DNA from: a virus
IMG/VR virus record: IMGVR_UViG_3300014050_000003
Location: 57,059-121,058 of that record
Reading direction: 5' to 3' (one strand)
DNA length: 64,000 nt
The position numbers and the translations under genes were made by a program. Of the stretch, positions 1 through 64,000 are shown piece by piece; the first letter of the stretch is position 1, and the number at the start of each line of letters is the position of its first letter. A model generated the notes under the pieces. It was given only the letters and a program-made list of their open reading frames with translations, made no database searches and was not told the DNA's origin.

Positions 1-2
1 CA

Positions 3-2792
3 GGAATAAGGCAAACTCTAAAAACGGTAAGTTTAATTGGAGACGAGAGCATTAGTGGAGTTAAAATTTTTGAAGGTGATGGCGTAAGTGATGGCGATCC
101 GATTAAATCAAAAATATTAATAAATCCTATTGGATTATATAATTTTGATTTTCCTACAACATATAATGTACCAACAATTAGTGGTTATCCATTATTAGAT
201 TTAAGAGGAGGATATGGGAATAGTAATGCTTATATACAAATATTTGATGGAGTAATATATGCTTATTCTCCAGATTATTTAAAAATAGAAGGCGCACCAG
301 TCGCAATAAATGATCAAAGTATATATGGAGTAGGAATAGGAACAGATAATCCAAGTGAAAAATTACATGTAGTTGGTAATATAAAAGCTTCTAATAATAT
401 TTATGCTAATAATTTAGTTTATATTACTGGAAATCAAACAATAGATGGTCAAAAAACTTTTAATTCTTTAATATATTTTTCTGGCGGAGCAAATATTAAT
501 ATGCTTAGCGGAGCAGATGGGCGCGGAGGTTCAATTGATCTTTCAAATAATAATGCAGCAAATTTTTCAATTCAAACAGGAAATTTACCAACCCAAAACG
601 ATGGTTCAATTTATAATAAAATAAATGACTCATTATATCTTAGAAAAAATTCAGTTTGGGAAAAAGTAATAACAAATAAAGATAATCCTATTTATGCTAC
701 TGGGGATCAAAATATTAGTGGTTTAAAAACTTTTAATTCTGAATTTTTTACATCAATGTGGGATGATGATGAAGTTATCTTATCAAATCCAGCTGTTCAA
801 ATTAAAAATAGTTTAAAAATAGCATCATATGATACTAGTAATTATTTTGATCAACCAAAAATAATTTTGAGTGATGCTGGACTACTAAAATCTACTGGCC
901 CTAAAGCAGGTTTAGAATATAGATCAATAACTCTTGGAGTAAACATAATAGATGATTTAAATGGTGCAGATATTAGAAAAATATATTCTGGACAAAATGC
1001 TCCAATAGTAAGTCTAAATGCTGGTCCAGCAAGTTACTCTGCAAGAGATGGAATTTTAATATCAAATAATAAAAGTGCAACCTTTAACAATCAAAATGAT
1101 TATATTTTATTTATTGATACTGATACGGGATCTAATACATATGGTGGAGTTAAAATAGGAGGACTAGATAATTCTAATATTAGAAAAAATGTAACAAATC
1201 CAATAGCTCCTGGTTTTCTATTAGATGTAAACGGAAATATTAAAGCAAATAATTTAATTTATAATACTGGCGATCAAACTATAAGTGGAGTTAAAACTTT
1301 TAATAGCGGATTAAGTACAACATATATTTCTGGAGTATCAGGAAGTAGTTTAAATATATTAGGATGCTCTGATTCAATATCAGCACAAACTTTACGCAAT
1401 ATAAATATAACAGCGGGTTCAGGAACATCTACGATAGATGCAGGAGATATAATTTTAATAGGTGGCAATTTAAGTGGATTTGCGCCAAGTATATTAAAAA
1501 CTGGCGCAAGTATTACTATTGGCGGCGCAAAGACTTCTTCATATACTGCAGATATAACTATAAAACCTTCAATTGATCAGAATGGGGCTGCTGGAAATAT
1601 TGTTATTCAAGCAGGAGCAACTCCAACTTACAATGGTAAAATTAATATGTTTGGTGATATAAATATTAATGGCACAAATGATATGGGGTCACCATTATCA
1701 TCAAAAAATATAAACATATACAGAAGAGGCGATCTTCTTGGCTTTCCATCTCAAAGACTTGCTATTTCAATAGATAATAATAATGTTAATTTTCAAAATG
1801 AAATGGGACTACAAGTAAGTGGCGTACAAGTAACTCCAAGTCTTTATGTTCGTACAATTGGAGATCAAAGTATTAGTGGAGCAAAAACATTCTTTTCTGG
1901 ATTAAATATAGCCAATGGCACTTTAAATTTAAATAATTCATATTTATCTGGCGAAAATATTAAACCATCTACTGGAATATCTTTATACAATAGATCAACG
2001 ACAGCAAGAAATATTTTAACTCAAGTAGATAGTGAAGGAAGAAGTTTGGCTTTCCAGCCTAATTTAGCAACAAATAGAATAATTAATTTCCAATCAAGAT
2101 CTAATTCTACTTCAAGTACAAATGCGGGTTTTGGTATCAATTTAGCTACAAGCGGCATATTAGCTCGACCAGTTTATATGAAAGTCGGAGATGTATTAGG
2201 ATCATTACCAAGGATTGGGTTTCAACACACGGGAGGATTAAATGAAGCAGGAGTTACCAATAATGTTGATCAAAATATTTTTAGAGGCACAGGAGGACTT
2301 GGTGGATTTTTCTTTCAAGCAAGATTTGGAATAAGTGAAAATAATATAAGTACAAGTGGTCGAGGATTTTTTGGATTATGGGATAAACAAACCGTACTTG
2401 TAACAAATTCTACATTTGATCCATATTCCTCTAATCGTCAAAATCTTATTGGAGTAGGATTTAATAGCGGAGACTCAAATTTAAGTTTTATTCATTCAGA
2501 TTCTACTTCTCCAGGTACAGATAATGTTAATAGAAAAAAAATATCATTAGGATCAAATTTCCCAATTAGAAGTGGAAATGTATATGAATTAAGTATATAT
2601 GGATTGCCAGATAAATCTTATGTAGATATGAATATTTCTATATTAAGAAGCGGAATATCAACAGGATACAGAGCAACCACAGCTCTTCCTGCCGCAGATT
2701 ATGCATTAGCTCCAAATTTTTCAGTAAATGGACCAATTGCATCAGGAAATATTGCTTTTGATTTATCTAATTTTTATATAGACACTCAATAA
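3..2792 (+). CDS. Tail fibre / receptor-binding-like protein, 5'-truncated (frame open from the window edge)
   Basis: Frame of ORF 501..2792 has no stop back to nt 3 (GIRQTLKTVSLIGDESISGVKIF...). Five copies of a [VI]YxxGdQxIsGxKTF fibre repeat; GIGTDNPSEKLHVVGNI motif; rich in Gly/Ser/Asn/Thr. Confidence 0.75.
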   Translation, partial: GIRQTLKTVSLIGDESISGVKIFEGDGVSDGDPIKSKILINPIGLYNFDFPTTYNVPTISGYPLLDLRGGYGNSNAYIQIFDGVIYAYSPDYLKIEGAPVAINDQSIYGVGIGTDNPSEKLHVVGNIKASNNIYANNLVYITGNQTIDGQKTFNSLIYFSGGANINMLSGADGRGGSIDLSNNNAANFSIQTGNLPTQNDGSIYNKINDSLYLRKNSVWEKVITNKDNPIYATGDQNISGLKTFNSEFFTSMWDDDEVILSNPAVQIKNSLKIASYDTSNYFDQPKIILSDAGLLKSTGPKAGLEYRSITLGVNIIDDLNGADIRKIYSGQNAPIVSLNAGPASYSARDGILISNNKSATFNNQNDYILFIDTDTGSNTYGGVKIGGLDNSNIRKNVTNPIAPGFLLDVNGNIKANNLIYNTGDQTISGVKTFNSGLSTTYISGVSGSSLNILGCSDSISAQTLRNINITAGSGTSTIDAGDIILIGGNLSGFAPSILKTGASITIGGAKTSSYTADITIKPSIDQNGAAGNIVIQAGATPTYNGKINMFGDININGTNDMGSPLSSKNINIYRRGDLLGFPSQRLAISIDNNNVNFQNEMGLQVSGVQVTPSLYVRTIGDQSISGAKTFFSGLNIANGTLNLNNSYLSGENIKPSTGISLYNRSTTARNILTQVDSEGRSLAFQPNLATNRIINFQSRSNSTSSTNAGFGINLATSGILARPVYMKVGDVLGSLPRIGFQHTGGLNEAGVTNNVDQNIFRGTGGLGGFFFQARFGISENNISTSGRGFFGLWDKQTVLVTNSTFDPYSSNRQNLIGVGFNSGDSNLSFIHSDSTSPGTDNVNRKKISLGSNFPIRSGNVYELSIYGLPDKSYVDMNISILRSGISTGYRATTALPAADYALAPNFSVNGPIASGNIAFDLSNFYIDTQ

Positions 2793-2805
2793 TTTTTAAA
2801 TTAAT

Positions 2806-2838
2806 TCTTAGCGCCAAGGATTGAACTTGACGCTAAGA
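2806..2838 (-). terminator. 13-bp stem-loop between the convergent fibre gene and hsp20
   Basis: Minus strand TCTTAGCGTCAAG-TTCAATC-CTTGGCGCTAAGA (one G-U pair), just downstream of the hsp20 stop; U-tract is weak. Confidence 0.55.
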
Positions 2839-2844
2839 TTACTA

Positions 2845-3201
2845 TTAGTCTATTTTAATTTTATTTTGTAGTTTTTTATTTTCTTTACCAAAAGTAATTG
2901 TGAGCAAACCATCTTCATGTTTTGCTTTTACTTCTGAAAGATCTACTTTTCTAGGCAAGTAAAAGGATTTTTGGTATTTTACTTTGCCTTCTTTTCTAGT
3001 AGCGTTAATATTTAGATATTCTTGATTTGTAGTAATATCAATATTTTCTTTTTTAAATCCTGCAAGAGGAATTTCAAGAGAATATTGATCATTTTCTAAT
3101 ACAAAATCAGAATATTCCTTGTCCCAACCAAATATAGAATCATTAAATATATTTTCAAATACATCTAATGGTCTATGTCCATTTCTTAGTGTTAATAGCA
3201 T
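2845..3201 (-). CDS. hsp20: Small heat-shock protein (Hsp20/alpha-crystallin family)
   Basis: LEIPLAGFKKENIDI...FYLPRKVD...AKHEDGLLTITF alpha-crystallin signature; AGGAGG SD at 3212-3217. Confidence 0.93.
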   Translation of the reverse strand: MLLTLRNGHRPLDVFENIFNDSIFGWDKEYSDFVLENDQYSLEIPLAGFKKENIDITTNQEYLNINATRKEGKVKYQKSFYLPRKVDLSEVKAKHEDGLLTITFGKENKKLQNKIKID

Positions 3202-3235
3202 ATTTAATATGCCTCCTTTCTCCTTTTAATATTAA

Positions 3236-3252
3236 TGCAGTTTTTATGCCAA
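3236..3252 (-). promoter_or_regulatory. sigma54 (-24/-12) promoter upstream of hsp20
   Basis: Minus strand TTGGCATAAAAACTGCA, an exact GG-N10-GC spacing, about 35 nt upstream of the hsp20 ATG. Confidence 0.7.
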
Positions 3253-3281
3253 CTTTTTATAGAGTAAAGTATTATGTATAG

Positions 3282-3326
3282 AGTCAAAATGACACAATGT
3301 GAATTATTTAAATTGTCAAAATGTCA
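3282..3326. promoter_or_regulatory. Two near-palindromic boxes, candidate enhancer-binding-protein sites
   Basis: AGTCAAAATGACA at 3282-3294 and TGTCAAAATGTCA at 3314-3326, 32 nt apart, upstream of the sigma54 site. Confidence 0.5.
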
Positions 3327-3350
3327 CATTTCTAGTTATATTTATTTTAT

Positions 3351-3356
3351 GTGTAA
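3351..3356 (+). promoter_or_regulatory. GTGTAA late-type promoter motif
   Basis: Same hexamer sits upstream of several virion genes; here 8 nt before ATG 3365. Confidence 0.55.
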
Positions 3357-3364
3357 TAGCTAAT

Positions 3365-4108
3365 ATGCCAATACCCCAAAAAAAAGATAACGAATCACAA
3401 AATGATTATATGGGACGCTGTATGCATAAATTAAAAGACGAAAAACGTCCTCAAGATCAAAAAGTCGCAATTTGTTTAAATACTTATCGTAATCCTAAGA
3501 AAAAAGCTAAAGCAGAAATTGAGATAGACTTTACAGAAGATATTAAAAACATGAATAAACCGCAAGAAATAATACCAACAGAAGCACCAAAAGTTGAAGC
3601 TAAAGTAGAAGAAGTAGCCAACACGGCAGTAACCGCACCAGCTCCAGAAGTTAAAATTCAAGAAAATACAGCTTCTTGTGGTAAACCAAATTGTGGATCG
3701 GTTCAAAAAGTAGAAGAAGTTAGAGCTGAAAATGATGGTAAAGGCGAATTAATTCAAACAACTCTTCTTCAAATGCAACATCAATATAAAATTTTACATT
3801 GGCAAACTACTTCATTTTCTCAACATAAAAGTTTTGATGAAATTGTAAGTAGCTTGAGCGAAAATATTGATGAATTTATTGAAACTTACATGGGTAAATA
3901 TGGTAGAGTAATTGCTGCTAATACTTTTAATATTACTCTCGCTAATTATAAAGATGCAGATTTCATGACTCTTACAAATAATTATATTACATTTTTAATT
4001 GGATTAAATGATATGCTAGATAAAGCTCAAGATTCAGATTTATTAAATATAAGAGATGAGATTTTAGGATCTTTAAATCAATTAAAGTATTTATTTAGTT
4101 TAGTTTAA
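3365..4108 (+). CDS. Fusion of a small Cys-containing phage domain and a ferritin/Dps-like (DUF5856-like) four-helix domain
   Basis: Probable start ATG 3365 (MPIPQKK...YMGRCM...KVAICLN), then an Ala/Pro/Glu linker, then KILHWQTTSFSQHKSFDE...IDEFIETYMGKYGR...LNIRDEILGSLNQLKYL. Confidence 0.7.
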   Translation: MPIPQKKDNESQNDYMGRCMHKLKDEKRPQDQKVAICLNTYRNPKKKAKAEIEIDFTEDIKNMNKPQEIIPTEAPKVEAKVEEVANTAVTAPAPEVKIQENTASCGKPNCGSVQKVEEVRAENDGKGELIQTTLLQMQHQYKILHWQTTSFSQHKSFDEIVSSLSENIDEFIETYMGKYGRVIAANTFNITLANYKDADFMTLTNNYITFLIGLNDMLDKAQDSDLLNIRDEILGSLNQLKYLFSLV

Positions 4109-5061
4109 TCTTTAAGAACTATATCTTTACAGTCGTACATCCAATGAGGTTGATTACCTTCAACAAAATCAACTTCTATTTCCTCAAGAGCATCAACACC
4201 ATATATTAATTGCTTATCAATTACTGGACTGTAAATTTTTGCAACAGGCGATAAACAAGCTGCCCACCAACTAAATGATGAATTAGCGCGAAATATACTT
4301 CTTGCAAAATATAGTTTTAAAAAATCATCTAACCAATCAAATCCTATTTTATCTAAAAAATCAGACCCTCTTGGATAACTCCATCCAGCTCTTATAGTTT
4401 TTGGTCTATCTTTATGCCAAGCCCCAGTATAATCATCTGAAACCCATTCAATTTTGTCTTTATCAAAATCAAATTTTTTAAAAGCTCTAAAATATGAATC
4501 TTTAGAAATAACAGAGTACCCTTGATGATTCTTTTTATTATATGACGGATTAGATATATCATCTCGTCTTAAATGAGCTATATCATAAGATCCTTGTCGA
4601 TCTTCATTTCTTTTATATATATCTAACGATTTTATTTCATCACTAAATTCAAATATTTGTTTTATTTCTTTTAAAGACATTGGATAAAATATCTTTGGAT
4701 TATAAGCACAAACGTTATCAATAAACATATGATCTGAAGTGACTTTATATGGTTCATCTTTTGGCATTCTATCATCGACTATAATTCTTTGCATTTTTGG
4801 AGAAAATTGTTTAAGAGCGTAAGTTCTAAAATGAATATTATCTAAAACTTTTTGAGTTTGATTTAATCTTAATCTTAAAATATCATCTTCAATTATTTTA
4901 TGATATTGATTTTTAAATAATTTAGTACCTTCCCAATCGCTAGGTAAATAAAATTCGTGACCATTTATTTTTTGATAATAATATCCATATATATATTGAT
5001 GTACTCTATTACCAAATCTTCCATTCCAATGGCATAAAACCAATAACTTTTTATCAAGCAT
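4105..5061 (-). CDS. Alpha-1,2-fucosyltransferase-like glycosyltransferase (GT11)
   Basis: GRFGNRVHQY, HLRRDD and NSSFSWWAA match the three GT11 motifs. Confidence 0.8.
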   Translation of the reverse strand: MLDKKLLVLCHWNGRFGNRVHQYIYGYYYQKINGHEFYLPSDWEGTKLFKNQYHKIIEDDILRLRLNQTQKVLDNIHFRTYALKQFSPKMQRIIVDDRMPKDEPYKVTSDHMFIDNVCAYNPKIFYPMSLKEIKQIFEFSDEIKSLDIYKRNEDRQGSYDIAHLRRDDISNPSYNKKNHQGYSVISKDSYFRAFKKFDFDKDKIEWVSDDYTGAWHKDRPKTIRAGWSYPRGSDFLDKIGFDWLDDFLKLYFARSIFRANSSFSWWAACLSPVAKIYSPVIDKQLIYGVDALEEIEVDFVEGNQPHWMYDCKDIVLKD

Positions 5062-5066
5062 AGTAA

Positions 5067-5095
5067 ATTATATTATATAAAAATATAAATATCAA
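5067..5095 (-). promoter_or_regulatory. sigma70-type promoter, near-leaderless
   Basis: TTGATA-N17-TATAAT; ATG 5 nt after the -10 box. Confidence 0.6.
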
Positions 5096-5101
5096 TAAAA
5101 A

Positions 5102-6568
5102 TTAAATTTGCCAAGGATAAAAAGAACTGGAATTAAAAAAGTTTTGACATCCTCCGCCAGCTATTCTAAATCTACTAAAATCTATTTTATATGTAAATAT
5201 CCAAGGCCCTATTTTAGGAAGAATTAAAGGATTTTGTAATAGTCCTCCAGTGGGATCAATAAAATATTGATAATTAACATCCCATGGCCCAGTTCCAATA
5301 TCATAAGCAGGATAAAGATAATTATTATTCGCTATACCATCTCCTGCGTCAACCTTAAAACTTCCATCAGGATTTCGCCAAATATTATTTATCAAAAAAG
5401 CATTTGGATGATTTACATCAGGTACACAAGGATCGTATAGTGAAGCTGTCCCACTGCCAACACATCCTACTCTAGGTAAAGTAAATGGAGCAGAATAATA
5501 ATTAGTAAAAGTATAATTTTGAGGATATTCACCATCACAAAATTCTGATCTTGCGCTTGGATTAAAATCTAATGGTACTGGGCAATTTAAAGAGCATTCC
5601 GTACCAAAATCACCCCCCATTTTTTGATTCATTTTATATGTTTGTACGCCAGTAAGTACCCCGCTCCAAGGAACATCAATTAATAAACCATTAACCACGG
5701 CTACATCATATTCAATATAATCTTTATACATTGCGACAAAAGCTCCAACAAAAGCTTTGCCAAATGGATGAGTTGGAAAAGAGTATTGACTAATGCTACA
5801 TTGAGCAGCTCCTAGCCATGCTACTCCATTTCCAGGACCATAAATAGCATCATTATACGCAAGCTCTGGTAATACAAGCCCAGCTTGCTCTTCAAAAGAG
5901 CTATATTGAGTATTGAATGTTGGATCAAACATTAAAATTTCTACATTTTCTATTACCCTTGTTAAATTTCCAGCCGCTTTTTGAATAGCACTTTTAAGAT
6001 ATGGAGGCAATAATGATACCGTTTGGTTTCCTTCGCAACTGCAATTTGGTTGAAGATTGTCCCACCATTTTGACCAAGTATTATATGTTTTAGCGATTCT
6101 ATTTCCCATATCGAAACTCACGCCAACAGCATAATTTTCATTCTTTTTTGATTCTGGAGCAGGGATTCTATTCGCACAAGATCGCGCCCACGGACTATCT
6201 ACAATAATTACTGCGTCTTTATAATTATAAGGCCCAAGCTCATTACTTCCTCTTGTTAAATTATATAATGTATTGCTTTGTATTTTAATATTAGATGGAA
6301 ATTGTAAAAAACTATTTGCGTCTCCAATAGGATTATTAGCATTATTATATCTAGTACTTTTATTTGTATAATCATTATATATATGCCATTTATATTCATT
6401 AGCGTTAGCTTTTGTAGCACTTAATCCATTCGTAACAACGCTACCATATGGATAAGCAAAAACCCAAAATAATAATGGTATACCATCGCCCCAATAAGTT
6501 ATATAATTCCAATCAAAACCAGTTAAATTTCCTGGTGAATTATTATCTTTAGGGAAAAAATTAATCAT
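5102..6568 (-). CDS. Hypothetical protein rich in Cys/Trp/Pro/Gly, possibly virion-associated
   Basis: 488-aa ORF; composition resembles the accessory virion proteins at 36-43 kb rather than the flanking GTs; no recognisable family. Confidence 0.6.
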   Translation of the reverse strand: MINFFPKDNNSPGNLTGFDWNYITYWGDGIPLLFWVFAYPYGSVVTNGLSATKANANEYKWHIYNDYTNKSTRYNNANNPIGDANSFLQFPSNIKIQSNTLYNLTRGSNELGPYNYKDAVIIVDSPWARSCANRIPAPESKKNENYAVGVSFDMGNRIAKTYNTWSKWWDNLQPNCSCEGNQTVSLLPPYLKSAIQKAAGNLTRVIENVEILMFDPTFNTQYSSFEEQAGLVLPELAYNDAIYGPGNGVAWLGAAQCSISQYSFPTHPFGKAFVGAFVAMYKDYIEYDVAVVNGLLIDVPWSGVLTGVQTYKMNQKMGGDFGTECSLNCPVPLDFNPSARSEFCDGEYPQNYTFTNYYSAPFTLPRVGCVGSGTASLYDPCVPDVNHPNAFLINNIWRNPDGSFKVDAGDGIANNNYLYPAYDIGTGPWDVNYQYFIDPTGGLLQNPLILPKIGPWIFTYKIDFSRFRIAGGGCQNFFNSSSFYPWQI

Positions 6569-6610
6569 AATATATTATATATTAATACAGCAATTAGTTA
6601 TAATATAAGA

Positions 6611-7348
6611 ATGTTACACTATAAAATATCTTCATTTTGCTCGTTCTTTAAAGCTGAAAAATATATAAAAGGATATATAGAAGATGTATTAGATCAATCA
6701 ATATTTAAAGATATTGAATTTGTATTTTTAAATTGTAATTCTCCAGAAAATGAAGAGCAATATATATTACCATTAACTAAAAAATTTAATAATATTAAAT
6801 ATCATAGATTAGATAAAGACCCTGGATTATTCCAAGGTTGGAATTATGCTATAAAAAATTTATGTTCAGCGAATTTAATAAGCAATTGGAATGCGGACGA
6901 CAGAAAATCTAATAATAGTTTCGAAATATTATATAAACAATTTGAAAAAAATCCAGAGTTAGATGTAGTTTATGGTCAAACTTATATATCTAAAAAATTA
7001 AATGAAAAATATATAGACAATGATTTTAGCGAAATGTATCCTTGTTTGCCTCATTCTTTTGATAATTTAATTAAAAATAATTCTCCACATTGTATGCCGC
7101 TTTGGAAAAAATCAGTACATGATAGATTTGGTTATTTTGATGAAAAATATCCTGTTGCTGCAGATGGAGATATGTGGCTAAAAGCCTCTGTAGGTGGAGC
7201 AAAATTTAAAATGGTAAATCATCCAATTGGTTTATATTACATGAATCCAGAAGGTAATTCGACAAAACAAGACAAGCTAAAAGAAGCAGTTAACGAAGTT
7301 CATAATATGCGAAGCAAATACTTAATATATAAAGGATATGTAAATTAA
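6611..7348 (+). CDS. Glycosyltransferase family 2
   Basis: YIEDVLDQS...EFVFLNCNSPE, NWNADDR (DxD-like), FGYFDEKYPVAADGDMWL. Confidence 0.85.
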   Translation: MLHYKISSFCSFFKAEKYIKGYIEDVLDQSIFKDIEFVFLNCNSPENEEQYILPLTKKFNNIKYHRLDKDPGLFQGWNYAIKNLCSANLISNWNADDRKSNNSFEILYKQFEKNPELDVVYGQTYISKKLNEKYIDNDFSEMYPCLPHSFDNLIKNNSPHCMPLWKKSVHDRFGYFDEKYPVAADGDMWLKASVGGAKFKMVNHPIGLYYMNPEGNSTKQDKLKEAVNEVHNMRSKYLIYKGYVN

Positions 7349-8019
7349 TGAAAATTATAACATTTTCTCTTTGGGGAGATAATCCAAAATATAATATAGG
7401 AGCAATAAAAAATTGTGAATTAGCAAAGATACATTATCCAGATTGGATTTGTAGATTTTATGTGGCTCAAAATACTCCAAAAGAAACAATAAAAATTTTA
7501 AAATCAAAAGAAAATATTGAAATTATAGAAACTGAAGAAGCTGGAGATTGGAAATTTACATTAAAAAGATTTCTTCCTTTTTCTGAGCCTAATGTAGAAG
7601 CTTTTATAAGTAGAGATTGTGATTCTAGAATTTCTACAAGAGAAGCATTTGCAGTAAACTTGTGGTTAAATTCTAATAAAAAATTTCATATTATGCGAGA
7701 CCATCCATTTCATGGAAGTTTTCCTATTTTAGCAGGAATGTTTGGAGCAAAAAAAGAAATTATAAAAGATATAAATCAATTAATAAAACAATATCAAATT
7801 GAAAATTTAAACGAACAATATCATTTTGATCAAATATTTCTTTTAAAATATATTTGGCCAAAAATTAAAGATGATAGTTTAATTCATGATGAATTTTTTG
7901 ATAAGAAGCCATTTCCTACAATGAGATTAAACAACCAATTCGTTGGTGCAATTTTTGACGAAAATGATAATCAAGACCCAATTGGCAAACAAGCACTTAT
8001 TGAATATTTAAATAAATGA
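7348..8019 (+). CDS. Putative glycosyltransferase-like protein
   Basis: KIITFSLWG...YNIGA, RFLPF...ISRDCDSR (DxD), FHIMRDHP, DQIFL; inside the GT island. Confidence 0.6.
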   Translation: MKIITFSLWGDNPKYNIGAIKNCELAKIHYPDWICRFYVAQNTPKETIKILKSKENIEIIETEEAGDWKFTLKRFLPFSEPNVEAFISRDCDSRISTREAFAVNLWLNSNKKFHIMRDHPFHGSFPILAGMFGAKKEIIKDINQLIKQYQIENLNEQYHFDQIFLLKYIWPKIKDDSLIHDEFFDKKPFPTMRLNNQFVGAIFDENDNQDPIGKQALIEYLNK

Positions 8020-10262
8020 ACGTTTACGCTACTTTATTTTATACATCAAAAGATAAAGATTATCAAAAAAACTTATATAGCTTTTTAAATAATTATAAGA
8101 ACATTGGCATTAAAGACGTTTTTCTTTATACAGACGAATGCCTACCAAATGAATTTGAATGGTTATATAAAGATTTTTTTAAAAAGCATAGAAGAGGTTA
8201 TGGGTATTGGGCTTGGAAACCTTTAATTATATATGATAGTATGAAAAAAATTAATGATGGAGATTTTATTCTTTATCATGACGTAGGAAGAAGTTGCTAT
8301 AATTTTGATATTCATTATAACATAGCGCCACTAGTAAAAGATATCAAAGAAAATTATGAAGGAATAGGAATAGCGAGAGGACCATTTAGACATAAACAAT
8401 ATTGCAAAAGAGATGCATTTTATTATATGGGATGCGATGAAAAAACTTGTTGGGATTTACCTCAACTTAGTGCTACTTGGAATTTTTGGGAAAAAGCTGA
8501 ATTACCTAAAAAATTTATAATAGATTGGATAAAATGGTCTTTTCATGAAAAAGAAATAATTACAGATCTTCCTAATAAATGTGGACTACCAAATCTTCCT
8601 GAATTTGATGATCATAGACATGACCAAGCGCTATTAACAAATTTAATGTATTTATATAATAAAAATAATCTTAAAATTAAACCTTTAATGCCCCATGGTT
8701 GGGAAAAACCAATGGATAATTGTTTAAGAAAGTATTATCATGTAGACCCAGATAGCGTTTTATTCGTGATAAAAAGTTGTGAAAAATACGAATCAAGAAT
8801 AGATGCCCTTAGATCTACTTGGTTAAAAGATAAGAATAATTATATAGTTTGTTCAGATCATGAAAATAAATTAAAAAATATAATTAAAGTAACTGATAAA
8901 AAAGAATATGTAGAACTAGAAGATAAAACCATCGGAATTTTTAATTATCTTAAAAGCAATAAAATTTTAACAAATAAATATAGATGGATATTTTTCTGCG
9001 ATGATGATACTTATGTAAATTTAAACTCCTTAAGACAAATAATAAAAGAAAATAATAGATCAATAAAACAGGCTTTTGGATTTGTTTGGGATTGTTTTAA
9101 AGATAAAGAAAATTATTTATGTAACACTCTAGATTTTGATAAATCCACAAGATGGTTTGATGGTGGCGCAGGAATTCTTTTTAGTTCTAAAGATTTAGAT
9201 AATCTTAATATTCAAAAACATAACACGCCATTTGATGATTTAAGCTTAAGTTTAAATTTTAAAAACTCTGGTATAAATTTAATACATGATAAAAGATTTC
9301 ATTTTCATGCTGGAATAGATAATAAAAGCTTATTTAATGAAAAAAATAAATTATCAGAACAAATAAGTTTTCATGCAAAAAATAAAAAAGCCGATATTTT
9401 AAATTTAATGAATAAAATTAAAGATGCCGTTGAAATAAAAAAGCCATCACTTGTTATCGGATTCTTTCAAAATTACAATTTTGATAAACTTAAGCCTTGG
9501 ATAAATTCTTTAAATTCTTGTGGGTTTAAAGGAGATAAAGTTTTAATAGGATCAGATATCAGCGACGATTTAGTTAATAAAATAAATAATTCTGGAGTAA
9601 AATGTTTTAGAGTAACAAATCTCCATAGGAAACCTAATATTCAAAGATTTAAGCACATAGAAAATTTCCTTAATTATTTTGGACCAAACTACGAATATGT
9701 TATTACTACCGATGTCGCAGACGTTATTTTTCAAAAAAATCCAGAAGAGTGGATTAAAAATAATATAAAAGATAAAAAAATTATAGCCTCCGAAGAATCA
9801 ATAAAATTTAAACATGAATGGTGGAATACAATGGCTTTTGAAAATACTTATAATAAAGAAATTTATAAAAAAATAGAAGAAGAGGAAATTTTAAATTCTG
9901 GCATTATCGCAGGAGAGACACAAGAAGTTCTAAAACTTTCAAAAGAAATATATGACACGACGGTTGATTTAGATAAAAAATTTGATATACCAGATCAACC
10001 TGCTTTAAATTTAATAATAAGAGAAAAATTTAATAATATTACTCTATTTGCAGATCTCGATATAGAATGGGCTACAAATTTATGCGTAACTCATTCTCCT
10101 TTTGAAGCGCATAAATGTAAACCACATCTTTTAAATAATCCACCATACATGGATGAAGATGGAATTATAAAAAATTCTATGGGTAAACCAGTTTATATCG
10201 TTCATCAATATAATAGAAATGATATATTAAATAAAAGAATATTGAAGAAATATGGAAATTAA
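8016..10262 (+). CDS. Three-domain glycosyltransferase fusion
   Basis: Domain 1: GYGYWAWKP...HRHDQ. Domain 2 (Fringe/GT31-like): WIFFCDDDTYVN, GGAG, DDLSL. Domain 3 (GT-A): TTDVADVIFQKNP, NSG, DQPALN, IVHQYNR. Confidence 0.75.
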   Translation: MNVYATLFYTSKDKDYQKNLYSFLNNYKNIGIKDVFLYTDECLPNEFEWLYKDFFKKHRRGYGYWAWKPLIIYDSMKKINDGDFILYHDVGRSCYNFDIHYNIAPLVKDIKENYEGIGIARGPFRHKQYCKRDAFYYMGCDEKTCWDLPQLSATWNFWEKAELPKKFIIDWIKWSFHEKEIITDLPNKCGLPNLPEFDDHRHDQALLTNLMYLYNKNNLKIKPLMPHGWEKPMDNCLRKYYHVDPDSVLFVIKSCEKYESRIDALRSTWLKDKNNYIVCSDHENKLKNIIKVTDKKEYVELEDKTIGIFNYLKSNKILTNKYRWIFFCDDDTYVNLNSLRQIIKENNRSIKQAFGFVWDCFKDKENYLCNTLDFDKSTRWFDGGAGILFSSKDLDNLNIQKHNTPFDDLSLSLNFKNSGINLIHDKRFHFHAGIDNKSLFNEKNKLSEQISFHAKNKKADILNLMNKIKDAVEIKKPSLVIGFFQNYNFDKLKPWINSLNSCGFKGDKVLIGSDISDDLVNKINNSGVKCFRVTNLHRKPNIQRFKHIENFLNYFGPNYEYVITTDVADVIFQKNPEEWIKNNIKDKKIIASEESIKFKHEWWNTMAFENTYNKEIYKKIEEEEILNSGIIAGETQEVLKLSKEIYDTTVDLDKKFDIPDQPALNLIIREKFNNITLFADLDIEWATNLCVTHSPFEAHKCKPHLLNNPPYMDEDGIIKNSMGKPVYIVHQYNRNDILNKRILKKYGN

Positions 10263-11055
10263 AAAACTTGCATTTTTATTTTTAATTTATGACGAGATTC
10301 TTCAAGAAGAACTTTGGTATGAGTTTTTTAAAAATATAAATCCAAATAAATATTCTATCTATATACATTATAAAAATAATAAAAAACTTAAATTTTTTGA
10401 TGATTTTAAATTAAAACAATGCGTCCAAACAAATTACGCAGATATATCATTGATCTATGCTCATAATGCATTAATCTCTGAAGCCTTAAAAGATCAAAAT
10501 AATTATAAATTTATAAACCTAAGTCAGTCTTGTATTCCTTTAAAAAACTTTAATTATATTTACGATAGTCTAACTTATAATGACTACTCTATTTTTAATG
10601 AAGCCCCAAAACAACAATGTTTTCCTAGATGCAATAATGTTTTGAATTTTTTAAAGCAAGACCAAATACACAAATCATCTAATTGGTTCATTTTAAATAG
10701 AAAATATGCCGAGTTAGTAGTATCAAACAAAGAATATATAGAATATTTTAAAAATACAACATCTCCAGAAGAGCATTACTATATTAGTATTATAAAAGAT
10801 AAAGGATCAAATAAAGATTTAGTATGCACACCAAATCTCGCAGAAGGGGCATCTACTTTTACTAATTGGCATGATATGCATTATCCAAATGAATTTAAAC
10901 TAAAAAATGGTCCAAAAACTTATTCAGAAATATCAGAAAAAGAACTTAATCTTTTATTAAATTCTCCCTGTTTATTTGGACGAAAATTTACAAAAGACTG
11001 TAAGATAAATGATATAGATCTTAAAAGTTATTTAAAATATAAAATATATGAATAA
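10252..11055 (+). CDS. Core-2/I-branching beta-1,6-GlcNAc transferase-like (GT14/Branch)
   Basis: KLAFLFL, YSIYIH, LSQSCIPL, WFILNRKYA, PEEHY, LFGRKF. Confidence 0.85.
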   Translation: MEIKKLAFLFLIYDEILQEELWYEFFKNINPNKYSIYIHYKNNKKLKFFDDFKLKQCVQTNYADISLIYAHNALISEALKDQNNYKFINLSQSCIPLKNFNYIYDSLTYNDYSIFNEAPKQQCFPRCNNVLNFLKQDQIHKSSNWFILNRKYAELVVSNKEYIEYFKNTTSPEEHYYISIIKDKGSNKDLVCTPNLAEGASTFTNWHDMHYPNEFKLKNGPKTYSEISEKELNLLLNSPCLFGRKFTKDCKINDIDLKSYLKYKIYE

Positions 11056-11827
11056 TTTAACATTAATAACTACAACTTGGAATGGTGAAGACGCTTTCCC
11101 TATAGAAAAAACTTTTCTATTTAAATCTTTTAAAAAATTTAATCCAAATATAGATTTTATTTATTTTCACTATAATAAAAATAATTATAAAGAATTAGAA
11201 TATAATTATAAAAAATATGGCATTGAAGGTGAGTATCTCCTCTATAAGATATATTTCTTATTAGAAGAAATTAAATGTATAGATTCAAAATATTTATTGT
11301 TTGCAGATGCAAATGATATTACATGTTTAAAACCTTTAGATGGAATACTTGAGCTATTTGATTTGAATAACTTTATTATCATGGGGCATGAGAAAAATAT
11401 GATGCCGTCTGAATTTGAAAAGAGTAATTGGCCTAATTATAAAGGTTATTCTGAATTAGAAAAAAATAGAAAGATTTTTCTTAATTCTGGTTTGATTTTA
11501 GCTAGGAAAGATCTTTTTATAAAAATGCTAGAAAATATTATTAAAAATATATTTCCACTTAATATCAATACATTTAAAAACGATCAAGGAGTTTATACAT
11601 ATTATTATAACAATAATATAAAACCAGAGATAAAATTAGACACAGAAAATAAGCTAGTAGTAAATACATATACAAGAAGCACCGATGAATTTTATAAAAA
11701 TGAAAAAAATCAACTAGTTGATAAATCAAATGGCAATATTCCATATTTTGTGCATGATAATGGGTGGAATTATGGTAGTCCAAAGTATAATCATTTTTTT
11801 GAACTTAAAAGGGCATATTCAATATAA
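11048..11827 (+). CDS. GT-A glycosyltransferase resembling the PLOD/procollagen-glycosylating GT domain
   Basis: LLFADANDI, EKN, FLNSG, DQGVY, IKLD and HDNG in the order seen in PLOD-type GT domains. Confidence 0.6.
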   Translation: MNNLTLITTTWNGEDAFPIEKTFLFKSFKKFNPNIDFIYFHYNKNNYKELEYNYKKYGIEGEYLLYKIYFLLEEIKCIDSKYLLFADANDITCLKPLDGILELFDLNNFIIMGHEKNMMPSEFEKSNWPNYKGYSELEKNRKIFLNSGLILARKDLFIKMLENIIKNIFPLNINTFKNDQGVYTYYYNNNIKPEIKLDTENKLVVNTYTRSTDEFYKNEKNQLVDKSNGNIPYFVHDNGWNYGSPKYNHFFELKRAYSI

Positions 11828-11948
11828 TATTGGGGCAAAATTAGTAGACGAATCCATACCTATTATTGAAAAAATTGGATTTAAATTAGTTACTCCAAGA
11901 TTTTCTTCTAATGGCTCAGACGCAGACTATCACTTTATTAAAATATAA
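11801..11948 (+). pseudogene. Probable 3' remnant of an FkbM-family methyltransferase gene
   Basis: Frame reads HIQYNIGAKLVDESIPIIEKIGFKLV...NGSDADYHF*, resembling FkbM C-termini; no credible start or N-terminal SAM motif. Confidence 0.4.
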
Positions 11949-11961
11949 TCTAAAAAAAATA

Positions 11962-11990
11962 TTGTCTATTCTATTTTTTATTATTATAAT
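11962..11990 (+). promoter_or_regulatory. sigma70-type promoter, near-leaderless
   Basis: TTGTCT-N17-TATAAT; ATG 11996 is 5 nt after the -10 box. Confidence 0.6.
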
Positions 11991-11995
11991 TTATT

Positions 11996-12985
11996 ATGAA
12001 TATTAAAAAAATGGCTGTAGTATGTGGTGCTGGAGGTTTTATTGGCTCCCATCTAGTTAAAAGATTAAAAAATGAAGGCTTTTGGGTTAGAGGAGTAGAT
12101 TTAAAATATCCTCAGTATTCATCAATAGAGGCAGATGATTTTCTTATTGGAGATTTGACTTGTCCATATTTTACTCGTAGAGCCATACCAGACGATACAG
12201 ATGAACTTTATCAATTAGCAGCTGATATGGGTGGCGCAGGATATATTTTTACTGGAGAAAACGATGCAAATGTAATGCATAATTCAGCTTTAATTAATTT
12301 AAATATAGCTCATATAGCTGTATCAAAAAGAACTAAGAATTTATTTTATAGTTCCTCTGCTTGTATTTATCCAGAATATAATCAATTAGATCCAAATAAT
12401 CCAAAATGCTCAGAAGAATCAGCTTATCCAGCTGCACCAGATAGTGAGTATGGATGGGAAAAGCTTTTTAGTGAAAGACTTTATTTAGCTTATAAAAGAA
12501 ACCACAAACTAAATGTTCATGTTGCAAGATATCATAATATTTTTGGTCCAGAAGGAACATATAAGGGTGGAAAAGAAAAATCTCCAGCTGCGCTTTGCAG
12601 AAAAGTAATAGAAGCTCAAGATGGAGGAGAAATTGAAATTTGGGGCGATGGACAACAAACCAGATCATTCTTATATATAGATGAATGTATAGAGGGCACG
12701 ATTAAATTGATGAGATCAGATTTTGAAGGTCCAGTAAATATTGGATCAGAAGAAATGATTTCAATTAATGATTTTGCAAAAATGATTATTGAGTTAAGTG
12801 GCAAAAATTTAAAAATAAAGAATATTCCAGGTCCACTTGGAGTTAGAGGCAGAAAATCAGACAATAAGCTAATAAGAGAAAAACTTTTTTGGGCTCCTTC
12901 TCAACAATTAAAAGACGGAATACAAAAAACATATGAGTGGATAAAATCCCAGCTAGAGGAAAATAAAATTGAGCCAAAATCTTAA
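11996..12985 (+). CDS. NAD-dependent epimerase, GDP-mannose 3,5-epimerase-like
   Basis: GAGGFIG, LAADMGGAGYI, SSACIYPE, YGWEK (YxxxK), IWGDGQQTRSF. Confidence 0.88.
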   Translation: MNIKKMAVVCGAGGFIGSHLVKRLKNEGFWVRGVDLKYPQYSSIEADDFLIGDLTCPYFTRRAIPDDTDELYQLAADMGGAGYIFTGENDANVMHNSALINLNIAHIAVSKRTKNLFYSSSACIYPEYNQLDPNNPKCSEESAYPAAPDSEYGWEKLFSERLYLAYKRNHKLNVHVARYHNIFGPEGTYKGGKEKSPAALCRKVIEAQDGGEIEIWGDGQQTRSFLYIDECIEGTIKLMRSDFEGPVNIGSEEMISINDFAKMIIELSGKNLKIKNIPGPLGVRGRKSDNKLIREKLFWAPSQQLKDGIQKTYEWIKSQLEENKIEPKS

Positions 12986-14108
12986 AGATACATATCATGG
13001 CAAAAAAATTGATACAGCAAACATTCTAAACATAGAAGATGCTGCAAAATTAATCAATGGCAGGAAAACTTGTATAATAACTGGAGTAACTGGTCAAGAC
13101 GGCAGCTTCATGGTAGAGTATTTATTAAAAAATACAAATTTATTAATTTTTGGCGGAGTTAGAAGACTTAGTGTTTATAATCACGAAAATATTAGACAAA
13201 TTAAAAGCGATAGATTTCATTTAATTAATTTTGATTTAACTGATGCTCATTCAATCAGCAGGACAATAGAAAAATTAAAACCAGATTATTTTATGAATTT
13301 TGCAGCTCAAAGCTTTGTGGCTAGTAGTTGGGATTTTGCTCGTCAAACTTGGGAAACAAATTCTACTGCAATATTAGATATACTAGAAGGAATTAGGCTT
13401 TATAATCCATCTTGCAGATTATATCAAGCTGGCTCTAGCGAAGAATTTGGTAATGTAGTTTATAGTCCTCAAGATGAAAATCATCCACTTCGGCCAAGAA
13501 GTCCATATGGTGCTTCAAAATGCGCCTCTAGACAACTTATAAAAGTTTATAGAGAATCGTATAATCTTTATGCGATACAAGGATGGTTATTTAATCATGA
13601 AGGAACTAGAAGAGGAGAAGAATTTGTTACAAGAAAAATTACAAAAAATGTAGCTAGGATTTATCACGCAATTAAAAATAGCCGAGAATTTGAACCTTTG
13701 GAATTAGGAAATATAGAAGCTCAAAGAGATTGGAGTGATGCAGAAGATTTTGTAGAAGGTATTTGGATGATGTTAAATCAAGACAAGTATAATAAAGACT
13801 ATAATGGATTCCCATTAGATTATGTATTTTCCTCTAATGAAACTCATACAATTAAAGAATTTGTAGAAAAAGCTTTTGATATAGCTGGAATAAAAGGAAA
13901 TTGGATTGGCGAAGGTGAACATACTATGTATATTTCAGAAGATAAAAAAGTATTAATGCAAATTAATTCTAAATTCTATAGACCAGCTGAAGTTAGTCTT
14001 TTATGTGGTAAATCCGATAAAGCAAGAAATGATTTAGGATGGAAACCCAAAACTTCATTTAATGATTTAATTAAAAAAATGGTCGAATTTGATATTCAAA
14101 ATATATGA
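12969..14108 (+). CDS. gmd: GDP-mannose 4,6-dehydratase
   Basis: ITGVTGQDGS, AAQSFV, YQAGSSEEFG, PRSPYGASK, LFNHE, FVTRKIT, RDW, YRPAEV; TTG start is uncertain. Confidence 0.93.
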   Translation: MSQNLKDTYHGKKIDTANILNIEDAAKLINGRKTCIITGVTGQDGSFMVEYLLKNTNLLIFGGVRRLSVYNHENIRQIKSDRFHLINFDLTDAHSISRTIEKLKPDYFMNFAAQSFVASSWDFARQTWETNSTAILDILEGIRLYNPSCRLYQAGSSEEFGNVVYSPQDENHPLRPRSPYGASKCASRQLIKVYRESYNLYAIQGWLFNHEGTRRGEEFVTRKITKNVARIYHAIKNSREFEPLELGNIEAQRDWSDAEDFVEGIWMMLNQDKYNKDYNGFPLDYVFSSNETHTIKEFVEKAFDIAGIKGNWIGEGEHTMYISEDKKVLMQINSKFYRPAEVSLLCGKSDKARNDLGWKPKTSFNDLIKKMVEFDIQNI

Positions 14109-14830
14109 ATATAGATTATGTCGTAATTGGTTCAGATGAAAATCCATTATATTTAGATTTTTGGCCAATCGTTTCAAAAATGTGGAAAGAAAAAATAAAT
14201 GTTACTCCTGTATTAGGTTTAATCTGTGAAGAAGAATCTGATCTTATAAAAAGCGAACATGGATTTATAAAAAAATTTAAAAAAATAAATGATATTAATT
14301 CTGGTCTGCAAAGCCAAATAGTTAGACTTTTTTTAACAAAATTTTTAAATGGATATTCTTTAATTTCAGATATAGATATGCTTCCATTATCAAAAAAATA
14401 TTTTTTTGAAAATGCCCAAAAAATAAGTAAAGAAAATATTATAATATATTCATCTGATAATTTAGAATGTATGCAAAATGAAATGTACCCAATGTGCTAT
14501 ATTTTAGCACATACTGATATATATAAAAAAATTTTTGATTTAGATTTAAATTGGGAAAATTTTTGTAGTTTATTAAATAATAGAAATCAAGGTTGGTATA
14601 CCGATCAAAAATATTTATATGAAAAAATAAATAAATTTCAAAAAGATGGAAATGAAGTTATAGCTCTAAGTAGAGGATGGAAAAATGGAATGGCTTTAAA
14701 AAGAATAGATCGAGCGTTTTGGAGTTACTATCCAGATAAATTAAAAGAAGAATATTACATAGACTCTCATTTATTAAGACCTTTATCTGAGTATAAAGAA
14801 AATATAGATCTTATTATAAACAATATTTAA
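14105..14830 (+). CDS. Putative glycosyltransferase-like protein
   Basis: SDIDMLP DxD motif, WYTDQ, RIDR, DSHLLRP; inside the GT island. Confidence 0.55.
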   Translation: MNIDYVVIGSDENPLYLDFWPIVSKMWKEKINVTPVLGLICEEESDLIKSEHGFIKKFKKINDINSGLQSQIVRLFLTKFLNGYSLISDIDMLPLSKKYFFENAQKISKENIIIYSSDNLECMQNEMYPMCYILAHTDIYKKIFDLDLNWENFCSLLNNRNQGWYTDQKYLYEKINKFQKDGNEVIALSRGWKNGMALKRIDRAFWSYYPDKLKEEYYIDSHLLRPLSEYKENIDLIINNI

Positions 14831-14834
14831 ATAA

Positions 14835-15500
14835 ATGAAAATTTTAGTATTAGTTTTATCTTTTCATGATAATGGGTTATATTCTTATTTATATAAAACT
14901 CAAAAAGAGACATGGGATTCAATTAATAATAAAGATGTAGATGTTTTTTATTATTTTGGAAGTTCAGATAAAAATTATATAAAAGATAAAGAAATATATG
15001 TTACAACAAAAGATCATAATTATACATTTAATCATCTTGGACGAAAATTTTTAGAAGCATTATCTTTAGTCGCAAATTATGAATTTGATTATATTTTTAA
15101 AACCAACTCTTCCTCTTATATAGACAAGCAAAAACTATTAGAGTTTATTGAAGATAAACCAAAAAATAATTTATATTGCGGTATTATGTCAAATTTTAAT
15201 AATATAAATTATATCTCTGGCGCAGGGACTTATCTTAGTAAAGATTTAGTTCATTATATATTAAATAATCAACATCAATGGAACCATAATTTAATTGAAG
15301 ATGTAGCGATTGGAGAAATTTTAAGTAAAAATAATATAATTTTATCTCCAGGGAAAAGATTTGATTTAACAGAAGCAACATATACTCCTTTTCAAGAAAT
15401 TGATTCAAGCCATTATCATTATAGATGCAAAATGGCATCTAATAGATCTTTAGATATATTAAATATGCACAAGATTTTTAATATTAAAAATAGAAATTAA
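14835..15500 (+). CDS. Putative galactosyltransferase-like (GT31-like) protein
   Basis: TW, FDYIFKTNSSSY, YISGAG..LSKDLV, EDVAIG. Confidence 0.6.
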   Translation: MKILVLVLSFHDNGLYSYLYKTQKETWDSINNKDVDVFYYFGSSDKNYIKDKEIYVTTKDHNYTFNHLGRKFLEALSLVANYEFDYIFKTNSSSYIDKQKLLEFIEDKPKNNLYCGIMSNFNNINYISGAGTYLSKDLVHYILNNQHQWNHNLIEDVAIGEILSKNNIILSPGKRFDLTEATYTPFQEIDSSHYHYRCKMASNRSLDILNMHKIFNIKNRN

Positions 15501-15526
15501 TATATATAAAAATTATAATTAATGGA

Positions 15527-16381
15527 ATGATATTATTAATTGGATCTTCTGGATATATAGGTTCTGAATTTAAAAGACAATTAGAATTAAATAACTTAAA
15601 ATATAAAGTATTATCTCATATAGATTGTCAAAAAAATTTAATATCAAATATTATTAAAGAAAATAAAATAAAATATTTAATAAACTGTGCCGCTTTTGTA
15701 GGTAAACCAAACATAGAAGCTTGTGAAAATCAAAAAGATAAATGCATAAAAGGTAATATTTTATTACCGATTTTATTAAAAGATATTTGTGAAAGTTTTG
15801 AAATAATATATGGTCATATATCTACTGGATGCTTATATAACGGATCATCAAAACAAACCAGTGGTTTTTCTGAAGAAGAAGAACCTAATTGTAAATTTGA
15901 AAATAATAACTGCAGCTTTTATACTGGCACAAAAGTCTTAGCTGAAGAAATTGTAAAAACTTATCCTAAAAATTATATATGGAGAATAAGATTACCTTTT
16001 GAAAATATACATAATGATAGAAATTATATATCTAAAATATTAAAATATGATACGCTTATAACAGAAAAAAATTCTTTATCAAATAAAATAGAATTTGTAA
16101 ACGCTTGTGTACAATCGATAATAAAAGAAATTCCATTTGGAATATATAATATAACTAATACAGGAAGTATATCTGCTATAGAAGTTGTATCTAAAATTAA
16201 AAAATATATAATGTCAGAGAAAAAATCTAAATTTATAACTATGGACCAATTTTATAAAACTATAAGTTCTATGCCCAGATCAAATTGCATAACAGATAAT
16301 AAAAAAATATTATCTTGCGGAATAAAAATGTCAGAAGTCAATGAATCTATAGAGAAATGCCTAAAAGAATGGAGTTGGTAA
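15527..16381 (+). CDS. NDP-4-keto-6-deoxyhexose epimerase/reductase (RmlD/UER1-like SDR)
   Basis: GSSGYIG, NCAAFVGKPNIEACE, STGCLY, SFYTGTK, RIRLPF. Confidence 0.82.
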   Translation: MILLIGSSGYIGSEFKRQLELNNLKYKVLSHIDCQKNLISNIIKENKIKYLINCAAFVGKPNIEACENQKDKCIKGNILLPILLKDICESFEIIYGHISTGCLYNGSSKQTSGFSEEEEPNCKFENNNCSFYTGTKVLAEEIVKTYPKNYIWRIRLPFENIHNDRNYISKILKYDTLITEKNSLSNKIEFVNACVQSIIKEIPFGIYNITNTGSISAIEVVSKIKKYIMSEKKSKFITMDQFYKTISSMPRSNCITDNKKILSCGIKMSEVNESIEKCLKEWSW

Positions 16382-17517
16382 TGAAATCTATTATTAATTT
16401 GGGAAATATACCTTTAGTTAATAATCTATTTGATAAACAACAAGACTCTTTAAAAGCTAAAAAATTTCCATTAGAAATTGTTGAATTAAATGAGCTTTTA
16501 ATGAAACTGACTGTTGATATAGATTCAAAAGAAATGTTTTCAAATTATTTATATAAATCTTCAATTAATTTACCTTATGTAAAACATTGTGAAAAAATGT
16601 GGGAAGATTTAAAACTTTTTAAACCAAAAAATATAGCTGATATAGGAGGAAACGATGGTGCGCTTTTAAAAGCTTTTAAAAGAAAGTCGCAATATAAAAT
16701 AAATTTAACTAATATAGACGCAAGCGCATCTTTTAAAAAAGATAATCAAACAGATGGAATTATTTTTTACAATGAATATTGGGGTGATAGAATTTTTAAA
16801 GATAAATTTGATTTAATAACATCAACGAATGTTTTTCAGCATAACCCATTTTATGAAAAATTTGTAAAAGGAATAAGCTTAAATTTGAATGGCATATGGG
16901 TTTTAGAGTTTCCTTATTTTTTAGAAACAGTAAAAAGTAATCAATTTGATCAAATTTACCATGAACATGTTTATTATTGGCTTGTGACGCCACTTTATCA
17001 TATATTTAAAAAATATAAATTAAAGATAATAGATATCATACCTCAAGATATACATGGAGGAAGTTTACGATTAATTATATCTAATAAAACTAAATATAAA
17101 GAAAATTCTAAAAAAATAAAAAAATATATAAATTTAGAAAAAAAATACAATTTTTCTAAATGGCATAAAAAAATAAATAATAAAATATTAAAAGATAGAA
17201 CTTTCTTAAAAAATTTAAAAGGAACGATTGCTTGTTTTGGTGCCGCAGCAAAAGGATGCGTATATCTTAATTGTATAAATATTAATAATAGATTTAAATA
17301 TGTTATAGATGATACAATTAAAAAACAAAATAAATATATTCCAGGAACACCATTAAAAATAGTCTCAAGAAAAATCTTGAAAAAAAATAAACCAGATTAT
17401 ATTTTAATTCTCGCCCATAATTTTAAAGATTATATAATCAAATCGCTAAAAGAATATGGATATAATGGCAAATTTATTGTTATGCTTCCTAAAATAAAAA
17501 TTATTAATAAACAATGA
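16381..17517 (+). CDS. NDP-hexose C-methyltransferase (class I SAM-dependent)
   Basis: LGNIPLVN, DIGGNDG, FDQIYHEH, HGGSLR, GAAAKG, KQNKYIPGT; likely start ATG 16381 overlapping the upstream stop. Confidence 0.85.
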   Translation: MKSIINLGNIPLVNNLFDKQQDSLKAKKFPLEIVELNELLMKLTVDIDSKEMFSNYLYKSSINLPYVKHCEKMWEDLKLFKPKNIADIGGNDGALLKAFKRKSQYKINLTNIDASASFKKDNQTDGIIFYNEYWGDRIFKDKFDLITSTNVFQHNPFYEKFVKGISLNLNGIWVLEFPYFLETVKSNQFDQIYHEHVYYWLVTPLYHIFKKYKLKIIDIIPQDIHGGSLRLIISNKTKYKENSKKIKKYINLEKKYNFSKWHKKINNKILKDRTFLKNLKGTIACFGAAAKGCVYLNCININNRFKYVIDDTIKKQNKYIPGTPLKIVSRKILKKNKPDYILILAHNFKDYIIKSLKEYGYNGKFIVMLPKIKIINKQ

Positions 17518-18305
17518 AATATAATTTTTTTGAATTTAATAAATTGTCGCATCTGCATAATGGGAAAGATATATTTTTTTGTAAAATAGATTACTTATTA
17601 GAAGATTTTAAAATTATAAATGAGTTAAAAAATGAAGTTATATTAATTACTGGGAATGGGGATTATCCTGTGGTAGATCATATAATGCAAATAGCTCCAA
17701 AAAATATTAAAAAATGGTATGCAACAAATTGTTTATCTAATAACGATATTTTAATTCCTATACCCCTTGGCCTAGAAAATGAAGAAAAATCAATCAGAGA
17801 AAATCATGGAATTGGCCATGGAGAACATGCAGCTTTAAAGAAGGAATTATTAAATAGGAATAAAAACATTTTGCCAAATAAATACATTTATGCAAATTTT
17901 AGATTGCATTCAAATTGGATTTATAGAAATTTATGCAAAGATATATGCCAAAAAATAAGTCATATTGATTTTGAAGATAACGACTTAACTTTAGAAGATT
18001 TTTTTAATAAGATCCTTGAATATAAAATGGTATTTTGCCCAATTGGAAATGGGGTTGATACACATAGACTATGGGAGACGCTTTATTCTAATAGAATACC
18101 GATTACTATTAAAATAGATAATTTTAAGATTTATGAACTTTATGAAAAATTACCAATTGTTGTTTTAGATAAAATAGAAGATTTAAATAATAAAAATTTA
18201 ATAGATCATAAAATTTCAAAACTTAACTATAATAATTTAAATATGCTTGATATAAATTATTGGATAAATGAAATATTGACAGAACAAAAAAAATTGATAT
18301 ACTGA
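17514..18305 (+). CDS. Putative glycosyltransferase (exostosin/GT47-like C-terminal motif)
   Basis: IPIPLGL, FCPIGNGVDTHRLWETLY..RIPI. Confidence 0.6.
   Translation: MKYNFFEFNKLSHLHNGKDIFFCKIDYLLEDFKIINELKNEVILITGNGDYPVVDHIMQIAPKNIKKWYATNCLSNNDILIPIPLGLENEEKSIRENHGIGHGEHAALKKELLNRNKNILPNKYIYANFRLHSNWIYRNLCKDICQKISHIDFEDNDLTLEDFFNKILEYKMVFCPIGNGVDTHRLWETLYSNRIPITIKIDNFKIYELYEKLPIVVLDKIEDLNNKNLIDHKISKLNYNNLNMLDINYWINEILTEQKKLIY
18276..18303 (+). promoter_or_regulatory. sigma70-type promoter (extended -10), leaderless
   Basis: TTGACA-N16-TATACT with TGn; GTG 18310 is 6 nt after the -10 box. Confidence 0.7.
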
Positions 18306-18309
18306 TATA

Positions 18310-18648
18310 GTGAGCAATCATAAACTTTGCCAAATGATAATTAAAAAATATGTAAAAGGAAATATTAACTGGCCGCGAGAAATCAAAATCGCGCAAAGAT
18401 TAATTAAAAAATTTAAATCTTTTGATTTTTGGGATAATTTACAAGAATTAGGATCACCACCGCCTTCATTAGCTTGGTTTTTAAAAGCTGAAGGTAAAGC
18501 TTTCTTATTAAAAGAATATGAATCATTTAATATGAATTTAAATAAGCAAAAAATATCTCTTAATAAAAATAAAATAGGAGAAGATAAAAAAGTTTGCCAA
18601 AAACCTAAAACTCTGTTAGAATTTATAAGATATGGGAAGAAAACCTAA
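18310..18648 (+). CDS. Hypothetical protein
   Basis: 112-aa ORF with its own promoter; overlaps the recA start. Confidence 0.7.
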   Translation: MSNHKLCQMIIKKYVKGNINWPREIKIAQRLIKKFKSFDFWDNLQELGSPPPSLAWFLKAEGKAFLLKEYESFNMNLNKQKISLNKNKIGEDKKVCQKPKTLLEFIRYGKKT

Positions 18649-19774
18649 AGAAGAAGTCGTTGAATCATCTGGCCCAAGCGCATCAGATAGATTATTATCA
18701 TTTTTAAAAGATAATAAAGAAGATCATTATAATTTTGAAGATGAAGTTTATTATAAAGTATCTACTGGTAGTTTAAACTTAGATATAGCTACAGGTGGTG
18801 GTTTATGCCCAGGTTTACATAGATTTATTGGAATGAATGAAGGTGGAAAAACTTCTGAAGCACTAGAAGTAACAAAAAATTTCCTTAAATCAGTAGAAAA
18901 TTCTAGAGCTTTACTTTTTAAAGCAGAAGGAAGATTAAGTAAAGAGATTAAAGAACGCTCTGGAATTAAGTTTGTAACTGATCCTAAAGAATGGGTTGAT
19001 GGAACTTGTTTTGTATTTGAATGTAATATTTTTGAAACAGTTTCAGAATTAATGAAAGACCTTATTCAATCAAATGATGAAAATAAGAGATATATATTCA
19101 TTCTTGATTCGGTTGATGGTTTAATGACCAAAGGTGATGCCCAAAAAAGCATGACAGAAGCTACGAAAGTCGCAGGAGGAGCTGTTATCTCATCAATGTT
19201 AATGAAGAAAATTTCTCTCGCACTTTCTAAGCGTGGACATATGGCTATTTTCATTAGTCAAGTTAGATCTGATATTAAACTTGATCCTTATGCTGCAAAT
19301 AAAGATATTCGTCAAACTACTGCCACTGGTGGAAATGCTTTGTTGCATTTTGCAAATTGGATTCTTGAATTTGAACCAAAGTTTAATAAAGATCTTATTC
19401 TTGAAAAGCCAAATGATAAGTATGATCCAGTAAAGAATAAAATCATTGGACATAACGTTAAAATTGCAATTAAAAAATCAACCAATGAATCTACAAACTC
19501 AAAAGTCCAATATCCAATTAAATATGGTCGCAAAGATGGTTCGTCAGTATGGAAAGAATATGAAGTTATCGATCAAATTCTTGCTTGGGAATTTGCAGTA
19601 TCAAAAGGAGCATGGGTAACATTTTCTGACGATATTATCGAAGAACTTAAGAAGCAAAATCTGGATCTTAAAAAACAACATCAAGGAGTTGATAATCTTA
19701 GGTCTTATTTAGAAGAAAATAAACCAATCGTTGATTATTTTTACAATAAATTTATTAATACTCTTACGTCATGA
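18632..19774 (+). CDS. recA: RecA/UvsX-like recombinase
   Basis: VSTGSLNLDIATGGG, Walker A GMNEGGKT, Walker B FILDSV, ISQVR, TGGNALLHFA. Confidence 0.9.
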   Translation: MGRKPKEEVVESSGPSASDRLLSFLKDNKEDHYNFEDEVYYKVSTGSLNLDIATGGGLCPGLHRFIGMNEGGKTSEALEVTKNFLKSVENSRALLFKAEGRLSKEIKERSGIKFVTDPKEWVDGTCFVFECNIFETVSELMKDLIQSNDENKRYIFILDSVDGLMTKGDAQKSMTEATKVAGGAVISSMLMKKISLALSKRGHMAIFISQVRSDIKLDPYAANKDIRQTTATGGNALLHFANWILEFEPKFNKDLILEKPNDKYDPVKNKIIGHNVKIAIKKSTNESTNSKVQYPIKYGRKDGSSVWKEYEVIDQILAWEFAVSKGAWVTFSDDIIEELKKQNLDLKKQHQGVDNLRSYLEENKPIVDYFYNKFINTLTS

Positions 19775-20190
19775 GATTATTAAATATTAACGGCAAGCTC
19801 GTTAATAAAAATGTAAGAAACTATCTAATAAATTGGGAAGGCAAAAGCCGCAGCAAATTACAATTTAAATTTAAAGACTTTTTTCGCCCTTATTGGAAGA
19901 ACCATATAGTTTATGAAGAGTTTCCAGTTTATGGAAGTATGCTTAAAGTAGATATATTAAATGCAACAAAAAAGATAGCAGTTGAGATACAAGGTAACCA
20001 GCATGAGTCCTTTAATAAGTTCTTCCACGATAACTCACGATTAAAATACCTTCAAAGCATAAAAAGAGATGTCAAAAAAGAAAAATGGCTCGAAATGAAT
20101 GAATTTAAATTCCTTGAACTTTACGAAGATGATCTTAAAAATTTATCACCACAATATATAGAAGAAAAATGCGGAATTTTAATTATTTAA
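19771..20190 (+). CDS. PD-(D/E)XK endonuclease (Vsr/DUF559-like)
   Basis: EEFPV...LKVDIL...AVEIQGNQH...RDVKK..W. Confidence 0.75.
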   Translation: MRLLNINGKLVNKNVRNYLINWEGKSRSKLQFKFKDFFRPYWKNHIVYEEFPVYGSMLKVDILNATKKIAVEIQGNQHESFNKFFHDNSRLKYLQSIKRDVKKEKWLEMNEFKFLELYEDDLKNLSPQYIEEKCGILII

Positions 20191-20196
20191 GTGTAA
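20191..20196 (+). promoter_or_regulatory. GTGTAA late-type motif
   Basis: Sits in the 12-nt gap before GTG 20203. Confidence 0.45.
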
Positions 20197-20202
20197 AATC
20201 TG

Positions 20203-20481
20203 GTGGTGACAAATAAGAAAAAATTTAATTTTCCAGACTCTCTGTTAAAGCAAATTGATGAATGCAGTTTTGGTGGATATATAATGTTTAATTTTTCAAA
20301 TAAAGGCGAACCTCAAGTTTTTACAAAGTTTGATAATCAAATAAATGCCATGGCTCTTTTATATTACGTTAATACTTGGAGCCAAAGCGTAGACCAATTG
20401 AATCTAGAAGCAACGACAGATCAAATAGCAAGAAAAAATCAAGAAGATGATGATTTTGATGATTCAGAAGAAAAAGATTAA
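20203..20481 (+). CDS. Hypothetical protein with acidic tail
   Basis: 92-aa ORF filling the gap before the dnaB promoter. Confidence 0.7.
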   Translation: MVTNKKKFNFPDSLLKQIDECSFGGYIMFNFSNKGEPQVFTKFDNQINAMALLYYVNTWSQSVDQLNLEATTDQIARKNQEDDDFDDSEEKD

Positions 20482-20486
20482 AACAC

Positions 20487-20515
20487 TTGACTTTTAATTT
20501 TTACTTTGGTATCAT
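20487..20515 (+). promoter_or_regulatory. sigma70-type promoter (extended -10) for the dnaB operon
   Basis: TTGACT-N17-TATCAT with TGn; ATG 10 nt after the -10 box. Confidence 0.7.
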
Positions 20516-20525
20516 ATAAAACTGG

Positions 20526-22010
20526 ATGATTTATTCATTACAAGTAGAAAGACATGTATTAAGTGGGTTATTAAGGCATCAAGACCTTTTTGCGGATATT
20601 GATGTTTTTTTAACTGAAAATGACTTTTTTAACGATGTACATTCCACAATATATACAGTATTTAAAAATATAAAACACAAAGGCGAAAATGTAGATAAAG
20701 TACTTCTTGCAGAAAAGATTAAAAATTTAGGTATATCTTTTAAAGACGAAATTAACATATTTGATTATATTGACAATTTAAGTTTCTCTCAAATTACAGA
20801 GCAAGCTACGATGGAGGCTTGTAGAGAGTTAATTAAACTTAGGGTTAGAAGAGAGATTGCTCAAACAGCAGATAAATTAAAAGAATATGTAGTTAAAAAT
20901 TCAGATGATAATTTAGATCAAATTATTGGTAATATAGACCAAATTTATAATAAAAAGATTTCATCTTATGACGAAAATGATGTGCCAATTAATATTTTTG
21001 CAGAAGTCGAAGATCTTGTTGAGGAAATAGGTAATTCACCTAAAGAAGATAGTGGATTAATTACTCCTTATTCTGAATTTAATAGAATGTATGGTGGTTT
21101 AAAAAATGGAAATATTTATGCAATAGCTAGTAGACCTGGCCAAGGTAAATCAACTTGGTTAAATGATATTTGTTTTAAAACAGCGATTAATGTTAAGAAT
21201 AAAACTAAAACTCTTATTCTTGATACCGAAATGCAAACAGTAGATATTCAATTAAGAATGGTTGCATCTTTAACAGATGTTCCAGTATGGTATCTTGAAA
21301 CTGGTAATTGGCGTAAAAATGAAGAGATGACAAAGAAAGTAAGATCAGCTTGGGCAAAAGTAAAACAGTATGAATATTTTCATTATCATGTTGGAAATAA
21401 AAACATAGACCAAATTTGTTCTATTATCCGTAGATGGTATTTATCTAAAGTTGGACGAGGAAATCAAGCGATGATTGCTTATGATTATATTAAATTAACT
21501 GGAGAAAAAGTTGGTCAAAATTGGGCAGAACATCAAGCGATTGGAGACAAGATCGATAAACTTAAAAGAATTTCGGAAGAAATTCATTGCCCAATTATTA
21601 CTGCAATGCAATTGAATAGAACTGGAGAAAGTTTTAATAGAAAAGGTTCTGAAGTAGTAGATGATAGCTCTGTTATTTCACTTTCAGATAGACTACAATG
21701 GTTTGCTTCTTTCGTAGCGATCTTTAGAAGAAAGACTCTGGATGAACTTACTTTAGATGGTCAACAATTTGGTACTCATAAATTAATTCCAACTAAAACA
21801 AGATTCCAAGGAAAAGATGCCGCAGGTCATCAAGACTTAGTTAGAAGACTAGATAGTTGCGGTAAAGAAGTTTGGGCACAAAATTATCTTAATTATCAAG
21901 TTAATAATTTTAATATTGAAGAAAGAGGATCATTAAGAGATGTAGCCGATAGGCAAAGAGAGCAGTATCAATTAAATGATGAAAATCAAACAGATGGAGA
22001 ATTATTATGA
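20526..22010 (+). CDS. dnaB: Replicative DNA helicase (DnaB family)
   Basis: N-terminal ERHVLSGLL...DFF..VH; Walker A SRPGQGKS; DTEM; YDYIKL; MQLNR; KTR. Confidence 0.92.
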   Translation: MIYSLQVERHVLSGLLRHQDLFADIDVFLTENDFFNDVHSTIYTVFKNIKHKGENVDKVLLAEKIKNLGISFKDEINIFDYIDNLSFSQITEQATMEACRELIKLRVRREIAQTADKLKEYVVKNSDDNLDQIIGNIDQIYNKKISSYDENDVPINIFAEVEDLVEEIGNSPKEDSGLITPYSEFNRMYGGLKNGNIYAIASRPGQGKSTWLNDICFKTAINVKNKTKTLILDTEMQTVDIQLRMVASLTDVPVWYLETGNWRKNEEMTKKVRSAWAKVKQYEYFHYHVGNKNIDQICSIIRRWYLSKVGRGNQAMIAYDYIKLTGEKVGQNWAEHQAIGDKIDKLKRISEEIHCPIITAMQLNRTGESFNRKGSEVVDDSSVISLSDRLQWFASFVAIFRRKTLDELTLDGQQFGTHKLIPTKTRFQGKDAAGHQDLVRRLDSCGKEVWAQNYLNYQVNNFNIEERGSLRDVADRQREQYQLNDENQTDGELL

Positions 22011-22663
22011 ATGTTGAATTAATATCAATTACAAAACCAGAAATTAAAGGTATAAAAAACGCAGAAGATTTAGTCGCATTTTGTGCTAGAGTTAGTAATC
22101 CATCTAACCAAATGAATGTAGAAACCGCGCCCAAACTTTTGAAATTTTTAATCAATCATAAACATTGGAGTCCATTTGAATTAGTTGATATGTGCGTTGA
22201 GATTAAAACCAGTCGCGGGATTGCAGCGCAAATTCTTAGACATAGATCATTTAGTTTTCAAGAATTTAGTCAAAGATATAGTGTTGCAAATGAATTTGAA
22301 GATATTGAATTGCGATTACAAGGAGACAAAAATAGACAAGTAGGAGAAAATCTGATGCCAACAAATACAGATGCATACGAGAAAGTTAATGAACTTCTTA
22401 TAGAATCCTTATCGCTTTCTCAGCATTGTTATGATACAATGATAGAAAATGGAGTAGCTAAAGAAGTAGCAAGAATGATATTACCATTAACAACTCAAAC
22501 AACTATGTATATGAAAGGCTCTTTAAGAAGTTGGATTCATTATATTCAATTAAGGACGGAGCAAAATACTCAAAAAGAACATAGAATTATAGCTGAAAAA
22601 TGCAAAAAGATTTTTGTAAAAGAATTCCCAACTATAAGCGAGGCATTAGAATGGAAGAAATAA
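22007..22663 (+). CDS. thyX: FAD-dependent thymidylate synthase
   Basis: ARVSNP, HWSPFE, RHRSFSFQEFSQRY, EVARMILP, TQKEHR. Confidence 0.96.
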   Translation: MNVELISITKPEIKGIKNAEDLVAFCARVSNPSNQMNVETAPKLLKFLINHKHWSPFELVDMCVEIKTSRGIAAQILRHRSFSFQEFSQRYSVANEFEDIELRLQGDKNRQVGENLMPTNTDAYEKVNELLIESLSLSQHCYDTMIENGVAKEVARMILPLTTQTTMYMKGSLRSWIHYIQLRTEQNTQKEHRIIAEKCKKIFVKEFPTISEALEWKK

Positions 22664-23556
22664 GCGTATACCAAGTCCTTACAGACCTTGGTTATCAGTT
22701 AAAAGATTGCGGTAAAGAATTTAGAGCTAAACCTCTTTATAGAGATAGTGATAATGATACAGTTTTAAGAATCTATAAAGATACAGGTAATTGGGTGGAT
22801 TTTAAAGAAAACATAAGCGGAGATATTAATTCATTAGTTAATTTAACATTAAAATTAGAAAGCCCAATTAAAGCTCAAGAATGGTTAAAGAATAAAAATT
22901 TTGTAATTACTCCTTCAATTCAAAATCAAAAACCTGTAATAAAATCAACCAAAAAATTTGATCCATCGCTATTATTAAAACTAGAAAACGATCAATCATA
23001 TTGGGTTAAAAGAAAAATAAACAAAGACACTTTATATGAATTTAAAGGTGGAGTAGCCAAAGCTGGCAAAATGAAGAATAGATATGTATTCCCTATATTT
23101 GACATCAATAATAATATTATAGGATTTTCTGGCAGAGACGTTACCAACAAATCTAAAATTAAATGGAAACATTTGGGAGAAAAAAACGATTTCCTTTATC
23201 CATTATTTCTTAATTCAAAAAATATCCAAGATCAAAAAGAAGTTATTCTAGTAGAAAGTATTGGAGACATGTTGAGTTTATGGCAAGCTGGAATTAAAAA
23301 TGTTTTGGTGACTTTTGGAACAAACTTAAGTTTAGGTATTTTAAATTATTGTTTAAAAACAGATATGAAAAAAATATTTATCAGTTTAAATAATGATTCA
23401 GCAAAAAATATGGCTGGAAATATAGGAGCAGAAAAAGCCGAAGCTAGATTATCTAGATACTTCGATAAAAATCAATTAATTATTGCTTTGCCAAATAAAA
23501 AAGATTTTGGTGAAATGTCAATAGAAGAAATTTTACAATGGAAACAAAACCTTTAA
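22651..23556 (+). CDS. DNA primase (DnaG-type TOPRIM) with a degenerate Zn-binding domain
   Basis: NRYVFPI...IIGFSGR..K..W, ILVESIGD, NND, KDFGEM; likely start ATG 22651. Confidence 0.85.
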   Translation: MEEISVYQVLTDLGYQLKDCGKEFRAKPLYRDSDNDTVLRIYKDTGNWVDFKENISGDINSLVNLTLKLESPIKAQEWLKNKNFVITPSIQNQKPVIKSTKKFDPSLLLKLENDQSYWVKRKINKDTLYEFKGGVAKAGKMKNRYVFPIFDINNNIIGFSGRDVTNKSKIKWKHLGEKNDFLYPLFLNSKNIQDQKEVILVESIGDMLSLWQAGIKNVLVTFGTNLSLGILNYCLKTDMKKIFISLNNDSAKNMAGNIGAEKAEARLSRYFDKNQLIIALPNKKDFGEMSIEEILQWKQNL

Positions 23557-24518
23557 AAACATTATCCGCTTCTAGAATTAAAACTCTTGAGACTTGCTCT
23601 TGGGTTTATTGGAATAATTATCATACTAAAGTTCCACAAAGTCAAAATGATGGGGCTTTAAGAGGAACAATATGTCATACAGTTTTTGAATTATTATTAA
23701 ATAAAAGACATCTTAAAAACTATAAAAAGATAATAAAAAAGAATGCCATTAGTGGTGATAAAGCAATAAATAGATTAGTTAAAAAATTATCAGTAAAAGT
23801 TGGGCTTGATGAAAGTAATTATAAATTATTAAATGATATGATTTTAGTTGGTCTTAAAAATGACTTCTTTGGAGAAGGCGGAGAAATAGTAAAACCAGAA
23901 TATGACTTTGATATTATAAATGAAGAGCCCAAATATCATATCAAGGGGTTTATAGATAAGCCTATTAAAATCAAAAAAGAAATGCATATAATTGACTACA
24001 AAAGCTCTAAATATAAGTTTAGAGGTGATGACCTTGAAGCCAATATCCAAGCCATGATGTATAGTCTAGCTAGTAAAAAGTTATGGCCAAAATTAAAGCC
24101 TATTGTTAAATTCTTATTTTTAAGATTTCCAAAACAACCAATACAAGAATTATCTTTTGATGATAATGAAATTAAAGGATTTGAACATTATTTAGAGCAT
24201 ATTAATCAATATGTTGATAATTTTGATGAAAATTCAGCCCAAGCAAATTTCGCAATAGATAATCCAAAAAATAAATGGATGTGTCAAGTTGGTGGATGGA
24301 AATGCCCATATAAAGATCCTTATGAATATTACGTTAAATTAAATGATAAAAATGAAATAATAGAGTCAAGTTTAAATGGAAAATTCAAAAATATTGAAGG
24401 ATTTAAAGTGGAAAAAAGAGTTTATCAAGGATGCCCAAAATTTAATAATAGTAATAATCAAAAAGATGATTTTTTAGAAGAAAATACTACTAAAGCAAAG
24501 GACGATTTTTTAGGTTGA
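23538..24518 (+). CDS. PD-(D/E)XK exonuclease (RecB/AddB/Cas4-like)
   Basis: LSASRI...C, RGTICH..FE, PE, KGFIDK, IIDYKSSK, QAMMY, C-terminal Cys residues. Confidence 0.85.
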   Translation: METKPLKTLSASRIKTLETCSWVYWNNYHTKVPQSQNDGALRGTICHTVFELLLNKRHLKNYKKIIKKNAISGDKAINRLVKKLSVKVGLDESNYKLLNDMILVGLKNDFFGEGGEIVKPEYDFDIINEEPKYHIKGFIDKPIKIKKEMHIIDYKSSKYKFRGDDLEANIQAMMYSLASKKLWPKLKPIVKFLFLRFPKQPIQELSFDDNEIKGFEHYLEHINQYVDNFDENSAQANFAIDNPKNKWMCQVGGWKCPYKDPYEYYVKLNDKNEIIESSLNGKFKNIEGFKVEKRVYQGCPKFNNSNNQKDDFLEENTTKAKDDFLG

Positions 24519-24543
24519 TTTTAAATTAAAAGTTTGTTATATT
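24515..24543 (+). promoter_or_regulatory. sigma70-type promoter (extended -10), leaderless
   Basis: TTGATT-N17-TATATT with TGn; ATG 24551 is 7 nt after the -10 box. Confidence 0.6.
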
Positions 24544-24550
24544 ACTGTTA

Positions 24551-25306
24551 ATGATTCCGTTATTTAAATCTCATTATTCTCTAGGAAGGTCTATTTTAAC
24601 TCTAGAAGATAAATCAGAAGTTGACGATTATCCAGATTCAATTATTCAAATAGCCAAAGAAAATAAACTTAAAGAATTATTCTTAGTAGAAGATAACATG
24701 TCTTCATTTTTGGAAGCCTATACAAATACAAGAAATAATAATATTAAACTTAATTATGGCTTAAGAATTACTATAACAGAATCAATTGAAGATAAAAGTG
24801 AAGAATCTAGATCAAAAAATTCTAAAGTTATTATATTTTTTAAAAATAACGAAGGATATAGCCTTTTAACTAAACTTTATAGCAAAGCCTCAAAAGAAGG
24901 TTTTTATTATGAACCTAGGCTTGATTATAAGATATTAGCAGAAAATTGGACTAATGATCTTTTATTATGCATACCATTTTATGATTCATTTATTTATAAT
25001 AATACTTTAAAGAACTTTATTTGTGTACCTAATTTCTCATTTACAAAACCAATAGTATTTATAGAAAATAATGATTTACCATTTGATCTTATAGTAAAAA
25101 ACAAAATGCTTAACTTCATAAAAGAAAACAACTTAGAAGTTTTTAATGTTAAGAGTATTTATTATAAAAATAAAAAGGATTTTAAATCTTATTTAACTTT
25201 TAGATGCATCAATAATAGAACGACTTTAAATAAACCAGAAATAGAACATATGTCTAGCGATTCGTTTTCTTTTGAAGAATGGAAAAATTTATGCAAACTC
25301 AAATAA
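24551..25306 (+). CDS. Stand-alone PHP domain of DNA polymerase III alpha (N-terminal part of a split DnaE)
   Basis: KSHYSLGRS, IAKENKLKELFLVEDN.M..F, IKLNYGLRI, FKNNEGYSLLTKLYSKA...GFYYEPRLD mirror the DnaE PHP domain. Confidence 0.82.
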   Translation: MIPLFKSHYSLGRSILTLEDKSEVDDYPDSIIQIAKENKLKELFLVEDNMSSFLEAYTNTRNNNIKLNYGLRITITESIEDKSEESRSKNSKVIIFFKNNEGYSLLTKLYSKASKEGFYYEPRLDYKILAENWTNDLLLCIPFYDSFIYNNTLKNFICVPNFSFTKPIVFIENNDLPFDLIVKNKMLNFIKENNLEVFNVKSIYYKNKKDFKSYLTFRCINNRTTLNKPEIEHMSSDSFSFEEWKNLCKLK

Positions 25307-25773
25307 ATAAAATTGTTTTATCTAAAGAAGAAGCTCTTGAAGCTGCTATCATGGGTGTTAAAAGAAGAATGACTAACGTTTTTAGAGAACTAAATGATTT
25401 GTCTCACCATGGGTCACCAATAGGTGGTAATTGGTGGTCAAATGATATTGAAGCAGCTGGAGCAGAATTAGCTTTCGCAAAATTTATTGGTGAAGATTGG
25501 GTAGGAGCAGTAAATACTTTTAATGCTCCAGACGTAGGCCAAGATTGGCAAGTTAGATATACAAATATAGATTATGGATCTTTGATCTTAAGAAAAAAAG
25601 ATAAAGTTAAATTAAAACAAAAATTTGTATTAGTAACTGGATCAATGCCGATTTATAATATAAAAGGTTACATCATAGGAACAGATGGAATTCAAGAAAG
25701 ATTTTTGAAAAATCCTAATAACGGAGAACCAGCATGGTTTATACCTCAAAGAGAATTATTGAAATTTAATTAA
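25279..25773 (+). CDS. Hypothetical protein, possible PD-(D/E)XK-like nuclease
   Basis: GAELAFAK...PDVG..WQVRYT pattern (E...PD...QxR). Confidence 0.5.
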   Translation: MEKFMQTQINKIVLSKEEALEAAIMGVKRRMTNVFRELNDLSHHGSPIGGNWWSNDIEAAGAELAFAKFIGEDWVGAVNTFNAPDVGQDWQVRYTNIDYGSLILRKKDKVKLKQKFVLVTGSMPIYNIKGYIIGTDGIQERFLKNPNNGEPAWFIPQRELLKFN

Positions 25774-25774
25774 T

Positions 25775-26413
25775 ATGGACGAACACTTACTTAGATATAA
25801 TAAAAATAAAACCTTAGTATTTATTGATTGCGAGACGTTAAATCTCTGCCTTAATTTTTGTCATAATTTACCTTGGCAAATTGCTATGATTAAAGTTAAA
25901 GGCGACCAAAAAGTTGATGAAAAAAACTTTTATATAAAATGGGATACAAATTTAAAAATAAGTGATGCTGCGGCTTATGTAACTAGATATGATCATAAGA
26001 AAATTTTAAGAGATGGCCTAGATCCAAAAGAAGTTTTCCCAACAATCAAAGATTGGCTCGATAATGCAGATTATATTGTTGGGCATAATATTTTAGGTTT
26101 TGATGTTTATATTATTAAAGAATACTATAAATACATGGGATGCAATTGGCAACATCTTATACCAAAGTTTATAGATACAAATACTTTAGCAAGAGGTATA
26201 AAATATAATATGCCTTTTTCTAATAAAGATAATTTAACAGAATATCAATATAAAATTTTTCATACAAGAAAAAAGAATGTTAAAAGTTCTTTAACTTTCT
26301 TAGGCAAAGAGAATGGAATAGATCATGATTATGATCAACTTCACGATGCAATAAATGATCTTGACTTAAATTTAAAAGTATGGAATAAATTGAAATGGCA
26401 AGTAGAGGTATAA
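25775..26413 (+). CDS. DEDDh 3'-5' exonuclease (DnaQ/epsilon-like)
   Basis: ExoI FIDCET, ExoII GHNILGFD, IDT, ExoIII LHDAINDL. Confidence 0.9.
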   Translation: MDEHLLRYNKNKTLVFIDCETLNLCLNFCHNLPWQIAMIKVKGDQKVDEKNFYIKWDTNLKISDAAAYVTRYDHKKILRDGLDPKEVFPTIKDWLDNADYIVGHNILGFDVYIIKEYYKYMGCNWQHLIPKFIDTNTLARGIKYNMPFSNKDNLTEYQYKIFHTRKKNVKSSLTFLGKENGIDHDYDQLHDAINDLDLNLKVWNKLKWQVEV

Positions 26414-26416
26414 TAT

Positions 26417-26635
26417 ATGGCTTCAATGGATGATATTTATGATATGGTACAAAAATTAGATGATTCTAATACAGAATATCTTTTAATAACAATCCAAAAG
26501 GGAAAAAAGAATGGTAAAGCTGATGTTTTTTATTCTTTAAAAGATAGAAAATCAATGAAGATTTTGGCAAGCGGTTTAGACATTTTTAATCAAGAAATTG
26601 ATAAAATTAATGATGAAATGGATGAAAATGATTAA
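26417..26635 (+). CDS. Small hypothetical protein
   Basis: 72-aa ORF with GAGG SD; overlaps the dnaE start. Confidence 0.65.
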   Translation: MASMDDIYDMVQKLDDSNTEYLLITIQKGKKNGKADVFYSLKDRKSMKILASGLDIFNQEIDKINDEMDEND

Positions 26636-29207
26636 TTTTCTAGAAGACAAACAGTTTTCCTCAAAGTTTGATAATGTGGATTTAGGTCTGCATGGAGTTA
26701 GATTGCCAGAATTTTTAATTGATTCAGCAGCAAAAAGACATTTAAATATAAGTGAAGACTCTTCAAATTACGACTTTTTAAGGGCTTTATCTTTAAATGG
26801 ATTTAAAAATTTAAAGATAGATAAAAATTCTCCAGAATATAAAAAATATGTAGATCGAGCTAAATATGAATTGGATACATTAAAAGAACTGGGTTTTATT
26901 GATTATATTTTATTGGTTTGGGACGTTATTAATTTTTGTAAAACAAATAATATTCCAGTTGGTCTTGGTAGAGGCTCTGCGGCTGGATCTCTTATTCTTT
27001 ATCTTGTAGGAGTAACTAGAATTGATCCAGTTAAATATGATCTTTATTTTGAAAGATTTATATCTAAGATTCGCGCTAAAAAGCAAGTTATTGATGGAAT
27101 AACATATTTGGATGGCAGTTTAATGTGTGATGTTGATTTGGATATTTGTTATTATAATCGTCATAAAGTTCTAGAATATCTTGAAGGGAAATTTAAAGGT
27201 AAAACGAGTAAAATTTTAACTCTTAATACTCTTAGTGGAAAATTACTTATTAAAGAATGCGGTAAAATCATAAGTGAAAAAACAGAAGAAGAAATGACTA
27301 ATACTTCTTCACTTATACCTAAATTGTACGGACAAGTAAAAGATATCACTAGCGCATATGAGGAAGTTCCCAAATTTAAAGAATGGTGTGACGAAAATAA
27401 AGAAGTTTATGAAATAGCTTTGAAACTAAGAGATCTTATTAAAAATAAAGGCGTTCATCCTTCTGGAGTTTTATTATCATACCATGATTTAGATAAAGTT
27501 TGTCCAACTGAGTTTTCAAGTGATAAAGAAGCAGTTTCAAGTTTTGATATGAATTGGGTTAGTTTATTTAATATTAAACTTGATATTTTAGGTTTAAGAA
27601 GCGTATCCGTAGTACATGACGTATGCAAAAGCATTGGTATTAATATTGAAGATATTGATTTAAATCATGAATCTATTTATAGAACTTTACAAGATTTGAA
27701 GTCTCCGCACGGATTATTTCAAATTGAAGCAGATACTAATTTTAGAGTTTGTCAAAAAGTTAAGCCTAAGAATTTAGAAGAGCTGAGTGGAGTTTTGGCG
27801 CTAGCCCGACCTGGGGCTTTGCAGTTTGTTGATAAATATGCAGCTCATACTAATTTCCAACAGTCCGAAAGTATCCATCCATTATTTGATGATATTTTAA
27901 AAGAAACTGGTGGAGTAGCGTTATATCAAGAGCAATTAATGAAAATGGCTCATAAAATTGGGTTTACTCTAGATGAAGCAGAAATTTTGAGAAGAATTGT
28001 GGGTAAAAAGAAAACTGAAGAGATCAAAACTTGGAAAAAGAAAATTGAATCTAAAATAAAAGAAAATAAACTTCCAAAAGAAGTAGGAGAAATTTTATGG
28101 AAGATTCTAGAAGACTCGGCTAATTATTCATTCAATAAATCACATTCAATTGCTTATGCTGCTTTGGCCGCTATTACAGTTTATTTAAAATTCAATCATC
28201 CTCAACAATTCTTTTTGTCTTTGCTGAAGATGACAAGAAATGAACCAGATCCAATTGGAGAAATATCTAAGATTCAAAAGGAGATGGGACACTTTAATAT
28301 TAAATTATTAAAACCTCATATCATTAAATCTGAAATGGATTTCTCTCTAGAAGGAGATGATATTAGATTCGGATTGCTTTCTGTAAAAGGTATTTCGGAT
28401 AAATCTATTGAAAAACTAAATAGCTTTAGAAATAAATATTCTAATAAATTTGAAATATTTCAAGCCGCAGAAGAAGCGGATTTAAATATTGGAGTATTAT
28501 GTTCATTAATTCAAGCTGGAGCGTTAACTGGATTTAAACAAAGCAGAAGCAAGATTGTCTTAGAAGCTCAATTATGGAACATCTTAACTGCAAAAGAAAA
28601 GAAATATGTAATATCTTTTGCTGAAAAATTTGATTTTGATTTAATACGAATTATCAAACATCTTAATAAATTCACAGATGAAAAGAATAAAGTTATTATA
28701 AAGTCCACTAGATTAGAAACAATTAAAAAGAAATATGAACCATACTTAAAAATATATAATCAAAATAATAAAAGTGAAAGTTTTGCTAATTGGTATTATG
28801 AGAAAAAGCTTTTGGGTTATAGTTATGAAAGAACATTAAAAGATATCTTTTCAGAAAAAAGAGAAGATTTAGAATATATTAATACTATTCAAGATTTATC
28901 ACTTAATCAAAAAGCTGTATTAATTGGCCAAGTAGAGGAAACCTATTCTGGAACATCTAAAAATGAAAAGAAAACTAAATATTTTAGGCTAAAGGTGGCG
29001 GATGAAACTGGATTAGCTACAGTGCTTTTATTTAATGATAAAATTGAAAATTGTAAAAATCTTAATGGTGGTAAAAATCCAGAAGAAGGAAATATTGTAA
29101 TAGTTAAAGGCATTAAAAAAGAAGATTGTATATTTGCTGATTTAGTAGCTATTCAAGACCATGAAATATATATGAAATTAAGTGAAATAAAAAAGGTTGA
29201 CATTTAA
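26628..29207 (+). CDS. dnaE: DNA polymerase III alpha catalytic part, lacking the PHP domain
   Basis: GFIDYIL, GLGRGSAAGSL, FERF, DVDLD, GVHPSGV, KLDILGL, GLFQ, ALARPG, YQEQ, YSFNKSH, IRFGL, C-terminal OB fold; probable start ATG 26628. Confidence 0.93.
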   Translation: MINFLEDKQFSSKFDNVDLGLHGVRLPEFLIDSAAKRHLNISEDSSNYDFLRALSLNGFKNLKIDKNSPEYKKYVDRAKYELDTLKELGFIDYILLVWDVINFCKTNNIPVGLGRGSAAGSLILYLVGVTRIDPVKYDLYFERFISKIRAKKQVIDGITYLDGSLMCDVDLDICYYNRHKVLEYLEGKFKGKTSKILTLNTLSGKLLIKECGKIISEKTEEEMTNTSSLIPKLYGQVKDITSAYEEVPKFKEWCDENKEVYEIALKLRDLIKNKGVHPSGVLLSYHDLDKVCPTEFSSDKEAVSSFDMNWVSLFNIKLDILGLRSVSVVHDVCKSIGINIEDIDLNHESIYRTLQDLKSPHGLFQIEADTNFRVCQKVKPKNLEELSGVLALARPGALQFVDKYAAHTNFQQSESIHPLFDDILKETGGVALYQEQLMKMAHKIGFTLDEAEILRRIVGKKKTEEIKTWKKKIESKIKENKLPKEVGEILWKILEDSANYSFNKSHSIAYAALAAITVYLKFNHPQQFFLSLLKMTRNEPDPIGEISKIQKEMGHFNIKLLKPHIIKSEMDFSLEGDDIRFGLLSVKGISDKSIEKLNSFRNKYSNKFEIFQAAEEADLNIGVLCSLIQAGALTGFKQSRSKIVLEAQLWNILTAKEKKYVISFAEKFDFDLIRIIKHLNKFTDEKNKVIIKSTRLETIKKKYEPYLKIYNQNNKSESFANWYYEKKLLGYSYERTLKDIFSEKREDLEYINTIQDLSLNQKAVLIGQVEETYSGTSKNEKKTKYFRLKVADETGLATVLLFNDKIENCKNLNGGKNPEEGNIVIVKGIKKEDCIFADLVAIQDHEIYMKLSEIKKVDI

Positions 29208-29225
29208 TTAAATATAATATATCAT
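29197..29225 (+). promoter_or_regulatory. sigma70-type promoter, leaderless
   Basis: TTGACA-N17-TATCAT; ATG 29233 is 7 nt after the -10 box. Confidence 0.7.
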
Positions 29226-29232
29226 TCATAAT

Positions 29233-29775
29233 ATGATTACATATTATAAACCAAACAGTAAAAATACAGGTACAGCTTGTAGCTTCTCGGTAAATGCAAA
29301 AGATAGCTCGATTTGGAGTTCATTAATTAAACAAAGTTCTTGGAATGAGTCAAAGAAGATAGGCTCATTTTCAGACAACCAAAATAATCCTAATAAAAGC
29401 GTAAAAATTAAATTTTCATTAACAGAAGCGGCTGGAATTCTAGACGCAATTGAAAGAAATGCAGAGTTTTCAGCTTATCATACCTCAGAAAAACAAACTA
29501 CCCAAATTAAATTCGCTCCCTATATTAGAGATGAAAAGCAAGTAGGATTTTCATATATGGTATCAAAATCAGATAAGCAAAATAGCGAAAATAAGCAATC
29601 TTATCTAATTGGACTATATTTTAGTGAAGCAAGACTATTAAAACAATTCTTAGGTTATGCCTTAGATTCGGTTTTTGAATCTCAAAGAATTGAAATGATT
29701 AAAAAATTAAAAAATAATCCTAAAGAAACCAAAGAAAAAGAAACAACTACAGAAGAAGACAGCGAACTTTGGTAG
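29233..29775 (+). CDS. Putative single-stranded DNA-binding protein
   Basis: Follows dnaE; beta-rich core; acidic tail ending in an aromatic residue (TTTEEDSELW), typical of SSB tails. Fold not confirmed. Confidence 0.45.
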   Translation: MITYYKPNSKNTGTACSFSVNAKDSSIWSSLIKQSSWNESKKIGSFSDNQNNPNKSVKIKFSLTEAAGILDAIERNAEFSAYHTSEKQTTQIKFAPYIRDEKQVGFSYMVSKSDKQNSENKQSYLIGLYFSEARLLKQFLGYALDSVFESQRIEMIKKLKNNPKETKEKETTTEEDSELW

Positions 29776-29779
29776 TTGA

Positions 29780-31690
29780 ATGAAGAAAAAAAAGATATTG
29801 TATCAATCTGATTTTGCTTTAGCGAAAACTGGATTCGCTAAAATTGCTAAAAATTTACTAACATATTTATATAATACTGGTAAATATGATATTGTACAAT
29901 ATTGTTGTGGATTACAATATTCTAATCCAGAGCTCAAAAGAACTCCCTGGAAATGCATAGGAACTCTGCCAGATAATCAACAAGAAATACAAGAATTAAA
30001 TAAAGATCCTAATAACGCTAGATCTGCCAGTTATGGCGCTTATCTCTTAGATAGAGTTATTAATGAAGAAAAACCAGATGTATATATTGCAGCGCAAGAT
30101 ATTTGGGGAATAGATTTTGCAATAGAAAAGAAATGGTTTGATAAAATTGGATCAGTTTTATGGACCACATTAGATTCTTTACCTATTTTACCTACGGCGC
30201 TTCAAAAGGCTCCTAGAATTAAAAATTATTGGATTTGGAGTGATTTTGCCACAAAAGAATTACATAGATTAGGACATCCTCATGTAAAAACTGTTCACGG
30301 TCCTCTTGATACAACTAACTTTTTTAAACTTGATGACTTTAAAAGAAAAGAACTTAGAAAAAAATTTAATATAGAAGAAGACGCATTTATAATTGGGTTC
30401 GTATTCAGAAATCAATTAAGGAAAAGCGTTCCAAATTTATTAGAAGGTTACGCTTTATGGAAAAAAGAAAATCCGCAAGTTAAAAGTTATTTACTTTTAC
30501 ATACTCATTGGGGCGAAGGATGGAATATACATAAATTAGCAGACGAATATGGGATAGATAAAAGAGAAATTTTAACAACATATATTTGCAAAAATTGTTT
30601 GCAATATGAAATAAAACCTTTTTATGGACATGATTTAAATTGTAGATTTTGTGGTTCTGAAAAATCTCAGATAACTTCAAATGTATCAATTGGGGTCGAT
30701 GAAAATCAACTTAATGAAATATATAATTTAATGGACGTATATTGTCATCCTTTTACTAGCGGTGGACAAGAAATTCCTATTCAAGAAGCTAAACTTGCAG
30801 AATTAATTACATTAGTAACAAATTATAGTTGTGGAGAAGATATGTGCGTAGATGGAGCCGCAACTCTTCCATTAGAATGGTTTGAATATAGAGAACATGG
30901 AACAGAATTTAAAAAAGCTTCAACAAATCCAAAATCAATTGCAGAAAATTTAAATAAAGTTTTCAAAATGAGCTCACAAGAAAAAATTGACTTTGGCAAA
31001 CAAGCAAGAGAATGGACTATCAAAAATTACTCTATAGAAAACATAGGTAAAATTTTTGAATCATTTATAGATAATACTCCAGAGGCTAATTTTAATTCAA
31101 TAGAAAACGAAGAACTTAGAGATCCATTTTGTCAAATACCAATTATAGAAGATAATGCTGAATGGTTGATTTTTATGTATCATAATATTTTAAAAATGAA
31201 AAATGTTGATCGAAATGATAGTGGACATCAATACTGGATGCAAGAGTTAGAAAAAGGAATGAAAAGAGAAGATATAGAAAACTATTTTAGACAAGTTGCT
31301 ATCAAAGAAAACCAACAAATGAAAAAAGTAGATTTTCAAGATATTTTAGACAAAGACGATGAAGGTAAAAGAATGATTTATGTAATTCCAGAGTCAGCAG
31401 AAGATGTATTTTTATCTACAAGCCTTTTCAAGAATATTAAAAAACAATATCCAGATTATAAATTATACGTTGCAACAAAAGAAGAGTATTTTTCTATATT
31501 AAAAGGTAATAAATATGTTGATAAAATCATTCAATATTTTCCTCAAATGGATCAATTATTTTGGCTAGAAGGGATTGGCGATCATAAAGGGTTTTTTGAA
31601 ATAGCATTTTTACCTTATTTAGGTACGCAAAGAATGATAGATTATACTCATAATGGTAAAACAAAAATAGAATTTGCTTTAAATAATTAA
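29780..31690 (+). CDS. Multidomain GT-B (GT4-like) glycosyltransferase with an inserted Zn-ribbon
   Basis: TGFAKIA, RNQLRK, LNEIYNLMDVYCHPFTSGGQEIPIQEA, CKNC...CRFC insert, C-terminal GT9-like DVFLST...IKKQYP segment. Confidence 0.8.
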   Translation: MKKKKILYQSDFALAKTGFAKIAKNLLTYLYNTGKYDIVQYCCGLQYSNPELKRTPWKCIGTLPDNQQEIQELNKDPNNARSASYGAYLLDRVINEEKPDVYIAAQDIWGIDFAIEKKWFDKIGSVLWTTLDSLPILPTALQKAPRIKNYWIWSDFATKELHRLGHPHVKTVHGPLDTTNFFKLDDFKRKELRKKFNIEEDAFIIGFVFRNQLRKSVPNLLEGYALWKKENPQVKSYLLLHTHWGEGWNIHKLADEYGIDKREILTTYICKNCLQYEIKPFYGHDLNCRFCGSEKSQITSNVSIGVDENQLNEIYNLMDVYCHPFTSGGQEIPIQEAKLAELITLVTNYSCGEDMCVDGAATLPLEWFEYREHGTEFKKASTNPKSIAENLNKVFKMSSQEKIDFGKQAREWTIKNYSIENIGKIFESFIDNTPEANFNSIENEELRDPFCQIPIIEDNAEWLIFMYHNILKMKNVDRNDSGHQYWMQELEKGMKREDIENYFRQVAIKENQQMKKVDFQDILDKDDEGKRMIYVIPESAEDVFLSTSLFKNIKKQYPDYKLYVATKEEYFSILKGNKYVDKIIQYFPQMDQLFWLEGIGDHKGFFEIAFLPYLGTQRMIDYTHNGKTKIEFALNN

Positions 31691-31701
31691 TAATATTCAT
31701 T

Positions 31702-32856
31702 ATGCATCTAGTAGAAAAATATGCCACTTCGTGCGGAATTAAAATAAATAAGCCAGAAATTTATCAAAAATATTCACCAATTCCTTATGATAAATATATC
31801 ATTTTTTACCCTCAAAATATAAAAAGTGGAGCAGAATATGATCATTGGCAAATAGTTATTAATGCTATTTTTCAATTCTTAGCTCCAGAAAATATCTATA
31901 TAATTCAAATTGGTAATAAAGATTCTAGAAAATATACTAATTGCGCTTTTATAGATGAAGCTTCAATTGATTTTCAAAATTTAGGTTATATTATTAAAAA
32001 TGCAGAACTAGTTTTAGGTGTTGATGGAATTAATAATCATATAGCTTCTTCTTTCAATAAAAAAATAGTAGCTCTTTATTATAATATTAATTTAGAAAAT
32101 GTAAAACCATATTGGGGAGATAAATCTAATCAAAGATTATTGTATCCTAAAATTTCTACAAAACCATTTTATGGCGCGAATAAAACTCATAAATCTATTA
32201 ATTCTATAAATCCAGAAGAAGTAGGTAGAAGCGTTTTAGATTTATTGAATATAAAATATCCTCAAATGATTAATACTCTTTTTATTGGTAATAATTTTAA
32301 TAATAGAACATTAGATGTTATTCCAGACGGCCCAATTAATATCGAGGTTTTAAATACTCCCAACTTAATAGTAAGAATGGACCTGCATTTTGATGAAGCT
32401 GTATTGAATAACCTTTTATCTCATAAAAAATGTATAATAATAACTAAAAAATCAATAAATTCAGAATTAATAATTAATCATAAGAAAAATATATTGCAAA
32501 TAGTATACATATTAGATCAAGATAATGATCCAAATTTTATTAAATTTATCAAAAATAATAATATTCAATATACCTTATTATCAGAAGAAACAGAAGAAAT
32601 TATTAATACTTTTAAATTCAAATATATGGATTATGGTTTAATTTTTAAAAAGAATAAAAATGAAAAAAGTTTTGAGCTTCCCAAGAATAAGCAAATCTTT
32701 TTTAGATGTGCTAAAATATATTTTTCATCAAAAGGCGCTTTTAATGGAAAATACGCATGGTTAAATAATTTGCAAAATTCGCAAGAAGTAACTGATAATG
32801 AATTATTTTGGGAAGATCTTCAAGATTTGCATATTTTCACTATTGACAATTTTTAA
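31702..32856 (+). CDS. GT9 (heptosyltransferase)-like GT-B protein
   Basis: HLVEKY, YDHWQIV, IIQIG, YIIKNAELVLGVDG..NHIA. Confidence 0.65.
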   Translation: MHLVEKYATSCGIKINKPEIYQKYSPIPYDKYIIFYPQNIKSGAEYDHWQIVINAIFQFLAPENIYIIQIGNKDSRKYTNCAFIDEASIDFQNLGYIIKNAELVLGVDGINNHIASSFNKKIVALYYNINLENVKPYWGDKSNQRLLYPKISTKPFYGANKTHKSINSINPEEVGRSVLDLLNIKYPQMINTLFIGNNFNNRTLDVIPDGPINIEVLNTPNLIVRMDLHFDEAVLNNLLSHKKCIIITKKSINSELIINHKKNILQIVYILDQDNDPNFIKFIKNNNIQYTLLSEETEEIINTFKFKYMDYGLIFKKNKNEKSFELPKNKQIFFRCAKIYFSSKGAFNGKYAWLNNLQNSQEVTDNELFWEDLQDLHIFTIDNF

Positions 32857-32871
32857 TATAAGTGATATACT
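32843..32871 (+). promoter_or_regulatory. sigma70-type promoter (extended -10), leaderless
   Basis: TTGACA-N17-TATACT with TGn; ATG 32878 is 6 nt after the -10 box. Confidence 0.75.
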
Positions 32872-32877
32872 CATAAG

Positions 32878-33675
32878 ATGAGTCCAAAAATTAAAGATAA
32901 TCAACAAACAATCTCTATCGGTAGTCAAGAACTTGAAAATATTAATATTGCATTAGATTTAAATGCTCCAAAAGTAGTTCCACCAAATATTATCACAAGA
33001 AATAAATATGGTCTTATTGATGATACAAATTTAAATTATATTTTTAATGATGATGGTACAATAAATTGGCGTAAGATGGTTAAAATCGAACATCTTGTGC
33101 CTAATAGACAAAAAACTCAAGAGACAGATGTATCAAAACTTCAAGATAAAGATCTTCTTATCCTTTTAGGAGGAATTAAAGAATTGGCTCAAATTCGTGG
33201 TTATACAAAAGTAGAATATAATGTAGTTTCTGCAACAGAAAATTATTTTGCAACAAGTTGTCGTATAACTTGGATTCCAAATTATGAAACAGATGGCAGG
33301 GAAATTATATTTGAAGCTCTTGCAGATGCTACATCTAATAATACAAAATCTTTTGCTAGGTTTTTCTTAGCTGCAATTGCAGAAAATAGAGCTTTTGTTC
33401 GTTGTGTGCGTAATTTTCTTAAAATTAATATTGTATCCCAAGAAGAATTAGGAGATGCTAAATTACTTGATGAAGCGTCAACTATTCAAGATAATCCCAC
33501 TTCTCCACATGTTCTTTTAGAAAAAGTTATGAAAGATAGAGGTGTAACTTTTGAAAATTTAAAAAATAAATTAATAAAAGAAAAATTTGATAATGCTGAA
33601 AATTTAAATACTATAAATGATATTCCAAAAGTAAAAATCTTTGAACTTATAGATAGAATTAAAAAAGCTAAATAA
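32878..33675 (+). CDS. Putative single-strand annealing protein (Rad52/Sak-like)
   Basis: GGIKELA, ALADA...N, AIAENRAFVRCVRNFLKI...EEL resemble the AETRAxxRAxR helix of annealases. Confidence 0.5.
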   Translation: MSPKIKDNQQTISIGSQELENINIALDLNAPKVVPPNIITRNKYGLIDDTNLNYIFNDDGTINWRKMVKIEHLVPNRQKTQETDVSKLQDKDLLILLGGIKELAQIRGYTKVEYNVVSATENYFATSCRITWIPNYETDGREIIFEALADATSNNTKSFARFFLAAIAENRAFVRCVRNFLKINIVSQEELGDAKLLDEASTIQDNPTSPHVLLEKVMKDRGVTFENLKNKLIKEKFDNAENLNTINDIPKVKIFELIDRIKKAK

Positions 33676-35067
33676 TTAAGGAACTACTAGACCTGGCCCA
33701 GATCCATATACTGGATTATTGGTAGTATCATTCTTATTATAAGGATTTAAAAATCCAGTTAAACCAACAACAGAAATTCTTTGAGCATTTGGTGCGTAAG
33801 TAATATCGCCAAATCCAATATATTTTGAAATTCCCTCAAGATAACCAATCGATCCACCCCCTCCACCCGCTCCTCCACTACCACCCCCTTTTGATGCATC
33901 TTCACCTTTATCGCCACCGCCTCCGCCTCCTCCTCTGCCTCCCCCTTGTCCTGGACTTCCTGGAATATTAACATATGGTCCTGGATCCAAGGGTCCTTTT
34001 TGTCCAGCTGATCCACCCCTAGCATCAGAATATGGTCGAGTTTCACCCTTAACTCCTCCATTTCCTGGAGCTAAGCCTGGATTAGGCGCAGGACCTCTAG
34101 GACCTTGGCTTCCTCCTATAGAAATTCCTCCAAATCCATCAGATCCTTTGTCAGAAAACCCCCCCTGTCCGTTGCCTCCATCAATTCCTTTAACAGTTTG
34201 GCCTTCTATACCATTAAATCCAATTATTGTAGATGGACTTCCACTTGATCCACCGCCACCATCAGATCCTCTTTCACTAATACCATCTCCATTTGACCCA
34301 TCCACGCCTTTTAATGTTATTCCATCAATTCCATTAGTTCCCCCGTCTCCTTTAAGAAGAGCCCCATCTGGTCCTGATGGCCCATCACCAATATACATAG
34401 GACCATCAATACCTATGTTTCCAGCTGATCCAAAAGCTGTTGGTCCTCCTATGCCTATTGAACCTCCACCTCCGCCTCCTCCTCCACCACCTGCTCCACC
34501 TTCACCCCCACCCCCACCTTCAAATCCAATTTCTCCTTGACCACAACATTTTAAAATGATTTCTTTTGTTGATAATATTTTTATACAAGTTTGTTCTGTT
34601 TCATTTGGATTAAATTTTATGCATCTAAATTTAGCTTCTTTTTCATTTGGTATATCTGATGTATCTATAGATATATTTTTTGTACGAGAATTTAAAAAGT
34701 TTATATTACTTTTATTTGTATCAATATACAAATTTATTTCATTAAATACTTTTTTATCAGTATTTAATAAATCACCAATTTTAAAATTTCCAGATTGATT
34801 AGAAGTATTTAAATTAATAGAAAATTGATGTTCTTTACTGCTTGTTTTTTGAAGAAAATAATTATTTTCATAATCAGTAAATATTTTTGTATTAAAATAT
34901 CCATCTATTCCAGTTTGTATTGGAAAACTAGAATTAAAATTTATTTGTTTTACTGAGCATCCATCTATTGTTTTATTTATATATAAAGCATTTAATTCAG
35001 AACCACTTACATACTTATCCCAACATACATTTCCAAGATCTTGAATTTGCTTTAAAACATTTGGCAT
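33676..35067 (-). CDS. Glycine-rich virion fibre-like protein
   Basis: Poly-Gly and GxDG repeats; N-terminal ~170 aa paralogous to the neighbouring collagen gene. Confidence 0.7.
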   Translation of the reverse strand: MPNVLKQIQDLGNVCWDKYVSGSELNALYINKTIDGCSVKQINFNSSFPIQTGIDGYFNTKIFTDYENNYFLQKTSSKEHQFSINLNTSNQSGNFKIGDLLNTDKKVFNEINLYIDTNKSNINFLNSRTKNISIDTSDIPNEKEAKFRCIKFNPNETEQTCIKILSTKEIILKCCGQGEIGFEGGGGGEGGAGGGGGGGGGGSIGIGGPTAFGSAGNIGIDGPMYIGDGPSGPDGALLKGDGGTNGIDGITLKGVDGSNGDGISERGSDGGGGSSGSPSTIIGFNGIEGQTVKGIDGGNGQGGFSDKGSDGFGGISIGGSQGPRGPAPNPGLAPGNGGVKGETRPYSDARGGSAGQKGPLDPGPYVNIPGSPGQGGGRGGGGGGGDKGEDASKGGGSGGAGGGGGSIGYLEGISKYIGFGDITYAPNAQRISVVGLTGFLNPYNKNDTTNNPVYGSGPGLVVP

Positions 35068-36462
35068 TTATTGTACTCCTTGTACTCCTGCAAATATATA
35101 AATATATCTCATTTGTCCTCCTATGCAAACATACATTCTTCTAGGTCTAAATAAAATTCCTCCATAAGTAAAACTACCCCCAATTATATATCCAGTTGCT
35201 CCAGTCGCTCCAGTAGATCCAGTGGCTCCAGCTCCAGTTGCACCAGTAGATCCAGTTGCACCAGTAGCGCCTTTTGGCCCAGTTGCTCCAGTCGCTCCAG
35301 TTGCGCCAGTACTCCCTTGTATAGTTAGCGTATCTCCTTTCGCTCCAGTCGCTCCAGTAGCTCCAGTTGCACCAGTAGATCCAGTCGCACCAGTAGAACC
35401 AGTAGAACCTATTATTAAAGGTCCCATTGGCCCAGTTAATCCAGTTGCACCAGTAGATCCAGTTGCACCAGTAGATCCAGTCGCACCAGTAGATCCAGTT
35501 GAACCCGTAGCTCCTCTTGATCCAGTCGCTCCAGTTGCACCAGTAGATCCAGTTGAACCCGTAGCTCCTCTTGATCCAGTCGCTCCAGTTGCACCAGTAG
35601 ATCCAGTTGAACCCGTAGCTCCTCTTGATCCAGTCGCTCCAGTTGCACCAGTAGATCCAGTGGCTCCTTTTGATCCAGTAGCTCCAGTTGCACCAGTAGC
35701 TCCAGTTGCACCAGTAGATCCAGTTGATCCAGTTGAACCCGTAGCGCCTTTTGGTCCAGTTGCACCAGTAGATCCAGTAGCTCCAGTTGCACCAGTAGCT
35801 CCACTTGATCCAGTTGCGCCAGTTGAGCCAGTAGCTCCAGATCCAGTTGCTCCAGTCGCTCCGACTGGACCTGTAGCGCCAGTAGCTCCAATTGCTCCAG
35901 TAGCTCCCCTTGGTCCAGTTGCACCAGTGGCACCAAAACAATCAGAATTTGCTGGTGCTCCTACCGCTTCAAATAAACTACTTATTTCAGCGCTTACTGG
36001 ATTAAAATTATTATTAGCATTTCCAACAGTAAATGGTTTTGTGCACATTACATAAGGTGGATCTGAAGTACCATCATTAATTTCTCTAAATTTTGCTTCA
36101 TTTTCAGCAGAACTTAAATCATTTGTATTTATTGAAATTGTTTTAGTATTTTTATTTATTAAAATATAAGACCCATTTTGTTCTGTTAATATTTGAATTC
36201 CTTGGTCATTTGAATTTAAAAGTTCAAAGTATGATGCTTGTGCGTCTGTTCCTAGTCCTGCAGTATAATTTGATGTATTTAATGATGCAAAATTTGTACC
36301 TGAATCTGTGTATAATTGTATACTATTGGGACTATTTTTATATTGTAATTCCAATAAATTCACTGGGCATGTAGTTGTTCCTAAATTTAAAACATTTCCA
36401 TTTTGTTGGTAATTCGCCCAACATTCATTACTAAGATCTTGGATAAATTTTATTATAGCCAT
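35068..36462 (-). CDS. Collagen-like (Gly-X-Thr) fibre protein
   Basis: About 250 aa of (G-A/S-T)n triplets between globular ends. Confidence 0.88.
35483..35661. repeat. Perfect 54-bp tandem repeat (about 3.3 copies) inside the collagen gene
   Basis: Unit gcaccagtagatccagttgaacccgtagctcctcttgatccagtcgctccagtt at 35483, 35537 and 35591, partial at 35645. Confidence 0.9.
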
Positions 36463-36478
36463 AATTTTCTATTAAATT

Positions 36479-39400
36479 TTATGTTAAAGTAGGAGTAGGC
36501 GTTGGAGTATATGAACATCCACAATTATATATTCCATATACTCCTGCTGGAGGCCTTATATTATATTGGCCTCCCCAAGTGCTTAGTGCAGATCCTCCAA
36601 TATCATTTGCTAAAATAATTCCATATACTTGATTTTCATTATCTGAAGGAAAACCAAAATTGAAGCCACCACATGCATCACTAACATTATATGAATCAAA
36701 ATCTGGCGTAACACATTTTACTAACATAACTGTTCCTACATAATAACAACCCCCATAAGATGGACCATAAAAATACGGCGAAATCGGTACGGCCGAGATT
36801 AAACCGCTTTGATCTCCAGAGTTTAAATCTACATTAAATTTATATCTAAACCATGCAACATTACAAGGCCCATAAGATATAACGCGAGAATCATAAGATT
36901 CATATTCAGGTCCAAAAATTTCTACCACCATACCATTAAAAGATACTACCCAACTTTGTTCAGATCCAATACTAGAATTATAACTTGTTAATTGAACCCA
37001 AAGTTCTAATGGAACAATAGATGTTGGCGTAGGAGTTGGTGTAGGAGTCGGAGTTGGTGTAGGAGTCGGAGTTGGCGTAGGAATTGGTGGCAAAGTTGGC
37101 GTAAAAGGATATGGACATGCGCAATTATAAGTGCAAGAAAATGGTAGAGCAGGATATTGACCCCATATTGTACGACCTCCATCTAATGAAACACCGAAGA
37201 ATCCTCCTGGCCAATATGCAAGTTGTCCATTACATTCATCAATAAAAGCCCCAGGATCTTCTTCAACAACGCATTTTACTATAGATGCTTGTCCTACATA
37301 ATTACAAAGTCCATAAGATTCACCATAAACAAAAGGACTAATCGGAGTGATTTCAATTAAACCGCTTTGATCTCCAGAGTTTAAATCTACATAAAATTTA
37401 TATCTCAAATACGCTGAAGAACATCCACCAGGAGACATTGTTAATGAATCATGATCCCCGTTTCCAACATTTTTTATTGGGATACCGTTAAAAGATATAC
37501 TCCATCCTTGTTGAACCGATTCATAACTAGCTATACGAACCCAAAGCTCTAATGGAACAATGGAAGATATTAACGTAGGCGTAGGAGTTGGCGTAGGAGT
37601 TGGAGTTGGAGTTGGCGTAGGAGTTGGCGTAGGAGTTGGAGTTGGAGTTGGAGTTGGAGTAAAAGTTGGCGTAGGAGTTGGAGTCAAAGTTTGCGTAGAA
37701 GTAAATGTTGGCGTAGGAGTTGGCGTACAAATCGCCTCTTCAGCACAAGTAATATTATTATTTGAATTTAAAATATTAAGACTTATCCAACCAGAATAAG
37801 GGAATGAAACATCATTAGCTAAATTAAAAGATACAAGAGTTGGACTTTGTAATAAATCATCTTTAAAATATAAAAACCATCCTTTATCTGGAACATTTTG
37901 ATTAAAAAATCTTTTTGCTCCAATGTCAAAATATTTTAAATAATATCTTTTACAATTTATTTTGCAAGATCTCCATAATTTTTGATTTATTTTTGAAAAA
38001 TAAAATTGTCCATGAATAGGAGGAGTTGGTACAGGATATATTGGAGTTGGAGTAGATGTAGGAGTTGGAGTAGATGTAGGAGCAGATGTAGGAGTAGGAG
38101 TAGGAACAATAATATTGGGATCTATAATTTCTCCTGTTGCAGTTACCATATCAGTTCTAAAGTTTCCTCTAAAATAAGAATATATATTAGTATCTGTCCC
38201 ATCTACTTTGCGATATCCATTTTGTCCAGGAGCATAAGATGCTACTAAACGAAAACCAAATTTAGAATTATTATTTACCCCAGATATAGAACTTAAATCT
38301 GCTTTTCTTTGATAACTCCAAGTATCAGCGCTAGTTTGTTTATATAAACCTTGTTCTATTGAATCTGCATCGCCAACTTGAGCTACATAATCTATCCAAA
38401 CTGGATTGGTTGCAGTAATATCCAATGTATATTGAGCTTTTATGTATCTTGTACAAGTTCTATTCAAATAATTATCCCAATAAATAATAATATTTCTTCT
38501 ATTGAATGTGCTTATAGAAAATTGTAATCCAGAAGAATTATTTAATATTGGTTGAGATGATCCATAATAATTTAAAGATTTATTATTAGAATTGTAATTT
38601 GGTCCTAATGGGTCAGTTAAAGAGCCAGCAATAAAACCATAATCAGTATTAATTCCTATTACTTGAACTACTCCTTCTCCAGTAGACGGATTTAAATCTG
38701 AGGAATTAAAGTTCCATTGAGTAATAATATTATTAAAAATACCAAAAGGTTTAGCTTTTATTATTTTACCTGTACTGCTAACATTTAAATTATCATTTAC
38801 TGCAATATCTGCATTTTGAGCTACTACAAAAATTTTAAAATAATAAGTTTGACGATTTGTTAATCCTGTAACTTTAAAATTAATTGGAGTAAATGCAGTT
38901 TTTACTTTTTCATTATATACAACATATGCTGAACCTAATTGAGCTCCTTGTCCATAAATTTTATTTGGTTGTAAAATTTCAATTGGCATATTTCTAGGTA
39001 AAGTTGTAAAAGAATTAACAGTAGAAGCAAGAACTATAATATAATCTCCATCACCACTTTCACTCCAATTTATATTTACTTCTGAATTTCCAGGAATAAT
39101 CTCAGGCTGTCCTGGTTCAATAAATCCAGAAGCTCTTCCATTTGCTGGAATATTTAATGTAACATCTGGGCTACTTATTGTTATATTTTTATCAGTAGTT
39201 ACTGTTGTTATTGGGTCAAAACTTACATATATTAATTGACTTACCGCTCCATTTTCTGGATCAAGAATAATTGAATTAGAATAATTAATATTATCTAATG
39301 AAACGTTATAATTTTCATCGCATGAGATTGTTACAGATCCATATAAATTTGAACCAGTAATAGTAAAAGATGGAGTATCTCCATTCGTTTTTGAACTTTG

Positions 39401-40729
39401 TCCAGCTCTATATGAATAATCTATAATTTCAATTTGCCCAATATCAGCGGAAAGCGTTGGATTTGTAGTCGGAGTGGTAGTTGGAGTTGCGGTTGGAGTT
39501 GGTGGAACAAATATTGATAAAATAGTATTAGTCCATCCATCTTTTGGTATATAATTAGGGGATTGAAGAGGATAAAAAGAATAATCAATTAAAGATAAAT
39601 TAGATACATATCCTTTAGGACCATCACAGGCGCTGCCATCAGAATCTTTATTAACAATATATAATTCCCATCTATCAGCAGTACTATTCCAAACAAGAAG
39701 ATAATCATTAGGAAGAAATCCAGTTCCGCGATAAAGATACCATTTTCCACTTAATACAGCATTTGTCCAAATATTTCCAATATTCAAACAGCCAGATTCA
39801 ACATTTGGAGTTATCCTTCTACTAACTAAAACTGGATTTGGGCCTATATCATTATTATTTTCTATATAAATATAATAATTTGTAGGATAATATATAACAT
39901 TTACTGGCGTAGGAGTAGGAGTTGGTGTTGGAGGCAAAGGGATATTAGATAAAGTAAAATTACCTGAACTGGACCAATATACAACAACATCAGATGGGCC
40001 TTTTGGGCAAATCCTAGTGTGAGCTGAAGTATGTACCCATATCTGAGCTTTTCTTTTATCTCCACCAAAATTAAACCATCCTTTACGAATTTGATTATGA
40101 ACAACATCTTTAATAAATTGTATAGGAATATCAAATCCCCAATTATAATACGGCGCAAAAAGCGGGTTCTCGGGCGCTTCGCATCCCCAAAATTGTTCAC
40201 GAGGAGAGTTTAAAATTTCTAGAAATAATTCATATGAAATTGCACGTTGTAAATAAAAAGTAGGTTTGATCTGATTTTCGCAAACGCATACATCAAGGGG
40301 ATTTAATGGACCACCATCTATTGGATAACCTAATTGACTCCAATAATTAGGCCATTGAAATTTATTAAGATAAAAACTACTACCAGGATAAGCTACACCA
40401 TAAGCAGTAAACTGTTCTCCATTTATTGCGATAGTTGCCGTACAAGACTCTACATCAGCGCCTGTATCTGGAGGCTCATTACAACACATGAAATCTTCTG
40501 CGTAAAACTTAAACTTAATGCTCTTATCAAGTGGAGTATAAAAGAAATCTGTTAATTTTATTACCTCTCCATTATCTTTTTGTACATCAAAAATGTTAGA
40601 GCATTTAGCGCCAGGTGTTGGACATGGCTGTGGTCGTCCTGTAGTAGTAGCATCTTCTACATATTGAATAATCTTATTATATTCAGCTAAAAGTTCTTCT
40701 TTTGATTTTAATGAATTAAGATTTTCCAT
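36479..40729 (-). CDS. Large modular virion/adhesin-like protein with Pro-Thr linkers
   Basis: Six PT-rich tracts; FN3-like segment (VTGLTNRQTYYFKIF); beta-sandwich-like domain; duplicated Cys-rich C-terminal domain. Confidence 0.75.
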   Translation of the reverse strand: MENLNSLKSKEELLAEYNKIIQYVEDATTTGRPQPCPTPGAKCSNIFDVQKDNGEVIKLTDFFYTPLDKSIKFKFYAEDFMCCNEPPDTGADVESCTATIAINGEQFTAYGVAYPGSSFYLNKFQWPNYWSQLGYPIDGGPLNPLDVCVCENQIKPTFYLQRAISYELFLEILNSPREQFWGCEAPENPLFAPYYNWGFDIPIQFIKDVVHNQIRKGWFNFGGDKRKAQIWVHTSAHTRICPKGPSDVVVYWSSSGNFTLSNIPLPPTPTPTPTPVNVIYYPTNYYIYIENNNDIGPNPVLVSRRITPNVESGCLNIGNIWTNAVLSGKWYLYRGTGFLPNDYLLVWNSTADRWELYIVNKDSDGSACDGPKGYVSNLSLIDYSFYPLQSPNYIPKDGWTNTILSIFVPPTPTATPTTTPTTNPTLSADIGQIEIIDYSYRAGQSSKTNGDTPSFTITGSNLYGSVTISCDENYNVSLDNINYSNSIILDPENGAVSQLIYVSFDPITTVTTDKNITISSPDVTLNIPANGRASGFIEPGQPEIIPGNSEVNINWSESGDGDYIIVLASTVNSFTTLPRNMPIEILQPNKIYGQGAQLGSAYVVYNEKVKTAFTPINFKVTGLTNRQTYYFKIFVVAQNADIAVNDNLNVSSTGKIIKAKPFGIFNNIITQWNFNSSDLNPSTGEGVVQVIGINTDYGFIAGSLTDPLGPNYNSNNKSLNYYGSSQPILNNSSGLQFSISTFNRRNIIIYWDNYLNRTCTRYIKAQYTLDITATNPVWIDYVAQVGDADSIEQGLYKQTSADTWSYQRKADLSSISGVNNNSKFGFRLVASYAPGQNGYRKVDGTDTNIYSYFRGNFRTDMVTATGEIIDPNIIVPTPTPTSAPTSTPTPTSTPTPIYPVPTPPIHGQFYFSKINQKLWRSCKINCKRYYLKYFDIGAKRFFNQNVPDKGWFLYFKDDLLQSPTLVSFNLANDVSFPYSGWISLNILNSNNNITCAEEAICTPTPTPTFTSTQTLTPTPTPTFTPTPTPTPTPTPTPTPTPTPTPTPTPTPTLISSIVPLELWVRIASYESVQQGWSISFNGIPIKNVGNGDHDSLTMSPGGCSSAYLRYKFYVDLNSGDQSGLIEITPISPFVYGESYGLCNYVGQASIVKCVVEEDPGAFIDECNGQLAYWPGGFFGVSLDGGRTIWGQYPALPFSCTYNCACPYPFTPTLPPIPTPTPTPTPTPTPTPTPTPTSIVPLELWVQLTSYNSSIGSEQSWVVSFNGMVVEIFGPEYESYDSRVISYGPCNVAWFRYKFNVDLNSGDQSGLISAVPISPYFYGPSYGGCYYVGTVMLVKCVTPDFDSYNVSDACGGFNFGFPSDNENQVYGIILANDIGGSALSTWGGQYNIRPPAGVYGIYNCGCSYTPTPTPTLT
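37575..37726. repeat. (Pro-Thr)n hexamer-repeat tract
   Basis: Runs of ggagtt/ggcgta on + encoding PTPTPT on the minus strand; shorter tracts near 36482, 37020, 38030, 39465 and 39905. Confidence 0.9.
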
Positions 40730-40731
40730 AA

Positions 40732-43700
40732 TTAAGGTATTAATATTATAATATTTTCTGGAACAATTGCATTTATTCCAGTAGATATTACAGGTATTTT
40801 GATTCCAGTTACTAAATTATTAATTAAATTTTTACCAGTAATATATAAATTTCCAGACATAGCATAATTATCATAAAAATTTCTTTTTTCTATAAATATA
40901 TTTACTTTATTTATATTTGATGGTAAATAAGATCCAGAAGTATATTTTCCATTAGTTATATAATTTCCACTTTGGAAGTTTATATTTCCAGTAGGAATTA
41001 AATTACCAGAAGAATCTGTGTAAGAATATCCAGTTATAATATTAAATGTTCCAGTAAATGTTTTTTCATAAGTTATATCTGTTAATCCATTTAATATAAG
41101 GCTATAATTTCCACTTGCAATTCCAGTGGCAATTATTGAATCTATATATTCTCCAGTATATGTTGTTCCATCAATATTTGTAATAAAATTATCTTCATAA
41201 TATAAAATTCCATTTTCAGCAAATCCAGAAATTTGTCCAGTTATATTTGAAAAATAAAAATTATCTGAAACTAAAGTAGTTTTAGAATTGACTAAGTCTC
41301 CTATTAAATATATATTTCCAGTAGAATTTAATGAGTTGGTAAATCCAAAACTATAATTACCTGTAAATTCATTTACCTTTTCCCAATTATTATTACTAGT
41401 ATATACCCAAGTTTTACCAATTAAATCTGTATTTATTAAATTTGCCCCGCCGATTATTATTTTATTCCCATTTGAATTTATTCCAACAGAATTACCAAAT
41501 TTATATGTTCTACCATCTCCGCTAAATGTTTTTGATATATTCCAATCATTTCCATTTCCAGTAAATAAAAATGCTAAACCAGAGTAATGATTACTCCAAG
41601 GGGCTCCTACAATTATTGAATTACCATTACTATTTATATCTATTGAAAAACCAAATCCACTAGTTAAATTTTCTTGATAAATTTTTTTACACTTTCCCCA
41701 ATTATTATTATTACCAGTAATAATATATGCTGATCCATAATTTTCATAAGGTTGAGAAGCAACAATAACGTTTCCAGAATCATTAACAGCTATTGAATAG
41801 CCAAATTGCGTTTTCATATCCTGATCACCAGAAATTTTTTGTTTTAAATCATAATCTATATTATTTCCAGTAAATATATAAATTGCTCCATCAAATTCGC
41901 GCTCTCGGATGCTTCCAATAACTCCTACGTCTCCATTTTTATTAAAAGCAACGCTATTTCCAAAAAGCGGAGTATTCAAAACGATATTTAATTCACTACC
42001 AGTAATTCTTTGATAATCCCAATTTCCATTATTTAAATTATAAATATAAGCTGCTCCACTACCAGAGTCTGCGTAAGGCGCTCCAATTAAAAATTTATTT
42101 CCAGAAGCATTAGATGCTACAGAATATCCGAAACGATCACCACTAAATTCTCCAGATAATTCAGCAATTTGATTCCAATTGTTATTAGAACTATTAAAGA
42201 TATAAACTAATCCACTATTAGATAATGAATTTGGTGCACCAATAATCGCAAGATCTCCTTTAGCATTTAAACCTAAAGCTCGTCCAAAATTTATACCACT
42301 ATCATAACCGCTTACTGTCTGACTAAAAAATGTTCCACCAGAAGCTTGAACATTAATTTCATTTACAACAAAACCATTTAAATAAACAAATTGATTTACA
42401 TCAGAATATATTTCTCCAGTTACAATACTATTATTTAGTAAATTTATACCACTTCCTGTTACAAAAAATGTTTTAGATAAATATCCTGATCCACTTATAA
42501 AGCCAGTTAATGTTGTGTTAATTCCAGTATTTATATTTATTTCTTCTGTAAAAAGCCCTGTATATCCAGAAGCATATTCAAAAAGAAATGATAAATTTTT
42601 ATCTATAGAATATGAGCCAGTTTCATTTCCAAAAACAAAATCAACTCCTAAAACATAAAAATCAGTATTTACTTGTCCAGGTTGAGTAAAAAATGTTTCT
42701 GAATTTTTATTTATATTAAAATCATATATATAACCAGTTGTAAAATATTGGCTATTTAATTCAAATACTCCAGAAATTTTGCCAAAATTCGTATATAAAC
42801 CAAAAATAAAATTACCAGTTTTGTCTAAATATAATTGTTTTGTAGTATCTAAATCTGGAGTTACTACTATAGTATATTTTTGATTAGAAATATCTTGATT
42901 AGATGGAATTACATTTATATTAAAATTTGAATTCAAAGGATAAATTATTTCGCCGCTATAAATTTTAAATTTTAAATTTGGATCTCCACTTACAAAACCA
43001 GTAATATTTTCTTTTACATAATAAAAATTATTAAAATCTAATTTATAACTTGGCCTATCTCCATTTATATAAAGCTCTGTAGAAGCTATACATCCAGATG
43101 TATTTAAATAAAATGTATCAAATTTTGCATAATTTTTTGAACTTGTATTAGATAAATAATAATCATTAATATAATAATCATATCCACTAGAATTTATATT
43201 TCCAGATAATTTAATATTTTCATTTGCATTATAAGTATAAATTAATTTATTTGTTGGATCAAATATTTTACCATTTGTAAATTGAAAATTAAGATCATGT
43301 CGTTTTTTTATAATAGCTTGATTTGAAATTGTATAATTTTTATTAGTTAAACTTTTTATAGCTACAATAGCTCCAGGATAAATTATAGCATTATTCTGAG
43401 ACCCTATTTCTCCATCTGTAGTCCATTCGATTGGACTAACTTGCCCATTAAAACCATCATCATAAACATAATATGATATGAAACCAAATCCATTGTTTAT
43501 AAGTAATACATCAGCGTAAGGCTCACTATTATTGGCTTGAAATTCCCCACTATTAAAAACTGTATTTATAGTATTAACGGATCCTCCTTCATAAATATAA
43601 AAATTATCATAATAAAAAGTATTATTAACAGAATGAGGATATATTTTAGTAAGTGGGCCTTCTTTAAATCCCAAATTACATTTTCCATCTATATTATTTA

Positions 43701-43773
43701 AAGAAAGATCAACTAAAAAAGATATTCCAGTTTGTTCACTAATTGATAAAGTATTATTTCCAGAAAGATTCAT
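40732..43773 (-). CDS. Virion structural protein with an inserted 7-blade FG-GAP beta-propeller
   Basis: Seven FG-x-S/A-x-x-x-N-x-x-G...GAP-type repeats at about 41295-42295 inside a TG/SG-rich scaffold. Confidence 0.75.
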   Translation of the reverse strand: MNLSGNNTLSISEQTGISFLVDLSLNNIDGKCNLGFKEGPLTKIYPHSVNNTFYYDNFYIYEGGSVNTINTVFNSGEFQANNSEPYADVLLINNGFGFISYYVYDDGFNGQVSPIEWTTDGEIGSQNNAIIYPGAIVAIKSLTNKNYTISNQAIIKKRHDLNFQFTNGKIFDPTNKLIYTYNANENIKLSGNINSSGYDYYINDYYLSNTSSKNYAKFDTFYLNTSGCIASTELYINGDRPSYKLDFNNFYYVKENITGFVSGDPNLKFKIYSGEIIYPLNSNFNINVIPSNQDISNQKYTIVVTPDLDTTKQLYLDKTGNFIFGLYTNFGKISGVFELNSQYFTTGYIYDFNINKNSETFFTQPGQVNTDFYVLGVDFVFGNETGSYSIDKNLSFLFEYASGYTGLFTEEININTGINTTLTGFISGSGYLSKTFFVTGSGINLLNNSIVTGEIYSDVNQFVYLNGFVVNEINVQASGGTFFSQTVSGYDSGINFGRALGLNAKGDLAIIGAPNSLSNSGLVYIFNSSNNNWNQIAELSGEFSGDRFGYSVASNASGNKFLIGAPYADSGSGAAYIYNLNNGNWDYQRITGSELNIVLNTPLFGNSVAFNKNGDVGVIGSIREREFDGAIYIFTGNNIDYDLKQKISGDQDMKTQFGYSIAVNDSGNVIVASQPYENYGSAYIITGNNNNWGKCKKIYQENLTSGFGFSIDINSNGNSIIVGAPWSNHYSGLAFLFTGNGNDWNISKTFSGDGRTYKFGNSVGINSNGNKIIIGGANLINTDLIGKTWVYTSNNNWEKVNEFTGNYSFGFTNSLNSTGNIYLIGDLVNSKTTLVSDNFYFSNITGQISGFAENGILYYEDNFITNIDGTTYTGEYIDSIIATGIASGNYSLILNGLTDITYEKTFTGTFNIITGYSYTDSSGNLIPTGNINFQSGNYITNGKYTSGSYLPSNINKVNIFIEKRNFYDNYAMSGNLYITGKNLINNLVTGIKIPVISTGINAIVPENIIILIP

Positions 43774-43775
43774 AA

Positions 43776-46019
43776 TTAGTTTCTTATACTTATTTTATTA
43801 GCTCTAATTTTTTGTAAGGCTACTTCTTTGCTTGGTAATTCTGGAGCTCTAGTTCTGTAAGTTAAATCTGCAAATGAACCATTTTCATCAATATACATAG
43901 ATAAAGAACTTAAGCCATTTTTTGGTGATAATGGCATACTAAGAGCATTTTGAATACCAATTATTTTCATACTGACTGATTCTTCTGGTCGTGAATCCGC
44001 TTGATCGATGGTTGCATTTTCTTTATCATTAGAAATATCATTTGTAACAACATTTATTTTCATTGGGATTGCTGATTTTACATCCCCTATCGCTCTGACT
44101 CCACCATTAAATTGATATTCGCTTTCAAACGGAGCACTAATTTGTATATTTTTTGTTTCTATACCATAAAAAGGTTGTCTCACTGGTAATACTATGGTTT
44201 GAGATGAGCGATTATATGTTATTTTTATACTACTTGCTGTATTTGAATCATGCCCAGGCAAAGGAACTATAGATACTTGTGTATATCCACAATCATTTTG
44301 TTTTTGACAAATTTCATCTTCTGCCGAAGCGCTGCATGGTCCTGCGCATGGATCAGTAGAAGTGTTTTCTGTATTACTTCTATTTACATAAAGTCCATTT
44401 GAAATTCGAGGTTCGCAGCCATTTTTGCTACTATTTAAAGCGCTAAATTCTGCACTAAGCGGTATTGAATTTGAATCTGGAACTAAAGCAAGAAGAAGTC
44501 TTCCTTCTTGAAATGCTGAATCAATTCCTTCTCCTTCAGTTAAAGATAAAGCATTTAAAATAGATAACCTTACTTGCCCAGCATAATCCATATAAACTGG
44601 AAAATAATCTTCTAAATTACCATAAAAAAATAAACTTTCTAAAGGAGGACAATAAGTTGGTTCTTTTTCAATAAAATAAGCTCTATTTCCATAATATTGA
44701 ATTTCAGGGTCATAACTTGTATCAATTTTTAATGATCTACCATTTCCTAAACATAGATCTTTATTTTCTGGATATGGATCTCTACTATAAAAAATTCTAC
44801 CATAGTTATTAAATATGTTTTCTTCTTCTGTTTGCCATTTAGTTTCTAATTTTGGATCTTCAATAAAAAATTTAAAAACAGGGTTAGCCCCGAGATCTTT
44901 AAATTTATTATGAAAATCTATATATGTTTTTACATCAAATCCTTGTTCAAAAATAGTTGTTGGATCTAAATCTAAATCCATATCAATAAGTCCTATTCTT
45001 TCCCATAATCCTTTTTTCATAAAAAAAAGTTTTCTAGCATTTGCATCAATTTTTCCTAAAATTGCTCCAATTAAAGCTAGTTGTTGTTCCTCGGATAGAT
45101 CTCCTGGAGTCATATAATCTATATTAGATGTAAATATTAGTTTTTTAGAACGACTAGAAGATGACTGAACTTTTCCACCTGGAGTAAAACCAAACTCAGT
45201 AGAAAAACTAGCATAAGTATTTTCTATTGTGCTTGATTTAGAAAATGACGCAGATATATGTTTAGGAACTTCTGGTATACTATTTATACCTTTAGATAAA
45301 TCATAAATTATTACAGTATTACTAGTCCAATCAAAATAAAAATCTGCAGCTATATCTCTGCAAAGATTAGATAAAACTTCTCTTGCTGTACCAGTGTAAT
45401 TTATTTTATAATCTCTATAATTAATTAATTCAAATGAAAAATGAATACCTGCGTATGATAAAGCATCATTCAGACCAATAATTAATTCTTCGACTGAATA
45501 ATAAACTTCTGGCACATCGCAACTATTACTATTAGGTTCTTCCCCGCCCATACACAGTAAACTACCAGCCAATTTATGACCAACGCGCAGCTCAGCTCTA
45601 GTTACAGTTCCTGGTATTTCTACAACAGTTCCATTACAAGGGCATTTTGCTTTTATATTTGCAGTTTTTGTCGTTTCACTAAAACCATCTGGGCTACAAT
45701 GTCTTCTGACTAAACCAACGAATATTTTATCTAAATTAAAAGCTTTACTTGTAAAAGTATAATTTATTATATTTTGTCCAGGAGCTACGCTTTGTTCTGA
45801 AGAAATTAAATAGCAATCTAAAAATGATTGGCCGCCAATACTAATTGATCCACGGTTTTCTCCTAATGCAACTTCATTACCATCTACAACGCTTATTGTT
45901 ATTTTATCTAAATTTTGAGAATAACCGAGGTCAAGTTTGATATTATAAATATATCCACCAGCAAACATTCCTGGAGAATTATTACCAATAATTACCTGTT
46001 CTATTTTTTGCCTAGGCAT
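43776..46019 (-). CDS. Putative tail-tip/hub structural protein
   Basis: Downstream of the tape measure; YTGTAREVLSNLCRDIAADFYFDW resembles hub-type proteins; Cys-rich inserts. Confidence 0.5.
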   Translation of the reverse strand: MPRQKIEQVIIGNNSPGMFAGGYIYNIKLDLGYSQNLDKITISVVDGNEVALGENRGSISIGGQSFLDCYLISSEQSVAPGQNIINYTFTSKAFNLDKIFVGLVRRHCSPDGFSETTKTANIKAKCPCNGTVVEIPGTVTRAELRVGHKLAGSLLCMGGEEPNSNSCDVPEVYYSVEELIIGLNDALSYAGIHFSFELINYRDYKINYTGTAREVLSNLCRDIAADFYFDWTSNTVIIYDLSKGINSIPEVPKHISASFSKSSTIENTYASFSTEFGFTPGGKVQSSSSRSKKLIFTSNIDYMTPGDLSEEQQLALIGAILGKIDANARKLFFMKKGLWERIGLIDMDLDLDPTTIFEQGFDVKTYIDFHNKFKDLGANPVFKFFIEDPKLETKWQTEEENIFNNYGRIFYSRDPYPENKDLCLGNGRSLKIDTSYDPEIQYYGNRAYFIEKEPTYCPPLESLFFYGNLEDYFPVYMDYAGQVRLSILNALSLTEGEGIDSAFQEGRLLLALVPDSNSIPLSAEFSALNSSKNGCEPRISNGLYVNRSNTENTSTDPCAGPCSASAEDEICQKQNDCGYTQVSIVPLPGHDSNTASSIKITYNRSSQTIVLPVRQPFYGIETKNIQISAPFESEYQFNGGVRAIGDVKSAIPMKINVVTNDISNDKENATIDQADSRPEESVSMKIIGIQNALSMPLSPKNGLSSLSMYIDENGSFADLTYRTRAPELPSKEVALQKIRANKISIRN

Positions 46020-46040
46020 AAACCTTATTCCTTTATTAAT

Positions 46041-46046
46041 TTACAC
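46041..46046 (-). promoter_or_regulatory. GTGTAA late-type motif followed by AAGG repeats
   Basis: Minus strand AGTGTAAATTAATAAAGGAATAAGGTTT-ATG. Confidence 0.55.
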
Positions 46047-46051
46047 TAAAA

Positions 46052-48472
46052 TCACACGGCATTAAATCTATAAGATTCAGATACATAAATTGGTTGCTCT
46101 TTAGAGTATTTTTGTTGATATTCTTGTATAGAGTCATTATTACAAGATAATAATATATAATCATCAAACTCTTTTTGTAAAATGCCATTAAGCCATACCA
46201 TATCTGATCCATAATTAGGTTTTAAATCAAAGAATCCAGTATTTGATCCTGTTATAGATTTCACTGCATTATCTTCTAATATATAAATTTCACCAGTCGT
46301 TAATAAAGTACTATTATTTAATGCAATATAAGAAGTCATAGTCAAATTATCGCCATAATAAGTTAAATTATCACCATAATATAGTAAATCTCCAAAATTA
46401 TATTCAAATAAATAATGATAATTATAATTATTTATTAATTTTTGACCATTTAAAAATAAATTTAATCCGCTAGATTGAGTAACAATTCCTGAAATTTCAT
46501 TTTGTCCAATATAGTCAAATTTCTGCTCAAAACTATTAAGCGGAAATTGTTTATAAAATACATTATCTTTATTATCTTTTTTATAAGGATCAATTATAAA
46601 TTGTTTAATATTATTAATATTATAATATCCAGACATTATATCTACTCCATTAAAAAATACAAGATTTTTATTATTATTTAAATTGGTTTCAGAAGTATAA
46701 ACGTTTCCGCCTAAACTATAAGTAGTACTTCTTAGGTTATCAAAAAGCTCATAACTTTGAACTTCTATAAAATCTTTATTGTCTACAGGTTTATAAAGTA
46801 TAAGATAATTTTTACTAAAAAGATTTGCATTGCCAGAATCATAATCTTGTATAGTAATTCCACTTTGAATAGAAGAAGTAGAAGCAGATTGCACTAATTG
46901 ATATCGAATTACTTCTCCAGTTAAAAGACCAGTTATTCCAGACTTAACATAAAAAATACAATTATCTGAACAATTTGTTACTTTTTGCGCTTCAACTAAT
47001 TCATATCCAGTTATTCCTGTACCAATATATCCAGTAGTTAAATATCCACTAGATAAAAGATTATAATTTGTTTCTATAATAGTTTGAGAGCCAGTATGTT
47101 CTCCAGTTTTAATAAAAAATTTAGATAAAGAAAGCTCAGTAGTTGGATTTAAAAATTTACCAGTAAACAATAAAACATCACTTAATAAACCTCTATAGCC
47201 AGTATAATAATTTCCATTATAACCACTAAAATTATTACCAATATATATTTCTTTGTCTTGATTTAAAAAGTTGTAAGTTGTATTAATTGATTCATAATAA
47301 TTTCTATTAGCTAAAAAATCATGATAACAAACTGAAATAGTATTTCCATAACCATTTAAAGATATAATATTTTGGTTACTTAATTCTCCAGTGCAAATTT
47401 TATTAAATCTAATAGAATTTCCACTATACATTCCAGAAAATTCAAATATTAATTTATAATTATTATTAATTGCAACTTTTATATCGAATGGATAAGATGA
47501 ATTATTTTTTGATCTTAGATTTATCAATGATTGAGCTTTGCCTAATAAAAAATCAGATGGAACAGAACCAGTTTTATTTAAAAATTGTTTTGGTAATTTA
47601 CTTATAATACCTTTATTTATCAATTGATTATTAGATCCATCAAAATATGACCAATCTCCATAACTTCCATAATCTTCAAATAAGCCGCTTCTATTAAAAA
47701 CTAAATATTTCTCACTTGGGGCAGAAAATTTAATTCCAGAAATATAAGAAAAACTTCTATTATAAGGTTCATTTTGAATAAATATTGTATATGGATTATT
47801 TAAATCTTCAACGTCAATATCTATATAATCTGGATTGCATCCATAACTTTTTATATTTAACATTAAATTAAAATTTTCAGAAGACAAATCTTTAGATACT
47901 TTTAATCTATCGTTTCCTTCGAAATAAGCCATCCCAGTATATTGATAATTTTTATCATAACAATTAGTAAGAAATCCTGGATAATAATCTTGAATAATAT
48001 ATTTATCGCTATTATGTTTTACAATAAATGCTCCGCCGCTAACTGATATATTTTTATTTGTAGTTGTATCAAATCGTAAAATAGAATTTGCAGGGATAAC
48101 ATAATTATTTGCATTTGTAGCAAAATCATTATAAGTCCAAGTATTTTGATCTATTGTAAAAAATATTTCATTATTTATCATTAATGCATCATTACCATAT
48201 ATTTCAAATTGATTTGGATTAAATATTTCAGCTAAGGTATTATTTGTAGCAGATTTAAATCTATATATTGCATCAGAATTAAAAGTATTAGACTTTAATG
48301 ATGTTAAATTTATTTCTCCATCTTTTAATCCATATTGATCTATATTTGAATTTATTAAATTTTTAACGAAAAATCCAGAAGTGTTACCTTGCTCAAAATT
48401 ATAAAATATACAATTTATACCAGTATCAATATAATTATCATTTAAGAATTTATTTAAATATTGTAATTGCAT
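46052..48472 (-). CDS. Virion structural protein with a LamG/ConA-like region
   Basis: IYIGNN...YRGLLSDVLLF; repeated VFFNG/LFLNGQKL/VWLNGILQ strands; TG-rich. Confidence 0.6.
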   Translation of the reverse strand: MQLQYLNKFLNDNYIDTGINCIFYNFEQGNTSGFFVKNLINSNIDQYGLKDGEINLTSLKSNTFNSDAIYRFKSATNNTLAEIFNPNQFEIYGNDALMINNEIFFTIDQNTWTYNDFATNANNYVIPANSILRFDTTTNKNISVSGGAFIVKHNSDKYIIQDYYPGFLTNCYDKNYQYTGMAYFEGNDRLKVSKDLSSENFNLMLNIKSYGCNPDYIDIDVEDLNNPYTIFIQNEPYNRSFSYISGIKFSAPSEKYLVFNRSGLFEDYGSYGDWSYFDGSNNQLINKGIISKLPKQFLNKTGSVPSDFLLGKAQSLINLRSKNNSSYPFDIKVAINNNYKLIFEFSGMYSGNSIRFNKICTGELSNQNIISLNGYGNTISVCYHDFLANRNYYESINTTYNFLNQDKEIYIGNNFSGYNGNYYTGYRGLLSDVLLFTGKFLNPTTELSLSKFFIKTGEHTGSQTIIETNYNLLSSGYLTTGYIGTGITGYELVEAQKVTNCSDNCIFYVKSGITGLLTGEVIRYQLVQSASTSSIQSGITIQDYDSGNANLFSKNYLILYKPVDNKDFIEVQSYELFDNLRSTTYSLGGNVYTSETNLNNNKNLVFFNGVDIMSGYYNINNIKQFIIDPYKKDNKDNVFYKQFPLNSFEQKFDYIGQNEISGIVTQSSGLNLFLNGQKLINNYNYHYLFEYNFGDLLYYGDNLTYYGDNLTMTSYIALNNSTLLTTGEIYILEDNAVKSITGSNTGFFDLKPNYGSDMVWLNGILQKEFDDYILLSCNNDSIQEYQQKYSKEQPIYVSESYRFNAV

Positions 48473-48489
48473 AAATTATATTACATCCT

Positions 48490-50340
48490 TTACTTTGGAA
48501 ATACGGCATCCCATGCTTTTGAAATTATTTCTATACTAGCTTTTGTATTTCTAATTCTTCCGTCTTTTTCTTTTTGAACATCAAATTTTTTATTTATAAT
48601 TTCGCCCTCAGGTGGCGCTAAAAGTTCAGATCCAATACCTTCTGGGCTTACATTACCGCCTGGTTTTGTTTTTACATTTATGTCATAATTAGATCTTAAA
48701 GGAGTATATATATCAAAATCTTGAAATATATAATTATTTTTTTGCAAAGTTGGATTTTGACTAAAATACCAAACTGGTAATTGTTTGTTTACTGAATAAT
48801 CTGCTTCTGCTGCATAAGATGGAGTTTCTTTATCATCAAAAGTAGCAGATAAACTAACTTTTCCTAAAGATTTATTATTTTTTGTATCTAATTTTATTAA
48901 TCTAAGAGGATAAGAAAATTCATATGAATTAAATTCAATAAATCCACTATACAAATTTGTAGCGATACTACTCAATGCTCCTACAGCACTTGAATAAGTT
49001 GATTGAGCAATTGCATATCTACTAGCCAAAGATCCTCCTCTTACGATGATATCTGCGTTTAAATTTATACTAATTATTTGAGATATTTCATCTCGTGAAA
49101 TATTAGATGTATAAGATATATAAGGATTAGGTAAACTTAAATTATCATATTCAAATTGAAAATCAATACTATGTGCCCCAGAGTTTTCATTTATAGTATA
49201 AGATAATGGAATTGGATTTATATATCCATTATAAAATGAATTTATATTTCCGCTTAATTTTGAAAATAAGTTTGGCTTAATATTAGAATTAAAATTAGAT
49301 CTTAATTGATCAAAATCTCCATTTATTGGAGAGTCTGAATATTCACCTTTTATTGAAAAATTGACAACATCTTGTTCTGCGCCAGAATTATATTCTGTTG
49401 CATATTTTAAGATTCCATAATTAGCATGATCACCATGTAAATCTTTTGTATAAGTTTCTTGAATAGAATAAGTACTATCTATTCTATTAATAGATTCTTT
49501 TTGTTCTAATAATATAAAATTTCCACTATTTATTTGAATATTAAAAGATGGGTCCCAATTAGAAACAGGTATATTTGCTGGATTTATACTTGGATTTGTT
49601 GAAATCATTTCAATAGTACTATTATAAAAAGTCCAATATTCAGAAGCAAAATGACTAGGAGCCTCTATAATATAATTACTATTTGATTGATTAGTCCAAA
49701 TAACTCTTTCTCCAAATGAACTTTTATTATAAATTCCATCATAACCATTTGTATTTGATACAGTTATTGACTCTGGATTACCAATATTATCTTCTATATA
49801 AAGATTAGGAATGCCATTTAATCCAGTAAATTGATTAACAAAACTTATAGCATTATTTAGGGCATTTGAATAATTAGTTGATGATGTATTTATGCCTTGA
49901 GCAGAAACATTATGATTTAAAGTTAATGTATTATTTTGTTTATTTATTGTAAATTGATTAACTGGGTTTTGTACATTATAATTAAAATCTTTGGCTATTA
50001 AGTCTACTTCATATTTCAATATGCCATTATAAACTCCTTCACTAAAGTTTATAGAATTAACTATAACTCCACTTTTTTCATAAATTTTACTTAAATTAAT
50101 AAAATCATTTCCTGTAACTTCATATATTTCAAAAGTTTTAAAATCTTGATTAAATTTATTTATAAGTCCTTGTTGATAACCAGTAAGATCAGAATATCTG
50201 CCAGTAAGTTGACCAATTAGTTTAATTTTATCTATATTACCTAATTTTTGGCCATTAAAAACATGACTTCTTTCTAGCGTCACAAACGGAGTTGGTGAAC
50301 CTATTTCTATGTTATTATATTTTATTACATTAATGCTCAT
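48490..50340 (-). CDS. Putative tail structural protein
   Basis: Tail module position; repeated beta-rich units similar in style to the upstream gene. Confidence 0.6.
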   Translation of the reverse strand: MSINVIKYNNIEIGSPTPFVTLERSHVFNGQKLGNIDKIKLIGQLTGRYSDLTGYQQGLINKFNQDFKTFEIYEVTGNDFINLSKIYEKSGVIVNSINFSEGVYNGILKYEVDLIAKDFNYNVQNPVNQFTINKQNNTLTLNHNVSAQGINTSSTNYSNALNNAISFVNQFTGLNGIPNLYIEDNIGNPESITVSNTNGYDGIYNKSSFGERVIWTNQSNSNYIIEAPSHFASEYWTFYNSTIEMISTNPSINPANIPVSNWDPSFNIQINSGNFILLEQKESINRIDSTYSIQETYTKDLHGDHANYGILKYATEYNSGAEQDVVNFSIKGEYSDSPINGDFDQLRSNFNSNIKPNLFSKLSGNINSFYNGYINPIPLSYTINENSGAHSIDFQFEYDNLSLPNPYISYTSNISRDEISQIISINLNADIIVRGGSLASRYAIAQSTYSSAVGALSSIATNLYSGFIEFNSYEFSYPLRLIKLDTKNNKSLGKVSLSATFDDKETPSYAAEADYSVNKQLPVWYFSQNPTLQKNNYIFQDFDIYTPLRSNYDINVKTKPGGNVSPEGIGSELLAPPEGEIINKKFDVQKEKDGRIRNTKASIEIISKAWDAVFPK

Positions 50341-51995
50341 TTTGGTTTTACCGAAAGTATATTTAAATCTAATCCAAAATTTAAATTAGAATCATAAGTT
50401 AAGGCGGCGCTATTTAAAATATGGTCTTGTCCAATATTTTCAATACGTTTTAATGCCTCATCTTTTAATCCCGACATATAATAATCAATAAAATTATTTC
50501 CCCAAATTAATGCATTTCCAGTTGGTCTTTTTAAAATTCCTTTTATAGAAGAATTTGTATTCGATAATTGGACTTGTTCGTAACCTTGACCTCTACTAAA
50601 ATAAAAATTTTTATTATCTTTATTTGGTATAATATATTCTTTTGTCATTAAAGATAAATCATCGTATTGATTTCCAACTTCTAATCTTTTAACATATTTT
50701 GCAATTCCAGTTGTTCCTGTAATTAAAAAATTATCATTTGTTTTTTTAATACTATATGAAAAATTTTTCCCATAAGTAATATTATTGATATCTCCAAAAT
50801 AAATTAAATTTAAATCATTTGAAGTATTTATTGGTTTATAATCTGAATAACTATTTAAAGCTTCTTGATATGTACTTTTAAATTTTAAAAAAGCATCTGA
50901 TGTTTTTGATATTTGACCTATAATTGCGCTAGTTAATTTTACATTCCCATTTCTAGTATAATAATTAATTCCATCATTTCCTTGTTCTAAGGTTATCTCA
51001 TACATATGAATTAAGCCGCTATAAAAATTTATATTATCTGTATAAGAGATATTATAATTTAAACTATTAGTATATTTATCAAAAGTTGTGCCAATGGTAA
51101 ACGCTTCCCTATTAACCGAAGAAGAATAATAATTTAATGCAAGAGCATTACACCTTTCAAATGAACCAGAAATTTCTGTATTTAAATATTTTTTAGCTGT
51201 ATATTCGTCTGTATTTTGAAGTCCTAAAATTTTTCCATTTTCCGTTACAGTAAGAACGCCTTCTGCATTTCTTGAAGAAGTATTGGTGAGTTCTAAAGAA
51301 TAACCTGTTTTATAATTTTCATCAATTTGTATATTTTTTTGAAATGATGCAGATTTGTTAATTAGATCATAGTTTTCTTGTATAACATTTTGCTTAAACA
51401 TTAAATCATTATAAAAACCAGAAAATTTTCCAAATAAACCTAGATAAACTCCAGAGTCATTGTATATAGAATTTGCTAAATTTTTAGATTTTAAAATTAT
51501 ATCTGATTCGTCATTATAAAATTGAATATCCAGATTATGGTCATATGAATACTTTCCATTTTGAAGATGATTAAAATTTAAAGTCTCAGAAAGATTTAAA
51601 AGTTTACTATCAATTGAATTTAATCCAGATCCATGCTTGCTATCAATTGGAAATGTATTAAAATTTCCACTTTCTACTATTTCTATAGTATAAACATAGT
51701 CTTCAACAAAAATAGGATTTTCTTTAGGAAAAGAGATGTTAACTATTCTTCCATGCCCTAGATTATAATTATTTACTATGATTTCTTCATATTGACCAGT
51801 ATTGTTATTTAATATATTTAAAATACCACTATAAGTTTCTTTGACTCCTTGTGCGTCTGAGTTTGTGTATCTGTTATATAAAATTCCATTTAATTTTAAA
51901 TTTTTAGTAGTGCTTATTAATAAATTTTCCCCGCGAGAATAATTTTTATTCAAATCATAAGTTAATAAAGTCGCGTTTTCAAATATATAGCTCAT
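50337..51995 (-). CDS. Putative distal-tail structural protein
   Basis: Immediately downstream of the tape measure; GHGRIVNISF motif; beta-rich. Confidence 0.6.
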   Translation of the reverse strand: MSYIFENATLLTYDLNKNYSRGENLLISTTKNLKLNGILYNRYTNSDAQGVKETYSGILNILNNNTGQYEEIIVNNYNLGHGRIVNISFPKENPIFVEDYVYTIEIVESGNFNTFPIDSKHGSGLNSIDSKLLNLSETLNFNHLQNGKYSYDHNLDIQFYNDESDIILKSKNLANSIYNDSGVYLGLFGKFSGFYNDLMFKQNVIQENYDLINKSASFQKNIQIDENYKTGYSLELTNTSSRNAEGVLTVTENGKILGLQNTDEYTAKKYLNTEISGSFERCNALALNYYSSSVNREAFTIGTTFDKYTNSLNYNISYTDNINFYSGLIHMYEITLEQGNDGINYYTRNGNVKLTSAIIGQISKTSDAFLKFKSTYQEALNSYSDYKPINTSNDLNLIYFGDINNITYGKNFSYSIKKTNDNFLITGTTGIAKYVKRLEVGNQYDDLSLMTKEYIIPNKDNKNFYFSRGQGYEQVQLSNTNSSIKGILKRPTGNALIWGNNFIDYYMSGLKDEALKRIENIGQDHILNSAALTYDSNLNFGLDLNILSVKPK

Positions 51996-51998
51996 ATG

Positions 51999-54900
51999 TT
52001 ATTTTTTAGTTGGTGGTAGTCTTTGACCTCCTACGCTAACAATTCTTTCATTAAAGCTACTTGTTAAGTCTTTTATTTGATTTTCTAAATCTGTTTTTAA
52101 TGTGCTCAATGAGTTTTCTATTTCTTTTGTTATATTTTCTTTAATATTATCTATAGATTCACTATTAACAGTAAATTCAATTGGTCCATTTGATTGATTG
52201 ATCTCTACGCCAATATTACCTTTAAGAGATAGATCTGTATTTTTAATTTCTATTTGAGACATTCCAGCAGTTAAATTATTTAATGCTTGAGATGTATTTT
52301 GGAAATTTACTCCTGGCTGATTTGGTAAACCGCTAGTTTGGTTTGGCCTTGTTAATCCATTACTAAATGCGCTAAAATTAGCATTAATAGAAGCAACATT
52401 TTTACTAATATCTAAAATTGCTCTTTGACTTTGAATCGCTTCTTCTACTTGAGTTCTAGCTATTTCACCTGATCTTGCTCCAATTTTATTGTATTCTCCA
52501 GCTAAACCATATTCTCCTTGAGATCTTAATAATCTAGCTATTGCTGACGTTTGAAATTCTATATCTTTAGCTCTTCCAGATATTGCTCTTTCTTTTAAAG
52601 ATCCAAGATTCATTCCTTCTAAACTTCCTCCAAACATTTTTACTGTATCTAGTAATGTACCCGCTGAAGCTCTGCCACCAACTGGAGTTCTTAAACCTTG
52701 AATATTAGTAATTAAAGAATCTATTGTACTATTTGATTGAGGATTAATATAAGATTCTAAACCTCCAAAAGATCTAATATCTTTTTGTTTTTGTATTGAG
52801 GCTGCTTGAATTTGATTGTTGATTCTTGTTAATTCTGTTTGTTTAATTTGTTGAGCATTTAAATCTAATAAGGCTCTTTGATTATCTGCTAAAATATTAT
52901 TCGCTTGAGTTTGAAGATCTATAGCTTTACTTCCGTATGCAGTTCCTCCAAAAAATTGATTAAATGAATTAGTTATTTCTTGACCAATTTGATCTGCTGA
53001 TTTGCCGCTTGTTGCAAGCTGACCTAAAACTGTTTGAAATTGATTTAATTTTTGTACATCTACTTTTGGAGTCTGACCAGGGACATTTTCTTTCTTAAGA
53101 TCTAAAAATGTTTTATAACCTTCTTGTAAAACATCAGATCGAGCTTTTGTTTCTTGATCTTTATATTTTTGAGCAAATTCTAATTGTTGTTTAGCCGTTT
53201 CAATTAAATTTTGATATTCTCTTGCGCTTTGAGGACCCATAGAGCTACGATTATATTCTAATAATCCACTTGCTCTTTGAAGTTGAATATCTTCAGTATT
53301 AAAGGCTAATTTATCTTTGTATTCTTGTTGAATATCGCCGATTTGAATTAATCTTTGATAAAAATTATCTAATGCATCTTGCCTAGCTTTTTCTAAATCA
53401 AGCGTTCTTTGTTTTTCTGCATTATCTTTGTTTATTAATTCAACTTCTTTCGCTCTTTCATCTGCTAATTTTTTAGCTTCTTCTCCACCGATTACTTCCT
53501 CTAATAATTTAGTTAAAATACTTTGTATTAATTGTTGAGCTGCTTGTTCGCCTTTAGGTCCGCCTTGCTCAGATAGTCTACGTATAGATTCTATAGCGTC
53601 TTGCCTAAATCCTAAAGATTTTAAATCTTTTTCGCTATATGAAGCATTTTTTGCTGTTTTAAATAAATCCATTCCTCCAGTAGAAAGCATTTGTTTTAAT
53701 TTTTCTTTAGCGTCTGAACTTTCAAAACCTTTTTGAGCAAAAACTTTTGCATATCTTTCTTGTTCACCAAAGCTTAAAGGCGATCCAGTTATTCCTCCTC
53801 CAATGGATTCTCTTGGATTTGTTAATGGTTTAAATGAAAGAGATTCAAAAAATCTAGCAAATTCATTTCCAGTTCTTTTATTTAATATATCTTCAAATCC
53901 AGCGGCACCTTTGTAATAAGATTCTTCATTAGCTAAATCTGATTGTATTTTAGACATTTGATCAAGCAAATCTGTATAATTAGTTATAGATACAAGTTGT
54001 TTTCTATAAGCTTCTGGAATTTGTTGAGCAGCATTCACTAAATCTTGATTTAATTTTCCTATAGTATCTGGTGAAGTTTTTGGATCTTTATGTGCTTCTT
54101 CTAATTTTTGTAATATATCAGCATATTTTTGAGAACTATTTCCAAAATCAGTTAATGTTTGGCCAGATTCTTCGGCTTTTTCTGCTAATTTTGTAGATTT
54201 TTCTTTTAATAAATTACCTATCGTTCCAAATGTTCCAGTAATAGCAAGAACTTCTGCTGATAAAATTCCAAATTTACCAGGTATTACTTGGGCCGCTGTC
54301 CCTGCTAAAGTTAAAGTAGAACTAAATCCCTCTATTGCTGCTGATAATTTTGGAGAATTTTTGGTTGCTTCTTGTAATAATCCACTAGCTAAAGACAATC
54401 CTATAGAAGCTTGTATTAATCCTCCTTTATATTTTTGAACTGATTGTGGAAGAGCATTGTCATCAAATATTACTTTAACTTTAGAAATAGAAGTTCCTAA
54501 TGCGCTCATTTTTGCTATTAAAGTATTCGCTTGTTGCGCCATTGTTGCTAGAGGTACATAGATTCCTTGAGCATTCATATATTTAAGTGGTGAGACTGCA
54601 GCTGCTGCAGCAAAATTTGGTATATAACCACCATATGCTCCAGCTTTTCTCGCTGCAGATCTAGAACCATATCTATTAATTCCTTGATTTAATCCATTAG
54701 GCTCATCTTTTGTATTATATACTCCAAGACCTAAAGGATTGCTATTTGAAGCTAAATCTGAAGAAGCTCCGATTCTAATTGAAGAAGCGGGAACACCAGA
54801 AGAAATTTCTCTCCCTATGGCTTCTTTTAATCCAGAAAAATTAGGAATAAATCCTTTTGCCGAGTATTGAGCTGGTATATTTTTAATTCCAGCTAATTGG

Positions 54901-57836
54901 GCTAATTCAAATCTATGATTTCCATCTTTTACTTCAGAATATAATTCTGGATATTGTTTAATTAATATCGGTTGTTTTTTTAAAAATTCATAAAGTTTTT
55001 TCTTATTTTCTTTAGAAGAAAAAAGTTTAGTTAAATTTTCTTTAGTTATAGGTCCAGAATAAGGAATTCCCATTAAAGACATTAAGCTTGATAAACCTTG
55101 AGCAGTTGATTTATTTGATCTTCCAATAAAGCCTCCCCTTTCAATATGTTTATTTGGATTAAATACAGCGAAATTAGGAATAAATCCATCATGAGCAAGA
55201 TCCTGTTCTCTAAATGTTATCGGTTTCGAATCTCCTTTTGATTTTATAACTCCATATGGTAGTTTTACTATTTTTTCATTTTTTTCGACAGCTTTAATTA
55301 AAGCTTGTTTTAATGCTGGAGTATTTTTTATTTTGCCTCTTATACTCTCAAGCGTATCTCTACTACCAGCATTTAATTTAGCGTCAAGATAAGGAAGTAC
55401 TTGCATAGCGGCTAATTGTCCACCAAATAAGGATTGATTTACTTGATCATTAACAAAATTAGTTCCATTATAATCCCAAGTGCCACTCCCACCGCCCTTC
55501 TTTTTATTTAAATCTAATTTAATAGCTGCATTTATAGAAGATTCAAATAGTCTTCCCATAATTTGAGGATAGGCAGAAGTATCAGCCTGTAATTGTTTAA
55601 CGATTGTATCTGCAGAAGGTAATTTTTTTGTATTTGGTTTAATTAATGTTACGGCAATTCTTTGAATTGCTTTTGCTAATTCTCTACCTGCTATTTCATC
55701 GAAATCACTATTGCCTATATTTAATATAGAAAAATCTTGTCCTATTGCTTGAATTATTTTTTTACCTCTTTTATTTTCTGATTCTGGTTTTTTTCTACTT
55801 TCTTGCAATTGAGAATAATAAAGTCTTTGCTCTTCATTGGGTTGAAATTTTTTTCCTAAAGGCAAATTAATACTACCTCCTCTAGCTAATGTTGCAATTT
55901 GTGCACCTTTTAAATTTGTCATAGCTCCTGCTGGAGGAATTAAATTAGCAAAATTAGGAACATAACCGCTCCATGCATAGGGATTAAATCCGTGAGCTTT
56001 TTCAAAACTTTGTTTATAATTTTTTCCAGCTTGACTACCTTGAGGAGGCATAATAGCTGGTTGATTAAATCCATTAAATTTTTTTACTTTTTCTGCGCTA
56101 TTATAAGTTACCATTCCATAATTAGGAATAAAAGTTTGTTTTACTTTTCCTGGCATATAACCACCAGCCAATGCTCCTGCGATTTCTTGACTAGCGCTAA
56201 AATTTGGAATAAATCCAGCTGATTTAGTTGGAATTCCTCTCATTGGTCCAGTTTGAGAAACTCTAACTCCAGAAGAAATCAAACTTTTTGATAAAGCATT
56301 TGCAACCGCAACTTGTCTTTGCATAGCAGCAGTTTCTTGTTCAATTAAAGTTAAAATTTGTTTATGTAAACTTGCAGTATTTATATTTCCACTATTAATT
56401 TGTTCAATAATTTGAGGATTTCTACCAATTAAATTTAAAATTTGTGTTTGTAGCGCCTGTTGTTCTGCGGCTTTAGCATTTAGACCTGTTAAACTTTTGA
56501 ATGCGTCTGCGGAGAATGTTACTAATCTTTCAAAAATTTTAAATAAAGCTGAAGCTGCTAATAATACTCCAGGGCCTCCTAAAAAAGTTCCTATTCCTTT
56601 TAAAAGACCTTGACCAATTCTTGATCCAATATCTTCACTTTCTGGTTGAAAACTTTCTAAAGCAGTATTTAATCCACCTAATAAATTTTTAAGAGTTGGA
56701 GCAATTGCTATATTACCTGCTTGAGCTGCTAATTTTTGTAAATTTGCTAAAGTTTTATTAATTGTTGCACTTAATGTTTGATTTAATTCTTCATTTCTAG
56801 TATTAGCTTCATTTGTTGCGCCATTAGAAGTTTCTAAAGCTCTAGAATATATAGAGTATTGATTTCCTAAATCTGCTAAAGAAGCTTTTAATACGTTAAT
56901 TTGGAATACGCCTCCAACTAATTCTGCGACTTGAGCTCTTTGTGTTCCAGATAATTTACTATATGTACTAGATAAACTATTTAGAATAGTAATTAATGGT
57001 AAAATATTACCTTGCTGATCTTTTGTAGCAACACCGATTGCTTCTAATGCATCTAAAGTATCAGTTCTTTGTAGTCTTGTAAAAATTGTTTTAAATGAGT
57101 TACCAATTACGGCTCCGCCTCTAGCTGTAGTTTGCTGAGCAGAAGTAACTAACGCAATAAGTTGATCTAAACTTACTCCTGCGTCTTGCGCTGAACTACC
57201 AACTCTTCTTACTGCTTCCGCTAAGTCTGCGGAACTTACCGCAAATCCAGCGTCAACAGCTGCTAATTTATTTATTAATTCATTTGATGTTATACTAGTT
57301 TTATTAAATGAATTTAACGCAGCAGTAATAGATTCAACGCTATCGACAACTCCCATTCCAGTTAATCTAGTTAAAACTAATGCATCGCTAGTTCTTTTTA
57401 GAGTATCTTCTATACCTAAGCCTTGTCTAGAAAATTCTGTTGCAGCTGAAGCAACTTCAGAAAAACTTTGTCCAGTATTTTTAGCTATATCAAATAAACT
57501 ATTGCCAAAAGAAGCTAAACTTTTTGAACTAGCATTTAATATAACATTAATGTCTGTAAGAGATTTTTCAACATCTATGACGCTTTTAATTGTTTCCGAA
57601 AAAGCTTTTTGTACAGCAAAAATTGCACCTGCTGAAGCACCGAATGCAATAACACGAGCATTAGATGCAGCTAATGATTTTTCAAATTCGCCTAATTGAC
57701 CATTAATTTTACCTAATGGTTGAGAAAATCCTTTACTATTTAAAACTAAAGCAGTATTAGCGACTTTTTCAATCTGCTTTTCTAGGGGCCTAGTATTCCC
57801 CAGTACATCAATAATGATATTATCACCTTGCGCCAT
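51999..57836 (-). CDS. Tail tape measure protein with an internal multi-domain cassette
   Basis: N-terminal TP901-type core (LFDIAKNTGQSFSEVASAATEFSRQGLG...GNSFKTIFTRL), hydrophobic segments, long coiled-coil C-terminus, five G[FY][IV]PNF repeats. Confidence 0.92.
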   Translation of the reverse strand: MAQGDNIIIDVLGNTRPLEKQIEKVANTALVLNSKGFSQPLGKINGQLGEFEKSLAASNARVIAFGASAGAIFAVQKAFSETIKSVIDVEKSLTDINVILNASSKSLASFGNSLFDIAKNTGQSFSEVASAATEFSRQGLGIEDTLKRTSDALVLTRLTGMGVVDSVESITAALNSFNKTSITSNELINKLAAVDAGFAVSSADLAEAVRRVGSSAQDAGVSLDQLIALVTSAQQTTARGGAVIGNSFKTIFTRLQRTDTLDALEAIGVATKDQQGNILPLITILNSLSSTYSKLSGTQRAQVAELVGGVFQINVLKASLADLGNQYSIYSRALETSNGATNEANTRNEELNQTLSATINKTLANLQKLAAQAGNIAIAPTLKNLLGGLNTALESFQPESEDIGSRIGQGLLKGIGTFLGGPGVLLAASALFKIFERLVTFSADAFKSLTGLNAKAAEQQALQTQILNLIGRNPQIIEQINSGNINTASLHKQILTLIEQETAAMQRQVAVANALSKSLISSGVRVSQTGPMRGIPTKSAGFIPNFSASQEIAGALAGGYMPGKVKQTFIPNYGMVTYNSAEKVKKFNGFNQPAIMPPQGSQAGKNYKQSFEKAHGFNPYAWSGYVPNFANLIPPAGAMTNLKGAQIATLARGGSINLPLGKKFQPNEEQRLYYSQLQESRKKPESENKRGKKIIQAIGQDFSILNIGNSDFDEIAGRELAKAIQRIAVTLIKPNTKKLPSADTIVKQLQADTSAYPQIMGRLFESSINAAIKLDLNKKKGGGSGTWDYNGTNFVNDQVNQSLFGGQLAAMQVLPYLDAKLNAGSRDTLESIRGKIKNTPALKQALIKAVEKNEKIVKLPYGVIKSKGDSKPITFREQDLAHDGFIPNFAVFNPNKHIERGGFIGRSNKSTAQGLSSLMSLMGIPYSGPITKENLTKLFSSKENKKKLYEFLKKQPILIKQYPELYSEVKDGNHRFELAQLAGIKNIPAQYSAKGFIPNFSGLKEAIGREISSGVPASSIRIGASSDLASNSNPLGLGVYNTKDEPNGLNQGINRYGSRSAARKAGAYGGYIPNFAAAAAVSPLKYMNAQGIYVPLATMAQQANTLIAKMSALGTSISKVKVIFDDNALPQSVQKYKGGLIQASIGLSLASGLLQEATKNSPKLSAAIEGFSSTLTLAGTAAQVIPGKFGILSAEVLAITGTFGTIGNLLKEKSTKLAEKAEESGQTLTDFGNSSQKYADILQKLEEAHKDPKTSPDTIGKLNQDLVNAAQQIPEAYRKQLVSITNYTDLLDQMSKIQSDLANEESYYKGAAGFEDILNKRTGNEFARFFESLSFKPLTNPRESIGGGITGSPLSFGEQERYAKVFAQKGFESSDAKEKLKQMLSTGGMDLFKTAKNASYSEKDLKSLGFRQDAIESIRRLSEQGGPKGEQAAQQLIQSILTKLLEEVIGGEEAKKLADERAKEVELINKDNAEKQRTLDLEKARQDALDNFYQRLIQIGDIQQEYKDKLAFNTEDIQLQRASGLLEYNRSSMGPQSAREYQNLIETAKQQLEFAQKYKDQETKARSDVLQEGYKTFLDLKKENVPGQTPKVDVQKLNQFQTVLGQLATSGKSADQIGQEITNSFNQFFGGTAYGSKAIDLQTQANNILADNQRALLDLNAQQIKQTELTRINNQIQAASIQKQKDIRSFGGLESYINPQSNSTIDSLITNIQGLRTPVGGRASAGTLLDTVKMFGGSLEGMNLGSLKERAISGRAKDIEFQTSAIARLLRSQGEYGLAGEYNKIGARSGEIARTQVEEAIQSQRAILDISKNVASINANFSAFSNGLTRPNQTSGLPNQPGVNFQNTSQALNNLTAGMSQIEIKNTDLSLKGNIGVEINQSNGPIEFTVNSESIDNIKENITKEIENSLSTLKTDLENQIKDLTSSFNERIVSVGGQRLPPTKK
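54612..56216 (-). repeat. Five dispersed G[FY][IV]PNF peptide repeats in the tape measure
   Basis: GFIPNF 56199-56216, GYVPNF 55950-55967, GFIPNF 55170-55187, GFIPNF 54837-54854, GYIPNF 54612-54629. Confidence 0.9.
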
Positions 57837-57854
57837 AGTAATCCTCTAATAGAA

Positions 57855-57860
57855 TTACAC
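57855..57860 (-). promoter_or_regulatory. GTGTAA late-type motif upstream of the tape measure gene
   Basis: Minus strand AAGTGTAATTCTATTAGAGGATTACT-ATG. Confidence 0.55.
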
Positions 57861-57878
57861 TTAAATTTTAATATTATA

Positions 57879-58883
57879 TTATTTAACGCCGTGTATTTTT
57901 AGTATTTCTTCAAAAGAGAGATTTCCACCCTTTTTATCTGCTTCTTTAACTAAATCAATAACTTCATCTTTTGAATCTAACATGCCTTTAAGCTCTTCTT
58001 TTGTTGCTCCAATATAAGTTTTACCTAAAAATTCTTTTCCAGAGTCTTTTTCTTTTTCTTTAGTTACTAAAGACCTATTTTCATACCATTCGACTAATTC
58101 ATCCAAAGAATTAATAGAAGATGGCGGAGAATCTCCTGTTCTTTCTAAATTATATTTATATCCTCTAGCTAATGTAAAAAGATTAATCTGATTATAAGTT
58201 AATTTAGACAAAGGTTTACCAAAAAATGTATAAGGATTATTTTCTGATAAGAAAAACATATTCATAAAAAAACTTGATACAGCTGTTTTTTTAAGATTTT
58301 TAACAGAAAATAAACTATTAAAATTTTGATATAAACTTGCGTATTTGATTAAATCTTCTACTTCTAAATTAAAAAAATCATCTTCTGAATCAAAATATTT
58401 ATCAAAATTTTCATTTTTACAAAATGTTAAGTATATAAGATATTCATTTGATTTTCTTGTAGAGTATTCTTCTGCAGTTATTCCTAAAAGTTCGACTCGA
58501 TCTTTTTCTATAGAAAGAAGCTCTTCTTCTAAAACTTTTATTTTATTATCTATTTCTTTCTGCTGAGATGCAATAATTAATTTTTTCTTGGTATCTATAT
58601 TAAGATTAATTTCATCTCTAATTTTAATTCTTCTATTTTCTTTTTCTTTTGACCAAATATTTTTTTCGTGCAATAAATCTAATTTGTCTTTTTCTTCTAA
58701 GATTCCCATGCTTTTTGATTTATCAAAAAATTCAATATACTTTTCATAAACATTAGCCAAATCGACTTCTGTTACGTGTTTTAAATAAAATATTTTATCT
58801 TCTAATTTATATATAGAATATTCGTTAATTATATCTTTATAAAGTTTTTTAACAAAATTGATATCTTTAAGTATTTCATTCAC
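57879..58883 (-). CDS. Hypothetical protein, probable tail assembly chaperone
   Basis: Helical, charged protein directly upstream of the tape measure. Confidence 0.5.
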   Translation of the reverse strand: MNEILKDINFVKKLYKDIINEYSIYKLEDKIFYLKHVTEVDLANVYEKYIEFFDKSKSMGILEEKDKLDLLHEKNIWSKEKENRRIKIRDEINLNIDTKKKLIIASQQKEIDNKIKVLEEELLSIEKDRVELLGITAEEYSTRKSNEYLIYLTFCKNENFDKYFDSEDDFFNLEVEDLIKYASLYQNFNSLFSVKNLKKTAVSSFFMNMFFLSENNPYTFFGKPLSKLTYNQINLFTLARGYKYNLERTGDSPPSSINSLDELVEWYENRSLVTKEKEKDSGKEFLGKTYIGATKEELKGMLDSKDEVIDLVKEADKKGGNLSFEEILKIHGVK

Positions 58884-58885
58884 TT

Positions 58886-59638
58886 TTATGAATCAAAAAA
58901 TTCTTCTAAAGATTTAAATTCTTCTTCTGTTGAGGCTTTACCCATATACCATAAACTAATAAAATAAGCTAATTTTCTAATACCACCACTTAGCACATCA
59001 TCTCCTTGATCTTCAATTAAATCATAAGCTGTTAATTTATTTTCAAATGTTAAACCTTTAAATATTGGAGAAAATGTTATTTTATTATCATAAGAAACAT
59101 ATGATAAATTAAGAACCCACCATAATATAACTTGGTTTCTTGCTCTATTTTCTGCTGTTTGATCAAATACGCTTGATTGTTGTAATTCTAAATTAGCTAG
59201 ATCTTTTTTAATGTTAAGTATTTCATTTAACAAATCTTTCATTTTTGCTTCTTGTTCTTCTTTTTCAAGTTTAGTTAAATTGGCTTGAAGTTTTTCTAAT
59301 TCGGTTTGCTTTACATATAACGTAACATATAGAGTTGCATATCTTTGTTTTTCAGATTCACTTAAAGCTCCGCCGTCATCTTGATATCTTTTAGCTATCA
59401 ATGATTTAGTAAGTAACCCAAGCCTAATTCCTTCTGACACTTTAACGCCATAAAAAAGTTCCGCCTCTTCAAAAGTTTTTCTATCTGGACGAAGAATTCT
59501 AAAATAAACTGGAGATTTTTCTTTAACTTTTTTAAGTATTTTTACTTCTTCGCCTTTATCATTTTTTGAAATTTCTGGAACTTCTTTTTCTGTTTCATTT
59601 TCTATTGAGAATTCGTAAATATATTTATCTGTTTTCAT
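58886..59638 (-). CDS. Hypothetical protein, probable tail assembly chaperone
   Basis: Coiled-coil protein between tube and tape measure; shares a G[IL]L...coiled coil...TAE layout with the downstream gene. Confidence 0.5.
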   Translation of the reverse strand: MKTDKYIYEFSIENETEKEVPEISKNDKGEEVKILKKVKEKSPVYFRILRPDRKTFEEAELFYGVKVSEGIRLGLLTKSLIAKRYQDDGGALSESEKQRYATLYVTLYVKQTELEKLQANLTKLEKEEQEAKMKDLLNEILNIKKDLANLELQQSSVFDQTAENRARNQVILWWVLNLSYVSYDNKITFSPIFKGLTFENKLTAYDLIEDQGDDVLSGGIRKLAYFISLWYMGKASTEEEFKSLEEFFDS

Positions 59639-59894
59639 TTAATGTTCCTATCTTGGATTCAATAAATCCTTTGGTTCTTTTAAAGTTTGCTTTACCACCA
59701 ATTTTTACAATAAAATCATTTCTTTTTTCTTCATTCCAACTCATGTATTTATTAATTACTTTTGGACTAGAAATATCTTCTATCTTTAAAGAATTGAAAC
59801 CAAATTTAAATTTTAATTCTCTTTGTGTGGTTTGTAGATCAAGATTAGCAGAAATAATAGCTTCTGGCGTAAAATTAAAATATTTTGTTTTCAT
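59625..59894 (-). CDS. Hypothetical protein
   Basis: 89-aa ORF overlapping both neighbours. Confidence 0.65.
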   Translation of the reverse strand: MKTKYFNFTPEAIISANLDLQTTQRELKFKFGFNSLKIEDISSPKVINKYMSWNEEKRNDFIVKIGGKANFKRTKGFIESKIGTLNENR

Positions 59895-60178
59895 TTTTTT
59901 ATTTCTATATTAAGAAAGTCAAAGTTTTTTTCAATCTCACGAATAGTTTCATTCCCAAGATCAAGTATTTTCTTTCTTAAATAATTATATTTATTATCAT
60001 CAAAATAATCAACATTTTTTAACGTCTGTAAATCTACTTCTTTATTTAATTTATTTAACATATTAGTATGATCTTCTTGGATGTCTTCTATTAAATTAAG
60101 ATATCTTTTATATAAATTAACAACATTTCGATGTATTTGAAACATCAAATACTCTTTGAGATCTGCTTTATTTTGCAT
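59891..60178 (-). CDS. Hypothetical protein
   Basis: 95-aa ORF with an AAGG-rich leader. Confidence 0.7.
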   Translation of the reverse strand: MQNKADLKEYLMFQIHRNVVNLYKRYLNLIEDIQEDHTNMLNKLNKEVDLQTLKNVDYFDDNKYNYLRKKILDLGNETIREIEKNFDFLNIEIKK

Positions 60179-60218
60179 AAATCCTTTATCCTTTATTAAA
60201 CCTTGTGCCTATATACCT

Positions 60219-60224
60219 TTACAC
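60219..60224 (-). promoter_or_regulatory. GTGTAA late-type motif directly after the terminator
   Basis: Minus strand ...GGGTTTTTTAGTGTAAAGG... Confidence 0.55.
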
Positions 60225-60225
60225 T

Positions 60226-60250
60226 AAAAAACCCGCCGAAGCGGGTTTTC
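60226..60250 (-). terminator. Rho-independent terminator after the tail tube gene
   Basis: Minus strand AAAACCCGC-TTCG-GCGGG-TTTTTT (cUUCGg loop plus U-tract). Confidence 0.9.
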
Positions 60251-60274
60251 TAGGTTCATTATATTTTTTAAATA

Positions 60275-61324
60275 TTAACTATTAGCGAATATGAACAATC
60301 CGTGGTTAGTATCGCTTGGACCTCCGATTTGGGTGCTCCAATTGATTGTTACAGATTTATTATCGCCAATGCTACTTGAGAAGTCTTGTGAATCTAATTT
60401 TGCTCCTCTAACTACATAACTTACAGCTTCTGTATCAGAATTTGGTTTATTGATTTTAACTTGTAAATCATATTTAGCAGAATCATTATTAATAACGTCT
60501 GCCAAATTTGCAGCTTCAATATCACCCATGATAGCATCAACGCTCATTGTTACTGTAACTGGGAACTTGATTTCTCTTGTAAAGGCAAATCTGCTTCCTA
60601 GTTTTTGAATTGGATCTCTACCAAGATCAAATTTAATTGAAGCTTTTTGAATTTTTAAATCAGAAGCTACAACTCCAGTTGAACCAGCAATTGTTAGATC
60701 TACGTCTCCTGGGCGAAGAGCAGAGTATCCATCACCAGTAACTGGTGTTGGAATTGTAAATGTACCAACTACAGAAGAACCATCTTCTGGATTAATAGTT
60801 GGAAGAGTTTGACTATCAGTATTAGCATAAAATCTCATGTTCATTCCTTCACCATTGACTGAAACAGTTGGAATATTTCCTACTGAGGCTTCCATGCTGT
60901 AAGATGATAAGAATCCATTTCCAATACCGATAACTTTTCCACCAGATTTACCATCGATATTTGCGTCTTTACCTTCACCAACTGTTAGAATATAATAATT
61001 ATTGGTATCTTTTCCGCCAGTCAAAATTTGTGATAAAGCTGGAGTTCCAGTTGTAAGACTGCCAATGCCAGTTGCTACTGAAAATCCTAAATTTTTTTCG
61101 TTTTCTCCAGAATTTAAATAGTAAGAAAAATCAAAATTAACTGTTGGTTGTTCTAGGATAATACGATCAATAGCGGCCAATTGACCATATTGATTAACGT
61201 CTTGTCTTGTGACTTCAAAACTATAATTTGCACTTTGTACACGGTTTAATTGTTTTGGAGTAGCATCTCCAGTTCCACCTACAAAAAGTGCTTCACTTTG
61301 ATAAATTACTCTTTTTCTTGCCAT
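60275..61324 (-). CDS. Major tail tube protein
   Basis: MARKRVIYQSEALFVG...RVQSANYSF...DVNQYGQLA; two-repeat beta architecture; AGGAG SD; followed by a strong terminator; canonical position. Confidence 0.75.
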   Translation of the reverse strand: MARKRVIYQSEALFVGGTGDATPKQLNRVQSANYSFEVTRQDVNQYGQLAAIDRIILEQPTVNFDFSYYLNSGENEKNLGFSVATGIGSLTTGTPALSQILTGGKDTNNYYILTVGEGKDANIDGKSGGKVIGIGNGFLSSYSMEASVGNIPTVSVNGEGMNMRFYANTDSQTLPTINPEDGSSVVGTFTIPTPVTGDGYSALRPGDVDLTIAGSTGVVASDLKIQKASIKFDLGRDPIQKLGSRFAFTREIKFPVTVTMSVDAIMGDIEAANLADVINNDSAKYDLQVKINKPNSDTEAVSYVVRGAKLDSQDFSSSIGDNKSVTINWSTQIGGPSDTNHGLFIFANS

Positions 61325-61392
61325 ATTATTATTCTCCTATTTTAAATCTGTAACTATTATTACAGTAATAAAAAAAGAATGAGAAACTAATT

Positions 61393-62229
61393 TTATCCTC
61401 TAGGATATCTGATATTATTAAGAGTAAAATCAATAAAAGCTGGAAATACTTGGTTATTTCTTGCATTTAAATTAGCGAATATTTTGCTAACATTTACTTC
61501 TGAAATATAGAACCCATTAACTCCAACATCAATATTTTGGGTTAAACTATCATAGTTATAATAACCATTCTCTAATCCACCAAAATTATTAAATGGACTA
61601 TTAATTAATGGTACATAGTCTCTAGCTGTGTCTTTTAATATACTGCAAAGTGCATCTAAATTAAACATATTATCTGCCATAACTACTGCTCTAACCAATA
61701 TTTGAGTATTATCTTGACCACCAAAAGCAAATGGTTGATTAATACCTCCATTATTTTTAAGGAATATACATGGATAAGTTATAGCTTCTATAGCTAAACC
61801 AGTAGGAGTCTGAGTGGTTTTAGGTCTTGCTTGATATTGACTTTCAAATAAAATCTCTTCTTCTGGTTGATTTGTTAAATATAAATTAAAATCCTTAACT
61901 GCATAATTGCCACTAATAGAATTGGTATTTTGGCTAGAAGTAAAATAAACTTGACCATTTTGAGGACTTATACCAGTTAAATTACTTTGACCTATACTTT
62001 TAAAACTATTATTAACATAAACTCCAGAAAGTATATTAGCGCCACTGATAGAACTATCACAAACTACTTGTTTAAAAGGTAATCCATAAGTATAAAATCC
62101 ATTATAAATATTTGTAATTGGATAAAATTGACTAGAGAAATTTTTATATGCTTCTCCTTTTTTCAAGATCACATGATCCATCCACATAAGCATACTTGAC
62201 ATTAAAAGATTATCTAATTGTACTTTCAT
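61393..62229 (-). CDS. Putative tail terminator/neck protein
   Basis: Just upstream of the tube gene; YPCIFL...PFAFGG motif. Confidence 0.55.
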   Translation of the reverse strand: MKVQLDNLLMSSMLMWMDHVILKKGEAYKNFSSQFYPITNIYNGFYTYGLPFKQVVCDSSISGANILSGVYVNNSFKSIGQSNLTGISPQNGQVYFTSSQNTNSISGNYAVKDFNLYLTNQPEEEILFESQYQARPKTTQTPTGLAIEAITYPCIFLKNNGGINQPFAFGGQDNTQILVRAVVMADNMFNLDALCSILKDTARDYVPLINSPFNNFGGLENGYYNYDSLTQNIDVGVNGFYISEVNVSKIFANLNARNNQVFPAFIDFTLNNIRYPRG

Positions 62230-62798
62230 TTAATTTTTTCTATATTTTTAACAAAATTATTTATCATACCAGATATATATTTTGTTGTTCTAAAGGTATT
62301 ACTTCTAATTTTATTTTTGCTTTGTAAACCTTCTTTTGATCTTCCTTCAATAAATCTTTTATACATATAACTACTAAATCCAGATATACCTCTCTCAATC
62401 CCGATAGCCCAACTATTTCCATTTTCCCAAGGCATACGAGTTACATTTTTTATTTTATTTAAATTTGGATATTCAATTTCAAAACGTATAGAATTTGAAC
62501 TTTTTTTCCTAGATAATTTGAAACTATTTTTAATTAAATCTCTTAGTTCCTCTATAGGATTATCTGTACTATTAAAACCAATAAAGCTAAATAAATTTCC
62601 TATTCCGCCTAAAGTATTTGAAACGTTTGGAGCAGTAGGTCCAGCTTCGATTTCTTTTGTTACTGGATTTGAATTGAATTCATTTAAAAACATTTCTTGA
62701 GCTTTATCAAATTTATTAGCAACAACATTAACAGCGTTTTTTTCAAATTTTTTATTATTCGCTAATGCTTTATCAAAATTTATATTAACCCTTTTCAT
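62226..62798 (-). CDS. Putative neck/tail-completion protein
   Basis: Basic protein in the head-tail region (PVTKEIEAGP, NLFSFIGF, SWAIGIERGISG). Confidence 0.5.
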   Translation of the reverse strand: MKRVNINFDKALANNKKFEKNAVNVVANKFDKAQEMFLNEFNSNPVTKEIEAGPTAPNVSNTLGGIGNLFSFIGFNSTDNPIEELRDLIKNSFKLSRKKSSNSIRFEIEYPNLNKIKNVTRMPWENGNSWAIGIERGISGFSSYMYKRFIEGRSKEGLQSKNKIRSNTFRTTKYISGMINNFVKNIEKIK

Positions 62799-63241
62799 TA
62801 GCTTGTCTCTCTTAAATAGTACATATAATATGTTGCATTTTGATAATGTTTTGTTATGCTAGTACTATAAATATTAAATGTTTTGCCATCAAATGTTATT
62901 TTTTCTGTTCTGTCTGCGCTAATATAATCTTTTGCGTCTTGTTTAACGTAAATTTGCACAAGTTGATCTATAAATTTAATTTTAATTTCTGGATTTTCTT
63001 CTAAATTATCAGTTGGGTTATATTTTATTACTGCATCAAAAGTTTGATTTCTTGGAGTATATGTATAATCAACTATATTAGAATTTTCTTCATATCCTAA
63101 TAATTGGTTTGTTGTATTTTGAATTATGTTTTTAATTGGTTCTTTATGAACAACTATTTGTTTTTTAAAAGTTTCAAACCAGGTATCAACAGCGTTTTCA
63201 TACCATGATTGATCAGAGGTACTTAAAAAGCTAGTTGCCAT
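62798..63241 (-). CDS. Putative head-tail adaptor/stopper
   Basis: 147-aa beta-rich ORF with KITFDGKTFNI; canonical position. Confidence 0.5.
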   Translation of the reverse strand: MATSFLSTSDQSWYENAVDTWFETFKKQIVVHKEPIKNIIQNTTNQLLGYEENSNIVDYTYTPRNQTFDAVIKYNPTDNLEENPEIKIKFIDQLVQIYVKQDAKDYISADRTEKITFDGKTFNIYSTSITKHYQNATYYMYYLRETS

Positions 63242-63243
63242 AA

Positions 63244-63780
63244 TTATAAGTTTTCTATATTTCTTATAAATGAATTATATGAATAAGGTCTATCTGCAGC
63301 TGGAATAGTATCGTCTCCAGCGACTTGAAGTGGACGAGCTTCATTTAAGTTATAACCCTTTATAAGAGTTTGTAATTCGTCGTTAATCTGTTTTCTAAAT
63401 TGAGCGTAAGTTTTAGCTAGTTCATTTTTATTAATTTTTCTAGCACTAAATCCATTTTGATTAATCTCTATAACACTATCTGTACTAGCTGCGCCAAGAG
63501 CATTTCTTAATAATCTTTCATAAAAATGAGTAGCAAAAAGCATTTTAAATATACTCTTTTCTACGCTAGTAAATATATCTCCGCTTTCTGGTGCAGACAA
63601 GATTTCTAATGTAGTTTCATCAATATAAAATCTTTTATTAATTGAAATATTAAGGTCGCCAAGATTAGCTCTAAGCCACCAAGCTATAGAAGCGATAGTC
63701 CAATCATTTGGTTCGCCCATTTCGCGATAAAGCTCGTCAGCGACATCAACAATTTTTATAGGAGTATATGAATCAGCCAT
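63244..63780 (-). CDS. Putative head-tail connector protein
   Basis: Helical 178-aa ORF first in the neck cluster; preceded by GTGTAA. Confidence 0.5.
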   Translation of the reverse strand: MADSYTPIKIVDVADELYREMGEPNDWTIASIAWWLRANLGDLNISINKRFYIDETTLEILSAPESGDIFTSVEKSIFKMLFATHFYERLLRNALGAASTDSVIEINQNGFSARKINKNELAKTYAQFRKQINDELQTLIKGYNLNEARPLQVAGDDTIPAADRPYSYNSFIRNIENL

Positions 63781-63788
63781 ATAAGATA

Positions 63789-63794
63789 TTACAC
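63789..63794 (-). promoter_or_regulatory. GTGTAA late-type motif
   Basis: Minus strand TAGTGTAATATCTTAT-ATG (8 nt to start). Confidence 0.55.
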
Positions 63795-63864
63795 TATATA
63801 ATATAGTTTATACATTATATCAATAATAAAATATTTAAGTTATTTACCTTGACCCATAGAGGAC

Positions 63865-64000
63865 CAACTTTTCCATTAATTTCTTAAAGGGTTGGACTAT
63901 ATCTTTAGCATTTAGCTATTGGGCGCTCTTGCTGGTTATTAAGAGAATCCATTTTCTCTCCAGTAGTCTCTACACCTTTTAAGGGATGGCCCTTAACTTG
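63865..64000 (-). ncRNA. Group I intron, 3' half (truncated by the window edge)
   Basis: Minus strand R element GTGTAGAGACTA (63975-63964) and S element AAGATATAGTCC (63905-63894) form P7. Also a P6 hairpin (TTAAGGG/CCCTTAA), extra helices after P7, P8 (TAGC/GCTA), P9 with a GAAA loop, and P9.0 (AAC/GTT) followed by G. Confidence 0.85.

Follow-up and report, generated by a model that had tools for sequence, protein, structure and literature searches.

A predicted phage tape measure protein carries exchangeable modules bounded by one conserved six-residue peptide

The window analysed here is the whole stretch of 64,000 nucleotides from positions 57,059 to 121,058 of the IMG/VR record IMGVR_UViG_3300014050_000003, and all coordinates below refer to it. 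It comes from an uncultured phage with a genome of at least 121 kb (121,058 bp searched). The gene under study and its landmarks are the following.

51999..57836, minus strand: predicted tape measure protein (TMP) gene, 1945 aa (ORF; PF10145; PHROG matches)
56922..57485, minus strand: PF10145 (PhageMin_Tail) core, aa 118-305 (Pfam match)
56529..56597, minus strand: sole strongly hydrophobic stretch of the TMP, aa ~414-436, upstream of the array (Kyte-Doolittle)

By its sequence matches, this ORF is a tail tape measure protein of the TP901 type. PF10145 was found with an E-value of 8.8e-28 and 98 bits against a gathering cut-off of 33.2, and 13 PHROG tape-measure families match the ORF, the best at 4.8e-44. 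In the Kyte-Doolittle analysis, the only 19-aa windows above 1.5 begin at aa 414 and 417. The gene lies within a long minus-strand block, where the large downstream ORFs encode FG-GAP and collagen-repeat proteins. The two ORFs directly upstream (334 and 250 aa) look helical and acidic, and a search for family matches to them returned none. A PHROG scan of the TMP neighbours matched 0 of 10 ORFs, and no protease was recognised among them.

The peptide G[FY][IV]PNF occurs five times in the TMP, with starts at aa 541, 624, 884, 995 and 1070, and delimits an array that follows the N-terminal TP901-type core and precedes the C-terminal helical part of the protein.

56199..56216, minus strand: junction motif 1, GFIPNF, aa 541-546 (coil, pLDDT <50)
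55950..55967, minus strand: junction motif 2, GYVPNF, aa 624-629 (motif scan, alignment, model)
55170..55187, minus strand: junction motif 3, GFIPNF, aa 884-889 (left DNA breakpoint of cassette exchange)
54837..54854, minus strand: junction motif 4, GFIPNF, aa 995-1000 (right DNA breakpoint of cassette exchange)
54612..54629, minus strand: junction motif 5, GYIPNF, aa 1070-1075 (motif scan, alignment, model)

The original prediction, made from the sequence by eye, had located these copies exactly, with start-to-start spacings of 83, 260, 111 and 75 aa (77, 254, 105 and 69 aa between motifs), and had correctly read the residues that precede them (KSA, AWS, AHD, SAK and AYG). Its remark that codons differ between copies also holds, as there are five distinct 18-mers, though only 1-5 bases apart. 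At the amino-acid frequencies of this genome, chance would give 2.8e-4 copies in 1945 aa, against the five observed, and in a six-frame scan of the 121,058-bp genome all five copies were inside the TMP ORF and none elsewhere, which rules out chance or low complexity as the source of the motif. The same restriction was found in 80 related loci, where 298 of 298 copies are within the TMP ORF.

The five motifs separate four modules, one of which contains a degenerate copy of the motif.

55968..56198, minus strand: module A1, aa 547-623, conserved opening module (phmmer, array position, model)
56118..56135, minus strand: degenerate motif copy TFIPNY inside A1, aa 568-573
55188..55949, minus strand: module B, aa 630-883, conserved core module (alignments)
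54855..55169, minus strand: accessory cassette, predicted ParB/sulfiredoxin-fold domain, aa 890-994 (105 aa)
54912..54926, minus strand: DGNHR of the ParB/sulfiredoxin (ParB/Srx) cassette, aa 971-975
54630..54836, minus strand: module A2, aa 1001-1069, conserved closing module (array position, model)

Pro and aromatic residues make up 6.0% and 9.0% of the insert (aa 541-1075), compared with 2.3% and 5.2% of the remaining TMP. AlphaFold predicts alpha/beta domains with no single coiled coil, in agreement with the earlier description of the insert as non-coiled-coil, and places all five motifs in coil, in or beside segments with pLDDT <50, between confident domains. The model of the ParB-like cassette likewise has low confidence at both ends, at the motifs. 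In these models, A1, B, the ParB/Srx domain and A2 are four autonomously folding modules with the motif in flexible linkers, which is the outcome that the original prediction had expected of a check on whether the segments fold separately. A PDB profile search of whole TMPs returned only coiled-coil noise.

A1 is the best-conserved stretch in the phmmer search and is modelled as a helix, four strands and a helix (pLDDT 85-92), and A2 as a helix, two strands and two helices (pLDDT 75-87). The two outer modules had been thought to resemble each other. This resemblance was not supported: a Smith-Waterman comparison gives a z of 0.9, its score being reached in 89 of 500 shuffles, the profile-profile probability is 0.1%, and the two have in common only a helix-strands-helix layout in the models. 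A predicted complex of A1 and A2, a "clasp" closing the array, was also computed (runs 0.00, 0.43 and 0.03; mark 0.32).

In module B, the residues G761, E765, D788 and K820 are conserved in 100% of 166 distinct sequences, K835 in 99% and D818 in 85%, and the pattern of E765, D788, K820 and D818 is invariant again in 58 loci-derived sequences. These residues stand in the order E...D...(D/E)xK that characterises PD-(D/E)xK nucleases. In the whole-insert model, the block-mean pLDDT of B (10-residue blocks) is mostly ~70-88 in the ordered parts and 42-52 around D818/K820, there are no strands from D788 to K820, and no fold match was obtained. Searches of PDB profiles, Pfam (58 members) and the ESM Atlas gave no consistent relatives of B, and profile-profile comparison showed that its families F1 and F5 are homologous. 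Module B (~254 aa) belongs to the conserved core of the array, where it is replaced by divergent alleles, and is not free cargo.

The 105-aa cassette has a model with a pLDDT of 89, and its top 10 structural matches are all ParB/Srx domains, with similarity to solved domains over most of its length. A loop of the DGxHR type, as found in the ParB/Srx superfamily, is present as DGNHR, invariant in 8 of 8 aligned cassette homologues, with a helix modelled from cassette residue 90. At the level of sequence profiles, the cassette stays below the PF02195 (ParB_N) threshold (12.8 bits vs 26.3, E 0.12), and a PDB profile search gave only SbnI (E 0.52). The structural model confirms a predicted ParB/Srx fold. 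Of the two inner modules, described earlier as looking like unrelated enzymes, this one is enzyme-like. The superfamily (ParB, Noc, KorB, Srx, SbnI, free serine kinase and Osa) has the same fold and the DGxHR-type motif. In contrast to its other members, the cassette is minimal (105 aa), embedded in a TMP and lacks DNA-binding or dimerisation domains. Homologous domains (36-40% identity) occur in large non-TMP ORFs without the motifs, and no free-standing homologues of 57-184 aa were found at the sensitivity of a word-based search. One of these large ORFs, at locus L095, has a 36%-identical copy and matches phrog_6651, an internal virion protein, at 2.6e-53. It is a large ejected virion protein with a ParB/Srx-type domain that keeps DGNHR, but it differs in the carrier, in its acidic linkers and in the absence of the junction motif.

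Conservation of the motif is at the peptide level and spans hundreds of highly divergent TMPs, with the extended consensus [A/S]-x-G-[F/Y/L]-[I/V]-P-N-[F/Y]-[A/S]. All 42 aligned TMPs (32-76% identical) have the same G, P and N at four junctions, and alignments of module B at 15-35% identity still have the motif at their end. Position 4 is Pro at 1254 of 1257 sites; position 5 is Asn at 1254 of 1298 sites, Ser at 30 and another residue at 14. The variants with Ser occur at true junctions, for instance at junction one in P0039 and on either side of the ParB-like cassette of L013. Asparagine peptide lyases, such as the nodavirus and tetravirus coat proteins and FlhB/YscU, break their own chain at an Asn. 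The near-fixed Pro and Asn, the predicted exposure of the motif in linkers and the lack of a recognised protease among the TMP neighbours would fit a similar reaction, in which the invariant Asn cyclises, the chain breaks after Pro-Asn and therefore no protease is needed. We consider this improbable: the Ser at 30 true junctions departs from the strict Asn of such sites, and the unrelated flanking modules have no common conserved catalytic partner.

The distribution of the motif and the modules was analysed in related TMPs, of which 254 of the 262 examined have at least two motif copies. Most often the array reads A1 / B / A2, and accessory modules are added at the motif in variable order. Overall, 812 inter-motif segments form ~171 BLAST families, and the accessory modules of the 262 relatives represent ~142 sequence families. 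Arrays have 1-15 modules in shuffled orders. The check suggested with the original prediction gave the anticipated pattern, since motif number (2 to 16 per TMP) and inter-motif content vary while the outer modules stay: A1 is the first module in 174 of 254 arrays and A2 the last in 200 of 254. Module B is present in 181 of the 262 relatives, and in 238 TMPs longer than 1700 aa, the median for the position of the first motif is aa 541.5. In the relatives P0123 and P0228, of 4493 and 4959 aa, Pfam found only PF10145 and one sub-threshold match. The family is large: 1188 proteins at E<=1e-3 among 8000 scored, 953 clusters at 50% identity (from 1.84 billion representatives) and 446 IMG/VR loci. 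It appears in only seven loci of the GTDB species genomes, every one a MAG contig and none an isolate. A tblastn search of 50,697 GenBank phage records gave no match to the insert (E<=1e-3) or to A1 alone (E<=10). For the TMP of Lactococcus phage 949, an HSP extends into A1, yet there is no motif within its first 2209 aa.

Comparison of relatives shows gain, loss, relocation and replacement of modules, all of them precisely at the motif. In P0005, aa 890-994 are exactly missing while the flanks are 84% and 81% identical. In P0022, P0023, P0025 and P0030, a ParB-like cassette that is 85-88% identical, between flanks of 50-56% identity, lies at another junction, between A1 and B. In P0026, P0027 and P0029, module B is replaced between flanks of 92-94% and 74-75% identity. 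At the DNA level, the comparison with locus L097 gives 10, 10, 25, 24, 28, 27, 25, 27, 30, 27, 30, 29, 26, 22, 12 and 3 matches per 30 nt, and the breakpoints of the cassette exchange are inside the two bounding 18-base motifs (3 and 4). The part of the original prediction that took the motif as a junction for domain swapping is strongly supported, as the ends of indels and replacements coincide with motifs. Smug et al. 2023 (PMC10684548) searched a tape measure for genuine, recent mosaic exchange but could confirm no case; the transfer of a cassette from motif to motif looks like such a case.

Breakpoints within the motif DNA could also mean that the 18-base sequence persists as a recombination site, the peptide itself being without a role. 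Consistent with this, the motif DNA is nearly fixed in these AT-rich genomes, with the commonest 18-mer accounting for 50 of the 299 copies in 81 related ORFs, and CCT (66% vs 32%) and GGA (63% vs 49%) are over-used relative to the background. Because the Pro and Gly codons are skewed in this way, some constraint at the DNA level, or shared descent, is possible. However, the 299 copies comprise 112 distinct 18-mers, the codons for F, I, N and F are near background, G, P and N stay unchanged even where the protein around them drops to 15-35% identity, and the motif never occurs outside the TMP reading frame. We therefore regard an exclusive role of the DNA as very improbable. The 18-base motif would nevertheless also give microhomology, allowing easy in-frame exchange of cassettes.

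TMPs with embedded peptidoglycan hydrolase motifs, such as that of mycobacteriophage TM4 and others, have domains beyond the ruler that act at infection; these domains are single and fixed, with no conserved junction peptide or combinatorial arrays. The array has the multi-domain character of polyvalent proteins, with many unrelated domains in variable order in one large phage protein. As described in the available text of Iyer et al. 2017 (PMC5512222), polyvalent proteins are likewise large and virion-associated, their many unrelated, shuffled domains are thought to enter the host with the DNA, and ParB-like domains are a staple among them. Proteolytic release of domains is proposed in the same text and ascribed to an in-built metallopeptidase domain. 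The carriers it describes are head-packaged or conjugation proteins, and tape measures are never mentioned there ('tape' occurs 0 times). In contrast, the carrier here is a TMP, no peptidase domain was recognised in it, and a single six-residue peptide stands at every boundary. Literature searches on tape measures combined with polyproteins, polyvalent proteins, embedded domains or domain shuffling found no description of a motif-fenced array, and a search for the motif strings in 8.1 million PMC papers and 0.36 million preprints gave only two unrelated matches.

Processing is documented for two tape measures. In the consulted portion of Linares et al. 2023 (PMC10038345), the T5 TMP pb2 is cut after R1127 into pb2* and pb2C, parting the enzymatic domain. 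The residues directly before this cut have the aromatic, branched-aliphatic, proline core of the motif, in a post hoc comparison of three residues, whereas a basic residue lies next to the cut where the motif has Asn. In pb2 there is a single cut and a single, fixed muralytic domain towards the C-terminus, with no array or module exchange. Lambda gpH is converted to gpH* and gpHC by a cut after tail assembly (PMC12617516); in the excerpt used, site and protease are stated as unknown and no enzymatic domain is involved.

The explanation towards which we lean, with guarded confidence, is that of a peptide-fenced cassette array, whose modules would be ferried into the host and whose motif is a likely processing site. 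The TMP probably ferries ready-made proteins into the host, because a homologue of the cassette sits in the ejected internal virion protein of another phage. As TMPs exit the tail before the DNA, the modules of the array would reach the envelope or cytoplasm of the host during infection. At every boundary, the junction peptide would be required as a signal at the protein level, most likely a processing site that frees the modules, by analogy with the mapped T5 pb2 cut. Alternatively, the peptide could be a docking or register element. Several points weigh against this explanation. A1, B and A2 are retained in most relatives and may serve tail assembly or envelope penetration instead of being effectors, and three copies of 535 folded residues would have to fit the lumen of the tail tube.

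A bolder version would make the motif a universal processing signal and the TMP a polyprotein cut at every G[FYL][IV]PN[FY], during tail maturation or ejection, so that free enzymes are injected ahead of the DNA. The injected set would then include the nuclease-like B, the ParB/Srx domain and >100 other families, and new effectors would slot in frame by recombination at the 18-base motif. We find this version possible but rather doubtful; if true, it would be a protein-level analogue of the integron cassette array.

The motif could instead be structural, a docking or register element that binds to the lumen of the tail tube or to chaperones of tail assembly, or that ties the three TMP chains at each node. 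In that case, A1, B and A2 at least would be tail parts that are never released, with roles in length setting, as a plug, or in wall or membrane penetration. The conservation of these modules at a fixed place, marked by the median position of the first motif, is in line with such roles. A short hydrophobic-Pro-Asn-aromatic linker peptide suits binding no less than cleavage, Ser for Asn would be tolerable in a binding pocket, and besides T5 and lambda cutting is shown for no TMP, as far as the excerpted text of PMC12617516 goes. This leaves the ~142 unrelated accessory families of the array unexplained, however, including the ParB/Srx domain common to the internal virion protein, and the motif is disordered in the models, which are of monomers. 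A purely structural motif appears an unlikely, though credible, account.

TMPs are usually seen as rulers that carry no more than a single domain for wall degradation. In this very large uncultured family, the TMP serves as a rack of exchangeable modules joined by one conserved peptide. Should the motif act as a signal for cutting or docking, it would open a way to study how TMPs are processed and for what reason, offer a simple rule to find virion-delivered phage proteins in metagenomes, and provide a natural in-frame scaffold to load proteins into phage tails. In that case, the >100 unannotated module families would be candidates for early host-takeover or anti-defence functions.

The product of window 51999-57836 is identified from profile matches as a TP901-type tape measure protein (TMP). 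Residues 118-305 match PF10145 in Pfam (E 8.8e-28), and the first ~500 residues are matched by 13 PHROG tape-measure families. The source IMG/VR virus record has 121,058 bp, with an estimated completeness of 77%; it also has genes for DnaB, RecA and the alpha subunit of Pol III, together with a glycosylation gene block, and no tRNA genes were found in it. The TMP gene is followed downstream by large ORFs that look fibre-like and contain FG-GAP and collagen repeats. Ten ORFs neighbouring the TMP gene have no PHROG match, so the phage lineage is poorly charted. The TMP gene and the ORFs upstream of it are:

51999-57836, (-): TMP gene, 1945 aa, TP901-type
57879-58883, (-): ORF directly upstream of the TMP gene, 334 aa
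58886-59638, (-): ORF upstream of the TMP gene, 250 aa

The two upstream ORFs, without Pfam or PHROG match, occupy the usual place of tail assembly chaperones and are unusually large, acidic and helical-looking. A collagen-repeat protein (window 33676-36462, minus strand; PF01391, 3.2e-32) in a GC-rich stretch (0.417 vs ~0.28) and a nearby 1013-aa ORF with FG-GAP repeats (40732-43773, minus strand) are probably fibre proteins. Window 3-33675, mostly on the plus strand, is a replication and sugar-metabolism block encoding DnaB, Pol III alpha, a RecA-like protein, GDP-mannose 4,6-dehydratase, a sugar C-methyltransferase, and Fringe-like and further glycosyltransferases; its first ORF carries a BppL_N baseplate motif.

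Five copies of G[FY][IV]PNF occur in the TMP (aa 541, 624, 884, 995 and 1070), and translation reproduced exactly the coordinates, spacings and preceding residues of the original prediction. Only 2.8e-4 copies are expected by chance in a protein of this length, using the genome's own residue frequencies, and a six-frame scan of the whole genome found the motif confined to these five. The copies delimit modules A1 (aa 547-623), B (aa 630-883), an accessory module (aa 890-994) and A2 (aa 1001-1069); the 535 residues spanned are richer than the remainder of the TMP in proline (6.0% vs 2.3%) and aromatics (9.0% vs 5.2%). A1 itself contains a sixth, degenerate copy, TFIPNY (window 56118-56135, aa 568-573).

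Relatives of the array are numerous. A word-seeded search with aa 520-1100 gave 1188 proteins at E<=1e-3 among 8000 scored, and exhaustive phmmer against 1.84 billion cluster representatives, with proteins as long as 5354 aa among its matches, gave 953 clusters at E<=1e-3, of which 163 reach E<=1e-30. A further 446 loci in IMG/VR are related. We examined 262 distinct proteins, namely the best 120 from the first search and the best 150 from the second, after removal of overlaps and of the window's own protein. All 121 proteins kept from the word-seeded search have at least two motif copies; with a looser pattern, at least two were present in 254 of the 262 and none in one. TFIPNY accounts for 26 of the 1,080 loose occurrences tallied in this set. 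Across relatives the consensus is A-[S/A]-x-G-[F/L/Y]-[I/V]-P-N-[F/Y]-[A/S]. Relaxing one position at a time, Pro is conserved at 1254 of 1257 sites, Gly at 1254 of 1294 and Asn at 1254 of 1298 (Ser at 30), counts whose independence is overstated because the sequences are related and the pattern fixes the other positions. In two pattern-free alignments the residues G, P and N never vary: one covers four junctions in 42 of 42 TMPs, the other the motifs bounding 58 B modules that share only 15-35% identity. Ser replaces Asn at true junctions as GFIPSF or GYIPSF, for example in the related TMPs P0039 (aa 540) and P0045 (aa 890), and on both sides of a ParB-like cassette in a related locus (L013:6001-6348).

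Cutting the 262 proteins at the motif yielded 812 segments in ~171 BLAST families, some of which were merged by profile searches. The original prediction, that motif number and inner content vary between homologues while the outer modules stay, was borne out: A1 opens 174 of 254 arrays and A2 closes 200. The common array is A1 (~77 aa) / B (~255 aa) / A2 (~69 aa), found in 117 proteins including a variant with a degenerate extra motif copy inside A1. The median position of the first motif is aa 541.5. Other modules of at least 40 aa, drawn from 142 families, occur in 78 proteins, and the longest array, of 15 modules, belongs to a protein of 5354 aa. The order of modules is not fixed; families F8 and F10, for instance, are found in both orders. 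B, previously taken as free cargo, is instead a conserved core module present in 181 of the proteins.

Comparisons between related TMPs place exchange at the motif. P0005, 84% identical to the window TMP over aa 1-890 and 81% over aa 994-1945, is missing precisely the segment that motifs 3 and 4 enclose. In P0026, P0027 and P0029, aa 1-633 are 92-94% and aa 995-1945 74-75% identical, and between these flanks B is not alignable. In P0022, P0023, P0025 and P0030, aa 884-1001 are 85-88% identical but the N-terminal 630 residues only 50-56%, and this cassette sits between A1 and B, not B and A2. Related locus L097 has the architecture A1 / ParB-like / B / A2; DNA matches to it per 30 nt are 10 and 10 before the cassette, rise to 25-30 within it and fall to 12 and 3 beyond it, and the switches in identity fall inside the two flanking motifs. 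The 351-nt cassette thus appears, from these alignments, to have undergone recent lateral transfer between divergent TMP genes, to a different junction.

The 299 motif copies in 81 ORFs (GC 32-47%) comprise 112 distinct 18-mers, and the codons for Asn and the last Phe follow the usage elsewhere in the gene, with a modest departure for the first Phe and Ile. This diversity and largely background-like usage suggest that selection acts mainly on the peptide, as originally proposed, although CCT and GGA are clearly over-used. In AT-rich genomes the motif DNA is alike enough to serve as exchange microhomology.

AlphaFold2 was run on aa 530-1090 with an alignment of 41 whole TMPs. The low scores of the whole insert (mean pLDDT 67.8, pTM 0.31) are expected from a beads-on-a-string arrangement. 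A1 is modelled as a helix, four strands and a helix (pLDDT 85-92), A2 as a helix, two strands and two helices (75-87), and B has block means mostly of ~70-88 in ordered parts joined by weak loops. Each of the five motifs is modelled as coil and falls within or next to a segment whose pLDDT is under 50 (model residues 1-16, 94-109, 355-379, 444-470 and 544-561). Modelled alone from eight sequences, the accessory module reached pLDDT 89.2 and pTM 0.81, its motif-bearing ends being least confident. With confident domains and low-confidence coil motifs, the monomer models indicate that the segments fold independently, as predicted, and that the motif, a short linear peptide, belongs to the linkers and to no domain.

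The accessory module is predicted to have a ParB/sulfiredoxin fold. Foldseek matched that family with weak E-values (from 0.027), DGNHR is kept by all 8 homologues aligned, and sequence-only scores were below thresholds (Pfam 12.8 bits vs 26.3; SbnI E 0.52). Two homologues (36-40% identity) lie within large non-TMP ORFs of related loci, with acidic linkers and no motif:

L095:2284-6312: non-TMP ORF with ParB/Srx-type domain, at least 1343 aa, cut off by the end of the locus
L094:994-6315: non-TMP ORF with ParB/Srx-type domain, at least 1774 aa, cut off by the end of the locus

A match to internal virion protein family phrog_6651 (2.6e-53) and an HExxH motif give the L095 ORF the look of a polyvalent protein that is ejected. 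The ParB/Srx-type domain thus occurs in two different kinds of ejected protein, which is the strongest indirect argument for a cargo role. Across 166 distinct sequences, B keeps E765, D788 and K820 without exception (100%), K835 at 99% and D818 at 85%, a PD-(D/E)xK-like pattern; the B model is weakest exactly at these conserved residues, and Pfam, PDB profile and fold searches found no relative. The outer modules had been thought to resemble each other, but no similarity was detectable between A1 and A2, or of either to known proteins.

TMPs with a single embedded hydrolase are already known; in the published literature searched we found no description of combinatorial TMP arrays fenced by one peptide. 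The closest concept is that of polyvalent proteins; Iyer et al. 2017 (PMC5512222) leave tape measures unmentioned, and the carriers they describe have no shared junction peptide. Smug et al. 2023 (PMC10684548) report a mosaic signal in TMPs, but no genuine recent case could be confirmed there.

Regarding the motif itself, Asn-dependent self-cleavage is unlikely, since Ser stands in place of Asn at 30 true junctions. TMPs are expelled before the phage DNA. T5 pb2 (PMC10038345) and lambda gpH (PMC12617516) are described as cut during tail maturation, pb2 after R1127. Ahead of that cut, the T5 record shows an aromatic, aliphatic and proline core like that of the motif, but a basic residue where the motif has Asn; this resemblance, based on three residues, is suggestive. 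Ten of the 262 related TMPs (P0136, P0144, P0152, P0168, P0170, P0183, P0202, P0217, P0247 and P0257) bear a variant with R, K or G replacing Asn, absent from the window's own TMP, which lies far from the array in glycine-rich sequence, 47-452 aa before the C-terminus, a setting that resembles that of the T5 cut. A docking or register role for the motif would fit the data equally well. The cassette architecture of the TMP is well supported; the junction peptide may be a processing site, and the modules may be delivered into the host.
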